Part shown: positions 1 through 64,000 of the stretch, one piece after another
Layout: every line of letters begins with the position of its first letter
Position numbering within the stretch: the first letter of the stretch is position 1
Assembly (NCBI GenBank): GCA_048938295.1
Contig: JBHLMI010000002.1
Location: forward strand, 7,279-71,278
Direction of reading: 5' to 3'
From: Promethearchaeota archaeon
Lineage (GTDB): Archaea > Asgardarchaeota > Hermodarchaeia > Hermodarchaeales > Hermodarchaeaceae
Length of the DNA stretch: 64,000 bases
Notes under the pieces: generated by a model
Databases searched by the model: none
What the model was told of the DNA's origin: nothing
Seen by the model: the letters and a program-made list of their open reading frames with translations, nothing else
Position numbers and translations under genes: made by a program

Positions 1-1922
1 TGTGGATCATCGATTACGATATTTGTGACCCTGAATTTACCTCGATAATATTCGACTAAGGCAGGAACCAGAAGGAGATTGGGATTTGCTTTTTGTGGCT
101 GTTCAACATCTTCTCGGAATAAGAGGACTTTTTCCAGATCGGAGAGAACCCATTTTGGATGGGAAATTTCCACCTGCCAATACTCGATTCCTAACTCAGT
201 GACTTCTGAGAAGGTTACACCTATGGTGGTTGAACCTCCACCGACTTGAGTCATGACTAACTGGAAGAGAGGTCGAAAGATTTGTGTAACATACTCATTC
301 ACCAAAACGAATGCCTTACTCCCGGGAAGGGAAAGTGAGATTTGACTAACGGATTCGGGGAAGAGTGTGTGTAATTCATTGATGATTTGAGTAATCACAG
401 ACCCCAAATCGGTTCGGCTAAACTCAGGTAATGCCTGAATATCGACGAGCCGCAGCAATTGGACGCTTTGGAGAATATTTTGAATTTTGTTTATTTCGGA
501 ATGTATCAGGTTCAGGACCTCCAATCGTTCCTCTGGATTGGATGTGCTCTGACCAACTTCGCTGAGGCTTAGAATGGATTGCAGCCCACTTGTGATCGAG
601 TTATTGAGAATGCCCAGATAATAGTCAAGTTTGACTAACTGGGATTTAGAAGGAGCTTGAGGACGCCTTTCAATAACTGTGAATCGGCGTAGCTCTGTAC
701 GTACACGACTTAATACATTAAGGATGTTTGTGAAATTATCTGAAATCCCCTGAAGTTCCGTGAAAACCAAACCAGCCGGCTCCTGGTATGAAATCAATCC
801 TGGCTCCGTGACCGCACTGGTTTCTATTTCAAGCTGTTCTAGAGGCTGATAAATCAACCGAGCAAAGAAGTACCCAATTCCTCCAACTATTAGTCCAACT
901 ATTACGAATCCAATGAGTAACCCGATGCCAATGCTTTGCAACGCGAACATGGCATCCATGGGGCTTAAAAAAACCAAAAGCACATGACTAGTCAAAGAAA
1001 CCGTTATAGTGGCGATGAGTGTCATCACCACGAGCAAAGAAAGGAGTAAGAGAACCCGAGTGATATCTTCGTATTTCACAGACATGGGACGAATGGTGGC
1101 CATGTTCTCGAGAGTCTTTCCAAAAATAGTCAATACTGAAATGAGAAAGAAAAAGATGGCGAAGAGTGTGACCGAATCCGATAGCGACCCGGCATAATAG
1201 AAGACTGAAACTGCTTGCCAGCTCATGGCATACTGGTAAGCAAAGGCGGTATAGCCAAGGATGAGGAAAAGACTAGAAACCACTAGCATCAAGCGGCTGA
1301 ATCGGCTAATGACCTCTTGTGATGGATCCGTGTTGAAGTAAAAAGCCCAAGCAAAGATGGCAGTAAAGAAACCAAGAAGGATTCGCACGCCTGTTCCAAT
1401 AGCTGGAAGGATTGGCGGTTCGAAGATGAGATTCATCTGATAAGTCGACAAGATGCACGCTGCAAAGAAGAAGGTGATTAGTAGGTAGCCGGTGATTTGC
1501 TGTTTGGACCGCCTACGCTGTTCAACTGAAACCACGATGAATCCCACAAGTAGGATCAGATTTGCTATGATAGTGATATAGGCCGAGACGTTTGGGTACA
1601 TGATTGGAAAGCCAAAAAAGACGGTTTCAATTAGAAGCCAATAATGTGCCAGGGCACCCAAGAAACTCGCCCCGGCTACAATAAAGACCAATCGTCTAGC
1701 AGCCTGATTATGAAATCCTCGAAGAGCCAAGCATACTCCAAAAATCGTCAAGAATACCATGATGTAGGCATTGATGAGATAGACCCCAGCAATTTGGGGT
1801 GTAAAGAATCCAATGACAAGTGGAAGCACCGCGAGAAGGAATGCAATTGGTGTTGCAATCGCTACGAGTTTTTGGTTATAGCTTCGAAACCAGCGACTGC
1901 CTTGAAGCTTTTCTAACACCAC
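1..1922 (-). CDS. Polytopic membrane protein with cytoplasmic C-terminal domain (putative sensor or histidine-kinase-like), partial; runs off the window start
   Basis: Reverse-complement reading of 1-1970 gives an uninterrupted frame that is not in the ORF track because it has no stop inside the window. It encodes at least 10 hydrophobic helices followed by a soluble region (..LNLIHSEINKIQNILQSVQLLRLVD..). Candidate starts are GTG at 1922 or 1919, or TTG at 1946; a TAG lies in frame at 1971-1973. The + strand ORFs 1009-1197 and 1644-1916 are antisense shadows of this frame. Confidence 0.6.
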   Translation of the reverse strand, partial: MVLEKLQGSRWFRSYNQKLVAIATPIAFLLAVLPLVIGFFTPQIAGVYLINAYIMVFLTIFGVCLALRGFHNQAARRLVFIVAGASFLGALAHYWLLIETVFFGFPIMYPNVSAYITIIANLILLVGFIVVSVEQRRRSKQQITGYLLITFFFAACILSTYQMNLIFEPPILPAIGTGVRILLGFFTAIFAWAFYFNTDPSQEVISRFSRLMLVVSSLFLILGYTAFAYQYAMSWQAVSVFYYAGSLSDSVTLFAIFFFLISVLTIFGKTLENMATIRPMSVKYEDITRVLLLLSLLVVMTLIATITVSLTSHVLLVFLSPMDAMFALQSIGIGLLIGFVIVGLIVGGIGYFFARLIYQPLEQLEIETSAVTEPGLISYQEPAGLVFTELQGISDNFTNILNVLSRVRTELRRFTVIERRPQAPSKSQLVKLDYYLGILNNSITSGLQSILSLSEVGQSTSNPEERLEVLNLIHSEINKIQNILQSVQLLRLVDIQALPEFSRTDLGSVITQIINELHTLFPESVSQISLSLPGSKAFVLVNEYVTQIFRPLFQLVMTQVGGGSTTIGVTFSEVTELGIEYWQVEISHPKWVLSDLEKVLLFREDVEQPQKANPNLLLVPALVEYYRGKFRVTNIVIDDP

Positions 1923-2043
1923 ACCCGCACTTCCAGACCAAAACAATAGAAAGGAGGAACGAATCTCAAGCTAAAAAGGTTTTTACCTCAGGGTAAGTGG
2001 GCGTGAAGAAAAAGAGGATAAAACCTAGCGATTGAGAAGAGGG

Positions 2044-3252
2044 CTAGTTTTCTGTAGGATTTAGGGAACAGACTTCCAAGAGAGTTTGCTGGAACTTGTC
2101 TAAGGTTTGCTGGAAGTCATCACGGACTTCAAGGTATAAATGATTGCGTTGCAGTTCCATGGTGTACAAAATTTGGACTAACTCACTTTGAAGAAAATTA
2201 GCAATTTCCCGATAAGCATCGACTAGAGTAAGCATCTGTTGGGAATATGCGCTATACTCTAAGAATAAGGAATACGCCTGCGAAACGCCTAGGAGCATAC
2301 CCTGACAATCCCGGATGTGCGATTCATAAGTCTTCAAGGACGCTCCCTGACGTATCCTGTCCCGCATCTCTAGTAATTCTAGATGCGAGCCTTCAAAGAT
2401 GCTCGAAAATAATGTGGTGTGATGGCGTTCATAGATCCACCGGGTGCGATTCGAAAGGCTGACATGCTCTTTAAAGAGTTCGTGGACAGCCTTGAAGGAA
2501 GTAATCTTTTGGTCAAATTCTTCCAGTTCTGCTGTACCAAAATATCCTGCTGACTCGGTAAGAATGAATGCAGGATGGTTCTGTGCATCCGTGACAAAGA
2601 ACTCGACCGCTTCCACTATGTGGTTTACCTTTTTGTTCAAATCTTCATTAGCTAATGCTGTTTCCACTTTTGCATATCCATCTAGTCGTAGCTGTATCGA
2701 TTCATCTGATGTTGCATACTGGAGTACATCACAAAAACGTTGCATGCTTTCACTGTAGGTTTGCTCCACGGCTTCCATCAGTTTTGGCAGGTAGTCAGCT
2801 AATCGCTTGATATTGCGTTCTACAGCTTGAAATTCATCGAGAAACTGGCGAAGAAACCAATCTACACCCTTTTGATCTAAATCATTGATCTGAATCTTTA
2901 CCCGTGGGTCACTAGATGCACGAACCATTTCAGCGAACATGCGGTGGTCAGTTATTCCGATAGATGCAAAGAGCGTTTCCATACTTCGACGAACGCTCCG
3001 ATAATAAGCATAATAAATTAATAAATTATCGACATATTCGTCAATGTATCCGATTAATGCGTTTGTATCTACTAAATGATGTTTGAGCTCAGGAGATTTT
3101 TCCTGAAAATACCGGATGAGCCGTTGATTGGCGTGTTCTTCAATTACTCTGGTTCGTTCATCATACTTCTCACTTAGGGTCAGATATTGCTCGAGGAGTT
3201 CCCAGATTAGTGCGGGTGTTTTAATTCCTGAATCTGAAGCATTTTCATTCAT
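2044..3252 (-). CDS. Hypothetical all-helical protein, first of the Rab-like GTPase neighbourhood
   Basis: 402 aa ORF with no recognisable catalytic motif and predicted to be all alpha-helical. It ends 37 nt upstream of the GTPase gene on the same strand. Confidence 0.6.
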   Translation of the reverse strand: MNENASDSGIKTPALIWELLEQYLTLSEKYDERTRVIEEHANQRLIRYFQEKSPELKHHLVDTNALIGYIDEYVDNLLIYYAYYRSVRRSMETLFASIGITDHRMFAEMVRASSDPRVKIQINDLDQKGVDWFLRQFLDEFQAVERNIKRLADYLPKLMEAVEQTYSESMQRFCDVLQYATSDESIQLRLDGYAKVETALANEDLNKKVNHIVEAVEFFVTDAQNHPAFILTESAGYFGTAELEEFDQKITSFKAVHELFKEHVSLSNRTRWIYERHHTTLFSSIFEGSHLELLEMRDRIRQGASLKTYESHIRDCQGMLLGVSQAYSLFLEYSAYSQQMLTLVDAYREIANFLQSELVQILYTMELQRNHLYLEVRDDFQQTLDKFQQTLLEVCSLNPTEN

Positions 3253-3289
3253 CAGGCTTCGACCTGGGCGTTAATGACATATGTTCCTG

Positions 3290-3838
3290 CTATTCCTTTG
3301 ACCCTTCTTTGGCAAGTTCATTAGAAAGAATAAGTTCTGCAAGCTTGTGAAAGACCTCATTGACGCCGTAATCAGTTTTCGCACTGGTTTCAAAATATTG
3401 CATTCCTTTTTGAGATGCATAAACACGCAGTTCATCTGTAGTAATGACCCTGGACTCGAGCAGGTCAATTTTATTCCCTACCAAGACGATTGGCACATCT
3501 GGACCTGAAAACTTGTGAATTTGTTCTAGCCATTTATCAACATTAACAAAGCTTTGTCGCACGGTGATGTCAAAGACCAAAAGGGCTCCTCTCGCACCTC
3601 GGTAGTAGATGGGCCTAACGCCTGCGTACCGCTCTTGTCCTGCTGTATCCCATGCTTGGAGCTTAACAATATAGTTGTTTAGGGGTAGGGATTTAACAAT
3701 GAAATCAACGCCGAGAGTTGAAATGTAGCCATCGGTAAATGTTCCATAAGCGAACCGTGTCGTGAGACTGGTTTTACCGACTTCAGCGTCACCAACGAGT
3801 ACTACTTTGAATAGATAATCAAATGCATCGTGTGACAT
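3290..3838 (-). CDS. Rab-family-like small GTPase (eukaryotic signature protein type)
   Basis: G1 GDAEVGKTS. Switch I YISTLGVDF (Rab TIGVDF-type). G3 WDTAGQERY. G4 GNKIDL (NKxD). G5 ETSAK. There are no C-terminal prenylation cysteines. Confidence 0.9.
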   Translation of the reverse strand: MSHDAFDYLFKVVLVGDAEVGKTSLTTRFAYGTFTDGYISTLGVDFIVKSLPLNNYIVKLQAWDTAGQERYAGVRPIYYRGARGALLVFDITVRQSFVNVDKWLEQIHKFSGPDVPIVLVGNKIDLLESRVITTDELRVYASQKGMQYFETSAKTDYGVNEVFHKLAELILSNELAKEGSKE

Positions 3839-3954
3839 GGGCTGGTCCCGGCAGCAGGTTTTTCTACTTCTAATTCAGTGGAAGTGTCACTTAAAGATAT
3901 GTGTCTCTAAGCAGTTTAGGTGGATTCTTGCAAAATTCTGTTTGAAAAGAATCA

Positions 3955-5115
3955 TTAGGGAGGTAGGTACTCATATCCACGGTACCCTTTACGTCGCTGT
4001 ATTTTTTGCATGTCATATAATTTTTTGAGCTCATTGGACGCAGTGCCTTTCGTGATGCCAATTTCTTCAGCTACGACTGCTGATGTGACTCGTTTCAGTT
4101 CTTTTGTTATGGTTATAATTTCCCGTTGAGTGGCGGTGAGTTCATCGAACTCTTCGAACCAAATCTCGTCTTCCTCTTCTGGACTCGTTTCAATAAATCG
4201 TGTCTGATCTATAGTACTGGGTGCTAGCGTGGTAACCGGTGGTGGACTGGGTCGCTGTTTGATGACTTGTTGCACAAATTCCCGCGTGATGCGGTCTCCG
4301 GCAGGTGTATCGTCTTGAAAGGCTAGAGAGATTATATTTTCACAGAATCGTAAAGTACTGCGTGGAAAACCACGAGTATGGAGATGAATTTCTTCAATAG
4401 CCTCAGCGTTGAAGGGCGTCAGTCCTTTTCCACCAAAATGCTGGATGCGTTCGCGGATGAGCTGCTCTGTTTCTTTGGCTGTTAGGATTTCGATGCCTTC
4501 AGGACCTTCGGTCTCTAAGGCGAATTCTAATGTGACTCGTTCCGCTATCGGTGGAAAGATACTTGTTAGAGCTCTAGAGAATCCAGTTAGGCCAGCCATG
4601 AATACTACAACGGCAGGTAAATCGCTCAGAACCCGTAACCATCGGACGGTTTTCCGCTTCTCCGTTTCGATGGTCTCTGAATCGTCATGTGTCAATGCAA
4701 GTGACTGACTATCATCAATTAGCAGGACGATCCGTTGGTTACTTTGTTGGTGGAACTCATGAACCTTAGCTGCCATTGCATCGACGAGCGTGGGAACGAT
4801 TTTATTTTTTGCCATGAAGTGGTGATTCATCAGTGAAATCAATGCGTTGCTTAATATCGATGAGTTCAAGGGTTCAGAAATGAGAAGAGGAATCATACCC
4901 TTGGATTTCGCCAGAGAATCATTTAACCACCGCAGTATGTGGGTTTTCCCGGTTCCACGGCCTCCTTCGATGAGAATGATGTTGCCGGTTCGCAGTTGAA
5001 TTGTCAAGGGAGTGAGTAATCGTTTTTGCCCAGCGAAGACTTCGGGCAGAACATCAATACGAAATGGAAAATCCGACCAGCCTAGACTCTTCAATCGCTC
5101 GTCGAAAGCGAACAT
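3955..5115 (-). CDS. AAA+ ATPase with C-terminal winged-helix domain (Orc1/Cdc6-like or archaeal-ATPase PF01637-like)
   Basis: Walker A IEGGRGTGKTHIL. Walker B VLLIDDSQ. A helical lid and a C-terminal wHTH-like segment (..ITKELKRVTSAVVAEEIGITKGTASNELKKLYDMQKI..). Confidence 0.6.
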   Translation of the reverse strand: MFAFDERLKSLGWSDFPFRIDVLPEVFAGQKRLLTPLTIQLRTGNIILIEGGRGTGKTHILRWLNDSLAKSKGMIPLLISEPLNSSILSNALISLMNHHFMAKNKIVPTLVDAMAAKVHEFHQQSNQRIVLLIDDSQSLALTHDDSETIETEKRKTVRWLRVLSDLPAVVVFMAGLTGFSRALTSIFPPIAERVTLEFALETEGPEGIEILTAKETEQLIRERIQHFGGKGLTPFNAEAIEEIHLHTRGFPRSTLRFCENIISLAFQDDTPAGDRITREFVQQVIKQRPSPPPVTTLAPSTIDQTRFIETSPEEEDEIWFEEFDELTATQREIITITKELKRVTSAVVAEEIGITKGTASNELKKLYDMQKIQRRKGYRGYEYLPP

Positions 5116-5189
5116 CTTTCATCACCTGTAGTGGAAGGTTTTTTTCATTCTGATTGTTTGTTTACACGCTTCTCCCAGATACTTTTCAG

Positions 5190-5471
5190 CTATGCATCAG
5201 ATGAGACACCGTCACCCATTCGGCCCAAGAAATTGTTGTAGGCAAAGGGACAGACGACTTCGATGCCACCAGTAGGATCAAAGATAACCATCTCCTTTCC
5301 GATAGGGCAGAAGAGAGCACAGTAGCCACCATCTACCAGGTGTCCATTACGTTGACACTCGAAGGTCCTAGCAGTGGGGGTAATTAGTTCCAGGACTGTG
5401 GTCGAATCAAATTGTGTAACTGCTTCTTGGAGTCGTAATTTGGGTTGAAGCGCTTTGGCTTTATCACTCAC
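5190..5471 (-). CDS. Small four-cysteine protein of unknown function
   Basis: 93 aa with Cys at C39, C51 (..DGGYCALFCPIG..), C55 and C74 (..VVCPF..). Its start overlaps the stop of the upstream 67-aa ORF by 4 nt. Confidence 0.45.
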   Translation of the reverse strand: MSDKAKALQPKLRLQEAVTQFDSTTVLELITPTARTFECQRNGHLVDGGYCALFCPIGKEMVIFDPTGGIEVVCPFAYNNFLGRMGDGVSSDA

Positions 5472-5671
5472 GCATTCCTCACTCCTCTATTTCGTTTGGC
5501 CAGTGATTCATCTTCGCGTAGTTGTGCAATCGTTCGAGCAATCCGAACACGCAGCGTCGCCGTCACCAAAGGCATTGCCTCCTTGAGCTGCTCCTCTATG
5601 CTGGGAGCTTGGAGACGGGCCATCGCGTCCGGATGAGCTCTCCCAGACGCTGACGCTTTTTCGGTTGCCAT
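5468..5671 (-). CDS. Small hypothetical protein, possibly ribbon-helix-helix-like
   Basis: 67 aa ORF translationally coupled to the 93-aa ORF. The segment ..MPLVTATLRVRIARTIAQLRED.. could form an RHH-like strand plus helix. Confidence 0.35.
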   Translation of the reverse strand: MATEKASASGRAHPDAMARLQAPSIEEQLKEAMPLVTATLRVRIARTIAQLREDESLAKRNRGVRNA

Positions 5672-6018
5672 CGCTCACGTTACCTCATTGAGTTTCATTG
5701 ATAGTCATTCATCTTCATTTCACCGCATATAAAGCTTCGCATGTTTTCTCCACGTCGTCTATGCGGTTTAGAAAAGCACATAATGAAGATCAGGAAGGAA
5801 AATTTCTGCTCCAGTACAAATAGGACATAGAAGAGAATTCCATAAAAAAGCCTTGAAACGGTTATTTTTTGAAAAATAAAATTAAGTCGGTCATTATATA
5901 ATCGAAATGAACATTAAAACGCCCAGAATAGTAGCTGTTTACTGGCGCGTCTTGGCTTCGATCTCGTTAGTGAAAGACAATGCGCGCCATTCCAGTTCGA
6001 TTATAAAATTCCGAAGGC

Positions 6019-7068
6019 TCAGTCATTTTCGCCTTCAGGAATTGTTTCCATATCAGGTTCTGTTGGATGTGCAAGAATGGATTCCTGAGAGAGATAAGTG
6101 AGAAGACGGAACCGTTCAGAGTCGAGGTGAAGGAGGATTCGTAGGTGTTCCAGGGTGAAATGCGGGGCACTTCGACGGAAGTCAAGGAAATTGGTTAATT
6201 GGGCGCGGAGGGTATCCAGCTGAAGCTCAAGCAGCTTAGCTTGGAGTGCGGGATCATCTTTGGCTAACTCTAAGGCTTGTTTTGCTAAGTCCATTCCTGG
6301 TTGGTTGAAGGGTGCGATGAAAACGGGTGATTTCTTTGTGAGATTTACGAACAGGTAGTGTTCAAGGTTTTCAGGGGTGGTAAGGCTGCGGTAGACCTTT
6401 TCGGAAACACCGAGAAGTGTGGGACGTTTACGTCGTTGATCTATCCGGCTTTCAAGAATCCCCTGAGCAGTCTCAAGATCCGTGATTCCTGGCATGTTAG
6501 GAACAGTAAATGGGAGCACGTTATCGATGGCTTCGCTGAGTTCTTCGAATTTCTTTTTCTTGGCTCCGGTAATGATGATGGCGTTTCCTACGAGGATATT
6601 GAGGAGCACTATGTCTAGTGTGTCTTCGAATACCTCAAGAATGTATTCAGTGGATGAAATCCGGCGTTGGGCGACTTGGGAGCGCTCGTTATGGGCGATG
6701 AGGGCTTCATTAATGATCGGTAGGAAACTTTGGAAGGGTTTCACATCTCCATTCCATTTTTTGATTAGCGATTCATATTGAGCATAGAAGAGGACGTTCA
6801 GGCTGTGTAGTACGGCTTGAACTTCTAGTTCGTCGGCGTTTCCATCAGCGAGACCCACAGTGATTAGCGGGTCATAGACATCATAGTGGAAGCGGTATTC
6901 ACCAGCGCCGATGGTGGAAATTTCTTCTGAGATAGCTTCATGGCCAAATTCACGGATTGCAGTGAGGAGCCCTGTGAGAAGTGTTTGTTCTAGCTTCACC
7001 ACAGGTGAGGTGTGGGAGACAAGGGTTTCGCCGGATCCTAGGAAAATGAATACCGAGTGCATTGTCAT
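6019..7068 (-). CDS. Longin-like domain protein with uncharacterised C-terminal region
   Basis: The N-terminal ~110 aa show a beta-beta-alpha-beta-beta-alpha pattern (SVFIFL / TLVSHT / KLEQTLLTGLLTAIREFG / EISTIGAGEYRFHYDVY / LITVGLADGN / helix), typical of the longin (roadblock-related) fold. The remainder is mixed alpha/beta with no motif I recognise. Confidence 0.5.
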   Translation of the reverse strand: MTMHSVFIFLGSGETLVSHTSPVVKLEQTLLTGLLTAIREFGHEAISEEISTIGAGEYRFHYDVYDPLITVGLADGNADELEVQAVLHSLNVLFYAQYESLIKKWNGDVKPFQSFLPIINEALIAHNERSQVAQRRISSTEYILEVFEDTLDIVLLNILVGNAIIITGAKKKKFEELSEAIDNVLPFTVPNMPGITDLETAQGILESRIDQRRKRPTLLGVSEKVYRSLTTPENLEHYLFVNLTKKSPVFIAPFNQPGMDLAKQALELAKDDPALQAKLLELQLDTLRAQLTNFLDFRRSAPHFTLEHLRILLHLDSERFRLLTYLSQESILAHPTEPDMETIPEGEND

Positions 7069-7257
7069 AGAATCTACCGCCCAAATGCCAAGTTCCCTTC
7101 TGTATGCTGGGAGTTTAGCCTTTGTCTGAAGGCAATTAAAGGTTTCTACGATTGGAGAGACGCATTTTCAATACATAAGGGAAATGGTCACTAATCTTAA
7201 ATCAAACATCAGTATGAAACACCACAATAGAGTCATGCAAATTCTGGTGATACAAAA

Positions 7258-8325
7258 ATGTCTGACGAGGTACTTCGCACCACCCTACGAAAGTTATCCG
7301 AAGCGGTTGGTGTCTCGGGTTTTGAAGCTGATGCACGTGATGTCATTCATAAGGAGATAGAATCTCTTGTGGACGAAGTGTGGGTTGATCCTCTGGGGAA
7401 TCTCCTTGCGATTCGTAAGGGTAAACAGGAGAACCCACGCATTTTACTTGATGCACACACAGATGAGATTGGGTTTATGGTTAGCTATATCCATGAGCAA
7501 GGGTTTCTACGATTTACACCAATTGGCGGTTGGGATCCGCGAATTCTGCCTGGTCATCGTGCGATTATTAGACCACTGGGAACTAAGCCTTCAGTTCAGG
7601 TGTTCGGAGTCATTGGGGCAACACCACCTCATCTGACAACCGCGAAACAGCGAGAAACAGTGATAGCCATCGATGACCTCTACGTCGATATTGGCGTATC
7701 TTCTGAAAAAGCCGTTAAAGCAGTGGGTATTCGAGTCGGCACTCCATTGACTATCTGGCAACCCTTCATTGAACTGCCCGATGATTCTGTTTCTGGCAAA
7801 GCCTTCGATGATCGCGTGGGTTGTTTAGTCATCATTGAAGTCTTAAGACGATTAGCGAAAGCCCGAGATCATACAGCTACAATTGCTGTGAATTTCGCAG
7901 TTTGCGAAGAAGTCGGAGCCCGTGGGGCCCAAACGGGAGCTTACACCCTAGCACCTGATGTTGCACTTGCCCTTGAGTGTACATCAGCAGGTGACATGCC
8001 TGGAATTCCAAAACACAAATCCCCCACCGCCTTAGGAAAAGGACCCGCGCTTACCGTCGCAGACCGTACTCTCATCGCTCACCCCAAGGTCCTTGAATCA
8101 TTGGAAAAAATTGCGAATAGTTTGAAGATTCCTTACCAATATAAACAGCCCTTGGGTGGCGGCACCGATGGAGGTCCGATTTCTCAGAGTAAGCAAGGAG
8201 TACCAACGGGTGTGGTTTCTGTACCGTGCCGATACATTCATTCCGCCATTTCCCTACTCCAATTGAGTGACATCAAAGCCACCATTGATTTAGTTCATGG
8301 CTTTACACAAAAATGGAAAAAATAG
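7258..8325 (+). CDS. M42 family metallopeptidase (glutamyl aminopeptidase / FrvX-like)
   Basis: LDAHTDEIGFMV and a downstream Asp/Glu/His metal-ligand pattern typical of M42. Confidence 0.8.
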   Translation: MSDEVLRTTLRKLSEAVGVSGFEADARDVIHKEIESLVDEVWVDPLGNLLAIRKGKQENPRILLDAHTDEIGFMVSYIHEQGFLRFTPIGGWDPRILPGHRAIIRPLGTKPSVQVFGVIGATPPHLTTAKQRETVIAIDDLYVDIGVSSEKAVKAVGIRVGTPLTIWQPFIELPDDSVSGKAFDDRVGCLVIIEVLRRLAKARDHTATIAVNFAVCEEVGARGAQTGAYTLAPDVALALECTSAGDMPGIPKHKSPTALGKGPALTVADRTLIAHPKVLESLEKIANSLKIPYQYKQPLGGGTDGGPISQSKQGVPTGVVSVPCRYIHSAISLLQLSDIKATIDLVHGFTQKWKK

Positions 8326-8767
8326 GAGGTACAATAGGCTGAACATCCCTACTATAGAAGACCTGCTGAGAGGCGAAAATAGCATCTTCTTAGCCACAGC
8401 TGAAGATGATCAACCTCGAGTACGCCCAGTGACACTTGTCGAGAATAATGGAGAACTATATGTCTTAACTGGTACTGCAGATGCGAAAGTTGAACAGATT
8501 AAACAGAATGAAAAGATCGAAGTTGTTCGACTGATTCGCTTCGAGGAAGGGGGAGGATATGTGCGGTTCAGCGGACTTGCGAAGATTATCACAGACAAAA
8601 TCACTCGTAGTCGACTAGCCAAAGAGACGTCGTTTTTTTCCAATTACTTCAAATCTGCCGATGATCTAAAATTTACGCTTCTACACCTAATTCCGAAAAA
8701 GATTGAATACATGAAACCAGGCCAGATGTATCCAGATCCCGTCGAAAAACTTGATTTCACAAGGTAG
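8297..8767 (+). CDS. Pyridoxamine 5'-phosphate oxidase-like FMN-binding split-barrel protein
   Basis: ..RVRPVTLVENNGELYVLTGTADAKVEQIKQNEKIEVV.. matches a PNPOx-like barrel. The ATG at 8297 overlaps the upstream gene by 29 nt, and an AGGAGG lies inside that overlap, so the start is uncertain. Confidence 0.6.
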   Translation: MALHKNGKNRRYNRLNIPTIEDLLRGENSIFLATAEDDQPRVRPVTLVENNGELYVLTGTADAKVEQIKQNEKIEVVRLIRFEEGGGYVRFSGLAKIITDKITRSRLAKETSFFSNYFKSADDLKFTLLHLIPKKIEYMKPGQMYPDPVEKLDFTR

Positions 8768-8870
8768 AAGCTGGAATCTAGTAAGCAGAGTAACCTATTT
8801 CAGGGAGAGTTAGTACTGTTCTTTAACCGGGATTATTTGCGGCAAAGATGGTTCTGGTTCAGGAACCGGT

Positions 8871-11054
8871 GTGGGTAATCGGAGGTCTAGCGCAATGGAG
8901 CAGAACGGTATAGGTGCCGACGATCGAAGCGTAGTCATGCAGCCAGCTCTGAAACTTGAGGGATATTGCGTCAAAGTTGAGGGGGAAGAGCTCCCCCTTT
9001 ACAGTGGCTCGGTCGATTATTGGCGAATTCCATCCAATAAATGGGAGGCGGTTCTTACTCGTATAGCAGGTTTAGGCTTCCGAATGGTTTCAGTAGCGAT
9101 TCCATGGAATATACATGAAGTAGCTAGTGACCTGTTTGATTTTGGTAAGACCAATAAACAACGCGACATCGAAGCGTTTCTTACCCTTTGCCGAGAAAAG
9201 GGACTCTATGTGATTGTGCACCTGGGACCCTGTCTTGACGCTGAACTTAATTACTATGGTTTTCCGAAACGCCTGCTCTATGATCCCGAGATTCAGGCTG
9301 TGAGTGCCTACGGGACCCGTGTGATAATTCCTGCAATACCGAATCCATTTCCTATGCCAAGCTATGCAAGTGAAAAGTTCTATGATGAGGTATCTAAGTT
9401 CTTTGATGTGGTCTGTCCTATAATCACTCGACATCTTGCACCCGGTGGTCCAATTATCGGAGTCCACATCGACAATGATTTACCACGCATCTTTTTGAAT
9501 GGTCCATTCAGCGCTGATTATTCAGCCCATGCTTTACGGTGGTATCATGAATTTCTGAATAGTAAGTATCCATCGATTGGGGGGTTGAACAGAGCCTATC
9601 GTACCCGGTACAGTCGGTTCACTGAAATCGAACCACCTCGAGCCCTAGCAGCCACTGAGCATGAAGCCCTCCCCAGGTACCTCGATTGGATGGAATTCCA
9701 AGAATACTATGTGGGGTTAGCCCTTAGCGTGCTGGCTAGCTTGCTTTGGTCACGTGGAGTCCGAGGAGTCCTTACTCTGCACAATACCCGATCCATCTAC
9801 CCTACCTTGCCCTTGTCTGTTGGGCGAACAGAAAAGGAGTTAGATATTCAAGGCGTCGGGCTCTATCTCAGTCAGTCACATTATGACAGAATTCGACGTG
9901 GTGCGTTATACCTTAGTACTGTGAGTCGTTCACCCTACATTTCTGAGGGGGGAATAGGCGTTTGGCCTTGGGGTCCAGGTTTGCAGCCCACCGATCAGCA
10001 GTTTGCGATACTCGTTGCGTTGATGTATGGATTTCGAGGATTTAATGCCCATATGCTGGTTGGGCGAAATCGTTGGCTTGGAAGTCCCATATCAGAGATA
10101 GGTGAAGCCGATGATGCCAACTCAGCATTCATGAAGCGATTACTTGAGGTGTTAAATGCTGTTGAATTCCATACTTTACAGCGCAACGTCCCTGTATTGT
10201 TGCTGCGCAACTTCGAGTATGAGCGGCTCCAACGCATGTGCACAAACTCCAATTGGCTGACCCATATGTTGGGAATTCCAGACGATTTGTTACTGGGTAA
10301 CCGAACATTTAGTTATACGGAAACGATCCAGAAAGCCTATCCCGCTCTGTGGGATGCCTACTATTGGGGATTGACCCTATCTAAGATCCCCTTTGCCATC
10401 GGTGATAGCACCATGGACCTGCCAGCGTTAAACCGATATCAGGCCCTGATTATTCCGAGTTTCGATTTTATGTCCGATGAGCTGCAGTCCAAGATAATGG
10501 ATTTTGTCGAACGAGGTGGTACAGCCATTCTTGGTCCGGAACTACCCTACCTGGGAATGGATATGCGTGGGTGCTCCGTGATAGCTGACCGTGCAGGCAT
10601 TCAGCCCACATCGACCCGTCGACCATTAGTTGGGCTTCACGATCCCTTTACTCTTATAGATGATAAAATTCAAGTGGGAAACCGTTCCGCTGGGGAAGTC
10701 AAGCAGGTAGGTAAAGGGACAATTGTCTATCTTGGAATAACAATGCCTCCAACCCTGAATCGTGATGAAGCAATGGAAGCAGAAACTGTTATCACCAAAT
10801 CCTTGAAGCATCTAAACTTGAGTGCTATAGGAGATGCACAAAATCCATCTGTTGATGAAATTCATTGGGGTGTTCGGGCCCCTAATGTAATCTTTCAGGT
10901 AAACGCTACTAACCAACCACAATCAGTTACCCTAAAGGTAGCCAAACGCGTGATAATTCGAGATCTTTGGACCGGTGAACAGCTACCTGATAAAGGTCCT
11001 CAGGAAATCGAACTACAAGCCCATGAATTACGTATTTTCGAGGTGGTTCGATGA
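8871..11054 (+). CDS. GH35/GH42-like glycoside hydrolase (beta-galactosidase superfamily) with altered signature
   Basis: APGGPIIGVHIDNDLP resembles the family-35 signature G-G-P-[LIVM](2)-x(2)-Q-x-E-N-E-[FY], but with H-I-D-N-D in place of Q-x-E-N-E. N-terminal TIM-barrel-like region. The true start may be the internal M at 8895. Confidence 0.6.
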   Translation: MGNRRSSAMEQNGIGADDRSVVMQPALKLEGYCVKVEGEELPLYSGSVDYWRIPSNKWEAVLTRIAGLGFRMVSVAIPWNIHEVASDLFDFGKTNKQRDIEAFLTLCREKGLYVIVHLGPCLDAELNYYGFPKRLLYDPEIQAVSAYGTRVIIPAIPNPFPMPSYASEKFYDEVSKFFDVVCPIITRHLAPGGPIIGVHIDNDLPRIFLNGPFSADYSAHALRWYHEFLNSKYPSIGGLNRAYRTRYSRFTEIEPPRALAATEHEALPRYLDWMEFQEYYVGLALSVLASLLWSRGVRGVLTLHNTRSIYPTLPLSVGRTEKELDIQGVGLYLSQSHYDRIRRGALYLSTVSRSPYISEGGIGVWPWGPGLQPTDQQFAILVALMYGFRGFNAHMLVGRNRWLGSPISEIGEADDANSAFMKRLLEVLNAVEFHTLQRNVPVLLLRNFEYERLQRMCTNSNWLTHMLGIPDDLLLGNRTFSYTETIQKAYPALWDAYYWGLTLSKIPFAIGDSTMDLPALNRYQALIIPSFDFMSDELQSKIMDFVERGGTAILGPELPYLGMDMRGCSVIADRAGIQPTSTRRPLVGLHDPFTLIDDKIQVGNRSAGEVKQVGKGTIVYLGITMPPTLNRDEAMEAETVITKSLKHLNLSAIGDAQNPSVDEIHWGVRAPNVIFQVNATNQPQSVTLKVAKRVIIRDLWTGEQLPDKGPQEIELQAHELRIFEVVR

Positions 11055-11842
11055 GACGTCTCGACCAGAATTTTGAATTTGTGAATATGAAGAGCGCTCA
11101 TTGGTTCAATTTACTGTCCAGCTTACCCCAATTTACGAGCGAGCGTGGAGCACTTTTTCTACTATACAAAGGAGCTGAAATCATCCATGCTTTTCATTCA
11201 CTCCAAGGTATCCGACCAGACCTCACGGGTCCCTTTTCCACGCCCTCCATCCTTGTGCAGCAGATGCAACAACGAGAAGATGTTGATGCAGTCTTTATGA
11301 TTGAGCAGGGACTCGTTCTCTATCTGATTGCGAAGATGCAGGGTGCTTTTACTCCAGAAATGGACATCTTCCAATACTTGGAACTGGCTCAAACCAGCCT
11401 GGAAGAGGAAATCGGGAGACGAGTTTATATTTGGCCTCAGGAATTCTGGAATAAGGGTTTGTTTAAACTCTTCGAACGGACACGCAATGTATTGGACGCG
11501 TTACCTAGTAACTATATTTGTCTTCTCACAGTCTTTGAGGAGAACTCCATCTGGGCAAGTCTGATCATCGAAGGAGTAAACGGCCAAATCCATCGAATTA
11601 CCTCCACACAGGCATTAGAGCCAGTGGCAATTACGATTTCTGATTGGCAAACAGATTATCCAAAATTACTTGAGCTCGTTACAAAAAAAATTGGCTCCCC
11701 CACCTTGGGAGTGTTTACCGATGATGAAACACTCCGTTTTCTATTGCGTAGTGAGACACCACTTGAGTTTATCCGCCAGGCCCGTCGAACGAATCAGATT
11801 ATATTAGATCCTTTGCCCAGCCAGATTCGTAATCAACTCTAG
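11051..11842 (+). CDS. Hypothetical protein, translationally coupled to the glycosidase
   Basis: Its ATG overlaps the TGA of the upstream gene (ATGA at 11051-11054). No motif recognised. Confidence 0.55.
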   Translation: MRRLDQNFEFVNMKSAHWFNLLSSLPQFTSERGALFLLYKGAEIIHAFHSLQGIRPDLTGPFSTPSILVQQMQQREDVDAVFMIEQGLVLYLIAKMQGAFTPEMDIFQYLELAQTSLEEEIGRRVYIWPQEFWNKGLFKLFERTRNVLDALPSNYICLLTVFEENSIWASLIIEGVNGQIHRITSTQALEPVAITISDWQTDYPKLLELVTKKIGSPTLGVFTDDETLRFLLRSETPLEFIRQARRTNQIILDPLPSQIRNQL

Positions 11843-11857
11843 CATTCGACCGTCAAA

Positions 11858-12892
11858 TTATCGTCTTCGCCACACATAGAACGCCAAAACGAATACCACT
11901 ATGATAATCAAGACACCGCCGATGAGGAGGCCTAGCTCGGGTAGAATGCCACTGGGTGTTAAGGGTGGATCTCCCAAATCAACTTGAAGTGACAAATTGC
12001 CAAGATAGCTATCATCAAGTACAGGATGAGGTGCCGTGTTGTCACACATCTCAGCAAAGTATGGAAATGCTGGGAAAACCACCGTTGTAATGTAGTTGCG
12101 ACTCAGTGGGGCAGCGAATGCGAAGGCTTCCTCGACAGTCACTTCACCATCGGTATTAGAATCGGCGGATCCGTTGATTAGAGCATTTGTGAAAAAGTGA
12201 GTGAAGACCTCTCCGATAATGGGTAGTCCTTCTTCGGGCGATCCGGCCCAGCCGTATTCGTCCGCTTCCGTCGATGCGATGTGAATATGGGGTGAGGGAT
12301 CATCATAGAGGGGGTTAAGTAACAATTCAGATGTACACGAGGCAACGACGAAGAGCTTTTCTTGACTTTCAAGGTTCATCCATTGCTGTGGGAACCAGGT
12401 ATTCCAGTAAGCATCCGAGAGAAGATAGTTACCGTGGGCAAAAACGAAAAACAACACGATATCATTAGCATCTGCATTCATTGCGAGAAAGTGAAGCGCA
12501 GCTTCCCCGGCTTGCTGAGTAATTTCGCCTTGATGGATGAGAATATGGTGGGTTTGCCAACCCAATGTCTGAAGGGTTAAATTCCATTTCTGCGAGTCGG
12601 CATACCCGGTGTCCAAATCATTGCCAGAGGAATAGAAATTCATTTCCATCAAAACCGCCCAGCCTTCCCGAGGATTCTCGTTGGATTGGATGGAAGAACC
12701 TACTGGAGCGGCAGCGATCCCGGCTAGACAGGACAGAGAACCAAGTAGTAATAACAGGAGAAAATACCAGTGAATTTGACCTTGTAGGGATAGGTTCACG
12801 ATGTACCCACCTGTACGAAACCTCTTCAAGTTTATTATTACGGATTCAAAATACTTTGGTCTTTTCAATATGTAAAAAGAGAAAGGGACCAC
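11858..12892 (-). CDS. Clan CD cysteine peptidase-like protein (C13 legumain/GPI8-like), secreted with C-terminal membrane anchor
   Basis: Hydrophobic block then His-Gly (VLFFVFAHGN), and 33 residues later a hydrophobic block then Cys (LFVVASCTSE), as in caspase/legumain His-Cys dyads. N-terminal signal-like segment. C-terminal TM plus RRR tail. Confidence 0.45.
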   Translation of the reverse strand: MVPFSFYILKRPKYFESVIINLKRFRTGGYIVNLSLQGQIHWYFLLLLLLGSLSCLAGIAAAPVGSSIQSNENPREGWAVLMEMNFYSSGNDLDTGYADSQKWNLTLQTLGWQTHHILIHQGEITQQAGEAALHFLAMNADANDIVLFFVFAHGNYLLSDAYWNTWFPQQWMNLESQEKLFVVASCTSELLLNPLYDDPSPHIHIASTEADEYGWAGSPEEGLPIIGEVFTHFFTNALINGSADSNTDGEVTVEEAFAFAAPLSRNYITTVVFPAFPYFAEMCDNTAPHPVLDDSYLGNLSLQVDLGDPPLTPSGILPELGLLIGGVLIIIVVFVLAFYVWRRR

Positions 12893-12978
12893 CCACTAAT
12901 CTGTCATGAGGAATTGAATACAGCTTTTCAAAACAGAGGCGAGATTTTTAGTTGGAGAGATCAAACTTGGGCCAAACA

Positions 12979-13824
12979 CTAGGATGACCTACGTGTAATC
13001 TCAGCTAACCGTTTACGTAGTTGCTTCCGCTTGCGTTTATAGAAACTCGGACTGATTCGGTTTTCGGAGTGTTGAAGTTCAAGGGCACCAAGGAGATTGA
13101 GGATGGCTTCTCTCTCGATTTCTGTCTCAGAAAGGCGGGCAGAAGGTGCACCTGTAAGCGCTTCTGTGTGAACTAATTTCGATGAGACATCTACATCAAC
13201 GGTCTCAGGCGCTTCATAGCGGATGATGACTTTCTCAGAATCAAGGTCATCGATGTGTGACTGGAACTTTGATTCAATCTCATCCCGTGACTGCGAAGTG
13301 ACGATTAGTTCATCGTGAATGGCAAGGGCAGCTGGACGATTCTTCAAAAGTGGTCTAAGCCATTTTGGCAGGTCCTGATCGCGAGTATCCTCCTCATCAT
13401 CGTATTCAGTAGCTTCGCGTTCATCAGGAATCGAAGGGGTTGGTTCTGATGATTCAGCATTACTTCGTTGTCTTTGCAGTGTTCGGTAGCGACGTCGAGT
13501 GTCCAGACGATGCCTAGCTCGCTGTGCCTGCAGTCTTGACCGATCTCCAGAAATTTCGACACCCCACGCTGCAACAGATACGACACCAAAGACCCCAGCA
13601 ATGATGAAGAAGAGTAATGCAGAGAAGAGAAGCAGCGTAAAGACATCATGATTCGTTATCGAAAAAAACATTGAACCGTAAAATAAGACTATACCACCCA
13701 CGAGGCACCCAATGAACCCTAACACAAATACATACCGAGAAGGAATTGGCCTCCTAAATCTTCTTTGTGATCGAGACGCCGTATGACTGTTTAGATTGCC
13801 TTCCGAAGCTTGCTGAATTCTCAT
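12979..13824 (-). CDS. Membrane protein with charged cytoplasmic domain
   Basis: Two N-terminal TM helices, an acidic linker, and a C-terminal helical segment with a KRKRKQLRKRL tail (SHOCT-like). Confidence 0.5.
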   Translation of the reverse strand: MRIQQASEGNLNSHTASRSQRRFRRPIPSRYVFVLGFIGCLVGGIVLFYGSMFFSITNHDVFTLLLFSALLFFIIAGVFGVVSVAAWGVEISGDRSRLQAQRARHRLDTRRRYRTLQRQRSNAESSEPTPSIPDEREATEYDDEEDTRDQDLPKWLRPLLKNRPAALAIHDELIVTSQSRDEIESKFQSHIDDLDSEKVIIRYEAPETVDVDVSSKLVHTEALTGAPSARLSETEIEREAILNLLGALELQHSENRISPSFYKRKRKQLRKRLAEITRRSS

Positions 13825-14367
13825 CGCTTTATTACATTCCCTTGGTTGTCTCTTATTCTATATTCACCAAATTTTTAATTATCGGGTATTAGGAGCGAAG
13901 CAATCCCACATGGGCCAGAATGAGAATGAAAAAGATGATGAGCCCAATATAAAATGCAAATGCGCCTATCCATTTGATGAAATCTACGGGAAGGAATAAT
14001 TGCCAAACTAGGTAGGGAGCAAGTGTGTAGAGTGTAAACCCAATTAGCACACAAAACACTCCACAAAAAAGTAGAATGAGGAACACTCAACGGTTTGGCC
14101 TCCTTTGAACAGGAGAATAAATTTTGTCTGATCTGGGCTCGATTTCCATCCACCTCCAACTTACAAATGAAAATCGTCCCATAAATCATATCGGTTTCAT
14201 ATCAGAAGAGAATTATCAGGGCTTAGAAAGAGGTCTAGGAGGTTGTTACACAGCTATTTCGATCTTCAAGCCTGATTCACTTGGAAGGTTTTTCCATCTC
14301 TATTACATGAAATTTTGATGACACTCACATTGAAATTCCGAAATTAGATTCAAAAGATCGTTTTGTA

Positions 14368-17322
14368 CTATTTCTTTATTTTAAACTGGAGAGTACGAAT
14401 CTGAAAGGGAGCAATACTCATTTCAACATGAGATGTATTTGCGACTGCTAGTGGAGTATCGCTAGTTGGTTCTTCATTAAGGTTGACGGGAGTAACCTTT
14501 GTAACCTCCAAGTGGGTTTGGATTCTTGCCATTCCTGTAGCTCCGCTAATTTCGTATACGCGGAGAATGGTTGAATCGGTGTTTTCGGATTTCTTCAAAC
14601 AGCTAAAGGTGCAGTGGGGATTATCGATTGAAAGAAAGCTTTGATCAGGTGGAAGGTGGCCATTATTTGTAATGGAAAGTTGGATGGCTCTCATTGGAGT
14701 AACAAAGAGTTGGGTTTGTTGTAGTGTTTGCTTATTTCTCCATGACTTGGGATGAGGGAATATAGAATAGTGCATGGTATGATGCCCTAAGCATTGTGCC
14801 TTGGGCGTTGCGAGTTCTGGACCTGCGTGTCCACGGCGGGTCGTTAAGTCAGCCCGGGAAAGCGATCCAACTGATCGAAGGAGTGTCAAGGCAATAGTAC
14901 GTTTTTCGTCATCAATCACCTCGTATTCAGGGAGCCCTCGCGTGGCGATAAGCAAACCTGCCTTGCCATCATTTACATCTACGAAGCTTTGGAGGGCATG
15001 TGTGGTTGCGGAGTCTTCGAACCAACCAAGGGGTTTACCCGGAATATTTGGTGCTTTGAGAATTGAGGTGAGGTAGTAGTCTATCATCATGGGGTAGAGC
15101 TGAGCTTCCCAGGTTTGAGAAGCAGCTTTAATTGGTCGTTCTGTGACATGGAACGGAGTATCGGCACATGCGGTGGTAGTGTTTAGGTCTGTTGGGAAAA
15201 GGACCCGGAGTCGGTGGTCCTTTGCCGTATTGGTTAATATGGTTTGAATATCGACTCGTGGAGAATAGGCAGATACTGTGATTAGACTTTGAATGGGTAT
15301 TGTCACTCTCTGGGAGCTTCGGCGTTGGCGATTAGTGAGGATTTCTTTTGGAACTCTAATCCTTGTTGAAATCAAGAGTGAAGCTGTGATTGGCCCCGCT
15401 TCAACTACGCTTATCCTTGTGTTCGGTACGTCTTGCGTGGTGATACAGGAATCCTGAGCGGGAGGACAGTAGTTGTATTCGTCACCGATATCACCTGTGT
15501 CTTCCAAAACGTGAAGATTGGTGTACTCTTTGTGTGTGGGTTTATGGTAGAGAGTGACTGAACCGTTTCGGGTAGATATGTATAGTCGTATGAACGTGTT
15601 TTCAATAGAATACACTTTATCCTCTTGTTTAACTGAGAGGAGGGGAGTTGACGGGGTTAAATCATTAGAGGCTCGTTGGGCTAAATAGAAGGTGGCGTGT
15701 CCGAGTCCAGGAATGTCCCGCGCAGGAAAAGTGACCAACAGATAGTCTGTAAGATTTGGGACGTATGTTTCACCTGCATAGGGTTCAGGAAGGGTGTGAA
15801 CAGCAATTGACCTATTTATGGCTGGATCGAGAGCTGTTGCTTTCTGACATTGGAAGGGAACAGCTTCTCCAACTGAATTATAGAGGACGAAGGGATTGGC
15901 ACCGTCTACGCGGTTAGGTAGGTGAAGAAGAATGCGGACAATATCTGTTGCGTTCCACGAATGTGGGTTGAACACCCGTAATGCAACAAGCAGTTCATGT
16001 GGTAGCGTTGAAGGAGAAGTGGAAGTGGTTTGCTGGTTAACATACGAAATGGCTTCGCTGAGCAACTGATTTCCGATTTGTTGAACTCCTGCGAACCGTC
16101 GGTCCATATCAGCGTGAGTTGCGTCGACACTGCAACCGCAGATAGAATCATGGGGGTGGTTCTGGAGGAGAAGTTTCCAAGCGTATTGGAGAGGAACCGT
16201 AGGGTAGGGAGCTCCAAGCCACCAAGCGATTGTGCTAAAGGGTTCAACCCACCGTTCGAGCAGTTGTTGGCAGATGAAATTTTTTTGTTTAAGATAGAGA
16301 CGAGAGGAAAATACACCGGGAAGAACGGGGACATACTTGCTGGCGTGTTGTTCTCCTTCAATAATCGGCAATTCTGTGAGGATCACTTCGTTTCGGACGA
16401 TATCGATATAGTCCTGTAGCGTACCGTGATGGAATGTGACTCCTTGTAATTCTTTGAGGAAGTCAGTAAACAATTGGTCAATGAATGGACTGAGTTCATC
16501 AAGACCAGTTACTTCTTTGTCTATAGGACTTTTCCCGAACTCACTAAGTAATTGTGTAACTTGTTTTCCTGCCAAAATATCCTGTGATTGGAGACGTTGA
16601 TTCAATGCCTGAATGAGTGGGGGAAGATGGGGTTGAGGGGGAAGGTGGTCACTTCCGTTCATGAGAAGAGCAGCGGATGTGGTTCCTCTTAGAGATAGAA
16701 CATTTAGTGGCATAAGGAGTTGAGCCAATGCTGAATCCACAGAATCTGGGAGATTTGCTGCAGTTGAATAACTCGTCCGTAAATGAATAAGGAGCACTTC
16801 TGAGCCATCAGGTGCTCGCCAACGAAGTTCTGTTGGCAGAGTTCTTCCGTGATCTTCTAATCCGCGCCACCAAATACTAGCCGTAATGTCGAAACCGTTG
16901 AGAATCTGGGGAAGTTGAGCGATGTGTCCAAAAGGATCGGGGACATATCCTATGGACATCACATTTCCAAATTGACTTGCGGTTTGACTTCCATAGAGTA
17001 AATTACGGATCAGTGATTCTCCGCTGACTAAAAATTCGTCAGCGAGTACATACCATGGACCAATTTGTATGCGATTTTGACTAATGAGTTGCTGCAATCG
17101 ATTGCGGTTTTCTGGTCGGAGCGCAAGATAGTCCTCGAGGATAATGGTCTGGCCATCTAAGTTGAAGTAGCGATATTTCGGATTGTTTTCCATGAGTTCG
17201 ATGAGCTGATCTAAAGTCTTAACCAGTAGCCACCGGAAATCTTCAAAGGGAAGATACCATTCGCGATCCCAATGCGTATGACTGACCAGGATCACTTTTT
17301 GAAGCTTTGGCATCTTAAACAC
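14368..17322 (-). CDS. GH38 alpha-mannosidase
   Basis: N-terminal VILVSHTHWDREWYLPFE metal-binding signature of family 38, 984 aa length and domain order. Confidence 0.85.
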   Translation of the reverse strand: MFKMPKLQKVILVSHTHWDREWYLPFEDFRWLLVKTLDQLIELMENNPKYRYFNLDGQTIILEDYLALRPENRNRLQQLISQNRIQIGPWYVLADEFLVSGESLIRNLLYGSQTASQFGNVMSIGYVPDPFGHIAQLPQILNGFDITASIWWRGLEDHGRTLPTELRWRAPDGSEVLLIHLRTSYSTAANLPDSVDSALAQLLMPLNVLSLRGTTSAALLMNGSDHLPPQPHLPPLIQALNQRLQSQDILAGKQVTQLLSEFGKSPIDKEVTGLDELSPFIDQLFTDFLKELQGVTFHHGTLQDYIDIVRNEVILTELPIIEGEQHASKYVPVLPGVFSSRLYLKQKNFICQQLLERWVEPFSTIAWWLGAPYPTVPLQYAWKLLLQNHPHDSICGCSVDATHADMDRRFAGVQQIGNQLLSEAISYVNQQTTSTSPSTLPHELLVALRVFNPHSWNATDIVRILLHLPNRVDGANPFVLYNSVGEAVPFQCQKATALDPAINRSIAVHTLPEPYAGETYVPNLTDYLLVTFPARDIPGLGHATFYLAQRASNDLTPSTPLLSVKQEDKVYSIENTFIRLYISTRNGSVTLYHKPTHKEYTNLHVLEDTGDIGDEYNYCPPAQDSCITTQDVPNTRISVVEAGPITASLLISTRIRVPKEILTNRQRRSSQRVTIPIQSLITVSAYSPRVDIQTILTNTAKDHRLRVLFPTDLNTTTACADTPFHVTERPIKAASQTWEAQLYPMMIDYYLTSILKAPNIPGKPLGWFEDSATTHALQSFVDVNDGKAGLLIATRGLPEYEVIDDEKRTIALTLLRSVGSLSRADLTTRRGHAGPELATPKAQCLGHHTMHYSIFPHPKSWRNKQTLQQTQLFVTPMRAIQLSITNNGHLPPDQSFLSIDNPHCTFSCLKKSENTDSTILRVYEISGATGMARIQTHLEVTKVTPVNLNEEPTSDTPLAVANTSHVEMSIAPFQIRTLQFKIKK

Positions 17323-17539
17323 CGAACGAGGTACTTAAGAGGATAGGTGTGTGGTTCGTTGACTTATACTCTTGTGTCGTTCGCAACATGAAAGCGGTAA
17401 TTGTTTTCATCCAAAGTCTTAGTGTTTGAAATTTCACGTCAAAGGGCATGGTTCGGGCTTTTGGCAAGCTGTTCACTTATCGCCGACCCTCTCTGGCTTT
17501 TAGTATGCAAGTGTTCAATCTTTCTTCTGAGGAGGCGTA

Positions 17540-17797
17540 TTGAACGTGACCTATCTGGTGCAACCTCAAGCAGAAGCCGATCGTATTTTATGGGAAGTTC
17601 TTCGTGAGCTTCAACCACATCGTGACCCCACCCAGCATAGTGCGATGCTAAGAGCCAACCAAGTACAACGGCTCCGACCCCTATTAGATTATGTTTGTCG
17701 ACTTCATTGGCGGGCAGGACCCACTGAGGAAGGGGAGGCGGCCTTGAAGCGTTTCGTCTACAGATTTCTGAGCGGGGATATCCCGTTTTATGATTAG
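17540..17797 (+). CDS. Small hypothetical protein
   Basis: 85 aa ORF in a gap between two minus-strand genes. GAGGAGG lies 6-8 nt upstream of a TTG/alternative start. Confidence 0.3.
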   Translation: MNVTYLVQPQAEADRILWEVLRELQPHRDPTQHSAMLRANQVQRLRPLLDYVCRLHWRAGPTEEGEAALKRFVYRFLSGDIPFYD

Positions 17798-17888
17798 TGA
17801 TGCTTCAGCCATTACTTAAAAGAAGGTTTGAGGAGAGGAGCCCAGCCGCTGGGGGTATCCTCTCCTTAGACATTCATCTCGTGGATTC

Positions 17889-19241
17889 TTACTTCTTCAG
17901 GTATCGTTGGTAGACCCATCCACCAATCGCTAGAATGACTACGACGACGATGCCGATGATAATGTATTCGATGGGAATTGGTTCTGGGGGAGGAGGTGCC
18001 GTGAGCGTTGTGCCAGCATTCCAATCCCAGTTGAAAATCTGGGTGAAGTAGTTAGCGACACCTGAGTGAGTGATGATAACTCCAGCTTCTCGGTTTTCGT
18101 GCGTGGATTCGTAACTCCAGTTGATGCTGGAGACGAGGACCTTTTGTCCGTCAACGATGACGCCTTTGTTGTGGGTCCATTCAAAATAGTCCTGATTGCT
18201 GAACCGAACATCCACACCATTAGCCATTAACAGATTGGCCACTTCTTGCATCCCGGAACTACGGTTGTCGAGAATGACCTGACAGTCTACCCCCCGTGCA
18301 GCGGCTGCAATAATGGCATCATTGAATTGATTTGGAGCTCCATCCCAATCGAGCTTCGAATACATCTGCTGTACGCGCACGGTCGAGGTGGCAGAGTCGA
18401 TGAGGGCCTTGATCGTTGGAATGTCGTTGTCCGGTGAGAGGACGCATTGGATGCTCATGGAGCCAGAAAATGTCTGGCTGGTGAATGGTGCAGGATAGGA
18501 ACCTGTTGAGATGTTATCACTGAATTCTTCTTCATCAGCGATATTAGGAACGTAAGGTTCTACATTATCAAGGGTTAAGTCATGCATGAAGGTGTCAGAG
18601 AAGTAGTCGATAACATCAGGTTGATTAATCACTACCCCCCATTCCCGGTTTCCAGCGCTACTGGCAGGTGGAACGCCGGTTTTTGCCCAATTCGCACTTT
18701 CCACAACGAGTGCCTCGTGATCAAAGATCATGAATTTGGCATGGGTGAATTCAAGGTAGGTGTCCTCGGAGAAGTAGAGTTGCAAATTGGAGCCAAAGGC
18801 GGCATTTTGTGAAAGGTTGTAGAATGCGCCTTTTGTGAGTGAACGCTCAGCTATTGAAGCCCATTTCCAGGAAACGATGATGGTGATTTCCATGGTGCCA
18901 TTTCGGGCAAGGGCGTCATGGATTTCTTTGATGAGGAACCAGTTGCTAAGTGCATACACCATGATTTGCATTTCGTTCTCGGTGTTTTGTAAAAGGTCTG
19001 TAAGGACGCCAAAACTTGAGTCAGGCGAAGAGTAGCAGGTAACAGACGCTGATCCCGTATAGGTCGACGCAGGTTTGTCTAAAGCGGGAGGTTGGGCAGT
19101 GATGTTCAACGGTGTTTCGGAGGCAGGTGACAAAAAGGGCAGAACCATGACCCCGAGAAAGAGGAGTAATATTAATTGTGAAAAGATTGTTCGCCGCATT
19201 GGCATGTCTCCCATGTATCGTTGGGTACTATTCATCCTCAT
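17889..19241 (-). CDS. Phospholipase D-family protein (two HKD motifs), secreted with C-terminal anchor
   Basis: Two HxK(x)4D motifs (THAKFMIFDHEALVVESANW and THNKGVIVDGQKVLVSSINWS). N-terminal signal/TM. C-terminal TM helix plus basic tail. Confidence 0.8.
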   Translation of the reverse strand: MRMNSTQRYMGDMPMRRTIFSQLILLLFLGVMVLPFLSPASETPLNITAQPPALDKPASTYTGSASVTCYSSPDSSFGVLTDLLQNTENEMQIMVYALSNWFLIKEIHDALARNGTMEITIIVSWKWASIAERSLTKGAFYNLSQNAAFGSNLQLYFSEDTYLEFTHAKFMIFDHEALVVESANWAKTGVPPASSAGNREWGVVINQPDVIDYFSDTFMHDLTLDNVEPYVPNIADEEEFSDNISTGSYPAPFTSQTFSGSMSIQCVLSPDNDIPTIKALIDSATSTVRVQQMYSKLDWDGAPNQFNDAIIAAAARGVDCQVILDNRSSGMQEVANLLMANGVDVRFSNQDYFEWTHNKGVIVDGQKVLVSSINWSYESTHENREAGVIITHSGVANYFTQIFNWDWNAGTTLTAPPPPEPIPIEYIIIGIVVVVILAIGGWVYQRYLKK

Positions 19242-19400
19242 CTAGTATTTTGCTATTTAGGCTTGTGCTTTTTTCTAGAGCCGACTCAAATGCAGAGAAC
19301 GCGAATAGGGTTTTATTCTGGACCCCTTGAATTTCTGATCTTTTACACGATATTTTATTAAGAAGCCATTTGCTCAGTGCTCTCATCATTACTCTGAAAG

Positions 19401-19892
19401 GTGTGCCTGATGCACAAAGAGCTTAGTTATGAGTTTCCAACGATGCCACCAGCTCAAAGGGCATTCAAATGCATATGTGACCGACTTGGGATTGTATCTG
19501 AAGAAGCCGATATGGGAGGTGGGCTGAGTGCACGAACGGATGATCGATCCTTCTCAGCCCAATTGATGGCAAGTACCACAGACCGTGGAACAATGAAAGT
19601 CGAAGTGCATATTCGTGTATCCTCTGATGAACAAATGACTGCGGTAACGGCTTGTTTTGGTGAACCTCAACAAGAACGTGATATTGCGCCCAGTCAGAAA
19701 ACTTTCGCTAAGGTCGTAGTTGAAACGGAATTTACAGGTGACACAAACTGGTTTGTAAATGAGGTGTGCGAGAAACTGGATATTGCTCCAGATCAATTTG
19801 GGAACTATCGAGCCATGGTCTTGTTAACTGCAAAAATGAAAGGTGCTCCTGGGTTCATTCAGGAAGCTGCAAAGAAGCTAAAGGAGATGTAA
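19401..19892 (+). CDS. Hypothetical protein
   Basis: 163 aa ORF with no motif recognised. A GC hairpin plus T-tract lies downstream. Confidence 0.45.
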   Translation: MCLMHKELSYEFPTMPPAQRAFKCICDRLGIVSEEADMGGGLSARTDDRSFSAQLMASTTDRGTMKVEVHIRVSSDEQMTAVTACFGEPQQERDIAPSQKTFAKVVVETEFTGDTNWFVNEVCEKLDIAPDQFGNYRAMVLLTAKMKGAPGFIQEAAKKLKEM

Positions 19893-19948
19893 CTCCAGAT
19901 TTGTTTTAACCGAGTCACATCATCCGAATCGAAGTTCATGTTTATCTG

Positions 19949-19990
19949 ATGTATGCCCGCAGACGGGGCATTCGTATCCTTTTTTCTTCT
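19949..19990 (+). terminator. Hairpin plus oligo-T terminator-like element downstream of 19401-19892
   Basis: ATGCCCG-CAGA-CGGGGCAT stem-loop followed by CCTTTTTTCTTCTT. Confidence 0.35.
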
Positions 19991-20179
19991 TAACGCACGA
20001 TCTGTGGAATGTCGAGTTGCAGTTTGAGCATTTGATTGAGGTTTGGACTATCTTTCCGCATGCTTGGCATACATCATCTGAACTCAAAATATCACAATCC
20101 TATTAGTAATTTACCTACGAACTTCATGGTTAAACATTTCTCTTGTTGTGGGGGAGGGACTACTTTGGCTGGGAGAAGC

Positions 20180-21106
20180 TTAAACTCCTTTTTCCTTTAT
20201 ATATGGAACCCCGATACCCTTGGGTGGAATGGATCGTCGAATAATTCCGAGGGCAACAATAACGCTGATGTATGGAATCATTTGGATGAATTGCACATAC
20301 TGACTGAGGAACTGGAATTCAGGAAGAATGAGGATTCCAGCTTCAACCGCATTTAGGAATCCAAAGAACATACCTGAGAGGAAGACCCCGATGGGCGTCC
20401 AGTTACCAAAGATCAAAGCTGCTAGTGCGATGAAGCCACGGCCACCAGTCATGACTTCTACGAATCGACCCAGTGTTCCGATGGATAGTTGGGCACCGCC
20501 TACAGCCGCAAGAATACCACTGATCGCCACGCCTATCATTCGAGTAGATTCCACATTCACCCCGGCAGTATCAAGCGTGCTGGGATCCTCACCCGAAGCA
20601 CGTAACCGTAAGCCAAAAGATGACCGATATATGATGTAATGGCTTATGGGCAGCATGAGAAACATGAAGATCATTATAGGACCGATGTAGCCGAACCAAG
20701 GGAGAGACAGACCTGGTAGACGTGGAACGTTGGGTGAAACCCCATGAACGCCCCAAACCGCGAAAAGTCCAAAAGTCGTTAAGCCTGTTGCAAAGAGAAT
20801 TATTCCTGCACCACTCACAATTTGATTACCTTTTAGTCGCACACAGATTATTCCATGAATTAATCCTAATAAGGCACCTGATAGAATGGCTCCAAGTAAA
20901 CCAAACCAAGGATTATTAGTGAACCAAGTGACAGCAACAGCCGTAAACGCACCCATGAGCATCATTCCTTCTAATCCGATGTTCACTACACCTGATCGTT
21001 CAGAGAACATTCCTCCTAACGCAGCGAGAACTAGGGGAGTTGAGAATTTGATAATGGAGTTGATGAACCATGCAATTATTAGAGGATTCAGGAATGAATT
21101 TTGCAT
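20180..21106 (-). CDS. ABC transporter permease (BMP/nucleoside-type), second permease
   Basis: Polytopic membrane protein. The track ORF extends to 21292, but its first 62 aa overlap the upstream permease. The ATG at 21104-21106 overlaps the upstream TGA by 1 nt and is the likely start. Confidence 0.75.
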   Translation of the reverse strand: MQNSFLNPLIIAWFINSIIKFSTPLVLAALGGMFSERSGVVNIGLEGMMLMGAFTAVAVTWFTNNPWFGLLGAILSGALLGLIHGIICVRLKGNQIVSGAGIILFATGLTTFGLFAVWGVHGVSPNVPRLPGLSLPWFGYIGPIMIFMFLMLPISHYIIYRSSFGLRLRASGEDPSTLDTAGVNVESTRMIGVAISGILAAVGGAQLSIGTLGRFVEVMTGGRGFIALAALIFGNWTPIGVFLSGMFFGFLNAVEAGILILPEFQFLSQYVQFIQMIPYISVIVALGIIRRSIPPKGIGVPYIKEKGV

Positions 21107-22587
21107 CAGAAGACACCTCCAATCACAACGGCCTTTCTTACTATCAGGTAATATGCAGGTAACACGAGAATGAGCCCTACAACCCCTAAAACAAGGAGAG
21201 GTATTGTTAGGGTGTTGACTTGATACACAAGAATTAGTGCGGCCAATATGATCCACCCTATTGATGTTAGACAGGCAACAAGAAGCCCCCAAGTTTTTCT
21301 CATGAGGATACCTACGAAAGCAAAAAGGGCTAGCAGTCCCAGGGTTACCATTTGAGCCATGAAAATGACATCAGCTTGCAGATACGCAAAGCCAATGAAT
21401 AGCCCAATGACTGAACCAACTACAGCGATTACTGCTGTAAGAAAGATGGGTAGAGCCTTCTTCGGTTCCTCAATTATCCACAGGGCATATTCATTCCCTT
21501 TTGAAGCCAGCCATTGGATGATTTTTGGAGCTGCAACAAACAATACGACAAGACCCTGAATTATAACTACCATTTCTCGAGGAACACCAGCTACGGCATC
21601 CATTACGACAGCACCTGCCTTCAAGAAGCCAAAGAAGAGGGCAGCTAAAATTACCCCAAAGGGATTGTTGAGCCCCAACACAGCAACTGTAATCCCATCA
21701 AATCCTAAACCTGGAGACCAACCATTAATGAAACGGTGGTAGTACCCAAGAATCTCACCGGCACCTGCTAAACCGGCAAGTGCGCCACTGAGTGTAAGAG
21801 CAAGCACCATCATGTACTTTGAATTAATTCCAGCCGTTTCAGCTGCTTCAAGATTCTTACCCACTGCCCGAACTTCATATCCACGCACAGTGTAGTTTAA
21901 GAAAAACCAGACGACTAAAGCACTAATGATTGCGATTAGAAAGCCAGCATGAAGAAAAGGTGATCCAAGTAGGCTGGGAAGGATAGCGGTGGGTTGAATA
22001 GGCGAAGTCTGGGGATAGGGAGTGCCTGGTTCTTTCAATGGAAATGTGACCAACCATTCAGTGAATAAGATGGCAATATAGGTCATCATCATTGTGGTAA
22101 CCACTTCATGCGCACCACGATAGGCTTTGAGGATTCCAGGAATAAACGCCCAAGCAGCACCAGCGATTGCAGCAGCAGCTAGGCACACTAGGGGATGAAT
22201 AAAGGAAGGCAATAACACATAGACGCCAATTATCGTGGCTACCATAGATCCCATATAGAGTTGTCCTTCAGCACCGATATTGAAGAGTCCTGCTTTGAAT
22301 GCAAGGGCTACGGAAAGACCAGTTAGGAGGAGAGGAGTTGCATACCATAACACCTGATCTGGATTCCGAAAAGCCCCTTGAATCAAAACAGTATACGCAA
22401 AAACTGGGTCATATTCTGTGGCGATCATGATCAGTGCTGCTACGAGTAAGGCTAGAATAATAGAACCGCCTGCCCAGAGCAGTTCCTTCATCGCACTTAG
22501 TAATGACCTTTCGAAGGGCCTGAGTTCCTGACTTCCATTAAGCACTTTCTCGATGTCCGCATCCTTTGGTCCATGAACTTCGTTCAT
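21106..22587 (-). CDS. ABC transporter permease (BMP/nucleoside-type), first permease
   Basis: 493 aa with about 10 TM helices, of the type paired with BMP-family binding proteins. Confidence 0.75.
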   Translation of the reverse strand: MNEVHGPKDADIEKVLNGSQELRPFERSLLSAMKELLWAGGSIILALLVAALIMIATEYDPVFAYTVLIQGAFRNPDQVLWYATPLLLTGLSVALAFKAGLFNIGAEGQLYMGSMVATIIGVYVLLPSFIHPLVCLAAAAIAGAAWAFIPGILKAYRGAHEVVTTMMMTYIAILFTEWLVTFPLKEPGTPYPQTSPIQPTAILPSLLGSPFLHAGFLIAIISALVVWFFLNYTVRGYEVRAVGKNLEAAETAGINSKYMMVLALTLSGALAGLAGAGEILGYYHRFINGWSPGLGFDGITVAVLGLNNPFGVILAALFFGFLKAGAVVMDAVAGVPREMVVIIQGLVVLFVAAPKIIQWLASKGNEYALWIIEEPKKALPIFLTAVIAVVGSVIGLFIGFAYLQADVIFMAQMVTLGLLALFAFVGILMRKTWGLLVACLTSIGWIILAALILVYQVNTLTIPLLVLGVVGLILVLPAYYLIVRKAVVIGGVF

Positions 22588-22589
22588 TG

Positions 22590-24266
22590 CTATGACTCCA
22601 TGTTAGCTTTTTCAGTTTGGGCTCCAGCCATAAGGAGCCCTAGTTCTCGATCATCAGTTTCAGTGGGATCTTTGAATGCCACAATTCTACCCTCATAAAT
22701 TACGGCGATACGATCAGCAATTTGTCGGACTTCTTCAAGCTCAGCAGAGACGAGTAGAACAGCTACTCCTTGGTCACGCATTTCAATTAGTATTCGGTGG
22801 ATATATTCAATGGCACCGACATCTAGACCACGGGTTGGATGTGAAGCGATGACTAACTTGGGATTCTTAGCCAATGCTCTAGCAACAATTAATTTCTGTT
22901 GATTCCCACCTGAAAGCGTACTAGCTAAAGAATCAAGGTCCCCAATTCTTATCGAATAAGCATCCACCAATTGATTTGAATCATTAACAATTCGTTTGCC
23001 ATCTAAAAGCATATTAAATGGTCCTCGGCTGTAAGGAGGATGGTATTCAGAACCCAGAATCAAGTTTTCTTTAATGGAAAAGTCGAGAATTAGGCCACGT
23101 TTATGTCGATCCTGTGGGATATACCCCACACCATGTTCATGCATTTTTCGAGGGCTATACTTCTTTATTATATCACCTTCAAAATAAATTTCACCACCTA
23201 TAGGTTTACGGAGCCCCCAGATTGCTTCAACGAGTTCTTGCTGCCCGTTACCCTCGACACCAGCAATACCCAGGATTTCACCTGAATGGACTTCGAGGCT
23301 AACATCTTTAACGACGTCAAATCCACGGTCATCTTTGACGCTGAGGTGTTTCACAGTTAACACTGCTGGACCGGGAATAGCTTTAGTCTTGGAAACCTGA
23401 AATACAACAGGGCGACCAACCATCATTTCCGCTAACTGCTCAATGGATGTATCTGCTTTGTTGACGGTACCCACAAGTTTACCATCGCGAAGAACGGTGA
23501 TTCGATCACAAAGGGCCATTGGATCTCGAAGTTTATGTGAGATGAGAATGATCGTTTTTCCCGCCTTTCGAAATTCTTCCAAAGTTTCAAAAAGCTCATC
23601 AACTTCTTGTGGCGTTAGGACAGCAGTGGGCTCGTCAAGAATCAGAATTTCAGCTTCACGATACAAAACCTTGATGATTTCAACACGCTGTTGCATTCCA
23701 ACTGAGAGAAATTGAACCTTCTCCTTTGGTTCAATGAAAAGCTTATTTTCTTCAGCAATTTCGAGGATCTTCTTTTCAGCGGCTTTCAGATTCATTGGAG
23801 TTACTCGATTAATCGAGCCCGTAATACCCCACGCTAAGCCTTTGAAGAATTGTTTGATCTGATAAGCTATGTATTTGCTAGAGGAATGAGAGGAGATTTC
23901 TGTTGGGATGACAGCTTTTTCGAAGCGGCTTTCAAGATTAACGTAAAGAGGTTCAGAGCCCAGCACAACATTTTCAGTTACCGAAAAAGGTGGGATGAGT
24001 TTGAAATGTTGGTGGACCATGCCAATCCCCACGCGAATAGCATCACGTGGGGATCTAAAAAATACCTCTTCACCCCTAATCTTAATGGTCCCTGAATCCT
24101 TAGAAATTAACCCATATAACACGTTCATGAGAGTAGTTTTTCCAGCTCCGTTTTCACCAAGGAGACCATGGACTTCCCCTTCCTCAATTCGAAGCGTGAT
24201 GTCCTGATTGGCTACGACATCTCCTGGAAAGGTTTTATTAATATTTTCGAGCTCAATGATGTAAAT
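22590..24266 (-). CDS. ABC transporter ATP-binding protein with duplicated ATPase domains (sugar/nucleoside type)
   Basis: Walker A GENGAGKTTLM lies upstream of the first in-frame ATG at 24128. The frame is open up to a TGA at 24291-24293 but contains no ATG/GTG/TTG. GGAGGT (24279-24274) sits 7 nt before an ATT at 24266, which I propose as the start. Second domain signature LSGGNQQK. Confidence 0.7.
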   Translation of the reverse strand: MYIIELENINKTFPGDVVANQDITLRIEEGEVHGLLGENGAGKTTLMNVLYGLISKDSGTIKIRGEEVFFRSPRDAIRVGIGMVHQHFKLIPPFSVTENVVLGSEPLYVNLESRFEKAVIPTEISSHSSSKYIAYQIKQFFKGLAWGITGSINRVTPMNLKAAEKKILEIAEENKLFIEPKEKVQFLSVGMQQRVEIIKVLYREAEILILDEPTAVLTPQEVDELFETLEEFRKAGKTIILISHKLRDPMALCDRITVLRDGKLVGTVNKADTSIEQLAEMMVGRPVVFQVSKTKAIPGPAVLTVKHLSVKDDRGFDVVKDVSLEVHSGEILGIAGVEGNGQQELVEAIWGLRKPIGGEIYFEGDIIKKYSPRKMHEHGVGYIPQDRHKRGLILDFSIKENLILGSEYHPPYSRGPFNMLLDGKRIVNDSNQLVDAYSIRIGDLDSLASTLSGGNQQKLIVARALAKNPKLVIASHPTRGLDVGAIEYIHRILIEMRDQGVAVLLVSAELEEVRQIADRIAVIYEGRIVAFKDPTETDDRELGLLMAGAQTEKANMES

Positions 24267-24423
24267 CTTCAGAACCTCCAGACTAAAATTTCAGCTCAAT
24301 TCTGATGGCTGTTGAAATCAGCTATTTTCGTGTGGAAGTTGTATTTAATCTCAGTGATAGCTGATAAGCCTAGTCAGAATATCAAGAAAAAAGAGGGGAA
24401 GGGCCTTGTCGGCCCCATCTGAT

Positions 24424-25575
24424 TTAGAGGAAGTTAAAGTCTGTAGGAACTGTGATACTGCCATTGATAATTGCAGCACCAATGTCATTGACGATGAATT
24501 GTTCACCAGCGGTGATCTTGTATCCGGGTGCTAAGAGATCGTTATTGAGCTCCCAACCAACACCACCGTCAGCTAAACTGAAGTATCGGACACCACCAGT
24601 AAAGTTGCCCCAAGTTGTTGCTTCTCCGATGGCCCTGTAGACACCGATATCAACACGTTTCAGCATTGAAGTGAGAATTGTGGTATAGGTTCCACTTGGG
24701 GGAATACCTAGGTACATCTGGGGCGAGTCAACGCCGATAGTCCAGACAGGATAGGCCAATGTTCCATTAACCGCTATCCCTGCATCGAGGACTCCAACAC
24801 CAGATCCTCCCGCTGCTGCGAAGCAGATATCTGCTCCAGCAGAGAAGTGACCTTCGGCTTGGGTTTGGGCAGTGTCAGGATCGTCCCATGCACCGACCCA
24901 ACTGAAGAGTGTGTTGGGTGATGTGTCGTTTGTGACGGCTAGAGAAGGATTCGTGATGTTAGCACCAAAGAAGTAGCCAGCAGCGAATTTGTGGATGAGT
25001 GGTTCGTCTTTTCCACCAACAAAGGCAATCTTATCCTGCGTTGTTCGTAAACCGGCCAACGCGCCAACGAGAGCAGATCCTTGTTCTTCATCGAAGTTTA
25101 TCTGCATGATATTCGGAAATTGTGTTGTGTTGAGCCAGTAGACGTCCACGATAGCGAATTTCTGAGTTGGAAAGTCTGTTGCAACAGCAGTCATAGCATC
25201 AGCGATTTCGAAGCCGATTCCGATGATGAGGTCATACGGAGTCGAGTAGCCGATATGGAGTGCGTATTGTCTGAGCAAAGGTTCGAATTCAGCGATGGCT
25301 TGAGGTTCAGAGTATGTATAGTCGATACCCAACGAATTGTTAGCCATAATAGCGCCTTCGTTGCAAAGGTCATTGAAACCAAGATCTCCGAGCCCACCTG
25401 TGCCAAATACAATCGCTACTCCGTAGGGATTCGGTGGAGGTGGTTGCATGTAAATTGTCCATAGCACCCAGCCTCCGCCAACGCCGCCGATAATGACGAC
25501 AATGGCGATGATTGCATAAAGTGTTCTTCGTTCCATTTTTTGGCTCCTCCAATCGAACTGTCTCAGAAATGACAT
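24424..25575 (-). CDS. BMP-family (basic membrane protein / PnrA-like) ABC substrate-binding lipoprotein
   Basis: N-terminal TM/signal, then a periplasmic binding-protein fold with the G-rich loops of BMP/nucleoside-binding proteins. First gene of the importer operon. Confidence 0.7.
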   Translation of the reverse strand: MSFLRQFDWRSQKMERRTLYAIIAIVVIIGGVGGGWVLWTIYMQPPPPNPYGVAIVFGTGGLGDLGFNDLCNEGAIMANNSLGIDYTYSEPQAIAEFEPLLRQYALHIGYSTPYDLIIGIGFEIADAMTAVATDFPTQKFAIVDVYWLNTTQFPNIMQINFDEEQGSALVGALAGLRTTQDKIAFVGGKDEPLIHKFAAGYFFGANITNPSLAVTNDTSPNTLFSWVGAWDDPDTAQTQAEGHFSAGADICFAAAGGSGVGVLDAGIAVNGTLAYPVWTIGVDSPQMYLGIPPSGTYTTILTSMLKRVDIGVYRAIGEATTWGNFTGGVRYFSLADGGVGWELNNDLLAPGYKITAGEQFIVNDIGAAIINGSITVPTDFNFL

Positions 25576-25731
25576 CGATTCAAAGAAATGGTCAAGCAGT
25601 GGATTGAGCCGACTTATTTCTGATTTAGTTCTAAGAGCTTGTTCTGTAATGAATCAAAGGAGTATAAAAATATAGACATTCTGACGTTGTACAAAATCTC
25701 CATTAATGTCAGATTTTTTGGACATCCTAAG

Positions 25732-26394
25732 TCAGATGTCGACGATTCGACCTTGAGGTCCAACTGCAATCAGCTCAGTGGAACCTAAGCAGTCAGTTTT
25801 ACCTTCAGCTTCATGAATATGTCCACTATATACAGCAAGGGGTTGCACCTCGGTGATGAAGTCACGGAGACTTTGATACCCGATGTGGCTACCACCCCAA
25901 GTTAAATCCGCACTTGTTCCATAAGGCGGTGTATGGGTACATAGAACAAGGTTTTCTGAGTAATAAAACTGACTTAAAATTTGCGTTACTTTTTCTTCTG
26001 TTACTGCAAAAGGTAAACCAGGAAGCCCACCGCCTAGTCCTGCAAATGTCTTGTCCCCTAAGACAATAGATTCGCCATGGAAACAGTGAAGATTTTCAAA
26101 ATCGCGGCACACGCATCTTAGTTCATCGGCGTCATCATGATTTCCAGGAACTAAGTATAGTTCTACGTTACTGGCTAATGGTTCGAGGGTATCTTCTAAA
26201 CCTTTCCCAAAATTAGCAAAATCACCAAGTCCAAATCCTACATCAACTTGTTTTAATTGCCCGCGAATGTGAGATATTGCGAGTTGATCACCGTGAAGAT
26301 CTGAAAAAAACAGAACTTTCATAGTGACATTAGGGCCTGAGTACCTGTCAAAAAAGCTTCCCCTTTTCTTGTCCCTATTCATGTAATTCTTCAT
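25732..26394 (-). CDS. Metallophosphoesterase (calcineurin-like)
   Basis: MKVLFFSDLHGD and GNHD motifs. Confidence 0.75.
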   Translation of the reverse strand: MKNYMNRDKKRGSFFDRYSGPNVTMKVLFFSDLHGDQLAISHIRGQLKQVDVGFGLGDFANFGKGLEDTLEPLASNVELYLVPGNHDDADELRCVCRDFENLHCFHGESIVLGDKTFAGLGGGLPGLPFAVTEEKVTQILSQFYYSENLVLCTHTPPYGTSADLTWGGSHIGYQSLRDFITEVQPLAVYSGHIHEAEGKTDCLGSTELIAVGPQGRIVDI

Positions 26395-26487
26395 GGTAGT
26401 TATCGAGCATAGAAATGGGTAAACTGAATAAAGGAAGTCAATATATCAAGGAGTTATTTAATGACTTGGAATTGAGGTTCGTTTTTA

Positions 26488-27672
26488 ATGAAGAAAGCAG
26501 ACGTGGTCTATGTGGATAGGACCGTGTATCCACGGTATTCCATGCTTGATAAACTTGAGATCCTTTGGAATAGAATCGGGCTCAATAAGGCTATCAAAGA
26601 AGATGACCGGGTTATCATCAAGACCCATTTTGGTGCTTATGGCAATCTCATGTACATGCGTCCAGCTTTGATGCGCAAAGTTGTGGACTTGGTGAAAGCC
26701 CAGAAAGGTTGGCCGATTCTCGCTGAAAGTGCAGGATTAGGGTATGGGGCTGGTTTGTACGGCGGACGGACCACAGCAGCTGAATATTACAAGATGGCAG
26801 CAGCCAACGGGTATACTATCGGGACGATGGGTGCCCCCATTGTGCTCCTTGATGGATACTGGGGTGTCGACACCTTCACTGTGCCTATCAAAGGGAAACA
26901 CCTAGATCGAGTCGAAGTCGCCATGGCACTGCGCGACGCTGATGTCGTCGTTGTGATGACCCACTTCAAAGGGCATGGAGGCACCGGGATGGGTGGAACT
27001 TTGAAAAATCTCGGGATTGGCTGTGTGGGTAAATACAGTAAGACCATGATGCATGGCCCGGATAACCCGATAGTCAACGCTGAAGAGTGCAAGGGACCTG
27101 AGTGTCGAAAGTGTGAACGCGTTTGTCCCACTCGTTGTATTACTGTGGACCCCAAGATTATCATTGATTTTGATCGGTGTATTCATTGTATCCATTGTGT
27201 GTCTGCGTGTAGTCAAGCTGGTTCGAAAGCCATCATAGCAAAATGGGGGGAGAATCCACCTGCATCGACCGAACGGATGATAGAAAACGCCCTTGGTGTA
27301 CTGGAAGGGGTGGGTCGTGATCGCTTCTTTTACTTCAATGTCGCTTTGGATATCAGCGAGTTTTGTGATTGTATGCCAGTCGGACCACAGGCTATGGTGC
27401 CTGATCTTGGCATTTTTGCCTCCAGAGATCCCGTGGCTATTGATGCTGCCAGCATCGATAAGCTGAATGAGGCACTCCCGATTCCGAGTTCGGCATGTGG
27501 GGACATTGCTCCCGGTGAGGATAAACTAGCGGTTGCTACACCTTGGCCTGATCCACATACTGGTGAAAAGACGCCGACTCAATGCCATCTGCTTCAATTA
27601 GACTATGCCACGGAACTGGGTGTTGGAAACAAAGAGTATTCGCTCAAACAGGTCGACAAGAAGCCGCCCTAA
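26488..27672 (+). CDS. DUF362-type iron-sulfur protein with 4Fe-4S ferredoxin domain
   Basis: CPTRCITVDP..CIHCIHCVSAC ferredoxin motifs embedded in a DUF362-like scaffold. Confidence 0.6.
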   Translation: MKKADVVYVDRTVYPRYSMLDKLEILWNRIGLNKAIKEDDRVIIKTHFGAYGNLMYMRPALMRKVVDLVKAQKGWPILAESAGLGYGAGLYGGRTTAAEYYKMAAANGYTIGTMGAPIVLLDGYWGVDTFTVPIKGKHLDRVEVAMALRDADVVVVMTHFKGHGGTGMGGTLKNLGIGCVGKYSKTMMHGPDNPIVNAEECKGPECRKCERVCPTRCITVDPKIIIDFDRCIHCIHCVSACSQAGSKAIIAKWGENPPASTERMIENALGVLEGVGRDRFFYFNVALDISEFCDCMPVGPQAMVPDLGIFASRDPVAIDAASIDKLNEALPIPSSACGDIAPGEDKLAVATPWPDPHTGEKTPTQCHLLQLDYATELGVGNKEYSLKQVDKKPP

Positions 27673-27689
27673 TGAAGCTGAACCCGCCC

Positions 27690-28337
27690 CTATTTCGATT
27701 TCTTTGCCTTAACTTTAGATTTCGGTTTTTCCTTGGAAGGGCTTGGCTCATTTAGTTCAAACCACTGGTCGAGAAATAGCTTCGCATAGTGGATGGGCAC
27801 TCCAACTTCGAATAAGTGACCAGCGATTTCATGCCGGGATTTCCCCTCTTTCGTTAGACGCGACGACAAATTGAACGTAAATTCCTTTAACTCCCAGGGG
27901 TAGACAACCCAGGCTTCGGTTTTTACCACATAATAGTCTGGAACCAGTTTCGTCCATGGTTTCATGTGCATCGTCGCTGTTCGGGGATTCTTATAGCCCC
28001 GTTGTTTCAGATGTTCCCCAGCAACGGTCAAACTGTCCCCAGTGTCAGAAATGTCATCAACCAGCAGAGGGCTTTCCCACTTCATATCACGTGGGATTTT
28101 CTGGCTAACCTGGGGTTCATGATCTCTTGCATAGATTCCACGGTATAAATCGACCTTGACGTTCGCGGTATCCCGTGTGAAAAAGAGATCAGAGAGAATT
28201 CGAGCGGGAATCCAGCCTCCACGTGCTACACCAACAATTACATCAGGTTGATAACCGGAATTTACGATCATCTCATAGAGCATAAAACACAGTTCGTAAA
28301 ACCGCTCCCACCATACAAATTCGTACGTGATTGCCAT
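27690..28337 (-). CDS. Phosphoribosyltransferase (purine PRTase-like)
   Basis: PRPP-binding motif LLVDDISDTGDSL. Confidence 0.75.
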   Translation of the reverse strand: MAITYEFVWWERFYELCFMLYEMIVNSGYQPDVIVGVARGGWIPARILSDLFFTRDTANVKVDLYRGIYARDHEPQVSQKIPRDMKWESPLLVDDISDTGDSLTVAGEHLKQRGYKNPRTATMHMKPWTKLVPDYYVVKTEAWVVYPWELKEFTFNLSSRLTKEGKSRHEIAGHLFEVGVPIHYAKLFLDQWFELNEPSPSKEKPKSKVKAKKSK

Positions 28338-28716
28338 ACTGCTAGATATCTACCCTAGATATAAAACTTGTCGTCAGCCACTCAAGTTTTATTCCCTGTA
28401 CGCAAGAGCTTCCGGACATCGTTATTCATACATTTAGTGTACTGCAAAAGTCATTGACATGCTTGAACCCAAGAAGATTAGCCAGTTGTAGTCCAGATGT
28501 TTACATAGTTCATGAGTTGAAATCGAGCCATTTCGAGCCTCAATCTCGTTAAATTCTGTTTAAAAATTGCGAGCTGCGGACGCTAACCTCCGAGCAGATC
28601 AGTTCCGTCATACGCCATGATGAGTGGCTCTGGTTAGGTGCATGTTCGTCATCGTCGACGTCCGCATGCTCCCTGAATAGGACGTTGTGGTACCCTTTAG
28701 GAGTTTCTGATTGTAC

Positions 28717-29163
28717 TTATTTGGTTTTTTGACCTTTAAGCAGCTCCTTAGTAGCAGCATTCATGGTAACTACAGGGCGTAGAAGGAGGTAGAGAATGAT
28801 CAACCCAACAAGCAACAAAGCAACTCCGAGGAGTTTGATGTAAAGAGCCAGTGGGCCAATACTAAGGGCAATCAATGCTATGGGTAGAACTGCACCGATG
28901 ATAGCTCGAATAATAGTTAGTAGAATTGCTTTCTGTGTGTCCTTAACAAGTAGAACGGCAAGAAAAGCAATAATGAGGAAGAACAAGGTTACACCTGCAA
29001 TAATGGCGATGAAGGGTTCTGCGAAGACAAAAGGAAGGAGGAAACTCCCAATCAAGAGCACTGCATAAATGACAATGGCAAGGAAAGTCCAGTAATTAAA
29101 AACGCTGGTAAATTTCTTCAAGTCCATCGATGCCTTAGTTATTCGGGTCATAGGATCGGACAA
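28717..29163 (-). CDS. Small integral membrane protein
   Basis: 148 aa with 4 predicted TM helices. Confidence 0.5.
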   Translation of the reverse strand: MSDPMTRITKASMDLKKFTSVFNYWTFLAIVIYAVLLIGSFLLPFVFAEPFIAIIAGVTLFFLIIAFLAVLLVKDTQKAILLTIIRAIIGAVLPIALIALSIGPLALYIKLLGVALLLVGLIILYLLLRPVVTMNAATKELLKGQKTK

Positions 29164-29203
29164 GAAAAGACCTCCAAACTCTTCCCTCCTCCTTGGATAT
29201 TAC

Positions 29204-30322
29204 CTAAATGCCTTTCTCTTGAGATGAATATCCCATTTTCCCAACAAATTTTAAAATTTGTTTGGGGTTGATTTTTGTTAAGACTCCTTTTTCTGTGATA
29301 AGACCGGTCACATACCTTGCAGGTGTCACATCAAAAATGGGATTGAGTGCTTCAGTTCTATCTGGTGCAACTTGTACAGGTCCCATTTCTCCAGTCGGAA
29401 GTCGTCCGATTACAGTTCGTACCTCTTTTGCAGGCCGCTCTTCAATTACGATCTGATTGCCATTAGAAATATCTAAATCAAACGTAGAAAGAGGGGCTGC
29501 TATATAGAAAGGCACTTTGTGAATATGAGCAAGGAGTGCCTTCTCATAAGTCCCGATTTTGTTTGCTACATCACCATTGGCAACAATTCGGTCTGCCCCC
29601 ACGATAACAGCATCCACCTTACCTTTGCTGAAAAGGTAGCCGCAGGCACTGTCGACAAGCAGCTGATGTGGGATGTTATATTGTTGTAACTCCCATGTTG
29701 TTAAGCGACTCCCCTGGAGCCAGGGTCTGGTTTCGGATACATAGACCATTGCTAGATTTCCTATTTCGAATGCCTGTTTAATGACACTAAGGGCAGATCC
29801 ATAATCCTGTATAGCGAGTCCACCGGTATTGCAATGAGTAAGAACTCGGCTCTGGTGTTTTAGCAGCGCTGATCCGTGTTTTCCAATCGCCTGCGACGCA
29901 GAAATATCCGAGGCTAAAACTTGATTGGCAACTTTGTCAATATTAGCGCGTTTTTCATCTAGCGTCGTGCCCTTATCCGCTGCGGAAAGACAAGCGTCTA
30001 CTGTTGTTGATAGGGTTACAGCAGTTGGACGTGCACTAACTATGACTTTCGCAGCTTCCTGAAGCAGATGGTTGAATTCTAATACTAACGTGGTTTGAAT
30101 CTCATGAGCAGCTTGTGCCATCGCAAACGCGCCAGCGACCCCCACAGAACCAGCTCCACGAGTGACCAAGTCTTTAATCGCTTTTACTGTATCTTGCCAA
30201 GAAGTCAGACGTTTAATTTCTAGTTTAAACGGTAACCACCGTTGGTCAATCATACTTACAATGTAATCTTTCATTTGAACAGCATGAAGATCCAATGTTT
30301 GCCCTTCAACTTTAACTCGCAT
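29204..30322 (-). CDS. eIF-2B alpha/beta/delta-family sugar-phosphate isomerase (ribose-1,5-bisphosphate isomerase or MtnA-like)
   Basis: Family-typical Rossmann-like C-terminal half (..VIVGADRIVANGDVANKIGTY..). Confidence 0.7.
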   Translation of the reverse strand: MRVKVEGQTLDLHAVQMKDYIVSMIDQRWLPFKLEIKRLTSWQDTVKAIKDLVTRGAGSVGVAGAFAMAQAAHEIQTTLVLEFNHLLQEAAKVIVSARPTAVTLSTTVDACLSAADKGTTLDEKRANIDKVANQVLASDISASQAIGKHGSALLKHQSRVLTHCNTGGLAIQDYGSALSVIKQAFEIGNLAMVYVSETRPWLQGSRLTTWELQQYNIPHQLLVDSACGYLFSKGKVDAVIVGADRIVANGDVANKIGTYEKALLAHIHKVPFYIAAPLSTFDLDISNGNQIVIEERPAKEVRTVIGRLPTGEMGPVQVAPDRTEALNPIFDVTPARYVTGLITEKGVLTKINPKQILKFVGKMGYSSQEKGI

Positions 30323-30431
30323 TATCTAACCTCCAATCTTTCAAATAACCGAATCAAGAGACCAAAAGAGTTTTGGGAATCGGTATCGGATTAGCTCGGC
30401 TGCAAGGAATTGCTTCGCAGGAGTTCAAATA

Positions 30432-31112
30432 ATGCTGTATCACCGCATAATAAAGGCGATGTTGTTTGATTTAGATGGAACATTAGTGAAGTTTCCTGAA
30501 ATGTGGCAGCATTTTGACCAGTTAATGATTAAAACATTAGATGAGTTTGGGATTCCTCATCCTTCGCAAGATGCTCGTATTGCTATTTGGCATACGGGGA
30601 GCAATTTTGAGTCGGTGATTAAAAGCTGGGGAGTAGAGGATTACTCAAGCTTTATCCATCGGTTTGATGTCCTCGATTTCGAAAAGCGAAAAGAGCTAAT
30701 TGCAGATGGAAAAATTCGACTCTTTGATGATGTTGATATATTAGACAATCTTGCTGAAAGGTTTTCTCTAGGTCTCCTCACGAACACGCCACCGGATATT
30801 GCTTGGTTGGAAGTGAAATCGTTTAATTTGGAAAGATTTTTCGATGATTTTGTAATGTTGGGGACTGTAGAACAACATATCGCTAAACCAGAGCCGGATG
30901 GTTTTCTCCGTTGTTTACATAATCTCGGGGTAAATCCAAAAGAAGCAGTGATGGTAGGCGATTCAAGCAGCGATATTATTGGGGGAAATCGTGTGGGTAT
31001 GATTACTGTATTAGTTGATCGACCTGGACAACAGACACCCACTAACCTTAGACCACCGCCACATTTGACAATTACTAATCTTGATGAACTTCTCCAGTTC
31101 ACCTCGCAATGA
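30432..31112 (+). CDS. HAD-superfamily hydrolase
   Basis: Motif I MLFDLDGTLV and motif IV VGDSSSD. Confidence 0.75.
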   Translation: MLYHRIIKAMLFDLDGTLVKFPEMWQHFDQLMIKTLDEFGIPHPSQDARIAIWHTGSNFESVIKSWGVEDYSSFIHRFDVLDFEKRKELIADGKIRLFDDVDILDNLAERFSLGLLTNTPPDIAWLEVKSFNLERFFDDFVMLGTVEQHIAKPEPDGFLRCLHNLGVNPKEAVMVGDSSSDIIGGNRVGMITVLVDRPGQQTPTNLRPPPHLTITNLDELLQFTSQ

Positions 31113-31118
31113 GCTGGG

Positions 31119-32534
31119 CTATTCTGAGGGGCGTCGCAATATTTCTCCATATTCAACAAGTGCAGCCATTCCTCGGGCTCCACGGATGGGAAGATGATAG
31201 GATGGAACACCAGCTACTCGAAGTTTATGCATCCGTTCACGGATTTCCTTCGTTGAGGGAACCGAGACCACGATGACTGGTTTCTTGCGTTGCGTAGAGG
31301 CTTCAACAATCGCTTGACTCACCTGTTCAGCATCAAGTAAGGGAGTCATGAAGAGGGGAATCACAATAAGCCCATCAATTTCATCACAATCCAAAAGTGT
31401 GTTCATTGAAAAAGCAAATTGCTCTGCAGTCGCTGATCCAGTCAGGTCAATGGGATTTCGGACCGAGTAGAAATAAGGCAACTTTGTATGAAGGCGTTTT
31501 TGTAAATCTTTTGAAAGCTCAGGGGCTTCAAGGTTAAAATCGGCCAATGCATCTAAGGTCATTACACCGAAACCTCCGCCGCTGGTAATAACGCCAATGC
31601 GCTTTCCCTTAGCCGATGGTTGGTTAGCGAGTGCACGTGCAACATCGAAAAATTCACCGATGGTTTTTACTCGAATGACGCCTGCAGTTTCAAAGGCGGC
31701 ATCATAAATTCGGTCAGTACCAGCGAGGGAGCCAGTGTGGCTGGAAACGGCTCGTGTGCCGGCTTCACTGCGTCCAGCTTTGATGACAATGAAGGGTTTG
31801 ATTTTCGAGGCGCGTTTACAGATCTCGATGAATTTTCGCCCACGGTTGATGGATTCTAAATAAAGCCCGGTTACTTGAGTATCCTCATCATCTTCCAGGT
31901 AATCGATGAGGTCTCCTTCGTCGACGTCAATGGCGTTTCCAAAGCTAACGAATTTACTAAATCCTATTTTTTCGTTGCAGGCAAAACTCATCACCGAACC
32001 GCCGACAGACCCTGACTGAGAGAGAAATGATATTCGCCCAGTATCTGGTCGAGGTGTGGTACTTGCAGGAAGAAATAGCGTATCAATATGAGTACTAGGG
32101 CTAAAGGTGCCTAAGCAGTTGGGTCCAAGAATCCGTATATTCCCTTGTTTCGCTAGCTCAAGGACCTCATTTTCGAGCTTGACACCATCGGGTCCCGATT
32201 CGCGAAATCCCCCGGAAACGATGATGACATTGGGGACCTTCTTCTCAACGCACTCCTTCATGGCCACTGGGACATATTTGGCAGGAATAACGATGACTGC
32301 TAAATCTACTGGCCCTCCACAGTCTTTAAGGGAGCCATAGGTTTTGATGCCAAGGATATGGTGACCTTCCTTGGCTGCCTTGGGATTGATCAGGTATAAT
32401 CGTCCAGGGAATTTTGCAGCGACCATTTGTTCGATGATGATATGACCGATGCGTCCTGGGCGTCGAGAAGCCCCAATGATTGCGACGCCTTTCGGATGAA
32501 AGAAGCGATCGATTTGTGTTTCAATTGATTCCAT
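31119..32534 (-). CDS. Acetyl-CoA synthetase (ADP-forming) alpha-type CoA-binding protein
   Basis: PKGVAIIGASRRPGRIGH CoA-binding N-terminus, succinyl-CoA-synthetase-like flavodoxin domain, about 470 aa. Confidence 0.75.
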   Translation of the reverse strand: MESIETQIDRFFHPKGVAIIGASRRPGRIGHIIIEQMVAAKFPGRLYLINPKAAKEGHHILGIKTYGSLKDCGGPVDLAVIVIPAKYVPVAMKECVEKKVPNVIIVSGGFRESGPDGVKLENEVLELAKQGNIRILGPNCLGTFSPSTHIDTLFLPASTTPRPDTGRISFLSQSGSVGGSVMSFACNEKIGFSKFVSFGNAIDVDEGDLIDYLEDDEDTQVTGLYLESINRGRKFIEICKRASKIKPFIVIKAGRSEAGTRAVSSHTGSLAGTDRIYDAAFETAGVIRVKTIGEFFDVARALANQPSAKGKRIGVITSGGGFGVMTLDALADFNLEAPELSKDLQKRLHTKLPYFYSVRNPIDLTGSATAEQFAFSMNTLLDCDEIDGLIVIPLFMTPLLDAEQVSQAIVEASTQRKKPVIVVSVPSTKEIRERMHKLRVAGVPSYHLPIRGARGMAALVEYGEILRRPSE

Positions 32535-32639
32535 TGCTGACCACTCTTTGATAATTCAGACCTAACAAGACAGAAAGGTACTTTTCCCATCAACAACACC
32601 TTTAGGCTAATAAATGGATTTACCTGTAACTGATAAAAG

Positions 32640-33938
32640 TTAGATTTTTGCATTCTGACAAGAAACTAATTTCTTCATCGCTTTTACGATGAGAAAGTCG
32701 GGTACCATTTGATCATTGAGGTAAGCCTTTCTTGGGAATTGTTGAACCACTTCTTCAGAAGCTTTTGGTTCACTCACCTCAACAAGTGCGAAATTATTTC
32801 TTACTAGTTCATTGAGGTATGCGCTTATCGGTCTGATGAACTGAATCGTTGACAGAGTTTCGGTATAGAGCATCGGTCTTTCATCAAAGTAATCGATGAC
32901 GACTTTCATTCGGTCTTCATTTCTTTGGCTATCTCCGGGAACCCTGATCGTGTTGCAAACAGGCCAACTGAATGCCGGATGGAGAATACTAAACACGAAG
33001 ATACCGTTTTCCTTTAACACCTGGGATATCTGCTGGAGTGTCGTTTTGTAATCCTCGATATCCATTAACGCCATATTGCAAATTACTTTATCAAAAGAAG
33101 ATTTGCCAAACTTGTCTGAAATGTACTCAGCGTTGAGTTTCACATACCGAATGCCTAATTGTTCTTTTTCTTCTCGTTCAATGGCAAAATCAAGCATTCT
33201 GGAAATGTCAATTCCAGTGACTTTTGCTCCTTCTTTAGCTAGATAACGGGCTACGTTTCCTTCACCACAAGCAACATCTAAAATTATCTCATTTTTGTGT
33301 ATATCAAGCAAGCGATATAATTCGGGCAAAATGATGTGTTTGTGATGGTAATCCCCGCCTTCACTAAATTGGGACGCCCAAGTGGGGGCCGCCTCATCCC
33401 ATAGAGTACCGGGACTAATTTCGTCAAGCGATTCTAATCGTTTCCATTGCCCACTTCTTCCAAGCGAGAGAACCCTTTGACGCCCCCAAGCCTCATGGGG
33501 AAACTCTTGTGACGCAATCTCATCGTTCGGGCTAGGCTTCCATATAGCAATATCTTCTTCTAGTTGAAGGGCTCCAACTTGAGAGGGATGGGTGCCATCG
33601 TATTCGGCGAAATCTAGTGCAGGATTTATATTCCCACAATTTGCACAAGGAATGGTGTAGTAGTAATTATAGATTAGGAATTCTTTTTTGACCATTCTTT
33701 CTTTAGCACAGGCTAGGCAGGTAAATGTCTCACAAGTTGAACACCAGGCAATTCCGTTAAAGTGTCTCAGTTTGCCACAGGTGTTGCATTCATACTTCCA
33801 GTGAAGGGAACACCTTGGAGTAAAGGAGCCTACATCATGGGATGCTTCGTTCAAAGGATATCCCTTAACCACGTGGGCGTATTGGGAACAGTAGAAACAC
33901 GAAACACACTCTAAAGAAGTCATAAGTAATGAAAACAA
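32640..33938 (-). CDS. Class I SAM-dependent methyltransferase with N-terminal multi-zinc-ribbon region
   Basis: Motif I ILDVACGEGNV. The N-terminal 110 aa contain about 14 Cys in CxxC pairs. Confidence 0.7.
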   Translation of the reverse strand: MFSLLMTSLECVSCFYCSQYAHVVKGYPLNEASHDVGSFTPRCSLHWKYECNTCGKLRHFNGIAWCSTCETFTCLACAKERMVKKEFLIYNYYYTIPCANCGNINPALDFAEYDGTHPSQVGALQLEEDIAIWKPSPNDEIASQEFPHEAWGRQRVLSLGRSGQWKRLESLDEISPGTLWDEAAPTWASQFSEGGDYHHKHIILPELYRLLDIHKNEIILDVACGEGNVARYLAKEGAKVTGIDISRMLDFAIEREEKEQLGIRYVKLNAEYISDKFGKSSFDKVICNMALMDIEDYKTTLQQISQVLKENGIFVFSILHPAFSWPVCNTIRVPGDSQRNEDRMKVVIDYFDERPMLYTETLSTIQFIRPISAYLNELVRNNFALVEVSEPKASEEVVQQFPRKAYLNDQMVPDFLIVKAMKKLVSCQNAKI

Positions 33939-34001
33939 AGAAAGTATAAAAAAAGCCTGCTGCCTTCCTTCAAGATGTGATTAGGTTCTGGTGAATGCAC
34001 T

Positions 34002-35195
34002 GTGTCAACACCTTTGAAACCCGACAGAGTCCTTGTGCGGTATGGCGAAATTGGCTTGAAAACTCCTGGTGTTCGCCGTTACCTTGAGGGCTTACTTAGT
34101 AATCATTTAGGTGTAATGTTAACCCGTCAAGTGGTGAGCTATTCTAAGATCACTCGCGAACGTGGACGCTTCTTCATCCAGACAACAGATGCTGAAACGG
34201 CTGCAGAAGCTGCGTCGCGAGTTTTCGGCGTTGTCTCGACTAGCCCAGTCTGGACGGTTTCATCTAATCCTGACAAGATTATCAATCAGGTTAAGGCGCT
34301 AACTTCTAGTTTCATTTCAGAGGGGCAGAGCTTTGCTGTAAGAGTCCGTCGCGTTAAAACGCACCCCTTTACCAGTCAAGAAATTGCATCCCAGGTCGGA
34401 GCAGCCATAATCGAGGTGACAGGACAGAAACACTCAGCAGCTCCCGTCGATCTGGATAATCCGAATGTTGAAATTCATATAGAAATCCGTGAGAAATCAA
34501 GCTACATCTTTACAACCGTCATTGAAGGACCAGGTGGTTTCCCTTATGGGTCCCAAGGTACGGTTCTGGGCCTTCATTCGGGAGGTCTCGATAGCCCCGT
34601 CGCTCAATGGTTAATGATGAAACGTGGAGCCCACGTTATTCCATTGTACTTTGGATCCGATGTTCCTCCAAAGCAGTCTTTGCGGACCCGAGCCATACAA
34701 AGTGCCAAGATTCTAGCGCAGTGGATTCCGCACACCAAAACAGAACTACTGATTATCCCTTATTATGAGATTCTCCGCCAATTATCAAGATCCAAGTATC
34801 CAAAGATAACTTGCGTTCTGTGTAAGCGGATGATGTATCGGATGGGAGCAATGGTGGCAGCACAGGAAGGGGCGAAGGCTTTGGTCACCGGTGAAACCTT
34901 GGGGCAAGTCGCTTCCCAAACATTAGATAATCTAGCGGTGTTGGATTCAGCGATTGCCTTACCCATTTTCCGCCCCTTGATTGGAATAGATAAAAGTCAG
35001 ACGATGAATCTAGCCCGTCGCATAGGGAGCTACGATGCTTCGAGTAAAGATGTGGGCGATTGCTTTGCTGTGCCAAATAAGCCAACCATCGCTGCATCCT
35101 TAGAGCAAATCCATGAAGCGGAAGCAGCCTTAAACATCCCTGAAATAGTTACAAACGCCATCTCCCAGCTTGAACGTGTAACCCTTGCAAAATAG
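34002..35195 (+). CDS. thiI: tRNA 4-thiouridine synthase ThiI-like (THUMP + PP-loop)
   Basis: THUMP N-terminus and PP-loop LGLHSGGLDSPVA. Confidence 0.8.
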   Translation: MSTPLKPDRVLVRYGEIGLKTPGVRRYLEGLLSNHLGVMLTRQVVSYSKITRERGRFFIQTTDAETAAEAASRVFGVVSTSPVWTVSSNPDKIINQVKALTSSFISEGQSFAVRVRRVKTHPFTSQEIASQVGAAIIEVTGQKHSAAPVDLDNPNVEIHIEIREKSSYIFTTVIEGPGGFPYGSQGTVLGLHSGGLDSPVAQWLMMKRGAHVIPLYFGSDVPPKQSLRTRAIQSAKILAQWIPHTKTELLIIPYYEILRQLSRSKYPKITCVLCKRMMYRMGAMVAAQEGAKALVTGETLGQVASQTLDNLAVLDSAIALPIFRPLIGIDKSQTMNLARRIGSYDASSKDVGDCFAVPNKPTIAASLEQIHEAEAALNIPEIVTNAISQLERVTLAK

Positions 35196-35304
35196 AAGAA
35201 TTTAATTGCAGGAAGACAAGAAATAGAAATTCTAGAAACTGACTTATAGATTAACCGCCGTTATTTCCTTTGTCAGTTTCCCCTCTGGTTGGTTAGGTGT
35301 AATA

Positions 35305-35994
35305 ATGTCAAAAAGAGCAATCGGTCGCGAGATGGACCGATACGAAATCGATCAACGAATCGTGGAAACCATCGTCCTGAAACCGAATGTGACCATCGAT
35401 GGAATTGCCAAAGAAACTGGATTAAGCTACACTGCCGTCCGCAACAGCCTTCAACGACTTCTTAATTTGGGTGTCGTCGTTGAAGCTGCTGACACAGAAA
35501 GGCAGGTACATCGGGGACGTCCTGCAACTTATTTCCGCATAGACAAAGGTTTACAGCTCTTCATTCCGCCTCGCCAGTTCAAACATCTCGCATTGACGCT
35601 AGTTAATCAAATGATGAAAGAAGAAGGCCCTGAGCATGTTGAAGGGCTTCTTGATCGAGCGGCAAAGCTTGAAGCAGAACGCCTTTCAATTGAATGGGAA
35701 AAGGAAAAAACTCAGCTAAAAAATCTCAAACAGATAGTGCAAGCAATCTGTGACTACATTAACGAACAAGGGTGTTATGCTGAACCCAAACCTTTCGAAA
35801 ATGGATTCTATGTTCATGTGAACAATTGTGTCTATCATGGTGTATCCTCAAAATACCCTGGAACAATCTGTCGTTTCCATGAAAGCCTCATCACTCACTT
35901 AGCACATTATCATGACAAATCACTCATCGTAATACACGAGCAAGCCATCGCAGAGGGAGCCCATAACTGCCGGTATATCATTTCTCGACGATAA
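35305..35994 (+). CDS. Winged-helix transcriptional regulator with Cys/His-rich C-terminal domain
   Basis: N-terminal HTH (IDGIAKETGLSYTAVRNSLQRL). C-terminal C/H cluster (CDYINEQGCY..NCVYHG..CRFHE..HNC). Confidence 0.6.
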   Translation: MSKRAIGREMDRYEIDQRIVETIVLKPNVTIDGIAKETGLSYTAVRNSLQRLLNLGVVVEAADTERQVHRGRPATYFRIDKGLQLFIPPRQFKHLALTLVNQMMKEEGPEHVEGLLDRAAKLEAERLSIEWEKEKTQLKNLKQIVQAICDYINEQGCYAEPKPFENGFYVHVNNCVYHGVSSKYPGTICRFHESLITHLAHYHDKSLIVIHEQAIAEGAHNCRYIISRR

Positions 35995-36091
35995 TTTTTT
36001 CCATTTAACGAAATTTTAATCGGTAAGTTATGCTTTTAAACCATCCCGACTCAACATTGGCAGAACTTCCTATATTCTTAGGTGAATTCTA

Positions 36092-36412
36092 TTGGTAGAC
36101 ACTCCAAAAGAAGGCTTAGAAGCCATGGTCGGAACATTTGACTCCAACGCGGCTGCAGGCTGGAACTGCGTAATCGAAATGGACATCCAAGGCGACGCCA
36201 AATACAACATCACCATCGTAGATCAGAAAATCAACTGGGGTGAAGGTCCTGCTGAAAAAGCAGACCTCATCATTACCATCAGCAAAGACGACTGGATGGC
36301 CATCACCAACGGCCAGCTCAACGCCGTAGCCGCTTTCATGTCAGGCAAACTCAAGTCACAGGGTGACATGAGTCACCTGATGAAGCTCCAAAGCGTCTTC
36401 AAACTCGGCTAA
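36092..36412 (+). CDS. SCP2 sterol-carrier-like domain protein
   Basis: AVAAFMSGKLKSQGDMSHLMKLQSVF is the typical SCP2 C-terminal motif. Confidence 0.7.
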   Translation: MVDTPKEGLEAMVGTFDSNAAAGWNCVIEMDIQGDAKYNITIVDQKINWGEGPAEKADLIITISKDDWMAITNGQLNAVAAFMSGKLKSQGDMSHLMKLQSVFKLG

Positions 36413-36477
36413 ACCCGTCAACTGTTCTGAAACTCCTATGACCAACGCACCGTTGTTATCGGTGCTTGGATTCGAGT

Positions 36478-36520
36478 AGGGGTGGTATTACACCCACCCT
36501 TCTACTCATCTTTTTCTACT
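36478..36520 (+). terminator. Hairpin plus T-rich tract downstream of the SCP2 gene
   Basis: GGGTGG-TATTACA-CCCACCC followed by TTCTACTCATCTTTTTCTACTT. Confidence 0.3.
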
Positions 36521-36555
36521 TCAAGGACCAACGCATTCACCAGTAACTTCAAAAA

Positions 36556-36771
36556 CTAAAAGACTTCACGACCACGGGATTGGGCGTAGTCACTTTGATA
36601 GGTGCACATGGCGAGAATGGCAGCCACGATGACAATGATAAAGCAGATGGAAACAATAGCAAATGTGATGACGGGAGGGAGGGGAAGAAAGGGTCCGGTG
36701 ATGAAGAGGATAATCCCGATGATAGCAAAGGCTACAGCGATATAGATAAGCTGACTTGGATTCAATTTCAT
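36556..36771 (-). CDS. Small membrane protein
   Basis: 71 aa with two TM helices. It overlaps antisense ORFs, so low confidence. Confidence 0.3.
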   Translation of the reverse strand: MKLNPSQLIYIAVAFAIIGIILFITGPFLPLPPVITFAIVSICFIIVIVAAILAMCTYQSDYAQSRGREVF

Positions 36772-36795
36772 AGATGTGCATCCTCCGTGGATTGA

Positions 36796-38139
36796 TTATT
36801 TAACGGATTTCACTGCTTTGCCAAAGCGTTCGAGGGCGATGGCAATTTGTTCCGCAGTAATGGTTAATGGTGGGAGAAAGCGAATGCTGCTTCGTCCAGC
36901 TCCTAGAATCCAAAGTCGTTGTTTATTCACCGCGTTGTTTAGCACCGCATCGCGTTTCTTTGAATCATATGCATTGGTTGCTTTGTCCGTAACGATTTCT
37001 ACAGCACTCATGAGACCACGCCCCCGTACATCCCCAATGATATTACTGGCTTCTTGAATTTCAGCCAGGCCTTTAAGGAGTTGTCGACCGCGCTTTGTCG
37101 CATTGCTGAGGAGCTCATCGCGTTCAATGGTACGGAGGACGGATAAGGAGAGAAGAGAAACGTAAGGTTCGGCCCCGAAGGTTTCTGAGTGACGGCTGTA
37201 ATCTGTGAAGAGGGGTTTGGGTCCGATGGCAGCACCAAAGGGGAACCCTCCGCCTAAGGCTTTAGCTGTGCAGATATATTCAGGGACAATGCCGCCATGT
37301 TCGATGCTCCACCATTTTCCAGTTCGACCTAGCCCAGCTTGGACTTCGTCACTGATAATCTTGGTGTCGAGTTCATCGGCCAGCTTGCGGATTTCTGTGA
37401 ACCATTTCACAGGTGCGGGGATAATTCCGCCTTCACCACAGATTGGTTCTAGCACGATTGCGGCGATGTCGGTCCCGCCATATTCGATGCTGTCACGTAG
37501 ATATTGGACGCATTCGAGGTTGCAGCTTTTTTCTTCTTGCCCGAATGGGCAGCGGAAACAGTAGGGATAGGGTCCTCGAATCACATCCAAGCCTTGAGGA
37601 AAGAAATCCTTTTGGATGTGTTTGCTAGCAGTCAGGGCTAGTGTGTAGCCAGTTCGTCCATGAAAGGCAGGACGAAAGGCGACGAAGCGAAAGCGGTGGC
37701 TATTATCCATTACTGACTTAATTGCGGATTCAACTGCACGTCCACCGCTAGTGGTAAAGAAAACCTCTTTGGCATGATCTCCCGGCGTAATGCCTGTAAG
37801 TCTTTCAGCGAGAAGGATTTGAGGAATAAGGTCGAAATCGTGACCTGGAACTTGACGCATATATTCACTAATACGGTATTCGAAATCCTTTATGACTGGG
37901 TTTCGAATTCCTAAAGCGCGTACGGCGACTCCTGCTGTCACATCCAAATATTGGTTTCCTTTCAAATCGTAAATCCATGGACCTTCGCCTTGTGTGTGGT
38001 CAACGATGGGATAGATATCCCGGCTTTGAGTTGTCTTAGCAACTACTTGTTCAGCACGTTGTATCCATTCTTTCGCGTTTTTTGTAATTTCCAACTCAGG
38101 ACAGAGGTCTTTTAGCAACTCCTCGGCATCACGCTTCAT
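36796..38139 (-). CDS. Class III pyridoxal-phosphate aminotransferase (acetylornithine/GABA aminotransferase family)
   Basis: Length and family-typical segments (..DEVQAGLGRTGKWW.. PLP-lysine region). Confidence 0.8.
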   Translation of the reverse strand: MKRDAEELLKDLCPELEITKNAKEWIQRAEQVVAKTTQSRDIYPIVDHTQGEGPWIYDLKGNQYLDVTAGVAVRALGIRNPVIKDFEYRISEYMRQVPGHDFDLIPQILLAERLTGITPGDHAKEVFFTTSGGRAVESAIKSVMDNSHRFRFVAFRPAFHGRTGYTLALTASKHIQKDFFPQGLDVIRGPYPYCFRCPFGQEEKSCNLECVQYLRDSIEYGGTDIAAIVLEPICGEGGIIPAPVKWFTEIRKLADELDTKIISDEVQAGLGRTGKWWSIEHGGIVPEYICTAKALGGGFPFGAAIGPKPLFTDYSRHSETFGAEPYVSLLSLSVLRTIERDELLSNATKRGRQLLKGLAEIQEASNIIGDVRGRGLMSAVEIVTDKATNAYDSKKRDAVLNNAVNKQRLWILGAGRSSIRFLPPLTITAEQIAIALERFGKAVKSVK

Positions 38140-38282
38140 CTTTAACCAGCAACCCAGTATCTGTGCTTGCGTTAAGAAACTGAGAAGCTGTATTTAAGTT
38201 CCTGCTATTCGACGACAAGACACCTCCCCTGACCAGGGGACTTGCTGAGTTAAATACGGCTTCCGTATTCTGGATAAATACA

Positions 38283-39794
38283 ATGAAGCCTGATTCCAAG
38301 CTTACAGCGTTAGTCCTGTTTTTTGTTGGTCTAGGATTTGTGGTCTTTGGAATGGTGAGTGAATTCATGTTAGGCGGTTTCCTTCCTAGCGAAGGGATGC
38401 AGAACCTGTATGCTAACGGCGTATTCTTGGTTATTGTTACCGCGTTTTTTGCTGGGGGAATGATAATAATTCGTCGAGGATTGTTGGGTGAGTGGCAGTA
38501 CCGCTATGATAGCATTATCTACCTGATTACGGCAGTGATATGTCTCACCTCTGCTGTACAAACTACTTTTGGGTTACAAGCGGGTCATCCTTGGCTTGAA
38601 TTACTACAAACCAATCCGATTCTGCTAAACATACTTTGGATGTTTGTCCTTCCACCAATTAATCCTTGGACAACCCTGTTAATCGGGGCCTGTTTGATCT
38701 TAATTGCCTGGTGGAATTACCGAAGCACTTCCCCTTTAAGAAGATTCCACGAGAACATTGAGTCTAAGATTGAAATCCACGACTCCGACCGATGGTGGGA
38801 AGTCTTGGTACGTTTGATCCGTATTTCCGTATGGCTGGGATCTTTGTTTTTATTTATTCTTTGTTTCATTCTTCTCGGCAGTCCTCCACTGAGCCCATCC
38901 AATTGGGGGCTCCTTTATTTTCTAAGCACTTGGATAATTCTTCTTCGTGGAATCCTTGCTGTATGCTTGTTCAACTCAGCGATATTCATCGTCAACCAAT
39001 TGGGTGATCTTGATACTGATTCTCTCCATCAAGTCAAAGCGAAGTTACCAATCAGTTCAGGAAAAATCACACAGAATAGAGCGAAATTAGTTGCATTAGT
39101 CCTTTTTTCTCTCGGTGTGATTTTTGCAGGACTCGTAAGCTTATTCTTCTTACTCCTTCTACTTGTGACTTACTTTTTCGCGTTTCTTTACTCGTTCCCC
39201 CCCATCCGGCTTAAAAGCCGCCCATTCCTTGATCTGATCATTATTGGAATTGGGTTCGGGTCGTGGGCTGTCCTGGCGGCCTGGGGATTGTATTCCTTTC
39301 TACCAATGTCATTCCTTCCCCTTTCTTTCTTACCAATCTCTCTCGTGATAGGAGCAGGAGTGTTTTATGCAGGAACGCATGGTATACATACGGCCTCAGA
39401 CTATTCTGCAGACGCAGGAGCAGGAATTAAGACGACTGCGGTATACCTCGGACCGAGGAACACGACAAGATTAGGGGTGATATTGATCGGAGTAGGATTG
39501 CTTCTCCTGTATGCAAGTGTTGGATTATTCACCCACTTGTTTTGGTATGGATTACTCAAGTACAAAACCATCTTTTTGTTGATTTATCTCGGTTTGCCCT
39601 TCTTTGCACTCTTTCAGAAATTGCGGGGATGGCAACCTGACTCAGGTAAACGCCAATCTGAATTATATCAGATGCAACAGCAGGGACGAATGGTAACCTA
39701 TCTCCTCTTCATTGTTCTGAGTGTCTATCTAGTTTTCTATGTCTTCCTCTTTTACCCTGTTTATTATCCACATTACTTCTTCCCATGGAGCTAG
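38283..39794 (+). CDS. UbiA-family prenyltransferase with about 230 aa N-terminal membrane extension
   Basis: NQLGDLDTD (NxxxDxxxD) and DYSAD (DxxxD) Asp-rich motifs in the C-terminal 270 aa, preceded by about 6 extra TM helices. Confidence 0.65.
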   Translation: MKPDSKLTALVLFFVGLGFVVFGMVSEFMLGGFLPSEGMQNLYANGVFLVIVTAFFAGGMIIIRRGLLGEWQYRYDSIIYLITAVICLTSAVQTTFGLQAGHPWLELLQTNPILLNILWMFVLPPINPWTTLLIGACLILIAWWNYRSTSPLRRFHENIESKIEIHDSDRWWEVLVRLIRISVWLGSLFLFILCFILLGSPPLSPSNWGLLYFLSTWIILLRGILAVCLFNSAIFIVNQLGDLDTDSLHQVKAKLPISSGKITQNRAKLVALVLFSLGVIFAGLVSLFFLLLLLVTYFFAFLYSFPPIRLKSRPFLDLIIIGIGFGSWAVLAAWGLYSFLPMSFLPLSFLPISLVIGAGVFYAGTHGIHTASDYSADAGAGIKTTAVYLGPRNTTRLGVILIGVGLLLLYASVGLFTHLFWYGLLKYKTIFLLIYLGLPFFALFQKLRGWQPDSGKRQSELYQMQQQGRMVTYLLFIVLSVYLVFYVFLFYPVYYPHYFFPWS

Positions 39795-39861
39795 AAGAGG
39801 AGGCTATCGGTGCCAAAGCTTTATTTCACCCTCTAGGTATGATGTCGGCTGAGGATCTATA

Positions 39862-40524
39862 GTGCCAGTCCCCGGATTAGTCGCCTTTGATTTAGACGGA
39901 ACTTTGGTTAGAATTTGGAGTGCTTGGAGTTGGATTCATAAGCTGCTCGGAACCGTCGAACCTGCGAAACCAAACGCTGACCGATATTATGCAGGAGAGA
40001 TTAACTATTTCCAATGGGCGGAGCTTGATGTCGCACTCTGGCATGGCGTTCCCCTCAAGCAAATCGAGGAGGCTATCGACCAAGGGTTAGCGTTCATTGC
40101 GAACGTGAAAACCCTCATTGATGCGTTGCATAGGCATGGTTTGAAAACAGCTATTATCAGTTCAGGGCTCACGGTATTTGCTAATCGTGTACAAGAAGTC
40201 CTTGGCATCGATGTAAGCAAGGCCAACGAACTACTTACTGATGAAGACGGCAAGATCTGTGGAGTACAAGTTCACGTCGCGTTTGACAATAAAGACCAAG
40301 TGTTAGAGATTATCGCACAAGAACTGGATGTACCCCTCTACCAATGTGTTGCTATCGGCGATTCACGAAATGACATTCCTATGTTTCGAGCTGCAGGTTT
40401 TTCCATTGCATTCAACCCCTCTAATGAAGAGGTGGCAGAAGCTGCAAGTACGATTATCGTCAGTGAGGATGCTTTAGATTTACTCCCACCGCTTTTAGAA
40501 TTTTATCAACTTATTACTCTCTAA
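39862..40524 (+). CDS. HAD-superfamily phosphatase (phosphoserine phosphatase-like)
   Basis: VAFDLDGTL motif I, a lysine motif, and GDSRND motif IV. Confidence 0.7.
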   Translation: MPVPGLVAFDLDGTLVRIWSAWSWIHKLLGTVEPAKPNADRYYAGEINYFQWAELDVALWHGVPLKQIEEAIDQGLAFIANVKTLIDALHRHGLKTAIISSGLTVFANRVQEVLGIDVSKANELLTDEDGKICGVQVHVAFDNKDQVLEIIAQELDVPLYQCVAIGDSRNDIPMFRAAGFSIAFNPSNEEVAEAASTIIVSEDALDLLPPLLEFYQLITL

Positions 40525-40628
40525 GTCATCGTGCATGTTTCTACGTTAGATTTTAATGGCAGGATGGAACGGTAATCAGAACCATCATCATTTTGGTGGG
40601 GTTCAGCGAACAGTAGGAGTGAAATTGC

Positions 40629-42383
40629 ATGAGTCAGCGAACACTAATTGACGCAAGTATGGGTCGTATCAAGGCGGACATGGTCATCACTGATGTACAA
40701 CCAATCGATGTGATTTCCCGAGAAATCCTGGAAGGTGGCATCGCTATTAAAGAAGGGATGATTTGTCGTATTGGCGATGTCTCTGACCTTATAGGAAGCA
40801 AAACCAAGGTCATTAAAGGACAAGGACGATATGCTACTCCGGCTTTCATCGAGTCCCATATCCATGTAGAAAGTACCATGCTTACCCTCACCGAATTCGC
40901 TAAAGCTGTAATCCCCCACGGCACGGGAACTGCAATCATTGATCCCCACGAAATTGCCAATGTGACGGGAATCCGAGGATTAGAAATTTTCATGGAGGAA
41001 GCGCGAGATTTACCCCTCCATATCCTCATTGAAGTCCCAAGTTGTGTTCCAGCAGCCTCACCTGAACTGGAGACCGCCGGAGCCAAGCTAGATGCATTCA
41101 CCATTGATCGCTTGCTCCAAGACCCCATGGTCATTGGTCTTGGTGAAGTCATGAACATCCCAGCAGTACTGAACAATGATGAAGACATTCACTTGAAAAT
41201 CCAATTTGCCCGAAGTCAAGGTAAAGTGGTTGAAGGCCATGCGCCGGGATTGAAAGGGAAGAGACTGAACGCCTACATCGCTGCAGGAATTATGTCGGAT
41301 CACGAATCAGAAACAGCGGAAGAAGCTGTGGATCGTCTCCGATTAGGCATGACCGTTATGGCACGGGAAGGATCCATTGTCCGGAATATGCTAGATATCT
41401 TGCTTCCCCTCTACAAGGAAGGCCGAGATCTTCGTAGAGCGACCATTTGCTCGGACGATCTATCCCCAGTTGAACTAGCGGATGTCGGTCATCTTGACCG
41501 GAGCTTGCGGAGAGCAATAGATGCTGGCATCGACCCGTTGGTAGCCATTCAGCTTGTGACATCGAATCCTGCTAGTTACTTCAAGTTGCCTCGAGTGGGA
41601 CATCTTGCTCCTGGAAACAATGGGGATATCGTCTTAATTGATGATTTGAAGAATATCAACGTGGATTTAGTTATTCTTCGTGGTAACGTGGTTGCTAAGG
41701 ATGGACGGTTGACGGTGAAGTTGCCCAAATATGAGTATCCCCCTGATATGCGCACTACTATTCGATTTGGCGGCATTCCGACAGTCCTTAATTACATGAT
41801 TCCTGCCGATGATGGAGACCATAAAGTTCGAGTAATCATCGCCCATGAAGGTAGCCTTATCACGGGTTCTGAAATCGTTACTCTCAATGCATCAGAGGGG
41901 TACTTACATCCCGATCTTGAAAAGGATATCCTCACAATCGCTGTCACTGAGCGGTATATGAAAGGAGGTAGTATCGGAGTGGGCTTCGTCCAAGGCTTTG
42001 GATTAAAAGAAGGAGCCATCGCAAGTAGTATCGCCCATGACAGTCACAATATCATAAGCGTTGCTACGAGTCCTGAGGACGCCTTGATGGCAGTAAGTAC
42101 GGTATCCCAGACGATGGGAGGGATAGCAGCTATTAAAGGCCGGAAGATCCTGGCTAATCTGCCGTTACCCATCGCGGGAGTTATCACTGATGAACCTGTG
42201 GATAAAGTCACGAAACAGCTTCAGACTGTACGGACTGCAGCACTTGACCTTGGCTGTAGCCTCAACCACCCTTTCTTGACGATGAGTTTCATGGCACTCC
42301 CAGTAATTCCAGCCTTGAAGATTACCGATAAGGGCATCGTGGATGCTAAAGAAATGAAGATTGTGTCGGTGATTGTCCGTTAG
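40629..42383 (+). CDS. ade: Adenine deaminase (amidohydrolase superfamily)
   Basis: AFIESHIHVEST metal-binding motif, about 580 aa, typical Ade architecture. Confidence 0.8.
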   Translation: MSQRTLIDASMGRIKADMVITDVQPIDVISREILEGGIAIKEGMICRIGDVSDLIGSKTKVIKGQGRYATPAFIESHIHVESTMLTLTEFAKAVIPHGTGTAIIDPHEIANVTGIRGLEIFMEEARDLPLHILIEVPSCVPAASPELETAGAKLDAFTIDRLLQDPMVIGLGEVMNIPAVLNNDEDIHLKIQFARSQGKVVEGHAPGLKGKRLNAYIAAGIMSDHESETAEEAVDRLRLGMTVMAREGSIVRNMLDILLPLYKEGRDLRRATICSDDLSPVELADVGHLDRSLRRAIDAGIDPLVAIQLVTSNPASYFKLPRVGHLAPGNNGDIVLIDDLKNINVDLVILRGNVVAKDGRLTVKLPKYEYPPDMRTTIRFGGIPTVLNYMIPADDGDHKVRVIIAHEGSLITGSEIVTLNASEGYLHPDLEKDILTIAVTERYMKGGSIGVGFVQGFGLKEGAIASSIAHDSHNIISVATSPEDALMAVSTVSQTMGGIAAIKGRKILANLPLPIAGVITDEPVDKVTKQLQTVRTAALDLGCSLNHPFLTMSFMALPVIPALKITDKGIVDAKEMKIVSVIVR

Positions 42384-42497
42384 AGCGTATTTCTAACTAA
42401 GTACAAGAAACTGTAGAAAGGAGTCAAACGATTACTACACTGCAAATCCTTTTTAGGCTCAATTCACAAACGACCATTAGACTGGAGGTACGCCTGT

Positions 42498-43169
42498 ATG
42501 TCATGGACTATTATACTAGCAAACCTTGCACCTGTGTTTCTTGGTTTAGGAGCAATGGCTGCATTCGCATGGTTCTTAGACAATCTTATGGGTGACACTT
42601 ACCGATCAAGTGGCTCTAACAAAGTTGAGGAAGAAGGAAAAGCTGAAGCCCCACCGACCATTGGTTGGCGTCGGGGCATTGTTCGTCTCATTGGGCTCAT
42701 CGGCATTCCTATGGGCATATTATGCTTCGTATCTTTTGCCGCAATACTCCTTACACCTGGTCTAAACATCTATGGTGATCCACTGACACTCTTTCTCTTG
42801 GCATGGATGGGGATTGCACTCTTCCTTACACCCATCAACAAATTACCTTGGGCTGCTCTTATCGGTCTTGCAGCAGGCCTCATTGCTGTTGTTGCAGTCG
42901 TTGCGCTTGCACCTTTAATTCCTGAAATCATTACACAACAAGTCCCGTTGAAGTATATCTTGATTGGCATCTTCATCATTGTGGGTGTTGTTGTGTTCAC
43001 CCTCTTCAAATGGGCTGAAAACATCCTCGATTTAATTACGACCATCCTGGGGTCGCGGCCCTTCCTGTTGATCCTCAGCTTCCTTGCTCTTGCCCAGGCA
43101 ATTGCACTGCCTATCATCTGGTTTGTCTTTGGTGGGTATGGCGGATTGCTCTGGTTCTTCTTCCACTAA
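42498..43169 (+). CDS. Integral membrane protein
   Basis: 223 aa with 6 predicted TM helices. Confidence 0.5.
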   Translation: MSWTIILANLAPVFLGLGAMAAFAWFLDNLMGDTYRSSGSNKVEEEGKAEAPPTIGWRRGIVRLIGLIGIPMGILCFVSFAAILLTPGLNIYGDPLTLFLLAWMGIALFLTPINKLPWAALIGLAAGLIAVVAVVALAPLIPEIITQQVPLKYILIGIFIIVGVVVFTLFKWAENILDLITTILGSRPFLLILSFLALAQAIALPIIWFVFGGYGGLLWFFFH

Positions 43170-43178
43170 ACCTTTGAT

Positions 43179-44648
43179 TTAACCGCTGATGAAGTAGGCG
43201 GGTGGAAGGGGAATGGGTAGGAGGAAGAGCCGCATGAGGAGATAGCCTGTTCCAATTAGAAGATATAGGAAGAACATGAGGGCACCTGTTCGAAGAAATT
43301 CATTATAAGAGATAGGACGATTCTCCCTATTGGCAACAGTCATGGTCATCACGTTTGCTACACTAGCGATGGGTGTTAGGGAACCACCAAGAACAGCCCC
43401 AATAACAAGAGCAGACCAAATTGCGCCACCGGGATTAGCCCCTTGGAGTAATTGGATTCGGGTCAAGGAATCTGCAACAGGTATCAAGGTGGCGGTCACT
43501 GGGATATTATCAATAGCCCCACTAGTAAACCCAGTCAACCATAACATCGATACGGTTGCAGCAGCGGGATTACCTCCCGTGAGTACCGAAATCACACCTC
43601 CAATGAATGTCAAGACCCCAAACTCTTCCATGCATCCAACAATTATGAATAGCCCAATGAAGAAAAATAACGCAGTCCATTCTACTTCTTTAAAAATACG
43701 TTCACTTGGAATTCCGCTGAGGAGAACGAAAAGGAGGGCCATGACAAAGGCGACCACCCATGTGAATCCAGCTATTCCAAACACGATGAAACCGATTATC
43801 ATCGCCACAAACAAGATGGCAGTTCGATAGAAGATGTTACGGTCCTCTACCATCGTCCAGGCATCAAGTGCCATAAGATCATTAACTCGGCTTGGTCGAG
43901 GTTTAGTAAACTTTCTTCGGAAAAACCTGAGTGCAACCATACCGGTTACCCCGAGTAGGATTAAGCCCAAGGGAAGTAGCGTAGTGGCAAACCAAACAAA
44001 GTCATAAAAAGTTGCACCAGCGACTAACATGCATGGAACACTAGCAATTACGGTAGTAATACCACCTATATTTCCACACATGGCATTCGCAATGAGGTAG
44101 GGTGTGGGATTCTGTTCTAGGGCATCACAAGCAAGAATCGTTAATGGACCGATGATTAATACCGTTGTTGCTAGTACGGTCGACATGGCGAAAGTTAGCC
44201 CACAGAAAATGAGTAACAACCTTCTTGGTGAGCCCTTACTGAATCGAAGGGCCTTGACTGCAATAAACTGAAACAATCCTGAGTCCTTGGCAATCTCTGT
44301 GATGACCATGAGAGAAAGAATCACGATGATGGTAGAAAGATCGACCCATTCTCCAAAGAATTGGGCAAAAACCTCAGCATTGAAAACGATAGGCAAAAGC
44401 TGATAACTTAGCGCTAGTTCCATGAAATGCTCATATTCAGGGCTACCAGGAAGAAAGCCGTTGGCAAGATCTGTGTAGATCTGAATCTGCGATAAGCGCC
44501 ACGGTTCCCATATCTGAGCAAAATAGATGATGGCGATGGAGGCACCAATGAGGGCAGCAATAGTGTGGTCGGTCATATCGAATGTAATCATTAACACTAC
44601 TGCGATAAACACCAGAATGATAAAGACAGCCGGATAAATTATCAGCAT
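43179..44648 (-). CDS. ArsB/NhaD-superfamily anion/cation permease
   Basis: Polytopic protein with duplicated halves and the AIDNIPVTATLIPV hairpin motif. Paralogous to the next gene. Confidence 0.65.
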   Translation of the reverse strand: MLIIYPAVFIILVFIAVVLMITFDMTDHTIAALIGASIAIIYFAQIWEPWRLSQIQIYTDLANGFLPGSPEYEHFMELALSYQLLPIVFNAEVFAQFFGEWVDLSTIIVILSLMVITEIAKDSGLFQFIAVKALRFSKGSPRRLLLIFCGLTFAMSTVLATTVLIIGPLTILACDALEQNPTPYLIANAMCGNIGGITTVIASVPCMLVAGATFYDFVWFATTLLPLGLILLGVTGMVALRFFRRKFTKPRPSRVNDLMALDAWTMVEDRNIFYRTAILFVAMIIGFIVFGIAGFTWVVAFVMALLFVLLSGIPSERIFKEVEWTALFFFIGLFIIVGCMEEFGVLTFIGGVISVLTGGNPAAATVSMLWLTGFTSGAIDNIPVTATLIPVADSLTRIQLLQGANPGGAIWSALVIGAVLGGSLTPIASVANVMTMTVANRENRPISYNEFLRTGALMFFLYLLIGTGYLLMRLFLLPIPLPPAYFISG

Positions 44649-44764
44649 ATTATCGTCGCCCTAAGGTGGCAAGGCTGACTGCTAGATGTCAGGTCAATAT
44701 TTATTTCTTAAGGGTAATTTGTCAAATAAGCTTTTCACTAGATTTTTTCGAAGAATCCACTAAA

Positions 44765-46165
44765 TCATAAACCGAGTGGGGCAGGGATGGGCATTAGGAA
44801 TATCCTGAATAACACGTAGAGTGTGCTGAAAAAGAGAAACATCACAGTTAGGATTACTCCAATCAATAGGAACTGATTCTTGGGAATTGCACGATCTTCT
44901 TTTTCTGATATAGTCATGATGAGGACATTAGCTGCACTGGCTATCGGAGTAAGACAGCCACCCAACACAGCTCCAGCAAGCATTGATGCCCATAGAGCGC
45001 CTGCTGGGATTGGAACGGGACCAGATGCTAGGACATCGACTACAGGTATGAATGTGAGAGTCACTGGAATATTATCGACGAACCCGCTGGTCATTCCAGT
45101 GATCCATACCATCAGGGTAGCGGCAATATACGGATTACCCAATGTCAATGCTTGTATTCCATGTCCTATTGCATGTAGTACCCCGAATTCTTCAAGCAGT
45201 CCAACGAGAAAGAACAAGCCAATAAAGAAGAATAGTGCAGACCATTCAATTTCCTTAAACAGTTGACTAGGTCGAATTCCACTTAATATGACAAAGAGGA
45301 GTGCGCCTCCCAGGGCAACCAGAAATGTGAGTCCTGCTGATCCTAGAATAATGAATCCAATAATGATAAGGATAAGAAGGATAGCAGTACGGTAAAATAC
45401 TGGGCGGCTAGGAACCATCTCCCAAGGGTCAAGTTCCATGAGATCCTCAATCCGTGCTCGTCGAGGTTGGATGAGATCTTTTCGGAATAGGCGTAGGACC
45501 ACAAACAACATAACTGCAATTAATATCAATCCCAAGGGCATCATGTTGATAATAAACCAGGGGAAACTATAGAGGGTGGCTCCAGCAACCAGCATTGCAG
45601 GGACACTAGCGATCATCGATGTAATTCCACCGACATTGGATGCGAGAGCAATGGATATGAGAAACGGCACAGGATTGATTTCTAAGGCATCGCAGGCGAG
45701 AAAGGTCAAAGTGCCCATAATCAAGATTGTAGTGATTTGAGTTAGAACAGTGGTCATAGCGAAGCTCAAGGCACATAAAATTATCAGCAGCTTGCGTGTA
45801 TCGCCTTTTGTGAATTTGATTGCCTGTACTGAGATAAATTGAAAGACGCCAGAATCTTTTGCGATTTCGGTAATGACCATCATTGAAAGGATAAGGATCA
45901 GAGTGGGAAGGTCGACCCATTTATTGAAGAAGAAGGCGAAAACAACAACATTGAAGTTTGCAGGGAGAAGGTCATAGTTGGCTTCTGGATTTATGGCAAT
46001 CACCGCATCACGCCATGCTGGCCAGATCATAGCCATGTAGAAGATAGCGATTACTCCTCCAATAAGGGCGGCAGCTGTGTGGTCCATGACATCTAGCATA
46101 ATAAGAAGGATAATTGTCACAAACAAGATTATTGCAAACACTGCAGGAAACATGATAGAGACCAA
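44765..46165 (-). CDS. ArsB/NhaD-superfamily permease, tandem paralogue
   Basis: Same architecture and motif (FVDNIPVTLTFIPV), about 50% identical by eye to 43179-44648. Confidence 0.65.
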   Translation of the reverse strand: MVSIMFPAVFAIILFVTIILLIMLDVMDHTAAALIGGVIAIFYMAMIWPAWRDAVIAINPEANYDLLPANFNVVVFAFFFNKWVDLPTLILILSMMVITEIAKDSGVFQFISVQAIKFTKGDTRKLLIILCALSFAMTTVLTQITTILIMGTLTFLACDALEINPVPFLISIALASNVGGITSMIASVPAMLVAGATLYSFPWFIINMMPLGLILIAVMLFVVLRLFRKDLIQPRRARIEDLMELDPWEMVPSRPVFYRTAILLILIIIGFIILGSAGLTFLVALGGALLFVILSGIRPSQLFKEIEWSALFFFIGLFFLVGLLEEFGVLHAIGHGIQALTLGNPYIAATLMVWITGMTSGFVDNIPVTLTFIPVVDVLASGPVPIPAGALWASMLAGAVLGGCLTPIASAANVLIMTISEKEDRAIPKNQFLLIGVILTVMFLFFSTLYVLFRIFLMPIPAPLGL

Positions 46166-46174
46166 TCACACCCT

Positions 46175-46969
46175 TTACAGTGTATCAACAAATTCGATAA
46201 TAGCCCTTGCAAGCTCTTCAGGTTGTTCGAATTGAATGCTATGGTTCGTCTTATTGATAACCTTAGTGGTGACATTGTCTAAGTTCTTTGCATAGAAGTC
46301 AGCCCAGTTAGGGGAGAAAGTTTTGTCTCCTGAACCACAGATTACAAGCGTTGGGGCCTGGATTTCCTTGACACGGTCTTGAATATTAAATTTGGCGCAG
46401 GCTCCTTGAGCGCTTCCATGGCTATTTGTGAGCCGTTGACCTTCTTCGGCTAGTTGGACAAGAAGGTCAAACAAATCCGGCGTGGAACGGATTTTTTCAG
46501 GATCATAAAATTCGAATTTCAGCAGTTTCAAAACGGCTTCCTTGGGCTCGAGTCCATATGCCAGTTTACCAAGTTCAATTTGGACTAAGGCGCCCTCGAC
46601 ATCAACCATTGGGGCAGTATTGATGAGAATAAGAGCTTTAACACGATTAGGCGTGTCGAGTGCTATTTGCTGAACGATGAAACCCCCCATACTATGACCA
46701 GCGATTATACATTGGCTAATTTGGAGGTGGTCAAGCAGCGCAATCATATCCTTGCTGTATAGATCTATCGTGCTAGGTTCAGTGAGTTCAGTTGATCGAC
46801 CATGTCCACGTGAATCAGGCATAATGACTTTGAAGTGGTCTCGAAGGTGCGGACGCAGAAAAGCCCAGTTTCGATTCGACCCCCGGACACCATGACAGAG
46901 AAGGAGCGGTTCACCCTCTCCATCTACCTCAAAATAGATTTTACCACCATCAACATCTACATATGGCAT
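46175..46969 (-). CDS. Alpha/beta-fold hydrolase
   Basis: Nucleophile elbow GHSMGG and an HG oxyanion motif. Confidence 0.75.
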   Translation of the reverse strand: MPYVDVDGGKIYFEVDGEGEPLLLCHGVRGSNRNWAFLRPHLRDHFKVIMPDSRGHGRSTELTEPSTIDLYSKDMIALLDHLQISQCIIAGHSMGGFIVQQIALDTPNRVKALILINTAPMVDVEGALVQIELGKLAYGLEPKEAVLKLLKFEFYDPEKIRSTPDLFDLLVQLAEEGQRLTNSHGSAQGACAKFNIQDRVKEIQAPTLVICGSGDKTFSPNWADFYAKNLDNVTTKVINKTNHSIQFEQPEELARAIIEFVDTL

Positions 46970-47183
46970 CGAGTTAGCCTCGCTTACACAAATGGCTTTC
47001 TTGTTGCTTATTAATGGTAATCCCTCAGAACTGTGTGAATCTTGTAATGATTTCGAAGAGGTAAGATTGCCTCAAAAGCAAATCCTAATAACAGTTAATT
47101 TGCCTTTTTGGTATATGAGGACTGCCCACGAAAGATACAGAGACTGGCTGGGAATCGTCCTCTAGTCGTGGAGGCAAGGATTC

Positions 47184-47690
47184 GTGCAATTTATTTGGCC
47201 GATTCTAATCATTTTCATTGTAATTATTCTGTTAGCTGCATGTATTATTTGCGTAGCGGTTCAGGATCGTCGTGATTCCCCGCCTCGTTCATACGTACGA
47301 GTCAGCCTCCGTGATCCTTGGCAACCGGTCACTGAAGATAGGAGGGGAGAACGCGAATGGGAACCTTCTGAACATCAGGTCGATGTGCTAATATGTTCTT
47401 GTGGGAAATGGAATGCCACCAATGAACAGATCTGCTGGAACTGCCAGGCCTCCCTCAATAAACTTCAACATCAGACTTTTACTTTTGAAACGGAGGAAAA
47501 ATGCGCTGTATGTGGCTATTGGGTATATCCGGGAGAATTGGTCGTGTTGTGTCCATCCTGCCAGGCTCAAGGTCATCGGACACATATGCTGGAATATGTT
47601 AAAGCGAAAGGCAGTTGCCCGGTGTGCAATGTCAGATTAACCTCTGAACAAATTCTTCGAACGGTTCCGATAATACGCAGCACAAATTAG
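47184..47690 (+). CDS. Membrane-anchored zinc-finger protein (zinc ribbon plus RING/PHD-like cross-brace finger)
   Basis: N-terminal TM helix, then CSC..CWNC, then C-x2-C-x13-C-x2-C-x4-H-x2-H-x11-C-x2-C. Confidence 0.55.
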   Translation: MQFIWPILIIFIVIILLAACIICVAVQDRRDSPPRSYVRVSLRDPWQPVTEDRRGEREWEPSEHQVDVLICSCGKWNATNEQICWNCQASLNKLQHQTFTFETEEKCAVCGYWVYPGELVVLCPSCQAQGHRTHMLEYVKAKGSCPVCNVRLTSEQILRTVPIIRSTN

Positions 47691-47720
47691 TGAATAGAAA
47701 TCACCAAATCTCAGATGATA

Positions 47721-48905
47721 TTACAGAAACACTGTTCTAGGTAGATTCGTGAGGTTACTAGATCCTTTCTTTGTAACAACGATATCGTCTTCGATTCGAA
47801 TGCCACCGACTTTCTTATAATATAACGCGGGTTCAATGGCGATAACAGCCCCAGATTTCAGGGGATGTGGTCTAAAGGACATTTTCGGATCTTCATGTAC
47901 ACTCAAGCCAATTCCGTGACCAAGCGCATGCAGCATCCCTTCTTCAATACCGGGGGTCCGATTGGCTGACGGATGTCCATCCCATTCAAAGGAATCAGCC
48001 ATGACATTCACGAGACCCTCTGTCGTTTCACCAACATGTATAGCATCAACCACTGCATCGAGAGCGGATTCAACTGACTCAAACAGCTTCTGAATTTTCT
48101 GAGACACCTGCCCGCGAACAATGGTACGGGTAACATCAGCATGATACCGTTCTTCGAGTCGGCGTGGAAAAATATCAATTATAACAGGTACATTTGCCCG
48201 AAGCAGATCACTACGAGCCCCCATATAATGGTAGTCGGCACCTTTAGGACCACTAGCGACAATGATCTCTTCACTGCTTTCTGAGTCATTGTCCACAAGC
48301 GTGTGTTCAATTATTCGTTTGAGTCGTCCTACTGTCAAGGGAGTTCTTTGATAAAGTAGGACCTTTCGAGGTCCAATAGTTGTATTATTGATTAAGTCGA
48401 TAACATGATTAAAGGTGACCATTGTAGCCTGGCTGGCTGATTCAATAGCTTTGATTTCCTTTCGGTCTTTTGTTTCTCGTGCTTCAAAGAAAAGGGACTC
48501 GACTGGTTGAAGTTTCAGACCTAGTTTCTGCAATAAATGGATATGCAGTGCATCAGTTTCAAGGGGTACACCAATAACACCATTTTTTGGAAGAAAGTTT
48601 CGTAGTAGATCCTCCAGTATGCGTTGAACATATTCATCTGATGATACTGCATCCTGTATTGCCTGATTGATTGTTGGACTTAGGCTATGAAAATATCTCA
48701 TTGGTGAATACTTCTTAGCTCGAGAACAGACAATATCTGATGCTGCAAGAATTCCAGGTTGATCAGGGAATTTCACATAGTAGGCATCGTCTACAGTGAG
48801 GAACCGTGTTAGGTAATAGAGATTAGGTTTCAAAAGGCTCTTGCCCTGGAGAAAAAGAGCATCTACGTCATATTTCGCCATTAATCCATCTACGTCATCG
48901 ATCAT
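47721..48905 (-). CDS. M24 family Xaa-Pro aminopeptidase/prolidase
   Basis: HALGHGIGLSVHEDP and pita-bread-fold metal ligands. Confidence 0.8.
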   Translation of the reverse strand: MIDDVDGLMAKYDVDALFLQGKSLLKPNLYYLTRFLTVDDAYYVKFPDQPGILAASDIVCSRAKKYSPMRYFHSLSPTINQAIQDAVSSDEYVQRILEDLLRNFLPKNGVIGVPLETDALHIHLLQKLGLKLQPVESLFFEARETKDRKEIKAIESASQATMVTFNHVIDLINNTTIGPRKVLLYQRTPLTVGRLKRIIEHTLVDNDSESSEEIIVASGPKGADYHYMGARSDLLRANVPVIIDIFPRRLEERYHADVTRTIVRGQVSQKIQKLFESVESALDAVVDAIHVGETTEGLVNVMADSFEWDGHPSANRTPGIEEGMLHALGHGIGLSVHEDPKMSFRPHPLKSGAVIAIEPALYYKKVGGIRIEDDIVVTKKGSSNLTNLPRTVFL

Positions 48906-49132
48906 GTTACAAACCCTCCTCGCAGGTCAAAGAGATTATGGCGTTCTGTGTGGGTTTACATCTTAAGTGTTCTGAACATTATACGTTGAGCTTAAGAGCC
49001 TGAATTTTGAATTCCTTAGCGTATTGGGGTGTGCACAATATCTAAGTACCCTCAGTTATCACAGATGGGACCAGAATTTTGGTCAACCCTTCACAGATTA
49101 CGTATTTGTGCTGACTAGACAGGCATTCTGAA

Positions 49133-50602
49133 GTGACCTCCATGAATGACAACGATCCATCTAACAATGCAGATACTCCCCCATCCACAATCTCGGTGGA
49201 TCCCTTTAAAGGAGATCGGGAACCTGCTCCAGAAGTGCCACAACCGGAAAAAACAGAAAAACCAAAGAAAGGCTTTTTTGCCTCGCTAAAATCCGTGCTT
49301 ACCTTTGGCAGCTATTCGGTGTATCTAGTTACCGCTTGGATTCTGGGAATCTTCGGGATTATCTTGGATAGCTATCTGATGTTGTTTCTAAGGGATTTCA
49401 TTATCGCCTATATGCCACAGGTTGAACTGGTCTACATCACCATCGGATTCGCTGTTTTAGCATTTATTGGTATCGAGTTGATTGCAAGATTCTTTGGTGG
49501 TTATTTGGGTGACAATGTCAATAGAAAATGGCTCTCAGTCCTGACTATGTTCATTTCTGGGCTTGGCATGATGATACTCGCATTTGCCACTGGATTGATC
49601 GGATTAATCGCAGGAATCCTCATTATGTCCGGATCGTCACTATTTGCCAGTGGTTCAACATCTTACATCTATGAGCAGATAGAACCGGAACACAGTGGAC
49701 TGGCGATGGGAATTTTTCAGACAAGTAGTGGTTTTGGCCTCATTGGGCTGGGGTTAGTCACCTGGCTTCTTGAGATTGGTGTACCTTTCGTCTTCACAAT
49801 TCAGATTGTCTTCTTCATTGGAGCTATGTGCTACATGGTTGCAGCAACGATTCGAGCCGTCTTTCTTGCTGAACCTCGACCGATCGTGCGTGAGAAACAG
49901 GAAAAGAATCATGCGCGAGAGTTCCTTAAACAAAATGCTAATGCTCTCAAATTACTCTGGATGATTTTACCCGTCTTTATGGTAGTGCTTATCCTTGACG
50001 CACTCAGTGATGGTTTTTACCGGTTCGTCAGCACCTTCTATCTCAACGAAGCGCTAGGATTCTCGATTGGCGAAATTAGCATCATGCTAATCGTTGTACT
50101 GGCGTTTTCGATTCCACTCTCGGTGTGGGTGGGCTCCTTTTTCGATAAATATGGCAGCCGTCGCGCTATCATCGCCGTATACAGCGTTATGCCAATCACC
50201 CTTGCATTGCTTATCCTTGCCCCCCTTTTCCCCTTCTGGTTACCACCCGCTACTGTTGCTTCAATAATTACTACTCATCCGATTCTAGAACCCTTAATGA
50301 GCACTGCTTTTATCGCGCTCGCAATGAAAAACATTAACGATATTCTTTGGTGGACCCTAATTCTAACCTACCTACGAAAGGCCATGCCACGGTCTGAAAC
50401 CGCAAAGATGCTCAGCATCTTCTTCATCGTGGTCTTTTTTGCCTTCTTAATCACTCCGATTCCATCTGGCTTCATCTATACCTTCTTTGGAGCGATTCCC
50501 CTATTGGTGTTGACCCTTTGCATTAATCTCGTTATCCTCGGCATTCTGGTCTTCGCTAATGTAGAACCCCAACCCATCCCCGAGGAATACAAAGACATGT
50601 GA
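49133..50602 (+). CDS. MFS transporter
   Basis: 12-14 TM helices. The N-terminal 50 aa are hydrophilic and Pro-rich. Confidence 0.6.
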   Translation: MTSMNDNDPSNNADTPPSTISVDPFKGDREPAPEVPQPEKTEKPKKGFFASLKSVLTFGSYSVYLVTAWILGIFGIILDSYLMLFLRDFIIAYMPQVELVYITIGFAVLAFIGIELIARFFGGYLGDNVNRKWLSVLTMFISGLGMMILAFATGLIGLIAGILIMSGSSLFASGSTSYIYEQIEPEHSGLAMGIFQTSSGFGLIGLGLVTWLLEIGVPFVFTIQIVFFIGAMCYMVAATIRAVFLAEPRPIVREKQEKNHAREFLKQNANALKLLWMILPVFMVVLILDALSDGFYRFVSTFYLNEALGFSIGEISIMLIVVLAFSIPLSVWVGSFFDKYGSRRAIIAVYSVMPITLALLILAPLFPFWLPPATVASIITTHPILEPLMSTAFIALAMKNINDILWWTLILTYLRKAMPRSETAKMLSIFFIVVFFAFLITPIPSGFIYTFFGAIPLLVLTLCINLVILGILVFANVEPQPIPEEYKDM

Positions 50603-50627
50603 AAAAGACAGCATCAGACCCAGTGCC

Positions 50628-51953
50628 CTAATCAGAGTCTGTCGGTTCACGTACTAGTGGAAGCAAAACAGCGGCAATCACCGTCAAGATTAATGCAAGG
50701 GTGAACATCAAACTTGGTCCAAACAACGCCCAAAGATAACCTGCAATGAGGCTAGCGAAGAGAAGAGCAAAGCCAATGAGCATTTGGTATAAACCAAGTA
50801 TGCTAGCGCGTACATCAATGGGGGACAGCTCAGAGACCAATGAGGATTGCATGGGAACAGTAGCCCCAATGCTAACCCCATAAAAAATCAAGGCTAAAAT
50901 AACCATCCAGAAATTTGGTACAAACAGAAAGATAGCACACATTAATCCAAAGAAGGTAAAACCAATTAGAATAGTGAGTCTTCGTCCAATACGGTCGCCT
51001 AATTTTCCAAGGGGAGCTGAAGTGAGGGCTGCAGTAAGAGTAAAGGTCAGATAGGCAACTGGCACACCCAGAAAAGGAGTGGCTGGAATCACAATAAAGA
51101 GTCCAGCATAAAGAGTAAGTAGGGACCAGCTGAAAGAAGCCAAAGCAAAGATCATACTTAGAATAATGAAAATGGCAAGGCTGCGATTAACACCAGAGAA
51201 CCGAAATACTGGTTTCCCCGGCGCCTTTCGGTAATCAACGATTCGAATAATTATAAGGATGGCCCCGATGAAAGTAGGAATTGTTGCAAAAACAAAGAGG
51301 AGCCTGAGGCTAGCGAGTAAATCAAATCCTAATATTACCCCTAACCAGGGAACCGCAAATGTAACGAACAGGATGGTAATAACAACTCCAAGTGTTGCGC
51401 CCATATTATCCAGGGTCCTGAGAATGCCAAAGTCTCTCCCCCGGGTTTCGTGAGTAGATACATCAGCTACAAGTGCATCACGGGGGGCACCTCGAAGCTT
51501 GCCTGAACGATCTAATATCTTCGCTGGAATGAGCCATTGCCAAATCGGTGTGAAGGAATAAATTAGCCGTGAAGAGGCACCCATCATGTAACCAGACCAA
51601 ATGAAAACCTTCCGTTTTTGAACCATATCGGAAATGAATCCCCAAAAGCCCTTGGACACGTGGACGACAAAATCACCGATTCCATCAACTAGCCCTAATA
51701 TTAGTGGTGCGAGACCTGGTGGCGTGAGTAGGGCAACGAAGACCGGCCAGATCGAGAAGACTATGTCCGAGCCCATATCATTGAGGAACGAGACCGCTCC
51801 AAAGGTTTGTATAACGCTACGTTCGGTAGGAACTTCATCCCAGGATTTTATTTCATTTGCGGAATCATCGTCCAACTTGGAATCCTCCATTTTGGGAAAT
51901 AAAACAGATTCTGCTATGCCACTTTGATGTTCAAATAAATAACGAAGCGGCAT
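50628..51953 (-). CDS. MFS transporter
   Basis: 12 TM helices, MFS motif-A-like G..R..GRR loops. Confidence 0.6.
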   Translation of the reverse strand: MPLRYLFEHQSGIAESVLFPKMEDSKLDDDSANEIKSWDEVPTERSVIQTFGAVSFLNDMGSDIVFSIWPVFVALLTPPGLAPLILGLVDGIGDFVVHVSKGFWGFISDMVQKRKVFIWSGYMMGASSRLIYSFTPIWQWLIPAKILDRSGKLRGAPRDALVADVSTHETRGRDFGILRTLDNMGATLGVVITILFVTFAVPWLGVILGFDLLASLRLLFVFATIPTFIGAILIIIRIVDYRKAPGKPVFRFSGVNRSLAIFIILSMIFALASFSWSLLTLYAGLFIVIPATPFLGVPVAYLTFTLTAALTSAPLGKLGDRIGRRLTILIGFTFFGLMCAIFLFVPNFWMVILALIFYGVSIGATVPMQSSLVSELSPIDVRASILGLYQMLIGFALLFASLIAGYLWALFGPSLMFTLALILTVIAAVLLPLVREPTDSD

Positions 51954-53787
51954 AGGTTTTAGAAAACTCAGGATGACGAGCTAAGTCAAGGAACTCGACG
52001 AATTTTGCCAGGATTTGCGCCTCTTGCCTTTGGGAAGTTGATAAGAGAGCTTGCTGGGCACCGACTAATGCGGCATTTCCAATGAGGCTAATATTTTTCA
52101 GGGGAAGAGGGGGGATTAGACCGATGCGTTGAGCACTCTCTGGATTTAGGTATGTTCCGAAAGCCCCAGCAACATAGACGTGACCTAAGTCTTCTGCATC
52201 AAGTTTTTGTTGTTTGAGTAAGAGGGTGTATCCGGATTTGATGGCTGCTTTTGCTAGGAGCAATTGTGAAATATCCTGCTCCGAAAGTGTAATTGAGGGG
52301 AGTCCCTTCTTGGTTACACCTTTGGTGAGTGTAATGAACCTAATGTTTTCTTCTTTTGTAATTAGGGGTGACGCCGCTTTGGTAAATCGACCCTTTGATG
52401 ACAATAGCTTTGCCTGCGCGAGCTGAGCGATGGTATCGACTACGCCAGAGCCACATATTCCACGTGGTTCGATATTGTTAATGGTTGTCAAATTAAATTG
52501 CTTAGAAATTGTATTAAAGCTAACTCTTTCGATGGCTCCACTCACTGCCTTCATACCATGCTTGATTCCTGCACCTTCAAAGGCAGGACCCGCAGCGCAA
52601 GAGGTGGCAACGAGATGGTCTTGGTTCCCCAAGATTACTTCACTATTAGTCCCAATGTCGATAAGGAGACAGGGTTCTTCTTGTTCATGGATTCCAGTAG
52701 CCAGAATATCTGCAACTGCATCTGCCCCGACATATCCTGCAATATTAGGCAAGATGTATACGACACATTGTGGTGGAAGATTAAGACCTAATTGACTGGC
52801 AGATACTTCAAGGGGACCCCGAAAGGGAGGAACAAACGGTCCATAACCAAGATGGGTGGTATCTAAACCAAGGAAAAGACTCGTCATCACCGTATTCCCT
52901 ACAACGATGACCTCAAATATCTGGTCAGCGAAAGCATCAGAGGACACCAGTTTGCCAAGAAGAGTATTCACACCCTCAATTACTGCAGATTGTAATTCCT
53001 TCCTCGTTTCTAATCCAACTGCAGCGTAACTTAGCCGTGTCATAATATCCTCCCCAAATCGCAGTTGTGGATTCTCAATGCCTCCTGATGAAATCAGCTT
53101 AGCGGATGTTAACGAATAGAGGCTACCTGCTATCTTTGATGTTCCGATATCCAATGCGCATCCATAGATGCTTTCGCGAGCATCTCCCGCTTGAATATCA
53201 AGGAGTTGAAACTGGTTACGAATTATCAAAGTAACCTCGCCATTGGCTTTGCGTACCGCCTGCGGTGTCTTTGTAATCACGGGAAGGGGATATTCCCAAC
53301 GAGTGATGCCTTTATACTGTGGATTCTTAGCTAAGCTAGCAAGAACCCTTTCGGTGTCTGGTTTAGATTCATTCGGATTGACACTAGAAACCCGAAGAAG
53401 AAGAGCATGCAGAGCAGGGCTAAAGTGTATCGGACGTAGAGTGCCAGTGATTTGTAATTGGCGTCGTGAAACATGGGTTGCAGTTGGAATAGTAATAATC
53501 AGATCTGTTTCACCGTTTATACGAGCCTGACAGGCTAACCGAAACCCAGCTTTCTGTTGGTCGCTAGTTAATTGGATTCGCTCAGCAGATGTAAGCGGGT
53601 TTAGACCAGTTTGAGGTTCAATGTGAACACGACATTTGCCACAGGTCCCCTGACCTCCACATTCAGAACGCAGCTGGATACCCACCTGACTTGCCACATC
53701 AAGTACTGTAAAGTTCTTCTGGATTTGTATTCGCCGCCTATCTGGCTCGAAGGTAACTTCCACGTCATCCAAACTTGTATACTCCAT
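51931..53787 (-). CDS. RACo-like corrinoid activation protein (2Fe-2S ferredoxin plus ASKHA ATPase domain)
   Basis: N-terminal plant-type ferredoxin (CGGQGTCGKCRV..C). C-terminal ASKHA/DUF4445 segments (DIGTSK, DIGTNSE). Confidence 0.7.
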   Translation of the reverse strand: MEYTSLDDVEVTFEPDRRRIQIQKNFTVLDVASQVGIQLRSECGGQGTCGKCRVHIEPQTGLNPLTSAERIQLTSDQQKAGFRLACQARINGETDLIITIPTATHVSRRQLQITGTLRPIHFSPALHALLLRVSSVNPNESKPDTERVLASLAKNPQYKGITRWEYPLPVITKTPQAVRKANGEVTLIIRNQFQLLDIQAGDARESIYGCALDIGTSKIAGSLYSLTSAKLISSGGIENPQLRFGEDIMTRLSYAAVGLETRKELQSAVIEGVNTLLGKLVSSDAFADQIFEVIVVGNTVMTSLFLGLDTTHLGYGPFVPPFRGPLEVSASQLGLNLPPQCVVYILPNIAGYVGADAVADILATGIHEQEEPCLLIDIGTNSEVILGNQDHLVATSCAAGPAFEGAGIKHGMKAVSGAIERVSFNTISKQFNLTTINNIEPRGICGSGVVDTIAQLAQAKLLSSKGRFTKAASPLITKEENIRFITLTKGVTKKGLPSITLSEQDISQLLLAKAAIKSGYTLLLKQQKLDAEDLGHVYVAGAFGTYLNPESAQRIGLIPPLPLKNISLIGNAALVGAQQALLSTSQRQEAQILAKFVEFLDLARHPEFSKTYAASLFI

Positions 53788-53899
53788 CCATTTTTTCGAT
53801 ACGGAGTGGTAGTTTTATTCAAATAATAAACGCTGAAATTTTAAGCCGTCATATATATGACTAGCATTGTAGATTATAAGGGATAAATCCATACAGTAA

Positions 53900-54208
53900 A
53901 TGGTCTTTACCCTTGAGGTGATACACAACTTGGCAGAAACTCCTCCCACTGGTCCACCATCTGGTCCACCATCTGGTCCACCATCTGGTCCACCTCCAGC
54001 TGCAGCACCACCGGCTCAACCCACAGCCCCACCAAAGCCAGAAGAAAAGCCTCTTGCTCCAGATCAATGTCCCCGTTGCCGTAGTGATGCAACGACGATT
54101 TTACGCAAAGTTCCCATTGCCTACGGTCATGAGGTCACACGAAAATGTGACAAATGTGGGAACATTTGGAAATACACCTCTAAGTTTGGCGCTGGTGCCT
54201 GGCCATAA
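53900..54208 (+). CDS. Proline-rich repeat protein with C-terminal zinc ribbon
   Basis: TPPTGPPSGPPSGPPSGPPPAAAPPAQPTAPPKPEEKP followed by CPRC..x25..CDKC. Confidence 0.5.
   Translation: MVFTLEVIHNLAETPPTGPPSGPPSGPPSGPPPAAAPPAQPTAPPKPEEKPLAPDQCPRCRSDATTILRKVPIAYGHEVTRKCDKCGNIWKYTSKFGAGAWP
53951..53998 (+). repeat. Tandem 12-nt repeat (GGTCCACCATCT x3 plus one imperfect copy) inside the CDS
   Basis: Read directly from the sequence; it encodes (GPPS)n. Confidence 0.9.
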
Positions 54209-54322
54209 AATGCCCTCCAACCCTAACGGTCCATGCAAGGGAACTACTTGAGATGCTGCACAGCTGGTTTGTGAACTGGTGAATTAAGTCTGAGACACAA
54301 TTGAGGAAAAGAAGAGAGTATC

Positions 54323-54511
54323 TTAGGCCTGTTGAAATCCGTAGCAGGAGGATTTGTCAGTAAGAAGGAGATAATGGGTGTCCCCTTTCTTTGCAAAGGG
54401 GTTCACACTAGTACAGGTTCCAGTTTTCTTATCGTAATTTTTACAGTTGAGGCAAATGGATTTTACAGACATTTCATCAGGCATTATTTTCCGTGTCATG
54501 GCACATTGCAC
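54323..54511 (-). CDS. Small cysteine-containing protein
   Basis: 62 aa with CLNC..x9..C. Low confidence. Confidence 0.25.
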   Translation of the reverse strand: MQCAMTRKIMPDEMSVKSICLNCKNYDKKTGTCTSVNPFAKKGDTHYLLLTDKSSCYGFQQA

Positions 54512-54630
54512 CCACTGAATATTCGGTTTAAGGATGTGGGTGTGCTAAAATCTTTTCCATCACTCTATTTCAGGAAAAGTTACACCCAAATAATACCTTT
54601 ACTGCAAGATAACATAATGGAGGACTATAC

Positions 54631-55155
54631 ATGACCATGGTGCACTCTTTGCTAGAAGAAGTACAAGAAAGCGTGAGAGGATTAGTTGATCAAATTGCCC
54701 ATGAGCTAACGAAACGAAAAGCTACCCTAATGGTCGCTGAATCTGCAACTGGAGGATTAATTCAGCATCTGTTAACCCAAATTCCCGGAAGCTCAGCGTT
54801 TTATTATGGAGGGGTTGTCGCCTATGCCACCGAACTGAAACACCGGTTACTCCAGGTACCTGAATCCACTCTCAGACAATATGGCTCAGTAAGCCAAGAA
54901 ACCGTCGCAGCGATGGCAAATAGTATTAGGCTCTGGTTAAATACAGATTACGGACTTGCATCCTCAGGGATTGCAGGACCAACCGGAGAAACGGAAACGA
55001 AACCAGTGGGACTTGTGATTGTTGGCGTATCGCACCACTCTTTTGAAACAGTCACGCGAGAGCACCATTTCAAGGGTACACGAAGCGATAATAAATACCG
55101 TTTCAGTCATGCAGCGCTTCAATTACTCCTTGATTGCATTCTTCAAGAGAATTAA
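54631..55155 (+). CDS. CinA C-terminal domain protein (PncC-like nicotinamide-nucleotide amidohydrolase family)
   Basis: ATLMVAESATGGLI and SGIAGP motifs. Confidence 0.75.
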   Translation: MTMVHSLLEEVQESVRGLVDQIAHELTKRKATLMVAESATGGLIQHLLTQIPGSSAFYYGGVVAYATELKHRLLQVPESTLRQYGSVSQETVAAMANSIRLWLNTDYGLASSGIAGPTGETETKPVGLVIVGVSHHSFETVTREHHFKGTRSDNKYRFSHAALQLLLDCILQEN

Positions 55156-55200
55156 GTTTAACTCGGCGGAAATCTCTTAAAGTACCACCCAAAACGACAC

Positions 55201-56118
55201 ATGAAAGCGATGCCTCCCTTTTCAGGATATCCCAACTACCTCGAGCCTCCTGTCTTTCGCCCGCCCAGCGAAGCTAACAGTCTTATCCTTCAAGCCACTC
55301 TCGGTTGTTCCCATAATGCCTGCACTTTTTGTGGCAGCTACCGCACCAAAAAGTTTAGGGTTAAACCGTTTTCTCAATTCCAAAAGGAGGTACACCGCTT
55401 AGGCCGTGAATATCAAATCCACCCACGACGAATTTTCTTAGCGGATGGAGACGCATTCGTGCTTCCAACTTCCCAATTACTCAACATTTTAAACTTACTC
55501 ACTCAAGAATTCCCTAGTGTTGAACGGATCAGTATCTACGCCAGTGGCACAAATATTCAACGAAAATCCGACAAAGACCTCGCACAGCTTCGGAAAGCCG
55601 GACTCGAAATGATATACATTGGTCTAGAATCCGGTGATGACACCGTTTTAAAGAAAGTCAACAAAGGAATTTCGAATCAGGAACATATCAAAGCCTCCCG
55701 TAGGCTGATACACGCTGGCTTCATATTATCTCCCATCATCATCTTAGGACTTGGTGGAAAGGATCTGAGTCAACAGCACGCCAATAATACAGCTGAGACC
55801 ATCAATGCAATTGACCCACCTTACCTAGCCGCATTAACCTTAATGCTGGTGCCAGGTACTGAACTTCACACACAAACTGAGAGAGGAGAGTTCGACCCAC
55901 TTACACCTATTGAAATTCTCCAAGAGCTCAGGGCTCTTATTGATGGATTAACGAAACTGACAAATTGTGTGTTTCGAACTAATCATGCATCAAATTACCT
56001 CCCCCTTCGTGGTGTATTATCTCAAGACCGCGAGATATTTCTTCAGAAAATCGATTCTGTCCTAGCGGACCCGAATGCGATAAGTCGACTACGTCCAGAT
56101 TATATCCGCCGCTTATAA
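55201..56118 (+). CDS. Radical SAM-like protein with unusual CX4CX2C cluster motif
   Basis: GCSHNACTFCG, then FLADGDAF and IYIGLESGDD glycine-rich SAM-binding-like segments. Confidence 0.6.
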   Translation: MKAMPPFSGYPNYLEPPVFRPPSEANSLILQATLGCSHNACTFCGSYRTKKFRVKPFSQFQKEVHRLGREYQIHPRRIFLADGDAFVLPTSQLLNILNLLTQEFPSVERISIYASGTNIQRKSDKDLAQLRKAGLEMIYIGLESGDDTVLKKVNKGISNQEHIKASRRLIHAGFILSPIIILGLGGKDLSQQHANNTAETINAIDPPYLAALTLMLVPGTELHTQTERGEFDPLTPIEILQELRALIDGLTKLTNCVFRTNHASNYLPLRGVLSQDREIFLQKIDSVLADPNAISRLRPDYIRRL

Positions 56119-56177
56119 GAAAGGCTTAACCTGTATCAAAGTGACTAGCATGAGCAGATATTAGGAGTAGGTATACC

Positions 56178-56357
56178 ATGAGTCTTGATCCAGATGATTT
56201 CAACCCTCTTGCACGGCGTGAGCCTCAACCAATTCATCCAAAGGATCCCCGACACACTGTCGATGCAGACATTGTCACATTGCTTCGTCAACTGATGATC
56301 CGAGTGGAACGGCTTGAAGAGGATATGCGGAAAGTGAAAGAGAAACTAAACCTGTAA
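56178..56357 (+). CDS. Small hypothetical protein (59 aa, below the ORF-track cutoff)
   Basis: ATG at 56178 preceded by TAGGAGTAGG. It ends at a TAA abutting the M1 peptidase gene on the opposite strand. Confidence 0.25.
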   Translation: MSLDPDDFNPLARREPQPIHPKDPRHTVDADIVTLLRQLMIRVERLEEDMRKVKEKLNL

Positions 56358-58304
56358 TTATTTTGAACGGCGTTGACGAACGAGAATAATAACTCCCACC
56401 AACACCGCAGCTGCAACAACTCCCCCTATTGCTAAGGGGATGAGAGCGCCAGGGAATAGACCCAAGAAAATAAAGTCCAATTGGTATTGACATACTAGAA
56501 GCCTTTCGGGATCAAGTGTTAGTTGTACAGGTGATGCTGAAAGTAAAAGTTCATGAGTTGTAATTGATTGTGCCTCCATCCAAACCCAAGCTATGTCAGA
56601 AGACAAACCAAAATTGACACTAACTGGTACTCGTAAACGTACTGGTGTTGGTTGGTATTGCTGCAATTGAAAGGTAAGGACCCAACCGGATTCATTCTGT
56701 TGGAGGGTATAGGCACCAATTCCCAAAGTGATTACTCCACTCCCATAAATCCAAGGATTGAAAAACCAGTCCAGTGATTCACCTATTGCCACTTCAAATA
56801 GATCTTGGAGTGAATGGGTTCGGATATTCTGGTGGATGGTTTCAGAGTAGATGTACTGCCACGCTTCATAGAAGGTCTGGTTTCCAAGTTGGTGACGTAA
56901 CATATCAAGTAGGAGGGCGCTTTTTGCATAGACGATGCGTCCATAGGCATACCAATCGGCGGTTTGCCAGTAGGCCATGGATTGGTTGACGCTTTTATCG
57001 CCTTCAGAATCCACGTAGTCCCAATATTGGTCTAGGTCAGTTTGACGATAGTTCATCCTTTCAACCAGACCATAGCTGTATTCTATCCATACATATTCGG
57101 TGAAGGATGCAAACCCCTCATCGATCCATGGTTCTGTATAACTGTCTGTACCTATTGTGAAAGGAATCCATTCATGCCCAATCTCATGAGCAGTAACATA
57201 GGCTAGCGAAGAGAGCCCTTCGGGATTCCAATACAAAGGGAGTCCAATCATGACGAGCTGGGGATATTCCATGCCACCTGCCCAAATGTCAGCCTCCACA
57301 ATCGCTAGACTTTCCCACGGGTAGGGGCCGAAAAGGTTCCCATAAATTTCCAAGCATTGCTCGGCCACTTCAAGAACACGTGCACCAGCGAGAGAGTGAT
57401 CTGCAACATAATAACTGGTGACATTGATGCCCTGTGTGAGTAGGCTTGCGGTGTCATAATTAGGGCTTGCACACCAAGTAAAATCACGAACAGGACCTGT
57501 TGTGAAATGCCAATCCTTTGTGGTTGTATCAGCTTGAATGGATTGCAGCTCCCCTGTTGCAGCCACTATATAATCAGCTGGAACCGTGACTGTCACATTA
57601 TAGGTTGCGACATCACAGTAGAAGCTTTCTCCCATATGGGAGTAGGGCTTGGTATCCCAGCCTCGGTCATCGTATACAGCAACGATGGGGTGCCAGTTAC
57701 CCATATTGTATGCGAGGAAATCGAAGGGATCAGTACGATTCAACCATCCAAACCGGTCCCCGCTTTCAGGCACTGTCACTTGCCAATCAATCGTCAAGGT
57801 CACAATCCCATTGGGGAGTAATAGTCCCGGTCCTGAACCCCCAACCAAATCCACTGCTAAGACTGTTTGATCTATTCCTGCAATGGTATATCCCAGAGGT
57901 TGGCCAGTGTACATAACATCAAAGATTTCCATTCCACCCTCGGGCAGAAAGGCGTTCGGGTATAGATGGAAGTATAATTCCGAGAATGCCACCTCTGCAT
58001 GGTTTACGTACGTGATAATAGTGTGTCCAGTTACATTGTGGCTCCAATCCTGCAGAAATGCAGTAATTGTGTAGTTTGTGATGGGTGATGGAGCGCCCAT
58101 TAGAGCACGAGAAGCAGACTCCCCCTTATCAACAGCTAGCAGGGATGCAGAATCTGGACTATTCTTACTAGTAAGGATTTGGGGCCGGTTAATATCCTGT
58201 GCAAAAGATGAAGTATCTGTAAGCGAGCTTGTGGGATTTATAACCACTGACACAAAAGTGCAAAGAAGACTCAGTATGATTAGATTTCGTAGCCGCAATG
58301 GCAT
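56358..58304 (-). CDS. M1 family zinc aminopeptidase, secreted with C-terminal membrane anchor
   Basis: HEIGHEW ... WIDEGFASFTEY (HEXXH-18-E). GGMEYP exopeptidase motif. N-terminal signal. C-terminal FPGALIPLAIGG..TM..RQRRSK. Confidence 0.8.
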   Translation of the reverse strand: MPLRLRNLIILSLLCTFVSVVINPTSSLTDTSSFAQDINRPQILTSKNSPDSASLLAVDKGESASRALMGAPSPITNYTITAFLQDWSHNVTGHTIITYVNHAEVAFSELYFHLYPNAFLPEGGMEIFDVMYTGQPLGYTIAGIDQTVLAVDLVGGSGPGLLLPNGIVTLTIDWQVTVPESGDRFGWLNRTDPFDFLAYNMGNWHPIVAVYDDRGWDTKPYSHMGESFYCDVATYNVTVTVPADYIVAATGELQSIQADTTTKDWHFTTGPVRDFTWCASPNYDTASLLTQGINVTSYYVADHSLAGARVLEVAEQCLEIYGNLFGPYPWESLAIVEADIWAGGMEYPQLVMIGLPLYWNPEGLSSLAYVTAHEIGHEWIPFTIGTDSYTEPWIDEGFASFTEYVWIEYSYGLVERMNYRQTDLDQYWDYVDSEGDKSVNQSMAYWQTADWYAYGRIVYAKSALLLDMLRHQLGNQTFYEAWQYIYSETIHQNIRTHSLQDLFEVAIGESLDWFFNPWIYGSGVITLGIGAYTLQQNESGWVLTFQLQQYQPTPVRLRVPVSVNFGLSSDIAWVWMEAQSITTHELLLSASPVQLTLDPERLLVCQYQLDFIFLGLFPGALIPLAIGGVVAAAVLVGVIILVRQRRSK

Positions 58305-58405
58305 ATCACCGATTCAGGATTCTTTGTAGAATATGATAAGAAAAAGTATTCGAAGGGAGCAATAGCGCCCTTCAAAAGATAATTAGAAAAAGATGCAATT
58401 CTAAA

Positions 58406-58555
58406 TCAGGCGTCTTCGGGAACAGCTGGAAATTCATACCCACAATTGGGACACGCAATGGCTCCGCATGCACGGGCCATCATGCAGCCGGCACACCCAG
58501 TGGCCTGAGTTTTTTCGAATTTTCGACCACACATTGGACATTGGTATGTTGTCAT
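58406..58555 (-). CDS. Small zinc-ribbon protein downstream of feoB
   Basis: MTTYQCPMCGRKF..CAGC..CPNCGYEF. The track ORF is N-terminally over-extended into feoB. Confidence 0.45.
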   Translation of the reverse strand: MTTYQCPMCGRKFEKTQATGCAGCMMARACGAIACPNCGYEFPAVPEDA

Positions 58556-58620
58556 GATGTTGTTCCTCCTTAAGGGGGTTTTATTTGTTATGGGTCTAAA
58601 CACCGTTAACCTTTTGAAGC

Positions 58621-60840
58621 TTATGGAAATCCCAGACCGAGCATGATGTAGTTGGCAACTCCGCCGAGGAAGAAGGCTAAAATAATGGTTGAGGTTGCGA
58701 GGATGAGAGTATATTTCCATCGATATTCGCGGAACAATACTGCGATCGTGGCAATACATGGAATGTAAATTGTAGTTACGAGGGCAAAGACGAACATTTG
58801 ACGTGTGGTCATGAAGGTATTGATGGGACCATTCGCCAAAATAACCAAGAGTTCAACAGTGAGTTCTTTGCGAAGAACGCCGTAAACGAGGGCAGCAGCG
58901 ACTTCTGGAGGTAACCCGAGCCATCCGACCACTAGCGGTGCGGTCCATAGGCTGACCACATGGAGATAAGAGAACTCAGGGGTTGGGAAGTAAAGTAGAA
59001 GTCCTAGTACTGCACCTCCGATGATGATGAGAGGAAGCGCGATGTAAATGAATTCGCGGAATCGAAGCCAGGTCTTTTTGATGGTGGGCTTGAGTCGTGG
59101 AGCGCGTAGGGGTGGAATTTCCATGACGAGCCCATGAGAAACACCTGGGAGTGTATTTTGGAGTAAGGCACCTAGGCCAATGATAATCCCAAAAACAATG
59201 GCGAGAATGATAAAGGCTAAGAAGATCGAGGCATATAAGCCAACGGTGCCAAGAATTACTGCCAGCTGAGCTGAACAGGGAACGAGAACGACGAGAAAGC
59301 CTGCGATGAGGCGTTCACGGCGTGTGGAAAGTATACGCGTCGCTAGAACAGCGGGTACGTTACATCCCATACCTGTCAATAGGGGAATGATTGCGCGACC
59401 ATGAAGACCAAATCGGTGCATGAAGGCATCTAAGAGGAAGGCGATACGTGCCATGTATCCGGTATCTTCGAGGATAGAGAGGATGATGTAGAATGTGGCT
59501 ACGAATGGGACAGCGATGAATAACCAGGCTTGGATGCCTAAGACTAAACCATAATAGAGGATAACTTGAACGATGGTCGAGGGAAGATAGGTGGTGATGA
59601 GGTATTCTGCTGTTGGATTGATGAACACTTCCCAGAACTCACCAACCGTCGCATCGAATATAGCGCCTGCAGCAAACATAAGGAGGAGTGATCCAATAAG
59701 GACCAGAAAGGCAATTGGAAGGCCAAAAATCCGATCTGTGAGTATGGCTGAGATTCTTTCCGTGAGCGGTACACGTTTACCTTTTCCATGCTGAACCTGC
59801 TCGGTGAGATAGACGGCATATTGTTGGCGTTTTTCACCCAGTATGAGAACGATGTCTCCTTCAAATTCCTCTTCGATTTCCGTTCGAATCGTTTTCACGA
59901 GGGTAAGGGCTTCTTCGGATTCAAGGCTATTTTCAATGCAGGTGGCACACTGAGCGTATTCTTCGAGTAATTGTTGAGAAAGGATACGAAGGGGAAGGTT
60001 CATTGGGCAGAGTTGCATTTGAGTTAGGCGTTGTTCTAGTCTTTGCAGTTTTGCTTCGATACCATCAGGAAACAAGAACTTCCGCGGATTTTGTTGAGCC
60101 CCCTTATAGACACCATTTTTGGCGGCAATGCGGAGAAGGAGTTTCAGATTTGTCCCCTGGGTTGCCACGGTGGGTATAACAGGAACACCTAGCAGCGCTT
60201 CAAGTTTCTTTTCATCGATTTCGATGCCCATCCGTCGGGCTAAATCCACCTGGTTTAAGCATACGACAAGGGGGATTTTAAATTCGAGTAAGGCAATGGT
60301 GAGAAGCAGATTACGAGGAAGGTTGGTTGCATCAACGACATTAACAATGACATCGGGTGTGTCTTGTTGTAGGTATCGGAGTGTAACTTTTTCGTCTTCT
60401 GTTGAGGGACTAACGATTGTATACGAACCAGGCAAATCGACAATATCGAGTTGCACACCCTCAGTAGCCTCATCAAAATCTTTCAGTGTCCACCTCCGAA
60501 AGTGCTTACCGATTCCTCTCCAGTGTTGACGACGACCATACCTTCCTTTTCGAAAAAGTCTGTCATCCTGTTGGAATTCATCTTCCTCTATTGATTCCCA
60601 GTCTTTGAGTCCTGGACGCCATCGTGGAGAGTAGACCTCATGATAGGAGAGAAAGACCGTCCCTTCAAGGATTTCCACTGTTGTTCCTGGGTAATTGGAG
60701 ACTATAGCCCCTAGCCCCGTCCAGTAGTTGAAGATCACACTCTTTCCAACATTCGGTTGACCCACTAAGGCAATCCGTAAGCGACTCGGTTCAGGGAATT
60801 GCCTCTTATAGCGAAACTTCCGTTTGCGTGGGCCCTTCAT
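58621..60840 (-). CDS. feoB: Ferrous iron transporter FeoB
   Basis: N-terminal G-domain (IALVGQPNVGKSVIFN, DLPG), GDI-like region, two gate-motif membrane halves, 739 aa. Confidence 0.85.
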   Translation of the reverse strand: MKGPRKRKFRYKRQFPEPSRLRIALVGQPNVGKSVIFNYWTGLGAIVSNYPGTTVEILEGTVFLSYHEVYSPRWRPGLKDWESIEEDEFQQDDRLFRKGRYGRRQHWRGIGKHFRRWTLKDFDEATEGVQLDIVDLPGSYTIVSPSTEDEKVTLRYLQQDTPDVIVNVVDATNLPRNLLLTIALLEFKIPLVVCLNQVDLARRMGIEIDEKKLEALLGVPVIPTVATQGTNLKLLLRIAAKNGVYKGAQQNPRKFLFPDGIEAKLQRLEQRLTQMQLCPMNLPLRILSQQLLEEYAQCATCIENSLESEEALTLVKTIRTEIEEEFEGDIVLILGEKRQQYAVYLTEQVQHGKGKRVPLTERISAILTDRIFGLPIAFLVLIGSLLLMFAAGAIFDATVGEFWEVFINPTAEYLITTYLPSTIVQVILYYGLVLGIQAWLFIAVPFVATFYIILSILEDTGYMARIAFLLDAFMHRFGLHGRAIIPLLTGMGCNVPAVLATRILSTRRERLIAGFLVVLVPCSAQLAVILGTVGLYASIFLAFIILAIVFGIIIGLGALLQNTLPGVSHGLVMEIPPLRAPRLKPTIKKTWLRFREFIYIALPLIIIGGAVLGLLLYFPTPEFSYLHVVSLWTAPLVVGWLGLPPEVAAALVYGVLRKELTVELLVILANGPINTFMTTRQMFVFALVTTIYIPCIATIAVLFREYRWKYTLILATSTIILAFFLGGVANYIMLGLGFP

Positions 60841-60861
60841 TCTTCAATCTACCTCGTGGTG

Positions 60862-61605
60862 TTATTCAACCACTTCATGACGGACCCGGACTCGTTTGGC
60901 AAGGTCATAACTCAAAGCAAATTGAGCAGTTCCTACTTCAATGAGAAGTGTATCCCCTATAGGCGAAATCTGAACTACACGGACTGTTTCACCCGGAAGC
61001 ATCCCCATTGAAGACATCATCCGCAACAAGTCAATGTTCTCGTCGCTGATACAATCGATGACAGCCGATTCACCTTGCCTCATATCAGCCAATGTATTTT
61101 GAGGGAGAGGAGTCACGGTTCCATCCAATTCCGGTATGGGATTTCCGTGCGGACAGGTGGCTGGATCATCTAGTTTTTCGAGAACTTTATTACACAACGC
61201 CGGTGTTAGTAAATGCTCCCATTCACACGCCACATCATGGGCTTCCTCCCAGCTTACACCCAACAGGTCAACAAGAAGGCGTTCGGCGATTCTATGCCGA
61301 CGAAGAACATCCAAGGCGAGTTTACGCCCTTTCGCTGTAAGGCGAACACCCTTATTCTTTTCATATTTCAGATAGGATTTTTCAGCTAGCTTTTGCACCA
61401 TCTGCGTCACGCTAGCTGGCTTGACATTCAAAACTTCAGCAAGCTCACCTGTTTTAGCATACTTGTCATTATTCTGAAGCAATCGAAAAATCGCTTCGAG
61501 ATACTCTTCAATGTTAGCACTGGGAATATCGTATTTCAAAGCTCGTGAAGTTTCTTTAGTTTCTTCTCTTTTGACTACTGGTTGGGTTTGTGAAGCAGGA
61601 GTCAT
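60862..61605 (-). CDS. DtxR/IdeR-family metal-dependent regulator with C-terminal FeoA/SH3-like domain
   Basis: N-terminal wHTH (..ELAEVLNVKPASVTQMVQKL..), metal-binding helices, C-terminal FeoA-like (..GETVRVVQISPIGDTLLIEV..). Confidence 0.8.
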   Translation of the reverse strand: MTPASQTQPVVKREETKETSRALKYDIPSANIEEYLEAIFRLLQNNDKYAKTGELAEVLNVKPASVTQMVQKLAEKSYLKYEKNKGVRLTAKGRKLALDVLRRHRIAERLLVDLLGVSWEEAHDVACEWEHLLTPALCNKVLEKLDDPATCPHGNPIPELDGTVTPLPQNTLADMRQGESAVIDCISDENIDLLRMMSSMGMLPGETVRVVQISPIGDTLLIEVGTAQFALSYDLAKRVRVRHEVVE

Positions 61606-61612
61606 GTTTCAA

Positions 61613-61630
61613 ATTTAGGTGTGCCTAAAT
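61613..61630. promoter_or_regulatory. Perfect 7-4-7 palindrome ATTTAGG-TGTG-CCTAAAT between the TATA-like element and the start codon of the DtxR-family gene; candidate iron-box operator
   Basis: Read directly. TTAGGT half-site resembles the DtxR/IdeR box. On the - strand the order is TTATAT (61634-61629), palindrome, 7 nt, ATG. Confidence 0.5.
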
Positions 61631-61669
61631 ATAAGTCTTTACTTCGTATAAGTAATCATAAATTCATCA

Positions 61670-62641
61670 TTAAATTAATCCTAGGACTTGGGCACACATC
61701 AGAAAATACAGGACCAAAGAGCGTACACCCCCCCAGCGTTCAGCAACCAATTCGACATCAGAACGCCTAGCAGGCTTACCCTTCAAATACAACTGAGAGA
61801 TGATCTGTCGAATACCCAAATCGTCGGTAGGAAATACCTCCAACCGGCGTACCCCTGTTAATACCGCAAGTTCTGCAGTCCACTTCCCAATACCTGGAAG
61901 ACTGTCCAATCTTTCAATAATCGTGCTCGTCTCTAATTCAGCTAACTCATCTAACCGTAAATTACCAAACGTCAACTCCTCGAATAGGTTAACCAAATAA
62001 GGGGCTTTAAACCCGAGCTTGCATTCACGGAGTCTCGCCTCAGATAAGGCTGAAAGGCCTTCAAGGGTAGGGAATCCAAATAATTGCTCCTCCCCGAGTT
62101 GACAACGCGGACCATAGTCTACAACCAACCTTCGAGTGACCTGGTTTGCAGATCGAAAGCTAACTTGCTGCTGTAAAATCGCCTTCACAAGGGCTTCAAA
62201 GAAAGTTGGATGACTGAAAGGCCGTAACCCTTGGAGCGGCTTGTGTAGATAGGCGATAATTGGGTCTTTTTTGATTGCCGTAAGCACTGGGCTCGTATCA
62301 ACATCCCAGCCCAACATCCGTTCAATCGCTGTGATAATCGCTCCATGATTTTTCCCAAACTGAGCAGGCCATTGCACTTGGAGGCGAGGCCGTTTTCCTT
62401 GATTGAGCTGAAGAACACGGACTGGTATGATTTGATCATCGAGGGGGATGCAACGGGCAAATTCACCAGGTTTCTTAAGTTCTGGGGTCGGTTGCACATC
62501 AGGATACACCCAGCAATCAACAGTCACATCGAGATCAAAGGACTTATCAAGCTCAACTTGGAAGCCATGAATTTCTGACATTACTCCATCAACACCCCCG
62601 AGGGCTAGATGGCATATTTTACTGTATGCCTCTCCCAGCAA
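61670..62641 (-). CDS. HhH-GPD DNA glycosylase (AlkA/3-methyladenine glycosylase II-like)
   Basis: C-terminal helix-hairpin-helix GPD segment (..LPGIGKWTAELAVLTGV..RRLEVFPTDD..) with an AlkA-like N-terminal domain. Confidence 0.7.
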   Translation of the reverse strand: MLGEAYSKICHLALGGVDGVMSEIHGFQVELDKSFDLDVTVDCWVYPDVQPTPELKKPGEFARCIPLDDQIIPVRVLQLNQGKRPRLQVQWPAQFGKNHGAIITAIERMLGWDVDTSPVLTAIKKDPIIAYLHKPLQGLRPFSHPTFFEALVKAILQQQVSFRSANQVTRRLVVDYGPRCQLGEEQLFGFPTLEGLSALSEARLRECKLGFKAPYLVNLFEELTFGNLRLDELAELETSTIIERLDSLPGIGKWTAELAVLTGVRRLEVFPTDDLGIRQIISQLYLKGKPARRSDVELVAERWGGVRSLVLYFLMCAQVLGLI

Positions 62642-62755
62642 TGAAGGACAAGGAGTTTGTCATATCGGTTGATATGGCTTGTTGGACAACTGTCCACAAC
62701 ACATTTATTCTTGTAATTCATCCTTCTACTAAACACTCTGGAGTGTGAATACGGC

Positions 62756-63136
62756 ATGGCCATGTTGGGTGTTCAACGAATCATGACCGGACAAAACGTG
62801 GAAGCCAACGATGTGATGCACTGCTTCCTTGGTCTACGAAGCCTCGAAATCGACGTGTACTTTTATCTACTCAAGGGTCGGGCTACCGTCAAAGAGGTCG
62901 CAGAAGCTCTCGGAAGAAACCGGAGTACGGTCCAACGAGCCATCCAAAACCTTGTGCAGCGTGGATTTGCTCATCGTAGAACACGTACACTCCGCAAAGG
63001 CGGATACGTATATTTATATGAAGCAGTAAGTCTAGCGACCATGAAGGATCTAATCAAAGCCGCCCTTGATTCGTTTTACAAGCAAATCGAAGAATTCTTA
63101 GACCAATATTGGGCTGAATCAACAAAACCCATTTAA
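62756..63136 (+). CDS. Winged-helix transcriptional regulator (TrmB/MarR-like)
   Basis: ATVKEVAEALGRNRSTVQRAIQNLVQRGF is an HTH. Confidence 0.6.
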   Translation: MAMLGVQRIMTGQNVEANDVMHCFLGLRSLEIDVYFYLLKGRATVKEVAEALGRNRSTVQRAIQNLVQRGFAHRRTRTLRKGGYVYLYEAVSLATMKDLIKAALDSFYKQIEEFLDQYWAESTKPI

Positions 63137-63255
63137 CCGGTTGTGTTCAGATGTGGCACTACCGACACCTTTATATGATGACTCTACCACACCCTCCTCG
63201 AAGCTGCAAGAGAAGGATAAACACCTTCATGCAGTAAAATGGACGGTGAAATATA

Positions 63256-63483
63256 ATGGCATCCATCGGCTGCCCTTTTTGTTCAAAAGTAGGAATTATT
63301 ATGGTCATAACTGGCCTAACATTCATCCTACTCAGCGTGACAGTCGTCCTTCCATGGCTAGCCATCATTGGACTCATCTTCCTGATTGCGGCCTACATCG
63401 TCCCCGGATTTGTGAGTAGAAAAAGCTGCCACAATGAAGGCGGCGCTAATCCCTCACATAACCATGGAGAGGAGGATTCATAA
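63256..63483 (+). CDS. Small membrane protein
   Basis: 75 aa with two TM helices. Its stop overlaps the thioredoxin start. Confidence 0.3.
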   Translation: MASIGCPFCSKVGIIMVITGLTFILLSVTVVLPWLAIIGLIFLIAAYIVPGFVSRKSCHNEGGANPSHNHGEEDS

Positions 63484-63902
63484 TGACTGATACCTCCGAT
63501 CCAGAACTTACACGATTACGTGAACAAAAACTCAAGGAGTTACAACATACAATGGCAACACAATCTAAAACCCCAACTCAACCCCAAGGTAAGGTAATCC
63601 ACCTATCTACACACGACTTTGACCAAACCATCAGCCAAGGTGTCACCCTTGTTGACTTTTTCGCTGAGTGGTGTGGTCCATGCAAAATGATGGCCCCTGT
63701 CGTAGACAAACTAGCGCAAGAATATGCGGGCCTAGCGAAGGTTGCAAAGGTAGATGTTGATCACAATATTGAAATCGCGATGCGATATCGCGTGCAAGGC
63801 GTACCCACTTTCGCTGTCTTTAAAGATGGCGTGATGGTGCACCGTATTGTTGGTGGCGTTGGCTATCAGCCATTGAAAACCGCTCTTGATACCTTCCTTT
63901 AG
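63483..63902 (+). CDS. trx: Thioredoxin
   Basis: WCGPC active site with thioredoxin-fold length; about 40 aa N-terminal extension. Confidence 0.85.
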   Translation: MTDTSDPELTRLREQKLKELQHTMATQSKTPTQPQGKVIHLSTHDFDQTISQGVTLVDFFAEWCGPCKMMAPVVDKLAQEYAGLAKVAKVDVDHNIEIAMRYRVQGVPTFAVFKDGVMVHRIVGGVGYQPLKTALDTFL

Positions 63903-64000
63903 AGGCTATCCTTTCTTTTATTTAAGCAGTCAGCTCTAAGCCTTTTGCGTGACGCGTTGGCATCGTTGACTGCGATTTTTTCTTTTAATAAAAGGAATAT

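Follow-up and report, generated by a model that had tools for sequence, protein, structure and literature searches.

A longin-DENN protein gene and a Rab-like GTPase gene in a conserved cluster of Hermodarchaeota: a candidate small-GTPase cassette

A conserved set of six minus-strand genes in a genome of the Hermodarchaeota (Asgard archaea) encodes, among others, a longin-DENN protein, LD349, and a Rab-like small GTPase, Rab182. We give roughly even odds (about 0.5) to the reading that the set is a Hermodarchaeota-specific small-GTPase cassette of around three adjacent transcription units, with LD349 acting on Rab182. An exchange-factor relation between the two is plausible. The pairing of DENN and Rab-like genes has already been reported in Asgard archaea; what is new here is the LD349 family and the extra partners.

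The gene cluster and its conservation

The following features were located in the window, the whole stretch of 64,000 nucleotides that was analysed.

1..1922, minus strand: multi-pass membrane protein, sensor-kinase-like, 671 aa in full
2044..3252, minus strand: H402, 402 aa, all-alpha, several long-helix bundles
3290..3838, minus strand: Rab182, 182 aa, Rab-like small GTPase
3955..5115, minus strand: AAA386, 386 aa, ExeA/AAA_22-type P-loop ATPase with a winged helix-turn-helix (wHTH)
5190..5471, minus strand: C93, 93 aa, small cysteine-rich protein
5468..5671, minus strand: S67, 67 aa, small conserved protein
5672..6018, minus strand: conserved spacer of 347 nt between LD349 and S67
6019..7068, minus strand: LD349, 349 aa, candidate small-GTPase regulator (GEF)
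7069..7257, no strand: divergent intergenic region between LD349 and an M42 peptidase gene

An earlier note on this DNA had described the six open reading frames, the divergent region and a membrane protein, all of which were confirmed at these coordinates; the membrane protein runs past the window edge. Its description of the gaps as short fails for the 347-nt spacer; the remaining intergenic gaps are 74, 116 and 37 nt. The six reading frames are real genes, because they are conserved across species and because dN/dS is low in S67 (0.08–0.17) and C93 (0.04–0.09), taken where dS was 0.3–1.8. At least 16 species of Hermodarchaeota keep the gene set. At 90% identity the LD349 family forms 39 clusters, that of H402 33 and that of AAA386 43.

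The order of the genes is kept in all Hermodarchaeota loci of sufficient length, down to 51% identity of LD349. The conservation of the neighbourhood, which the earlier note had proposed as a check, thus holds within Hermodarchaeota but is confined to them, and the unrelated flanking M42 peptidase, PNPOx and GH35 genes show synteny as strong as that of the cluster. Synteny within the lineage could thus be enough to account for the kept gene order, and neighbourhood conservation alone is no proof of a functional linkage.

The membrane protein had been suggested as the input of the module. This finds no support: the protein has its own conserved promoter-like box, its gene is followed outside the window by a receiver-domain (response regulator) gene, and 1.7–3.6 kb of further genes part it from the cluster in other genomes. 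Homologues at 33% identity give weak HATPase_c matches. The membrane protein and the receiver protein are probably an independent two-component pair outside the GTPase module.

LD349, a predicted longin-DENN protein

The longin fold proposed for the product of 6019–7068 was borne out by structure prediction, which gave a full longin-DENN architecture besides. The N-terminal domain (residues ~1–103) has the longin topology beta-beta-alpha-beta-beta-beta-alpha and is followed by a linker helix (110–159), a central alpha/beta DENN-like core (163–251) that opens with a parallel beta-alpha-beta-alpha-beta unit, and an all-helical d-DENN-like tail (261–329). Among eukaryotic proteins, Rab GEFs and Rag/Arf GAPs have this longin-DENN fold. 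The DENN module consists of longin/uDENN, DENN and d-DENN (Zhang, Iyer, He & Aravind 2012, PMC3521125).

The top full-length Foldseek matches of LD349 are the eukaryotic DENN Rab GEFs DENND1A/B and DENND10, and FLCN and SMCR8 are also among its structural matches. Whole-chain TM-scores are low (0.30–0.38) because the domain orientation differs. At the sequence level, no match of LD349 to Pfam DENN, uDENN, dDENN or Folliculin was found at E up to 1, two of the 36 members of the family matched Folliculin_C, with an E of only 0.05, and a sequence search of the PDB returned no match. The family is annotated as hypothetical.

A group of 143 remote relatives has only the longin domain in common with LD349. 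Of these, 22 match Fuz_longin_1, the Rab-GEF longin of MON1/FUZ/HPS1, and in about 10 the protein also includes a fused Ras/Arf/Roc GTPase domain. Furthermore, a divergent LD349 homologue (P0038, 45% identity) is encoded in an unrelated context, where it lies between three genes for small GTPases. These matches, fusions and neighbours speak for the cassette reading given above.

Rab182 and H402

The GTPase noted earlier as Rab-like is genuine, and it lies within the same conserved block as LD349. Rab182 matches Ras PF00071 end to end (5.7e-57) with G1–G5 intact (GDAEVGKT, T41, WDTAGQE with the catalytic Gln, NKID, ETSAK). Its best PDB matches are Rab1a (7e-53; 51% identity to the eukaryotic protein, gap-free) and then Rab35 (2e-48), and the best 60 consist entirely of Rab/Ypt/Sec4 proteins, including a Rab from Thorarchaeota. 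Rab182 carries the RabF-like motifs LGVDF, KLQAWDTAGQE, YYRGA and LVFDIT, which fit the RabF1, F2, F4 and F5 consensus; RabF3 has diverged to RYAGVR. The C-terminus (...SNELAKEGSKE) has no cysteine and hence no prenylation or lipid-anchor site, which is usual for Asgard Rab-like proteins. Any localisation would therefore have to come from partners.

H402 follows Rab182 at a distance of 17–85 nt in every locus except one, and one genome is without it. The earlier note had seen in it a helical candidate GEF, GAP or effector; the helical nature stands, but structure prediction gave generic helical bundles and no GEF, GAP or effector fold. H402 is a candidate effector or scaffold of Rab182.

Spacer, promoters and the AATGA array

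A TATA-like CTTTAAT in the divergent region, about 65 nt upstream of the ATG of LD349, would be the LD349 promoter. A GC-rich inverted repeat followed by T-runs, 3' of the LD349 stop, is a probable terminator. The spacer measures 290–425 nt in all uninterrupted loci. Its AATGTTCATT palindrome, AATGACCGAC and ATGGAAT-N3-ATTCCAT are invariant in the locus alignment, although synonymous sites are near saturation. An RNA structure of the spacer found no covariation support, and an Rfam search of the spacer gave no match. Insertions also occur in the spacer, namely a TnpB-type IS, which interrupts it in one genome, and two others. Three further elements stand out.

5726..5740, minus strand: BRE/TATA-like box GCGAAGCTTTATATG, 5' of S67-C93-AAA386
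5675..5719, minus strand: AATGA array, four AATGA and one CGTGA at exact 10-nt spacing
3886..3896, minus strand: TATA-like CTTTAAGTGAC box, 48 nt 5' of the Rab182 start

All aligned loci keep the GCGAAGCTTTATATG box, the deep branches L004, L022 and L006 among them, and it would be the promoter of the S67-C93-AAA386 unit. Between it and the S67 start codon lies the AATGA array, which occurs nowhere else in the window; by chance, 0.03 matches would be expected there. It was matched in 23 of 33 fetched loci, once per locus and always at the same position, with four to five repeats; among promoter-containing loci it falls short in L006 alone, where the copy is imperfect. L004 and L022 keep the array even though they do not keep the S67 ORF. 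Its uniqueness, and its retention despite near-saturated synonymous sites, favour reading it as a candidate operator.

The CTTTAAGTGAC box, which all compared loci share down to the deep branches and which is unique in the window, is probably a separate promoter for Rab182-H402. Because of the promoter-bearing spacer, the insertions within it and the TATA-like box before Rab182, the six genes are probably more than one transcription unit and not a single operon, with unit boundaries that we infer from these elements.

The S67-C93-AAA386 unit

S67 has an invariant core in the family alignment (IEEQLK..MPLV..R.RIAR.IAQLRE); in the deepest branch of the Hermodarchaeota it could not be recognised. 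Its reading frame overlaps that of C93 by 4 nt (ATGA), through which C93 is translationally coupled to S67. In C93, C39, C51 and C55 are invariant and C74 nearly so across the family alignment, and the protein probably binds metal; searches against Pfam, NCBIfam and the PDB gave no match.

AAA386 has a Walker A (GGRGTGKT) and a Walker B (LLIDD), followed by an acidic linker that leads to a MarR-like wHTH at the C-terminus, and is predicted to be a nucleotide-dependent DNA-binding regulator. Its best family matches are AAA_22 (2.4e-7) and ExeA-like TIGR03015 (1.7e-13), with weak MarR/HTH_20 matches at residues 326–376. A profile search retrieved MarR-type regulators and PCH2, weakly. JGI names its orthologues ExeA-type ATPase, and the orthologue group is confined to Hermodarchaeota. 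The earlier label of an Orc1/Cdc6-like ATPase with a wHTH thus holds for the ATPase and the wHTH but is imprecise as to Orc1/Cdc6. None of the 25 best NCBIfam matches is an Orc1/Cdc6 model, so any such match would have an E above 0.029, and similarity to ORC-CDC6-like is a P-loop match alone (24 residues, E 7.8e-4), with no match to Cdc6_C. AAA386 shares the P-loop core and the C-terminal MarR-like wHTH with ExeA/AAA_22 ATPases and AAA-wHTH regulators, but has no secretion-system or PEP-CTERM context, unlike ExeA/AAA_22 systems. No association of an ExeA/AAA_22-type ATPase with a Rab-like GTPase was found in the literature surveyed.

Comparison with known systems

Operons of LAMTOR1-like Roadblock, Rab-like GTPase and DENN genes have been predicted in Asgard archaea and proposed as a GEF module, and FLCN-like longin-DENN proteins were described in Heimdall lineages (Liu et al., bioRxiv 10.1101/2020.10.19.343400). 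The statement in the earlier note that no known module has this combination overlooks that operon. Common to both is a DENN-fold gene adjoining a gene for a Rab-like, not Rag-like, GTPase, and LD349 shares the order longin to DENN with the FLCN-like proteins. The LD349 family is not detected by Pfam, and it may belong to one of the asCOG DENN families of Liu et al. The present cluster differs in that profile searches brought out no gene of the Roadblock/LAMTOR type in the set of six: S67, C93, AAA386 and H402, which stand in place of the Roadblock gene, gave no match to Robl_LC7 or longin profiles, and H402 is all-helical. LD349 and Rab182 are encoded on the same strand, 2.2 kb apart, with three genes and the promoter-bearing spacer between them. 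The preprint of the operon study was reportedly published later in Nature (2021).

Like DENND1A/B and DENND10, LD349 is tripartite, with a longin (uDENN), an alpha/beta DENN core and a helical d-DENN, and DENND1A/B act with Rab35, which Rab182 resembles alongside Rab1. LD349 differs from these proteins in that no similarity to them can be detected at the sequence level, in the linker helix of 50 residues that joins longin and DENN, and in another domain orientation (TM 0.30–0.34). Rab182, unlike the GTPases of eukaryotic DENN GEFs, has no C-terminal prenylation cysteine. In comparison with the tri-longin Rab GEFs Mon1-Ccz1, Fuzzy-Inturned and HPS1-HPS4, the second domain of LD349, with its parallel opening unit and the helical domain after it, is DENN-like in place of two further longins.

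Alternative explanations

LD349 may regulate another small GTPase or have a non-GTPase role, the Rab182 cassette being its neighbour by descent in a frozen gene order. We consider this possible, although clearly less probable than an action on Rab182. Asgard genomes encode many small GTPases, and the true client of LD349 may therefore lie elsewhere. The equal synteny of flanking housekeeping genes, the separate promoters and the long spacer tolerating IS insertion are in line with this, as is the most distant full-length homologue, P0117, which has no GTPase neighbour and just a Roadblock gene about 2 kb off; in MK-D1, GTPases are generally not found in operons with longin or roadblock genes (Tran et al.). 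It is opposed by P0038, embedded once again among GTPase genes, by the DENN fold and a Rab1/Rab35-like GTPase being a matched pair in eukaryotes, and by the DENN/Rab-like operons across Asgard archaea (Liu et al., bioRxiv 10.1101/2020.10.19.343400). LD349 could also be a GAP, homodimeric or partnered, whose longin arginine finger would switch the GTPase off as in folliculin-FNIP, GATOR1 and C9orf72-SMCR8. Its architecture is that of FLCN (longin plus DENN), FLCN and SMCR8 are among its structural matches, and longins of the FLCN/SMCR8 type that carry GAP motifs have been described from Asgard archaea (PMC12290439). However, the GP motif that marks GAP-type longins (FLCN/SMCR8/NPRL2) just before strand 2 (PMC12290439) is absent from the strand1-strand2 loop of the LD349 family, where the consensus is F-L-x-S-G-E-[TN]-L. 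Nor does the family alignment bring out a clear candidate for an arginine finger: the longin loops hold no invariant arginine, the nearly invariant R39 is part of helix 1, and three members have W or L in place of R59 (strand 4). The cluster has no FNIP-like second longin-DENN gene that would be an adjacent paralogous partner subunit, and the neighbouring GTPase is Rab-like and not Rag-/Arf-like as in those systems. A GAP is thus unlikely.

Two further explanations are both very improbable. AAA386 and the repeat-rich spacer might be an Orc1/Cdc6-like replication initiator and an origin with ORB-like repeats, unrelated to the GTPase, as AAA386 is an AAA+ protein of ~390 aa with a C-terminal winged helix and the conserved spacer combines an AT-rich stretch with repeats, both direct and inverted. 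Yet the best NCBIfam/Pfam matches (AAA_22 and ExeA-like) include no Orc1/Cdc6, the repeats lie exactly between BRE/TATA box and start codon, as an operator would, and a GC-skew inflection near 5.8 kb was not found. The genes might equally form an NTPase-based conflict or defence system of a small GTPase and a STAND-like or AAA ATPase, given weak nSTAND6, NACHT and mad8 P-loop matches and the occurrence of Ras-like GTPases in some prokaryotic conflict systems. Against this, PADLOC models match the cluster proteins at P-loop-level similarity at most, no effector domain (nuclease, protease, TIR) was found, and the genes are single-copy, vertically conserved and located among housekeeping genes, unlike variable defence islands.

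Proposed model

The reading that we favour, a cassette in which LD349 acts on Rab182, would comprise LD349, a complete longin-DENN protein with the architecture of DENN Rab GEFs and folliculin/SMCR8, as unit 1; S67, C93 and AAA386, driven by a promoter with the helically phased AATGA array, as unit 2; and Rab182 with the closely following H402 as unit 3. LD349 would bind GDP-bound or nucleotide-free Rab182 and promote nucleotide exchange, as DENND1B does on Rab35, and Rab182-GTP would then engage H402 as effector or scaffold. AAA386 may oligomerise on the phased AATGA operator and set the expression of its own unit. The cassette is favoured by the conserved gene order and the precedent of the operon of Liu et al., and the action on Rab182 by its 51% identity to Rab1a and by Rab35, a DENND1 substrate, as its second-best PDB match. 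The cassette is weakened by the spacer with its T-runs, own promoter and insertions, which parts LD349 from the other genes, by P0117, by the lack of a sequence-level DENN signal and the low whole-chain TM-scores of LD349, and by H402, in which no GTPase-binding fold could be recognised and which one genome lacks.

A more far-reaching and doubtful speculation is that Rab182, which has no C-terminal cysteine for a lipid anchor, is activated by LD349 and acts together with H402 on AAA386, which would oligomerise on the helically phased AATGA operator, so that a Rab-like switch would be wired to gene expression instead of, or besides, membrane traffic. If true, this would give a eukaryote-style Rab/DENN pair a prokaryote-style transcriptional output, and would show a role of Rab/DENN modules before endomembranes existed.

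Gene content and conservation of the cluster

The six open reading frames of the minus-strand cluster have exactly the coordinates reported in the earlier note, and all six are real genes:

6019-7068, minus strand: LD349, a 349-aa putative longin-DENN protein
5468-5671, minus strand: S67, a 67-aa small protein
5190-5471, minus strand: C93, a 93-aa Cys-rich protein, overlapping S67 by 4 nt (ATGA)
3955-5115, minus strand: AAA386, a 386-aa AAA-type ATPase
3290-3838, minus strand: Rab182, a 182-aa Rab-like GTPase
2044-3252, minus strand: H402, a 402-aa predicted helical protein

From LD349 to H402 the intergenic distances are 347, -4, 74, 116 and 37 nt; the gaps had been described as short, which does not hold for the first. 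The families of LD349, AAA386 and H402 comprise 39, 43 and 33 clusters at 90% identity, respectively. S67 and C93, with dN/dS values of 0.04–0.17 at dS 0.3–1.8, are by their substitution pattern under purifying selection.

Profile scans with LD349 of GTDB genomes and metagenomes recovered Hermodarchaeota-type loci only, and conservation here means conservation within that lineage. The order LD349/(S67)/C93/AAA386/Rab182/H402 is kept in every sufficiently long Hermodarchaeota locus, down to 51% LD349 identity. The one exception is locus L014 (11789-13967), where H402 is missing and a 686-aa M28-peptidase-like membrane protein is encoded directly after the Rab gene. The spacer between LD349 and S67 is always 290–425 nt long, three interrupted loci aside. 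In L016 (9709-11148) a gene for a 479-aa TnpB/IS605-OrfB-like protein with C-terminal CxxC...CxxC lies within this spacer, upstream of the promoter and repeat array described below, both of which are intact, and L008 and L015 carry 1.4-kb insertions at the same position. The two sides of the spacer are therefore separable.

A highly divergent multi-pass kinase-like membrane protein (671 aa in full), whose gene runs off the window at 1-1922, had been suggested as a possible input of the module. It has no significant Pfam match of its own, and its homologues at 33% identity give weak HATPase_c matches. The gene possesses its own conserved promoter-like box and is abutted by that of a 118-aa receiver-like protein (also in L025, 2314-4687), and in other loci 1.7–3.6 kb of other genes separate it from H402. 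Radical-SAM/M28-peptidase genes occupy this interval in L004 and L006, though not in the window. The suggestion is not supported, and we do not count the membrane protein as a member of the module.

Fold and family of LD349

LD349 gave no match in Pfam, NCBIfam or PDB-sequence searches, and with PADLOC included nothing significant was found for either LD349 or H402. An AlphaFold2 model of LD349 was built from 36 family members (pLDDT 84, pTM 0.71; pLDDT 88–96 in the C-terminal two thirds). The longin fold proposed earlier is present in this model, and a DENN-like part comes in addition. Residues 1-103 form the longin domain (beta-beta-alpha-beta-beta-beta-alpha), followed by a 50-residue helix (110-159), a parallel alpha/beta domain (163-251, beta-alpha-beta-alpha-beta) and a helical tail (261-329). 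A Foldseek search against the PDB placed DENND10 first (E 1.7e-7), ahead of DENND1B in its complex with Rab35 (second, E 1.8e-5). Both alignments cover the whole LD349 chain and rank above every longin-only match, which makes it very probable that the modelled fold is that of a complete longin-DENN module.

At the sequence level, homology can be traced in the longin domain only. An exhaustive profile search returned 211 proteins at E up to 0.001, about five of them full-length relatives. Among 143 relatives in which the longin domain is the only shared part, Fuz_longin_1 (Pfam) was matched in 22 and Longin in 6, and about 10 carry a fused Ras/Arf/Roc GTPase domain. Fuz_longin_1 corresponds to the first longin domain in the Rab GEFs MON1/FUZ/HPS1. 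Further remote relatives are fusions to TPR, SNAP, TRASH or V4R domains.

The remaining proteins of the cluster

Judged by its sequence, Rab182 is a textbook Rab-like GTPase. It matches the Ras family at 5.7e-57, its best 60 PDB matches are all Rab/Ypt/Sec4 proteins (including one Thorarchaeota Rab), and the alignment to Rab1a is gap-free at 51% identity, with Rab35 as the next-best PDB match. Motifs G1-G5 are intact, as is the catalytic Gln. The C-terminus is devoid of cysteine; a remote LD349 relative (P0166), in which an LD349-type longin is joined to an alpha-alpha toroid of the prenyltransferase type (Pfam, 5e-30), is curious in that Rab182 offers no Cys for prenylation.

AAA386 is best matched by AAA_22 (2.4e-7) and the ExeA-like TIGR03015 (1.7e-13), so that its previous description as Orc1/Cdc6-like proved not to be specific; its orthologues are named ExeA-type ATPase by JGI. 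Residues 326-376 give a weak MarR-type wHTH match, and the search returned orthologues at no less than 56% identity and nothing else. H402 is predicted to be all-helical (pLDDT 86), with fold matches to generic four-helix, spectrin-like or BAR-like bundles only. No homologue of C93 was found, its profile search against the PDB being empty. Its cysteines follow the pattern C-x11-C-x3-C-x18-C(P), three of them invariant and one nearly so, and zinc or an iron-sulfur cluster is a possible ligand. S67 shows an invariant helical-looking core in the alignment, but in the deepest branch of Hermodarchaeota it cannot be recognised.

Predicted promoter elements and a phased repeat array

The 347-nt spacer between LD349 and S67 (5672-6018) is conserved far above the synonymous sites of the adjacent genes. 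Conserved elements were found in this spacer and before Rab182:

5850-6018, minus strand: conserved blocks of the upstream half of the spacer
5740-5726, minus strand: conserved BRE/TATA-like GCGAAGCTTTATATG at the downstream end of the spacer
5719-5675, minus strand: four AATGA and one CGTGA at exact 10-nt spacing, the array stopping just before the S67 ATG
3896-3886, minus strand: TATA-like CTTTAAGTGAC, also conserved, 48 nt upstream of Rab182

Across the 64-kb window a pattern of three AATGA repeats has one match, against a chance expectation of 0.03. It is present in 23 of the 33 fetched loci (L001, L004, L005, L008-L017, L019-L022, L024 and L027-L031), once in each and always before the S67 position, each array having four to five AATGA units placed exactly 10 nt apart. 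Among loci that include the promoter only L006 falls short, its copy being imperfect. In the deep branches L004 and L022 the array is kept and the S67 reading frame has decayed. With its helical phasing and its place between TATA box and start codon, the array has the look of an operator to which a DNA-binding protein would attach as an oligomer, and AAA386, an ATPase with a wHTH whose gene lies two places downstream, would be the obvious candidate binder. The putative promoter before S67 and the TATA-like box before Rab182 suggest three likely transcription units, namely LD349, S67-C93-AAA386 and Rab182-H402.

Deeply conserved blocks also occur in the spacer's upstream half: a GC-rich inverted repeat TGGCGCGC...GCGCGCCA, a palindrome AATGTTCATT, a block AATGACCGAC, and ATGGAAT-N3-ATTCCAT (ATGGAAT-TCT-ATTCCAT in the window). 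An AATG half-site is common to these blocks and the repeat array. An ncRNA in the spacer was considered and set aside for want of support (no Rfam match; RNAalifold gave 11 pairs without compensatory change).

Relation to known systems and proposed mechanism

It had been claimed that no known module has this gene combination. Liu et al. (bioRxiv 10.1101/2020.10.19.343400) reported a predicted operon "conserved in most Asgard archaea" in which a Rab-like GTPase and a DENN protein are encoded beside a LAMTOR1-like Roadblock protein; they also noted Heimdall proteins of folliculin domain order, and proposed a GEF module. The present locus is a variant of this already known Asgard Rab-like/DENN kind, although the exact combination is not described in the papers searched. 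In contrast to the operon of Liu et al., no Roadblock gene was found in the locus, the DENN family is invisible to Pfam and annotated as hypothetical, the block also encodes AAA386 (ExeA-type, AAA-wHTH), the small Cys-rich C93 and the helical H402, and it carries the distinctive phased-repeat promoter.

From the folds, the gene order and the cis elements we infer the following interactions. LD349 would be a DENN-type exchange factor acting on Rab182, Rab182-GTP would bind the probably co-transcribed H402, a tightly linked candidate effector, and AAA386 would autoregulate via the AATGA array. We give this composite mechanism a probability of about 0.5. The proposal of a GTPase regulatory module thus stands as regards a longin(-DENN) protein and a Rab-like GTPase in a conserved block, but not as regards the membrane input or a linkage drawn from synteny alone.

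That the genes are neighbours by descent only is a somewhat unlikely explanation. The M42 peptidase, PNPOx and GH35 glycosidase genes on the other side of the cluster are unrelated and equally conserved, and the gene order, although kept across Hermodarchaeota, therefore reflects lineage-wide synteny, which alone is no proof of functional linkage; Tran et al. (PMC10933270) state that MK-D1 GTPase genes generally lie outside operons with longin/roadblock genes and that genome layout rarely reveals GTPase-regulator pairs. (On the plus strand the M42 peptidase gene at 7258-8325 shares its last 29 nt, 8297-8325, with the PNPOx-like gene at 8297-8767.) Evidence from outside the Hermodarchaeota context is mixed. 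P0038, 45% identical to LD349, is set between three small-GTPase genes, of which two have about 120–130 additional residues N-terminal to the GTPase domain and the third is a double GTPase with an SCP2 fusion; in L002 (8945-16254; also L003), with a 45%-identical LD349 homologue, the SCP2 fusion with two Ras-like domains is 781 aa long. P0117, the most distant full-length homologue, has no GTPase neighbour, and a Roadblock gene lies about 2 kb off. In L002/L003 a 514-aa PD-(D/E)XK-like protein is encoded next, with a PIN/MazE toxin-antitoxin pair just upstream.

An FLCN-like GAP role for LD349 would accord with a 2025 study (PMC12290439) of Asgard FLCN/SMCR8-type longins with GAP motifs. The GAP-type longins FLCN, SMCR8 and NPRL2 are marked by a GP motif, in place of which SGE[TN]L stands in the LD349 family, and we consider this role improbable. 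A reading of the locus as a replication origin with its initiator is very improbable, there being neither an Orc1/Cdc6 model among the 25 best NCBIfam matches nor a GC-skew inflection near 5.8 kb, and the same applies to a conflict system, for which PADLOC gave matches at the P-loop level only.

The question addressed is how Rab-type switches and DENN/longin regulators worked before eukaryotic organelles. No experimentally matched Asgard GTPase-regulator pair is described in the papers searched. In LD349 (349 aa, longin-DENN) and Rab182 (182 aa, 51% identical to Rab1) the locus supplies a concrete candidate for such a pair that is both compact and conserved. Together with the candidate effector and the sharply defined cis-regulatory array, it is amenable to tests with recombinant proteins. 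Complete DENN modules appear to occur in Asgard families missed by profile databases, so that current counts of "eukaryotic signature" proteins would be underestimates. The finding is of moderate interest, mainly for a candidate Rab/DENN pair that is tractable and comes with a defined regulatory element.

Follow-up and report, generated by a model that had tools for sequence, protein, structure and literature searches.

A Rab-like small GTPase gene in a conserved gene cluster of a Hermodarchaeota-type Asgard archaeon, with a longin-DENN-like gene nearby

Reports of Asgard Rab-like GTPases go back to the first Lokiarchaeota genome, in 2015, and these proteins are central to ideas on the origin of eukaryotic membrane trafficking. 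A crystal structure is available for Thor-Rab of Thorarchaeota SMTZ1-45 (7EZB/7EZD/7EZE; Tran et al. 2024, PMC10933270). Thor-Rab is structurally closest to Rab1B, its RabF1 to RabF5 can be recognised, an Arg is reported in switch I, it lacks the C-terminal Cys and the extension, and its intrinsic GTPase activity is like that of Rab11B (PMC10933270). As noted by Tran et al. (PMC10933270), no REP or RabGGTase homologues were detected in Asgards, and Asgard GTPases generally do not occur in operons with their regulators. For most Asgards, Liu et al. (bioRxiv 10.1101/2020.10.19.343400; Nature 2021) predicted an operon in which a Rab-like GTPase gene is combined with genes for a LAMTOR1-like Roadblock protein and a DENN protein, and they proposed a GEF function for the latter. 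Longins of the GAP type (FLCN, SMCR8 and NPRL2) carry a 'GP' motif in the beta1-beta2 loop, beside the Arg finger (PMC12290439).

The window (the whole 64-kb stretch of DNA analysed) contains a Rab-like gene within a cluster of six genes on one strand, in the order o349, o67, o93, AAA_22 ATPase, Rab-like gene and o402. The features of this locus are as follows:

3290..3838, minus strand: Rab-like small GTPase gene, 182 aa, an ATG-to-stop ORF with G1-G5 and a short acidic tail
2044..3252, minus strand: o402, 402 aa, all-helical, starting 37 nt past the stop codon of the Rab-like gene
3955..5115, minus strand: P-loop ATPase, AAA_22/ExeA-like, with an acidic linker and a C-terminal winged helix, 386 aa
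5190..5471, minus strand: o93, 93 aa, with four invariant Cys (CX12CX3C...C)
5468..5671, minus strand: o67, 67 aa, a conserved basic protein
6019..7068, minus strand: o349, 349 aa, with a longin (residues 3-103), a long helix, a DENN-like alpha/beta domain and a helical tail
3884..3898, minus strand: conserved element ATCTTTAAGTGACAC, about 45-60 nt upstream of the Rab ATG

An earlier note on this DNA had placed a 182-aa ORF at these coordinates without giving a strand, and an ATG-initiated ORF of that length is indeed found there, on the minus strand. Its translation (MSHDAFDYLFKVVLVGDAEVGKTS...ETSAK...KEGSKE) contains every motif that had been quoted (GDAEVGKT, YISTLGVDF, WDTAGQERY, GNKID and ETSAK), and the G domain is complete, with G1 beginning at residue 16, the switch I Thr at 41, G3 with its catalytic Gln (DTAGQ) at 64, G4 (NKID) at 122 and G5 at 151. 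Pfam Ras (PF00071) matches the protein with an E-value of 5.7e-57 across profile positions 1-160 of 162, and TIGR00231 (small_GTP) with 1.1e-27, while the weaker Pfam matches are Roc (1.7e-33) and Arf (only 7.6e-10). Following the RabF motif scheme of Pereira-Leal & Seabra, with definitions partly from PMC10933270, the Rab-family motifs LGVDF (RabF1), KLQAW (RabF2), YYRGA (RabF4) and LVFDIT (RabF5) are kept, each with at most one conservative change against IGVDF, KLQIW, YYRGA and LVYDIT, and they are conserved across the orthogroup, in which 35% of positions are invariant. The Rab1/11-type N-terminus FDYLFK is also present and is invariant together with four of the five RabF motifs. RabF1, F2 and F4 supply a hydrophobic triad of the Rab type (F46, W63 and Y78), which in eukaryotes is read by effectors and GEFs.

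The fifth motif, RabF3 (RFRSIT), is not conserved, as switch II residues 69-77 read ERYAG[VI]RP in all orthologues and only the R and the aromatic residue of RYAGVR(P) are retained from it. The G-[VI]-R-P stretch is closer to Ran (FGGLRD) or Rho (RLRP) than to Rab, suggesting that this protein may recognise its partners in a way unlike eukaryotic Rabs. The earlier note had described WDTAGQERY at G3 as RabF3-like; RabF3 itself is replaced by RYAG[VI]RP. The claimed absence of a C-terminal CC/CxC prenylation motif was confirmed and extends further than stated, with zero Cys in the whole protein and no Cys in the last 20 residues of any of 40 orthogroup members. Without a Cys prenylation is impossible, and without a eukaryotic-type lipid anchor the GTPase would be either a soluble switch or one recruited through protein partners.

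To place the protein among the GTPase families, all PDB sequences were searched using phmmer. Of the 869 matches, every one of the best 60 is a Rab, Ypt or Sec4 protein, Thor-Rab among them. The top match is C. parvum Rab1a (7e-53), followed by Rab35, Rab3, Rab1A/B, Rab11, Rab10 and Sec4/Ypt1, and the window Rab scores higher against this eukaryotic Rab1a than against the crystallised Thorarchaeota Rab 7EZB (7e-43). Blastp against human reference sequences, whose scores are supportive only, gave 156 bits for Rab1A, 152 for Rab5A, 151 for Rab11A, 142 for Rab6A and 127 for Rab7A, compared with 113 for Ran, 97 for Rap1A, 96 for RhoA, 92 for HRas, 83 for Rac1, 74 for Cdc42 and 35 for Arf1. By both the PDB ranking and blastp, the protein resembles Rabs more closely than it does Ras, Rho, Ran or Arf. 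A crude tree built by neighbour joining from 35 taxa and 180 columns, with 200 bootstraps, recovered the orthogroup with 100% bootstrap and placed it with eukaryotic Rabs and Asgard Rab-likes and not with Ras, Rho, Ran or Arf, though that node has only 29% bootstrap. Judged from sequence, 'Rab-like' is the defensible term and a secure one, and we regard the identity as an Asgard Rab-like GTPase as close to certain. The wording 'bona fide Rab' in the earlier note goes too far, as RabF3 and a prenylatable tail are both lacking and the deep node has only 29% bootstrap.

An MglA-type or generic prokaryotic Ras-like GTPase that is not specifically Rab-like would suit a short single-domain protein with no lipid anchor, encoded in a prokaryotic host and deviating from RabF3 in switch II. 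We consider this very unlikely, as no MglA occurs among the best 60 of the 869 PDB matches, the N-terminal FDYLFK and all RabF motifs but RabF3 are invariant, and there is neither an adjoining Roadblock/MglB gene nor a Roadblock domain in any cluster protein. DTAGQ is also present in the Rab-like GTPase, while to our knowledge MglA lacks the G3 Asp. On the PDB ranking and the motifs, an MglA or bacterial Ras-like identity was rejected, and the refuting outcome named in the earlier note, best profile matches to bacterial Ras-like/MglA families, did not occur, the best matches being to Rabs. No further small GTPases were found within the 64-kb window.

The other rival to this identity is that the gene stems from eukaryotic contamination, or that a eukaryotic Rab was recently transferred to a prokaryotic contig. 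In its favour are the 44-47% identity to eukaryotic Rab1-type proteins and the best PDB match, which is a eukaryotic Rab1a. The surroundings point the other way. Coding sequence takes up about 87% of the window; intergenic gaps have a median of about 100 nt, five start/stop overlaps occur and introns are absent. The genes of the window include M42, M24 and M1 peptidases, GH35/42 and GH38 hydrolases, an ABC transporter operon, an ADP-forming acyl-CoA synthetase, ThiI, a UbiA prenyltransferase, FeoAB with DtxR, and RACo. GC at the Rab-like gene is 0.43, similar to the 0.43-0.48 of the rest of the window. At least 20 Asgard contigs share the gene order of the cluster, and the orthogroup with its 100% bootstrap holds proteins that are 64-97% identical, after which identity falls abruptly to about 50% (Heimdall Rab-likes and eukaryotic Rabs). 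In addition, a prenylation tail is found in no orthologue. Synteny, orthogroup structure, matching GC and gene density rule out contamination and recent transfer, which we regard as scarcely credible. The earlier note had read the surroundings as prokaryotic in organisation, which agrees with the dense coding, the overlapping genes and the ordinary metabolic and transport genes flanking the cluster, and the signs of eukaryotic contamination that it named are missing, with no introns, no eukaryotic flanks and co-linearity with Asgard MAG contigs. Its view of a eukaryotic signature protein in an archaeal genome is likewise supported by the best matches to Rabs together with this co-linearity.

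When one genome per GTDB species was scanned, orthologues turned up at 12 loci, all in Asgard MAGs, and the window is co-linear with contigs of Hermodarchaeota and other Asgard MAGs. The closest locus is that of Ca. Hermodarchaeota FT1_005, with 96% identity for the Rab and 93-98% for its neighbours, and an identical protein is present on GenBank assembly GCA_048941715.1. Both phylum labels lie within the Asgard kingdom Promethearchaeati, and tRNA and Rfam scans for taxonomic markers found none within the window. About 39 clusters, with proteins of 176-186 aa, make up the orthogroup in a collection of 5.8 billion proteins, and several orthologues are named 'Rab family GTPase' by NCBI. Three of the loci (L006, L012 and L017) are labelled Thorarchaeota, Odinarchaeota and Hodarchaeota and have the same cluster with 75-94% Rab identity; these MAG labels are probably imprecise. 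A 'Rab family GTPase' attributed to a candidate division Zixibacteria MAG (P0051), with 48% identity to the window Rab, groups with Heimdallarchaeota Rab-likes, which could be due to either mis-binning or transfer into bacteria.

Compared with Thor-Rab, the window protein is likewise a single Asgard G domain of about 180 aa that is Rab1-like, has RabF motifs and ends in a truncated C-terminus without Cys, but it belongs to another orthogroup, which is limited to a Hermodarchaeota-type lineage and has its own conserved gene cluster. With eukaryotic Rab1, Rab35 and Rab11 (Ypt1/Ypt31) it shares G1-G5, FDYLFK, RabF1, F2, F4 and F5 and the triad, with 44% identity to Rab1A. Unlike eukaryotic Rabs it has no hypervariable tail and no CC/CXC, and hence no geranylgeranylation and no REP/GDI cycle; RabF3 is changed to RYAGVRP, and the gene sits in a prokaryotic cluster. 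Its Asgard genome, Rab-like core, Cys-less truncated C-terminus and homology to Thor-Rab are those of the Asgard Rab-like class. The orthogroup of the window Rab is one of those within the described Asgard 'Rab family GTPases', which makes the window Rab a protein of an already known kind in an already sequenced lineage rather than a new class. The reading of the earlier note, an Asgard Rab-like protein without C-terminal Cys, was correct, yet this kind of protein has already been published with a structure (PMC10933270).

Every locus of sufficient length keeps the order of the cluster, even where the Rab is only 64-69% identical, with the exception of o402, which is missing in a few lineages. 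In the most divergent pair the identity is 64% for the Rab, 60% for the ATPase, 51% for o349, 45% for o402 and 44% for o93. The ATPase gene, always directly upstream of the Rab-like gene, encodes Walker A (GGRGTGKT) and Walker B (LLIDD) motifs, and a PDB sequence search with its product found nothing significant. We also considered a defence system for the ATPase and the cluster and rejected it, as the PADLOC matches are P-loop or wHTH fragments and the NCBIfam matches are far below cutoffs. The small proteins o93 and o67 have no family match. It is possible to infer metal binding for o93 from its Cys and a helical structure for o67, and o67 overlaps the o93 start by 4 nt, suggesting translational coupling. 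Neither o402 nor o349 has a Pfam, NCBIfam or PADLOC match. Orphan family o402 comprises 33 clusters, all 'hypothetical' and confined to the lineage, and comparison of its AlphaFold2 model (pLDDT 87, from its own family alignment) gave generic helix-bundle matches only; TBC, Vps9 and Sec2 folds were not found.

The conserved element ATCTTTAAGTGACAC is unique in the window at 0 mismatches, with the end of its TTTAAG 51 nt short of the Rab start codon. All 12 aligned loci, down to the most divergent, retain its TTAAG core (window form TTTAAGTGAC). We infer a TATA-box-like promoter or an operator for the Rab(+o402) unit; alternatively, it could be an operator for the adjoining winged-helix protein. 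Between o349 and o67, past the o349 stop codon, there are oligo-T tracts and a TATA-like CTTTATATG, and o349 is therefore probably a separate transcript. No T-tract was found between the Rab-like gene and o402, which is probably co-transcribed with it. The most economical reading would be three transcription units, namely o349, o67-o93-ATPase and Rab-o402.

The gene for o349 lies 2.2 kb upstream of the Rab-like gene. Its AlphaFold2 model (pLDDT 83, from its own family alignment) matches full-length folliculin over 277 aligned residues, and the predicted fold has a folliculin/DENND-like architecture, with an N-terminal longin followed by a DENN alpha/beta domain. Searches against Pfam DENN, uDENN and Folliculin gave no match even at E<=1. 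The family comprises 39 clusters, all 'hypothetical' and confined to the lineage of the Rab-like gene, and when 1.84 billion representatives were searched with a profile, the full-length family occurred in this lineage only, apart from one distant homologue, P0194 (locus L027, 7160-8218), whose neighbourhood has no Ras-family gene. The same search found about 200 further proteins that share only the longin domain with o349. Among 40 of these that were scanned, Pfam signatures were found for Fuz/Mon1/HPS1 longin-1 in six, Longin in four and adaptor-sigma in three, and three of the 40 are fused to Ras-family G domains. In three longin-profile matches, P0312, P0262 and P0313, longins related in sequence to o349 are joined to Rab-like G domains with 30-38% identity to the window Rab; P0312, with 38% for its G domain, came from a separate blastp of the Rab against all 147 longin-profile matches. 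As a Rosetta-stone sign, such fusions hint that this class of longin may work with Rab-like GTPases.

Set beside the eukaryotic longin-DENN regulators (the DENND1-Rab35 GEF, FLCN-FNIP and C9orf72-SMCR8), o349 is only 9-16% identical, is small at 349 aa, has no Pfam DENN/Folliculin match and lacks the GP motif of the GAP type. In place of that motif, the beta1-beta2 loop reads SGE[TN]L in 29 of 29 family members, which makes a GEF-like or scaffold role likelier than a GAP-like one. The cluster itself can be likened, by description, to the operon of Liu et al., and would be a variant of it. In both, a Rab-like gene is near a longin-DENN gene on the same strand. At the window cluster, however, no Roadblock/LAMTOR-like gene was detected, o67, o93 and the AAA_22+wHTH gene are between the DENN-like and Rab genes, o402 follows the Rab, and o349 is invisible to Pfam and recognised by its predicted fold only.

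With its P-loop, switch I Thr, DTAGQ Gln, NKID and SAK, the protein would be expected to act as a GTP/GDP-driven conformational switch. Like Thor-Rab it would probably have a slow intrinsic turnover and need partners, and its nucleotide state would be set by partner proteins. The most plausible candidate for such a partner is o349, expected as a GEF rather than a GAP, with the output possibly passing through o402 and/or the adjoining AAA_22-winged-helix ATPase. We consider it highly probable that the ORF encodes a Rab-like Ras-superfamily GTPase of a Hermodarchaeota-type Asgard archaeon whose nucleotide state is set by partners, with the replacement of RabF3 by RYAG[VI]RP and the 29% bootstrap of the Rab node as the evidence against it.

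Which partners these would be is where the readings diverge. A specific pairing of the GTPase with the longin-DENN protein o349 is proposed only tentatively. The fuller version, in which the two are a cognate GTPase-exchange-factor pair and the ATPase, o93 and o402 are lineage-specific regulators or effectors, seems to us a little more doubtful still. Three genes and terminator- and promoter-like sequence separate o349 from the Rab-like gene, which has its own conserved promoter-like element. In addition, the distant homologue P0194 has no Ras-family neighbour, and the other Asgard Rab-likes examined (Heimdall, Odin and another 'Promethearchaeota' paralogue) are without the cluster. The general scarcity of operons that join Asgard GTPases to their regulators (PMC10933270) also speaks against a link. 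The conserved order may only mirror shared ancestry, because the M42 peptidase, PNPOx and GH35/42 flanks are equally syntenic. This leads to the rival in which the cluster is functionally meaningless and the gene a stand-alone Rab-like paralogue whose neighbours are kept by genome relatedness. Given these flanks, the limitation of all three orphan families to the same narrow lineage and the dispensability of o402 in some genomes, we find this rival quite possible, if somewhat short of an even chance. It does not readily account for the single strand and tight spacing of the cluster, nor for longins of the o349 sequence family being fused elsewhere to Rab-like G domains, and the linkage of Rab-like and DENN genes has been independently reported across Asgard phyla (Liu et al.).

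It could also be that the Rab-like switch gates the AAA_22-winged-helix ATPase (and o402), giving a regulator of transcription or of the ATPase with no membrane role and with o349 not a partner. The ATPase gene is the constant immediate neighbour of the Rab and the next best conserved (58-60% identity where the Rab has 64-69%), o402 comes only 37 nt after the Rab, o349 is seemingly transcribed separately, and the GTPase has no membrane anchor. Against this, the idea has no precedent and no detectable homology to a known GTPase-AAA_22 system, the defence ATPase matches in PADLOC and NCBIfam cover the P-loop or wHTH only and are far below cutoffs, and the conserved promoter-like element lies between the AAA and Rab genes; we judge it improbable.

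Returning to the tentative pairing with o349, the locus places a highly conserved Rab-like orthogroup near a folliculin/DENND-like protein and three uncharacterised partners, and offers a testable candidate set for the first biochemical pairing of a GTPase with its regulator in an Asgard lineage. If the fuller version is true, the cluster would be a compact, genetically linked prokaryotic Rab-DENN signalling module, one that could serve to reconstitute pre-eukaryotic Rab regulation in vitro.

Two further observations were made along the way. The Pfam G-domain match of FeoB (58621-60840, minus strand) falls in two stretches, residues 22-63 and 127-236, implying an insertion of about 60 aa in its GTPase domain. 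Among the matches to the o349 longin profile, P0240 has longin-like residues 2-136 fused to a Prenyltrans alpha-alpha toroid domain (PF00432, E 5e-30), an unusual longin-prenyltransferase-like fusion that bears on the linking of lipid modification with longin/GTPase systems.

Follow-up and report, generated by a model that had tools for sequence, protein, structure and literature searches.

A predicted longin-DENN protein encoded near a Rab-like GTPase gene in an Asgard archaeon

Results

A complete coding sequence at 6019..7068 on the minus strand, with an ATG start and its stop codon at 6019-6021, encodes a 349-aa protein; it was delineated from the ORF list and full-length homologues, within a window (the whole stretch of DNA analysed) of 64 kb. 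The protein is identical to NCBI MFX1317677.1, which is annotated as a 'hypothetical protein' of Promethearchaeota archaeon. Homologues in 39 clusters match it from end to end with 44-100% identity, and a further tier of homologues with ~25-33% identity is also full-length; this conservation argues that the ORF is a real, conserved gene. The homologues form ~60 clusters, which come exclusively from Asgard archaea (with Hod-, Thor-, Odin- and Promethearchaeota as labels) and without exception carry the name 'hypothetical'. Residues D63, D75, D79, N91, W105, D152, P190 and M192 are common to both subfamilies, i.e. including the distant one; of the Arg residues, R39 alone, in helix α1, is shared in this way.

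No sequence search with the protein, whether against Pfam, NCBIfam or PDB, returned a match above threshold, and neither PADLOC nor PDB phmmer searches with the single sequence gave a match. PDB hmmsearch with two family profiles returned noise (uS15, eL8 and a de novo designed protein), aside from one suggestive sub-threshold match, to TRAPP Bet5 (E 0.12). There is no paralogue of the family in the 64-kb window. A 2321-aa Cna_B/LPXTG surface protein (P0044) matches residues 168-222 thirteen times; we rejected this as a compositional artefact of a Lys-rich stretch.

Downstream on the same (minus) strand lie genes for a 67-aa helical protein (5468..5671; ORF list, synteny), a 93-aa protein with four invariant Cys residues (C39, C51, C55 and C74; 5190..5471; ORF list, alignment), a 386-aa AAA_22 P-loop ATPase with a C-terminal winged-helix (MarR-like) domain (3955..5115; Pfam, synteny), a 182-aa Rab-like small GTPase (3290..3838; Pfam, PDB relatives) and a 402-aa protein (2044..3252), the last without match in family and PDB searches. 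The 67-aa protein and the ATPase are conserved neighbours of the longin-DENN gene. The genes for the 67-aa and 93-aa proteins overlap by 4 nt, and neither product has a family match; a Roadblock/LAMTOR identity for the pair was rejected on this ground, the 93-aa protein being a Cys4 protein. The ATPase matches Pfam AAA_22 (2.4e-7), has sub-threshold HTH matches at residues 325-380, and matches TIGR03015 with 1.7e-13, which is far under the TIGR03015 cut-off. A defence-system reading of the ATPase and GTPase neighbourhood was likewise discarded, PADLOC giving local P-loop and wHTH matches only.

The GTPase gene, 2.2 kb downstream of the longin-DENN gene, had been called Rab-like in an earlier sequence-only reading of this DNA, and homology bears this out: its product matches Pfam Ras (5.7e-57), and its PDB relatives include Rab1A (best, 7e-53), Rab35 (second, 2e-48) and a Thorarchaeota Rab (7e-43). 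It has a P-loop (G16-T23), DTAGQ68, NKxD and SAK motifs and lacks a C-terminal Cys; an orthologue with 67% identity is present at the same position in locus L004.

The Rab-like gene is a conserved neighbour of longin-DENN homologues down to 51% identity (L001, L004, L005), and the GTPase gene is followed by a gene of similar size to that for the 402-aa protein (409 or 427 aa) in L004 and L005, which is absent there in L001. The shared order in these three loci reaches unrelated flanking genes (M42 peptidase, PNPOx, GH35), so the synteny may reflect general collinearity. In L003, an unrelated context, a homologue with 44% identity lies between three different Ras-family genes. No recognisable GTPase gene is adjacent to the homologue in L008, nor to those in the contexts of the distant subfamily, the partners of which (~300-aa and ~180-aa proteins) have no Pfam or PDB matches.

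A 347-bp spacer (5672..6018, minus strand), analysed by sequence and by four-lineage alignment, separates the longin-DENN gene from the downstream unit. It contains T-tracts past the longin-DENN stop codon (at about 5881-5872 and 5849-5844), a conserved block at about 5876-5897 and, upstream of the 67-aa gene, a TATA-like element, GAAGCTTTATATG (5726-5738), which is conserved in four lineages. Four AATGA repeats with 10-nt spacing lie at 5685-5719; the array is unique in the window, occurs in none of 100 shuffles and is present in L001, L002 and L004. The spacer has no Rfam match at E <= 1. Given the T-tracts and the conserved TATA-like box, the longin-DENN gene is probably transcribed separately from the Rab-containing unit, beside which it is conserved. 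The earlier description of it as the first gene of the cluster needs this qualification.

The N-terminal part of the protein (6754..7068, minus strand) is predicted to be a longin domain. DSSP analysis of the AF2 model gives strands at residues 3-10 and 15-20, a helix at 28-46, strands at 52-55, 58-65 and 68-75, and a helix at 80-103, such that the β-β-α-β-β-α order read earlier from the sequence was essentially right. Foldseek matches to longin structures comprise Sec22b, VAMP7, TRAPP Bet5/Trs23, AP sigma, Mon1-Ccz1 and LAMTOR (E 3e-5 to 6e-4, TMt 0.5-0.74). The assignment is also supported by transitive sequence evidence: the protein matches a relative, P0062, with E 9.6e-5, and P0062 matches Pfam Fuz_longin_1 with 35.2 bits (cut-off 26.1 bits), a model for which 17 of 38 family members have sub-threshold matches. 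Another protein, P0046, is a direct fusion of a longin of this subtype with an Arf/Ras domain.

The remaining two thirds of the protein, ~240 residues that had been left as uncharacterised, with DENN among the folds listed for checking, are predicted to be a DENN domain (cDENN plus a short dDENN). In the AF2 models an invariant W105-x-G107 hinge and two long linker helices (116-135 and 139-159; residues 106-159, 6592..6753, minus strand) lead into a core α/β domain (residues 160-270, 6259..6591, minus strand), in which five strands (163-167, 191-195, 217-221, 239-242 and 249-251) alternate with helices. An all-helical, short dDENN-like tail follows (residues 271-330, 6079..6258, minus strand; helices 273-300, 306-313 and 317-329), which falls inside the ~205-230-column alignments to DENN modules. 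The C terminus is an acidic tail (residues 331-349, 6022..6078, minus strand), which is predicted to be disordered (pLDDT <50 for residues 335-349) and varies in length among homologues. The full-length model has a pLDDT of 84.3 and a pTM of 0.71, and the C-terminal domain modelled alone 88.3 and 0.78, respectively; both were built from family-only alignments of little depth (32-38 sequences).

Among the Foldseek matches that cover nearly the full length (~380-440 columns), DENND10 ranks best (4.5e-7); an FLCN complex chain (2e-5), a C9orf72-SMCR8 complex chain and DENND1A are the other leading ones. With the C-terminal domain alone, five of the six matches at E <= 1e-3 are DENN modules, i.e. 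6nzd_H (FLCN complex), 3v42_B (FLCN-CT; E 6e-5, TMt 0.55, rmsd 5.4), 3tw8_C (DENND1B), 6lt0_B (C9orf72-SMCR8-WDR41) and 6ekk_A (DENND1A; TMq 0.51), with DENND10 (8p0v_M) next at E 1.2e-3; the sixth is a Mg-chelatase AAA+ subunit (TM 0.31). The five have TM values of 0.46-0.55; with DENND10 included the range for the DENN modules is 0.43-0.55, which is borderline. The protein has no significant match to the Pfam DENN, uDENN, dDENN or Folliculin_C models; Folliculin_C matches the family weakly (E 0.05-0.16; 11.9 bits for the fragment in the window versus a 27-bit cut-off), in the correct register, with the first β-α unit aligned with the profile start. Since the Pfam matches stay below cut-off, DENN membership rests on structure rather than sequence. 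We consider it very probable that the protein is a longin+DENN module.

The glycine/lysine string to which the sequence-only reading drew attention is present (VGNAIIITGAKKKK, residues 160-173, 6550..6591, minus strand) and, by conservation and a Walker A scan, corresponds to the first β-strand and loop of the DENN core, not to a P-loop. The proposal that it is a relic nucleotide-binding loop finds no sequence relic: the loop varies freely across the family (GAKKKK, GVDNKI, G-SSEK, C-SDEH, G-RKSRN), a Walker A motif is absent from it in all 63 family sequences, and no conserved acidic Walker B residue follows strand 217-221. A P-loop NTPase or AAA+ domain would carry Walker A (G-x4-G-K-[ST]) after β1 and a conserved acidic Walker B. 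The DENN core is arranged, in its β and α elements, like a minimal P-loop NTPase domain but lacks the binding residues (Zhang et al. 2012, PMC3521125; Nookala et al. 2012, PMC3438538); the loop has no Walker A/B or Mg-binding signature, as expected of a DENN domain. By this analogy the relic-loop intuition has a structural basis, the loop lying at the first β-loop-α of a P-loop-NTPase-like core. That position, together with Mg-chelatase ChlI/BchI, ComM and MCM (AAA+) in the C-terminal Foldseek list, could suggest a degenerate NTPase domain behind the longin domain; however, the AAA+ matches have TM values of 0.26-0.34 and rmsd >11 Å compared with 0.43-0.55 for DENN modules, and a spurious NTPase resemblance is on record for folliculin-CT and DENN domains generally (PMC3521125, PMC3438538). 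We regard such a domain as very improbable.

Discussion

The overall results are best explained, on balance, by a longin-DENN module that regulates a small GTPase, most likely the downstream Rab-like protein. The predicted structure is a compact single-chain tripartite DENN module (Levivier 2001, Zhang et al. 2012): longin (uDENN) at the N terminus, then the α/β core DENN domain with its five strands, and lastly a short dDENN-like stretch of helices. The centre of such a module is by definition a three-layer α/β sandwich of β-α units with five strands in the sheet, and its dDENN region is all-α, with two α-hairpins (PMC3521125). We infer that it would bind a small GTPase, the best candidate being the Rab-like protein encoded 2.2 kb downstream, through its longin/cDENN surface in the manner of DENND1-Rab35, and may control the nucleotide state of the GTPase so bound. 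The link to GTPases comes from recurrent genomic proximity to Ras/Rab-family genes, and from the longin-Arf/Ras fusion in P0046. That the protein acts on a small GTPase is probable; the narrower proposal of GEF activity towards the Rab-like neighbour in particular is tentative, and we put it at somewhat less than an even chance.

Since the folliculin-type GP motif and the β4-β5 arginine finger are both absent, the protein is more likely to act as a GEF, or to bind a GTPase, than to be a GAP. A folliculin/SMCR8-type GAP, in which a dimer formed via longin equips a Rag-, Arf- or Rab-like GTPase with an arginine finger, would be in keeping with folliculin chains being the best matches of the C-terminal domain, with a domain order the same as that of FLCN, and with reports of FLCN-like longin+DENN proteins and GP-motif longins in Heimdall-group Asgard archaea. 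The GP motif that defines longin-domain GAPs (PMC12290439) lies at the end of the β1-β2 loop and start of β2; the corresponding loop here is S12-G13-E14-T15, and although the Gly is conserved, Pro occurs in 0 of 37 aligned members (S-G-E/L-x). The arginine fingers of FLCN (R164) and SMCR8 (R147) are on the longin β4-β5 loop (10.1101/2020.04.16.045708), which here is YDPL (residues 65-68) with no conserved Arg, the only Arg common to both subfamilies, R39, being in helix α1. There is also no FLCN-type N-terminal zinc module, and neither the 64-kb window nor the syntenic loci encode a longin (+DENN) heterodimer partner of the FNIP, C9orf72 or NPRL3 type. These observations render a GAP role improbable.

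A non-catalytic GTPase-binding scaffold or effector, i.e. one that binds a small GTPase or other partners depending on nucleotide state, or simply serves as a structural platform, but speeds up neither exchange nor hydrolysis, is a more serious alternative, albeit in our view an unlikely one. It is favoured by the top full-length structural match being DENND10, a Commander subunit of nearly identical size, by the lack of an identified catalytic signature in the longin-DENN family, by the apparently separate transcription of its gene from the GTPase unit, and by the coupling of the distant subfamily to non-GTPase partners. Against it are GTPase adjacency in two independent contexts and the residues common to both subfamilies, which suggest a functional surface, though one compatible with pure binding. 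A GEF subunit of the tri-longin-domain (Mon1/Ccz1/Fuzzy/HPS1-like) type is hardly credible: despite the affinity of the N-terminal domain for Fuz_longin_1 and the presence of Mon1-Ccz1 and BLOC-3 chains among the full-length Foldseek matches, the protein has a single longin domain instead of the three consecutive ones of Mon1, Ccz1, Fuzzy, Inturned, HPS1 and HPS4, its C-terminal part consists of a β-α repeat and helices, and no Mon1, Ccz1 or HPS chain is returned when the C-terminal domain is searched alone.

A more ambitious possibility, which we consider a long shot, is that the protein is a minimal stand-alone archaeal DENN-type exchange factor with the Rab-like protein as its client, and that the adjacent unit encoding the 67-aa, Cys4, AAA_22-wHTH and Rab-like proteins regulates itself, its promoter being controlled via the conserved, operator-like array of four AATGA repeats. 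If so, the locus would be a prokaryotic Rab-plus-GEF switch complete in itself, under transcriptional control of its own and without Roadblock/Ragulator, unlike the described Asgard DENN operon. In eukaryotic membrane traffic, DENN modules belong to the chief regulators of Rab proteins, and their occurrence in Asgard archaea beside Rab-like GTPases is relevant to how much of the logic of GTPase regulation is older than eukaryotes. The longin-DENN assignment improves the annotation of ~60 protein clusters that neither Pfam nor NCBIfam detects, and a small (349-aa), well-predicted single-chain protein with a nearby candidate client makes a tractable pair for addressing the GEF/GAP/scaffold question.

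Comparison with known systems

The closest sequence-level family for the N-terminal domain is that of the first longin of Mon1-Ccz1/Fuzzy/HPS1 (Pfam PF19036), the longins of which are GEF-type GTPase-binding domains; these proteins have three longin domains and no DENN domain, whereas the 349-aa protein has one longin domain and a DENN domain. FLCN (PDB 3v42, 6nzd, 8dhb), the RagC/D GAP that acts with FNIP, shares the domain order of the 349-aa protein, and its C-terminal DENN domain ranks first among the matches of the C-terminal domain (6e-5, TMt 0.55). Unlike FLCN, the protein is without an N-terminal Zn module, GP motif and β4-β5 arginine finger, no FNIP-like partner gene lies nearby, and the neighbouring GTPase is Rab-like rather than Rag-like. 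The sheet of both folliculin-CT and DENND1B has the strand order B-C-A-D-E.

The Rab35 GEF domains of DENND1A and DENND1B (connecdenn; 6ekk, 3tw8) have the tripartite longin-cDENN-dDENN arrangement and TMq values of 0.46-0.51 to the C-terminal domain. Their substrate class is Rab, and Rab35 is the second-best solved relative of the neighbouring GTPase (2e-48). They have no significant sequence similarity to the 349-aa protein, the dDENN region of which is shorter (three helices).

DENND10 (FAM45A; PDB 8p0v chain M, human Commander/CCC) is the best full-length structural match (E 4.5e-7); it is not known to have GEF activity. At 357 aa it is close in length to the 349-aa protein, both having little beyond the DENN module (longin, core DENN and helical tail). 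The two have ~12-16% identity, and TM values of 0.34 over the full length, where the inter-domain angle differs, and 0.43 over the C-terminal part. Both the size and the domain order of the protein fit the definition of the DENN module (PMC3521125). None of the Commander partners of DENND10 is known in Archaea, where CCDC22/93 and VPS35L are reported to be absent (PMC13392464).

The nearest precedent comes from the same phylum: Asgard DENN-domain proteins, and an operon encoding LAMTOR1-like, Rab-like GTPase and DENN proteins, have been described (Liu et al. 2020 preprint, bioRxiv 10.1101/2020.10.19.343400). As here, those are DENN/FLCN-like longin+DENN proteins linked to a Rab-like GTPase, with the same proposed GTPase-regulator role. 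The general phenomenon being already in print, the surprise is limited, and the 349-aa protein adds one more member to a kind already described. The present locus differs from the operon of Liu et al. in having no Roadblock/LAMTOR gene and in that genes for a 67-aa helical protein, a 93-aa Cys4 protein and an AAA_22-wHTH ATPase stand between those for the DENN and Rab-like proteins.

Protein family and N-terminal longin domain

The 349-aa ORF at 6019..7068 (minus strand, ATG start, from the ORF list) is a genuine, conserved and unannotated gene, because its homologues form full-length clusters that lack names and family matches. The encoded protein is identical to an NCBI record from a Promethearchaeota (Asgard) MAG, where it is named 'hypothetical protein'; 39 clusters share 44-100% identity with it at essentially full-length coverage, and a profile search added a second tier of ~350-aa proteins (~25-33% identity), some of them labelled as coming from Thor- and Odinarchaeota MAGs. 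Functional names and precomputed Pfam domains are absent throughout the family, and searches of Pfam, NCBIfam, PADLOC and PDB sequences with the window protein gave no match.

An AlphaFold2 model of the full-length protein, built from a shallow, within-family alignment of 32 sequences, is confident (mean pLDDT 84.3, pTM 0.71). Its N-terminal elements (strands 3-10 and 15-20, helix 28-46, strands 52-55, 58-65 and 68-75, helix 80-103) follow the order that a sequence-only reading had given for a longin-like domain, although that reading had merged strands 3 and 4. A Foldseek search of the PDB with this model returned dozens of longin/roadblock domains (E 3e-5 to 6e-4, TMt 0.5-0.74), including those of TRAPP Bet5/Trs23, the AP sigma and mu N-terminal domains, Sec22b, VAMP7, Mon1-Ccz1 and LAMTOR. 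Among 1.8 billion representative proteins searched, many remote relatives match residues 3-125 only; one of these, P0062, scores 35.2 bits against Fuz_longin_1, above the Pfam cut-off of 26.1, and 17 of the 38 family members touch the same Pfam family below threshold. On the model and these profile matches together, the predicted longin assignment is solid, as the sequence-only reading had proposed.

The same longin subtype lies behind TPR arrays in several remote relatives and, in the 312-aa protein P0046, is fused to an Arf/Ras GTPase domain. P0047 and P0056 are TPR-repeat proteins of ~670 aa with this subtype, Pfam-confirmed, at the C terminus; the large protein search found further remote relatives of similar size.

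C-terminal DENN-like region

After the longin domain, the full-length model has two long helices (116-135 and 139-159), a core of five strands (163-167, 191-195, 217-221, 239-242 and 249-251) interleaved with helices, three further helices (273-329) and an acidic disordered tail. The sole near-full-length Foldseek matches are, as we group them, longin plus DENN proteins: DENND10 (4.5e-7), which is also close in size to the 349-aa protein, chains of the FLCN and C9orf72-SMCR8 complexes, DENND1A and BLOC-3. Their TM of ~0.34 and rmsd of 16-19 Å indicate that the inter-domain angle differs from that modelled, and residues 105-349 were therefore modelled separately, using a deeper, though still shallow and within-family, alignment of 38 sequences from both the window's subfamily and the distant, second-tier one (pLDDT 88.3, pTM 0.78).

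With this second model, DENN modules account for five of the six Foldseek matches at E <= 1e-3, with borderline TM-scores: an FLCN complex chain (6nzd_H, E 5.7e-5, TMq 0.47, rmsd 12.7 Å), the crystal structure of the folliculin C-terminal domain (3v42_B, E 6e-5, TMt 0.55, rmsd 5.4 Å over 207 columns), DENND1B (3tw8_C, E 3.7e-4, TMq 0.46, rmsd 5.8 Å), a C9orf72-SMCR8-WDR41 complex chain (6lt0_B, E 5.6e-4, TMq 0.46, rmsd 9.6 Å) and DENND1A (6ekk_A, E 8.1e-4, TMq 0.51, rmsd 5.5 Å). DENND10 comes after these at 1.2e-3, and AAA+ proteins (Mg-chelatase, ComM, MCM) rank after DENN with TM 0.26-0.34 and rmsd > 11 Å. A weak sequence signal agrees with the structural matches: positions 15-53 of Pfam Folliculin_C align with residues 44-82 of the C-terminal fragment (148-186 of the full-length protein; E 0.16), i.e. 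with the first beta-alpha unit, and three family members reach E 0.05-0.16. The DENN-like match that had been suggested as worth seeking was thus found for the C-terminal two thirds. The DENN module is defined in the literature as a longin domain, an alpha/beta core and a helical tail (PMC3521125); because the models contain all three parts, with five strands in the core, the protein very probably has the tripartite DENN fold.

A different possibility raised from sequence was that a glycine/lysine loop is a relic nucleotide-binding loop. The segment concerned, VGNAIIITGAKKKK (residues 160-173), forms the first DENN-core strand and the following loop in the model. Since the loop varies across the family (GAKKKK, GVKNKK, GVDYKT, G-SSEK, C-SDEH, G-NPAK, G-RKSRN) and none of 63 family sequences examined has a Walker A motif at this position, the loop is not a P-loop relic in sequence. 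Residues 168-222 also drew 13 matches (E 1e-10) from P0044, an LPXTG-anchored surface protein of 2321 aa with Cna_B repeats; the Lys-rich composition of this stretch, rather than homology, probably accounts for them.

Downstream genes and transcription units

Several genes follow on the same (minus) strand. A conserved 67-aa helical protein (5468-5671), with an invariant RIAR-x-IAQLRED motif, overlaps by 4 nt the gene for a conserved 93-aa protein (5190-5471), whose four invariant cysteines (C39, C51, C55, C74; C-x11-C-x3-C-x18-C) suggest a metal site; neither protein has a family match. Next lies a 386-aa AAA_22 P-loop ATPase (3955-5115) carrying a MarR-like winged helix at its C terminus; in syntenic loci its gene always separates those for the DENN protein and the Rab-like GTPase. 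The 182-aa GTPase, which has no C-terminal Cys, is clearly Rab-type by sequence (Pfam Ras 5.7e-57; closest solved relatives Rab1A, 7e-53, and Rab35, 2e-48). A 402-aa protein downstream has no matches.

The longin-DENN gene had been described as the first of the Rab cluster; it is a conserved neighbour, but probably not the first cistron. Its stop is followed by a 347-bp spacer (~330-440 bp in relatives; no Rfam match) containing, on the minus strand, T-tracts at ~5881-5872 and 5849-5844. A block common to four lineages, ATAATGACCGACTTAATTTT (~5876-5897), ~120 nt past the stop, runs into these T-tracts and is a possible terminator-associated or regulatory element. Further on are a TATA-like sequence, GAAGCTTTATATG (5726-5738; box 5727-5733), conserved in four lineages, and, after this box and directly upstream of where the 67-aa gene starts, four AATGA repeats with exact 10-nt spacing (5685-5719). 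Within the window the array occurs only once, and 100 shuffles gave no match; it recurs in homologue loci L001, L002 and L004 and, in degenerate form, in L005. The array resembles an operator, for which the winged-helix tail of the AAA_22 protein of the same unit is an obvious candidate binder. Because the spacer has T-tracts, a conserved TATA-like box and the array, the Rab-containing unit is most likely served by a promoter and operator-like element of its own.

Relationship to small GTPases

Three homologous loci, with 77%, 58% and 51% identity, keep the gene order from the longin-DENN protein to the GTPase; however, much of this synteny reflects general collinearity, because the loci also share unrelated upstream genes (M42 peptidase, PNPOx, GH35). 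Overlapping the stop of the GH35-like gene by 4 nt, a 263-aa ORF without family matches (11051-11842, plus strand) keeps its position in L001, L004 and L005. More weight attaches to the P0046 fusion and to L003 (positions 6945-12703 of that locus), an unrelated context in which a homologue (44% identity) is flanked by three different Ras-family genes, just 28-29% identical to the window's Rab. Two of these three have N-terminal extensions of ~110-130 aa, and one product, of 781 aa, combines two Ras-like domains with an SCP2 lipid-binding domain. Against a GTPase link count the lack of a GTPase neighbour in homologue locus L008 and the distant subfamily's own conserved partners. In the latter's four loci (L006, L007, L009, L010), the homologue lies between a ~300-aa unannotated protein and an overlapping ~180-aa gene, neither with a Pfam or PDB match; a SNAP-like TPR gene is nearby in all four, and a Robl_LC7 gene is within ~2 kb in all but L007. 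On balance, we consider it somewhat probable that the protein binds or regulates a small GTPase, the likely one being the Rab-like protein encoded nearby.

Regulation could be of the GAP or the GEF type. Longin-domain GAPs (FLCN, SMCR8, NPRL2) have a GP motif directly ahead of beta2 (PMC12290439) and, as a second mark, an arginine finger in the loop between longin strands beta4 and beta5 (10.1101/2020.04.16.045708). In aligned family members the beta1-beta2 loop (S-G-E-T) keeps the Gly and never has Pro, and the beta4-beta5 loop (Y65-D-P-L68) has a conserved Arg in neither subfamily, the 21-residue insertion that some members carry there being Arg-free. R51 and R59 are confined to the window's subfamily, position 51 being Ser in the window protein; R39, the sole Arg conserved in both subfamilies, is mid-helix in alpha1. 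As the window also has no second longin-DENN gene as a potential heterodimer partner, an FLCN-type GAP mechanism is unlikely. The sequence affinity of the predicted longin domain is with the GEF-type Fuz/Mon1/HPS1 longins, and a specific GEF activity is a tentative proposal, which we rate below GTPase binding or regulation in general. Residues conserved at >= 90% in both subfamilies include D63, D75, D79, N91, W105, D152, P190 and M192, candidates for a conserved interaction surface. The protein and its neighbouring Rab-like GTPase are a tractable experimental pair for learning what an archaeal DENN module does.

Comparison with reported Asgard DENN proteins

Liu et al. (bioRxiv 10.1101/2020.10.19.343400) reported DENN-domain proteins in Asgard archaea, including Heimdall-group proteins with the exact FLCN longin plus DENN organisation, as well as an operon in which a DENN protein is encoded together with a Rab-like GTPase and a LAMTOR1-like Roadblock protein; GTPase regulation was the role they proposed. 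A later paper lists DENN domains among Asgard eukaryotic-signature proteins, DENND10-like folds have been noted in Archaea and Bacteria (PMC13392464), and Asgard longins of the FLCN/SMCR8 type, with the GP motif, are the subject of a 2025 study. Because the phenomenon is already published, the surprise here is moderate to low. The present family falls outside the GP-motif class, and its neighbourhood, unlike the operon of Liu et al., has a Cys4 protein and an AAA_22 winged-helix ATPase in place of Roadblock; the protein is a previously unannotated addition to the Asgard DENN proteins already described.
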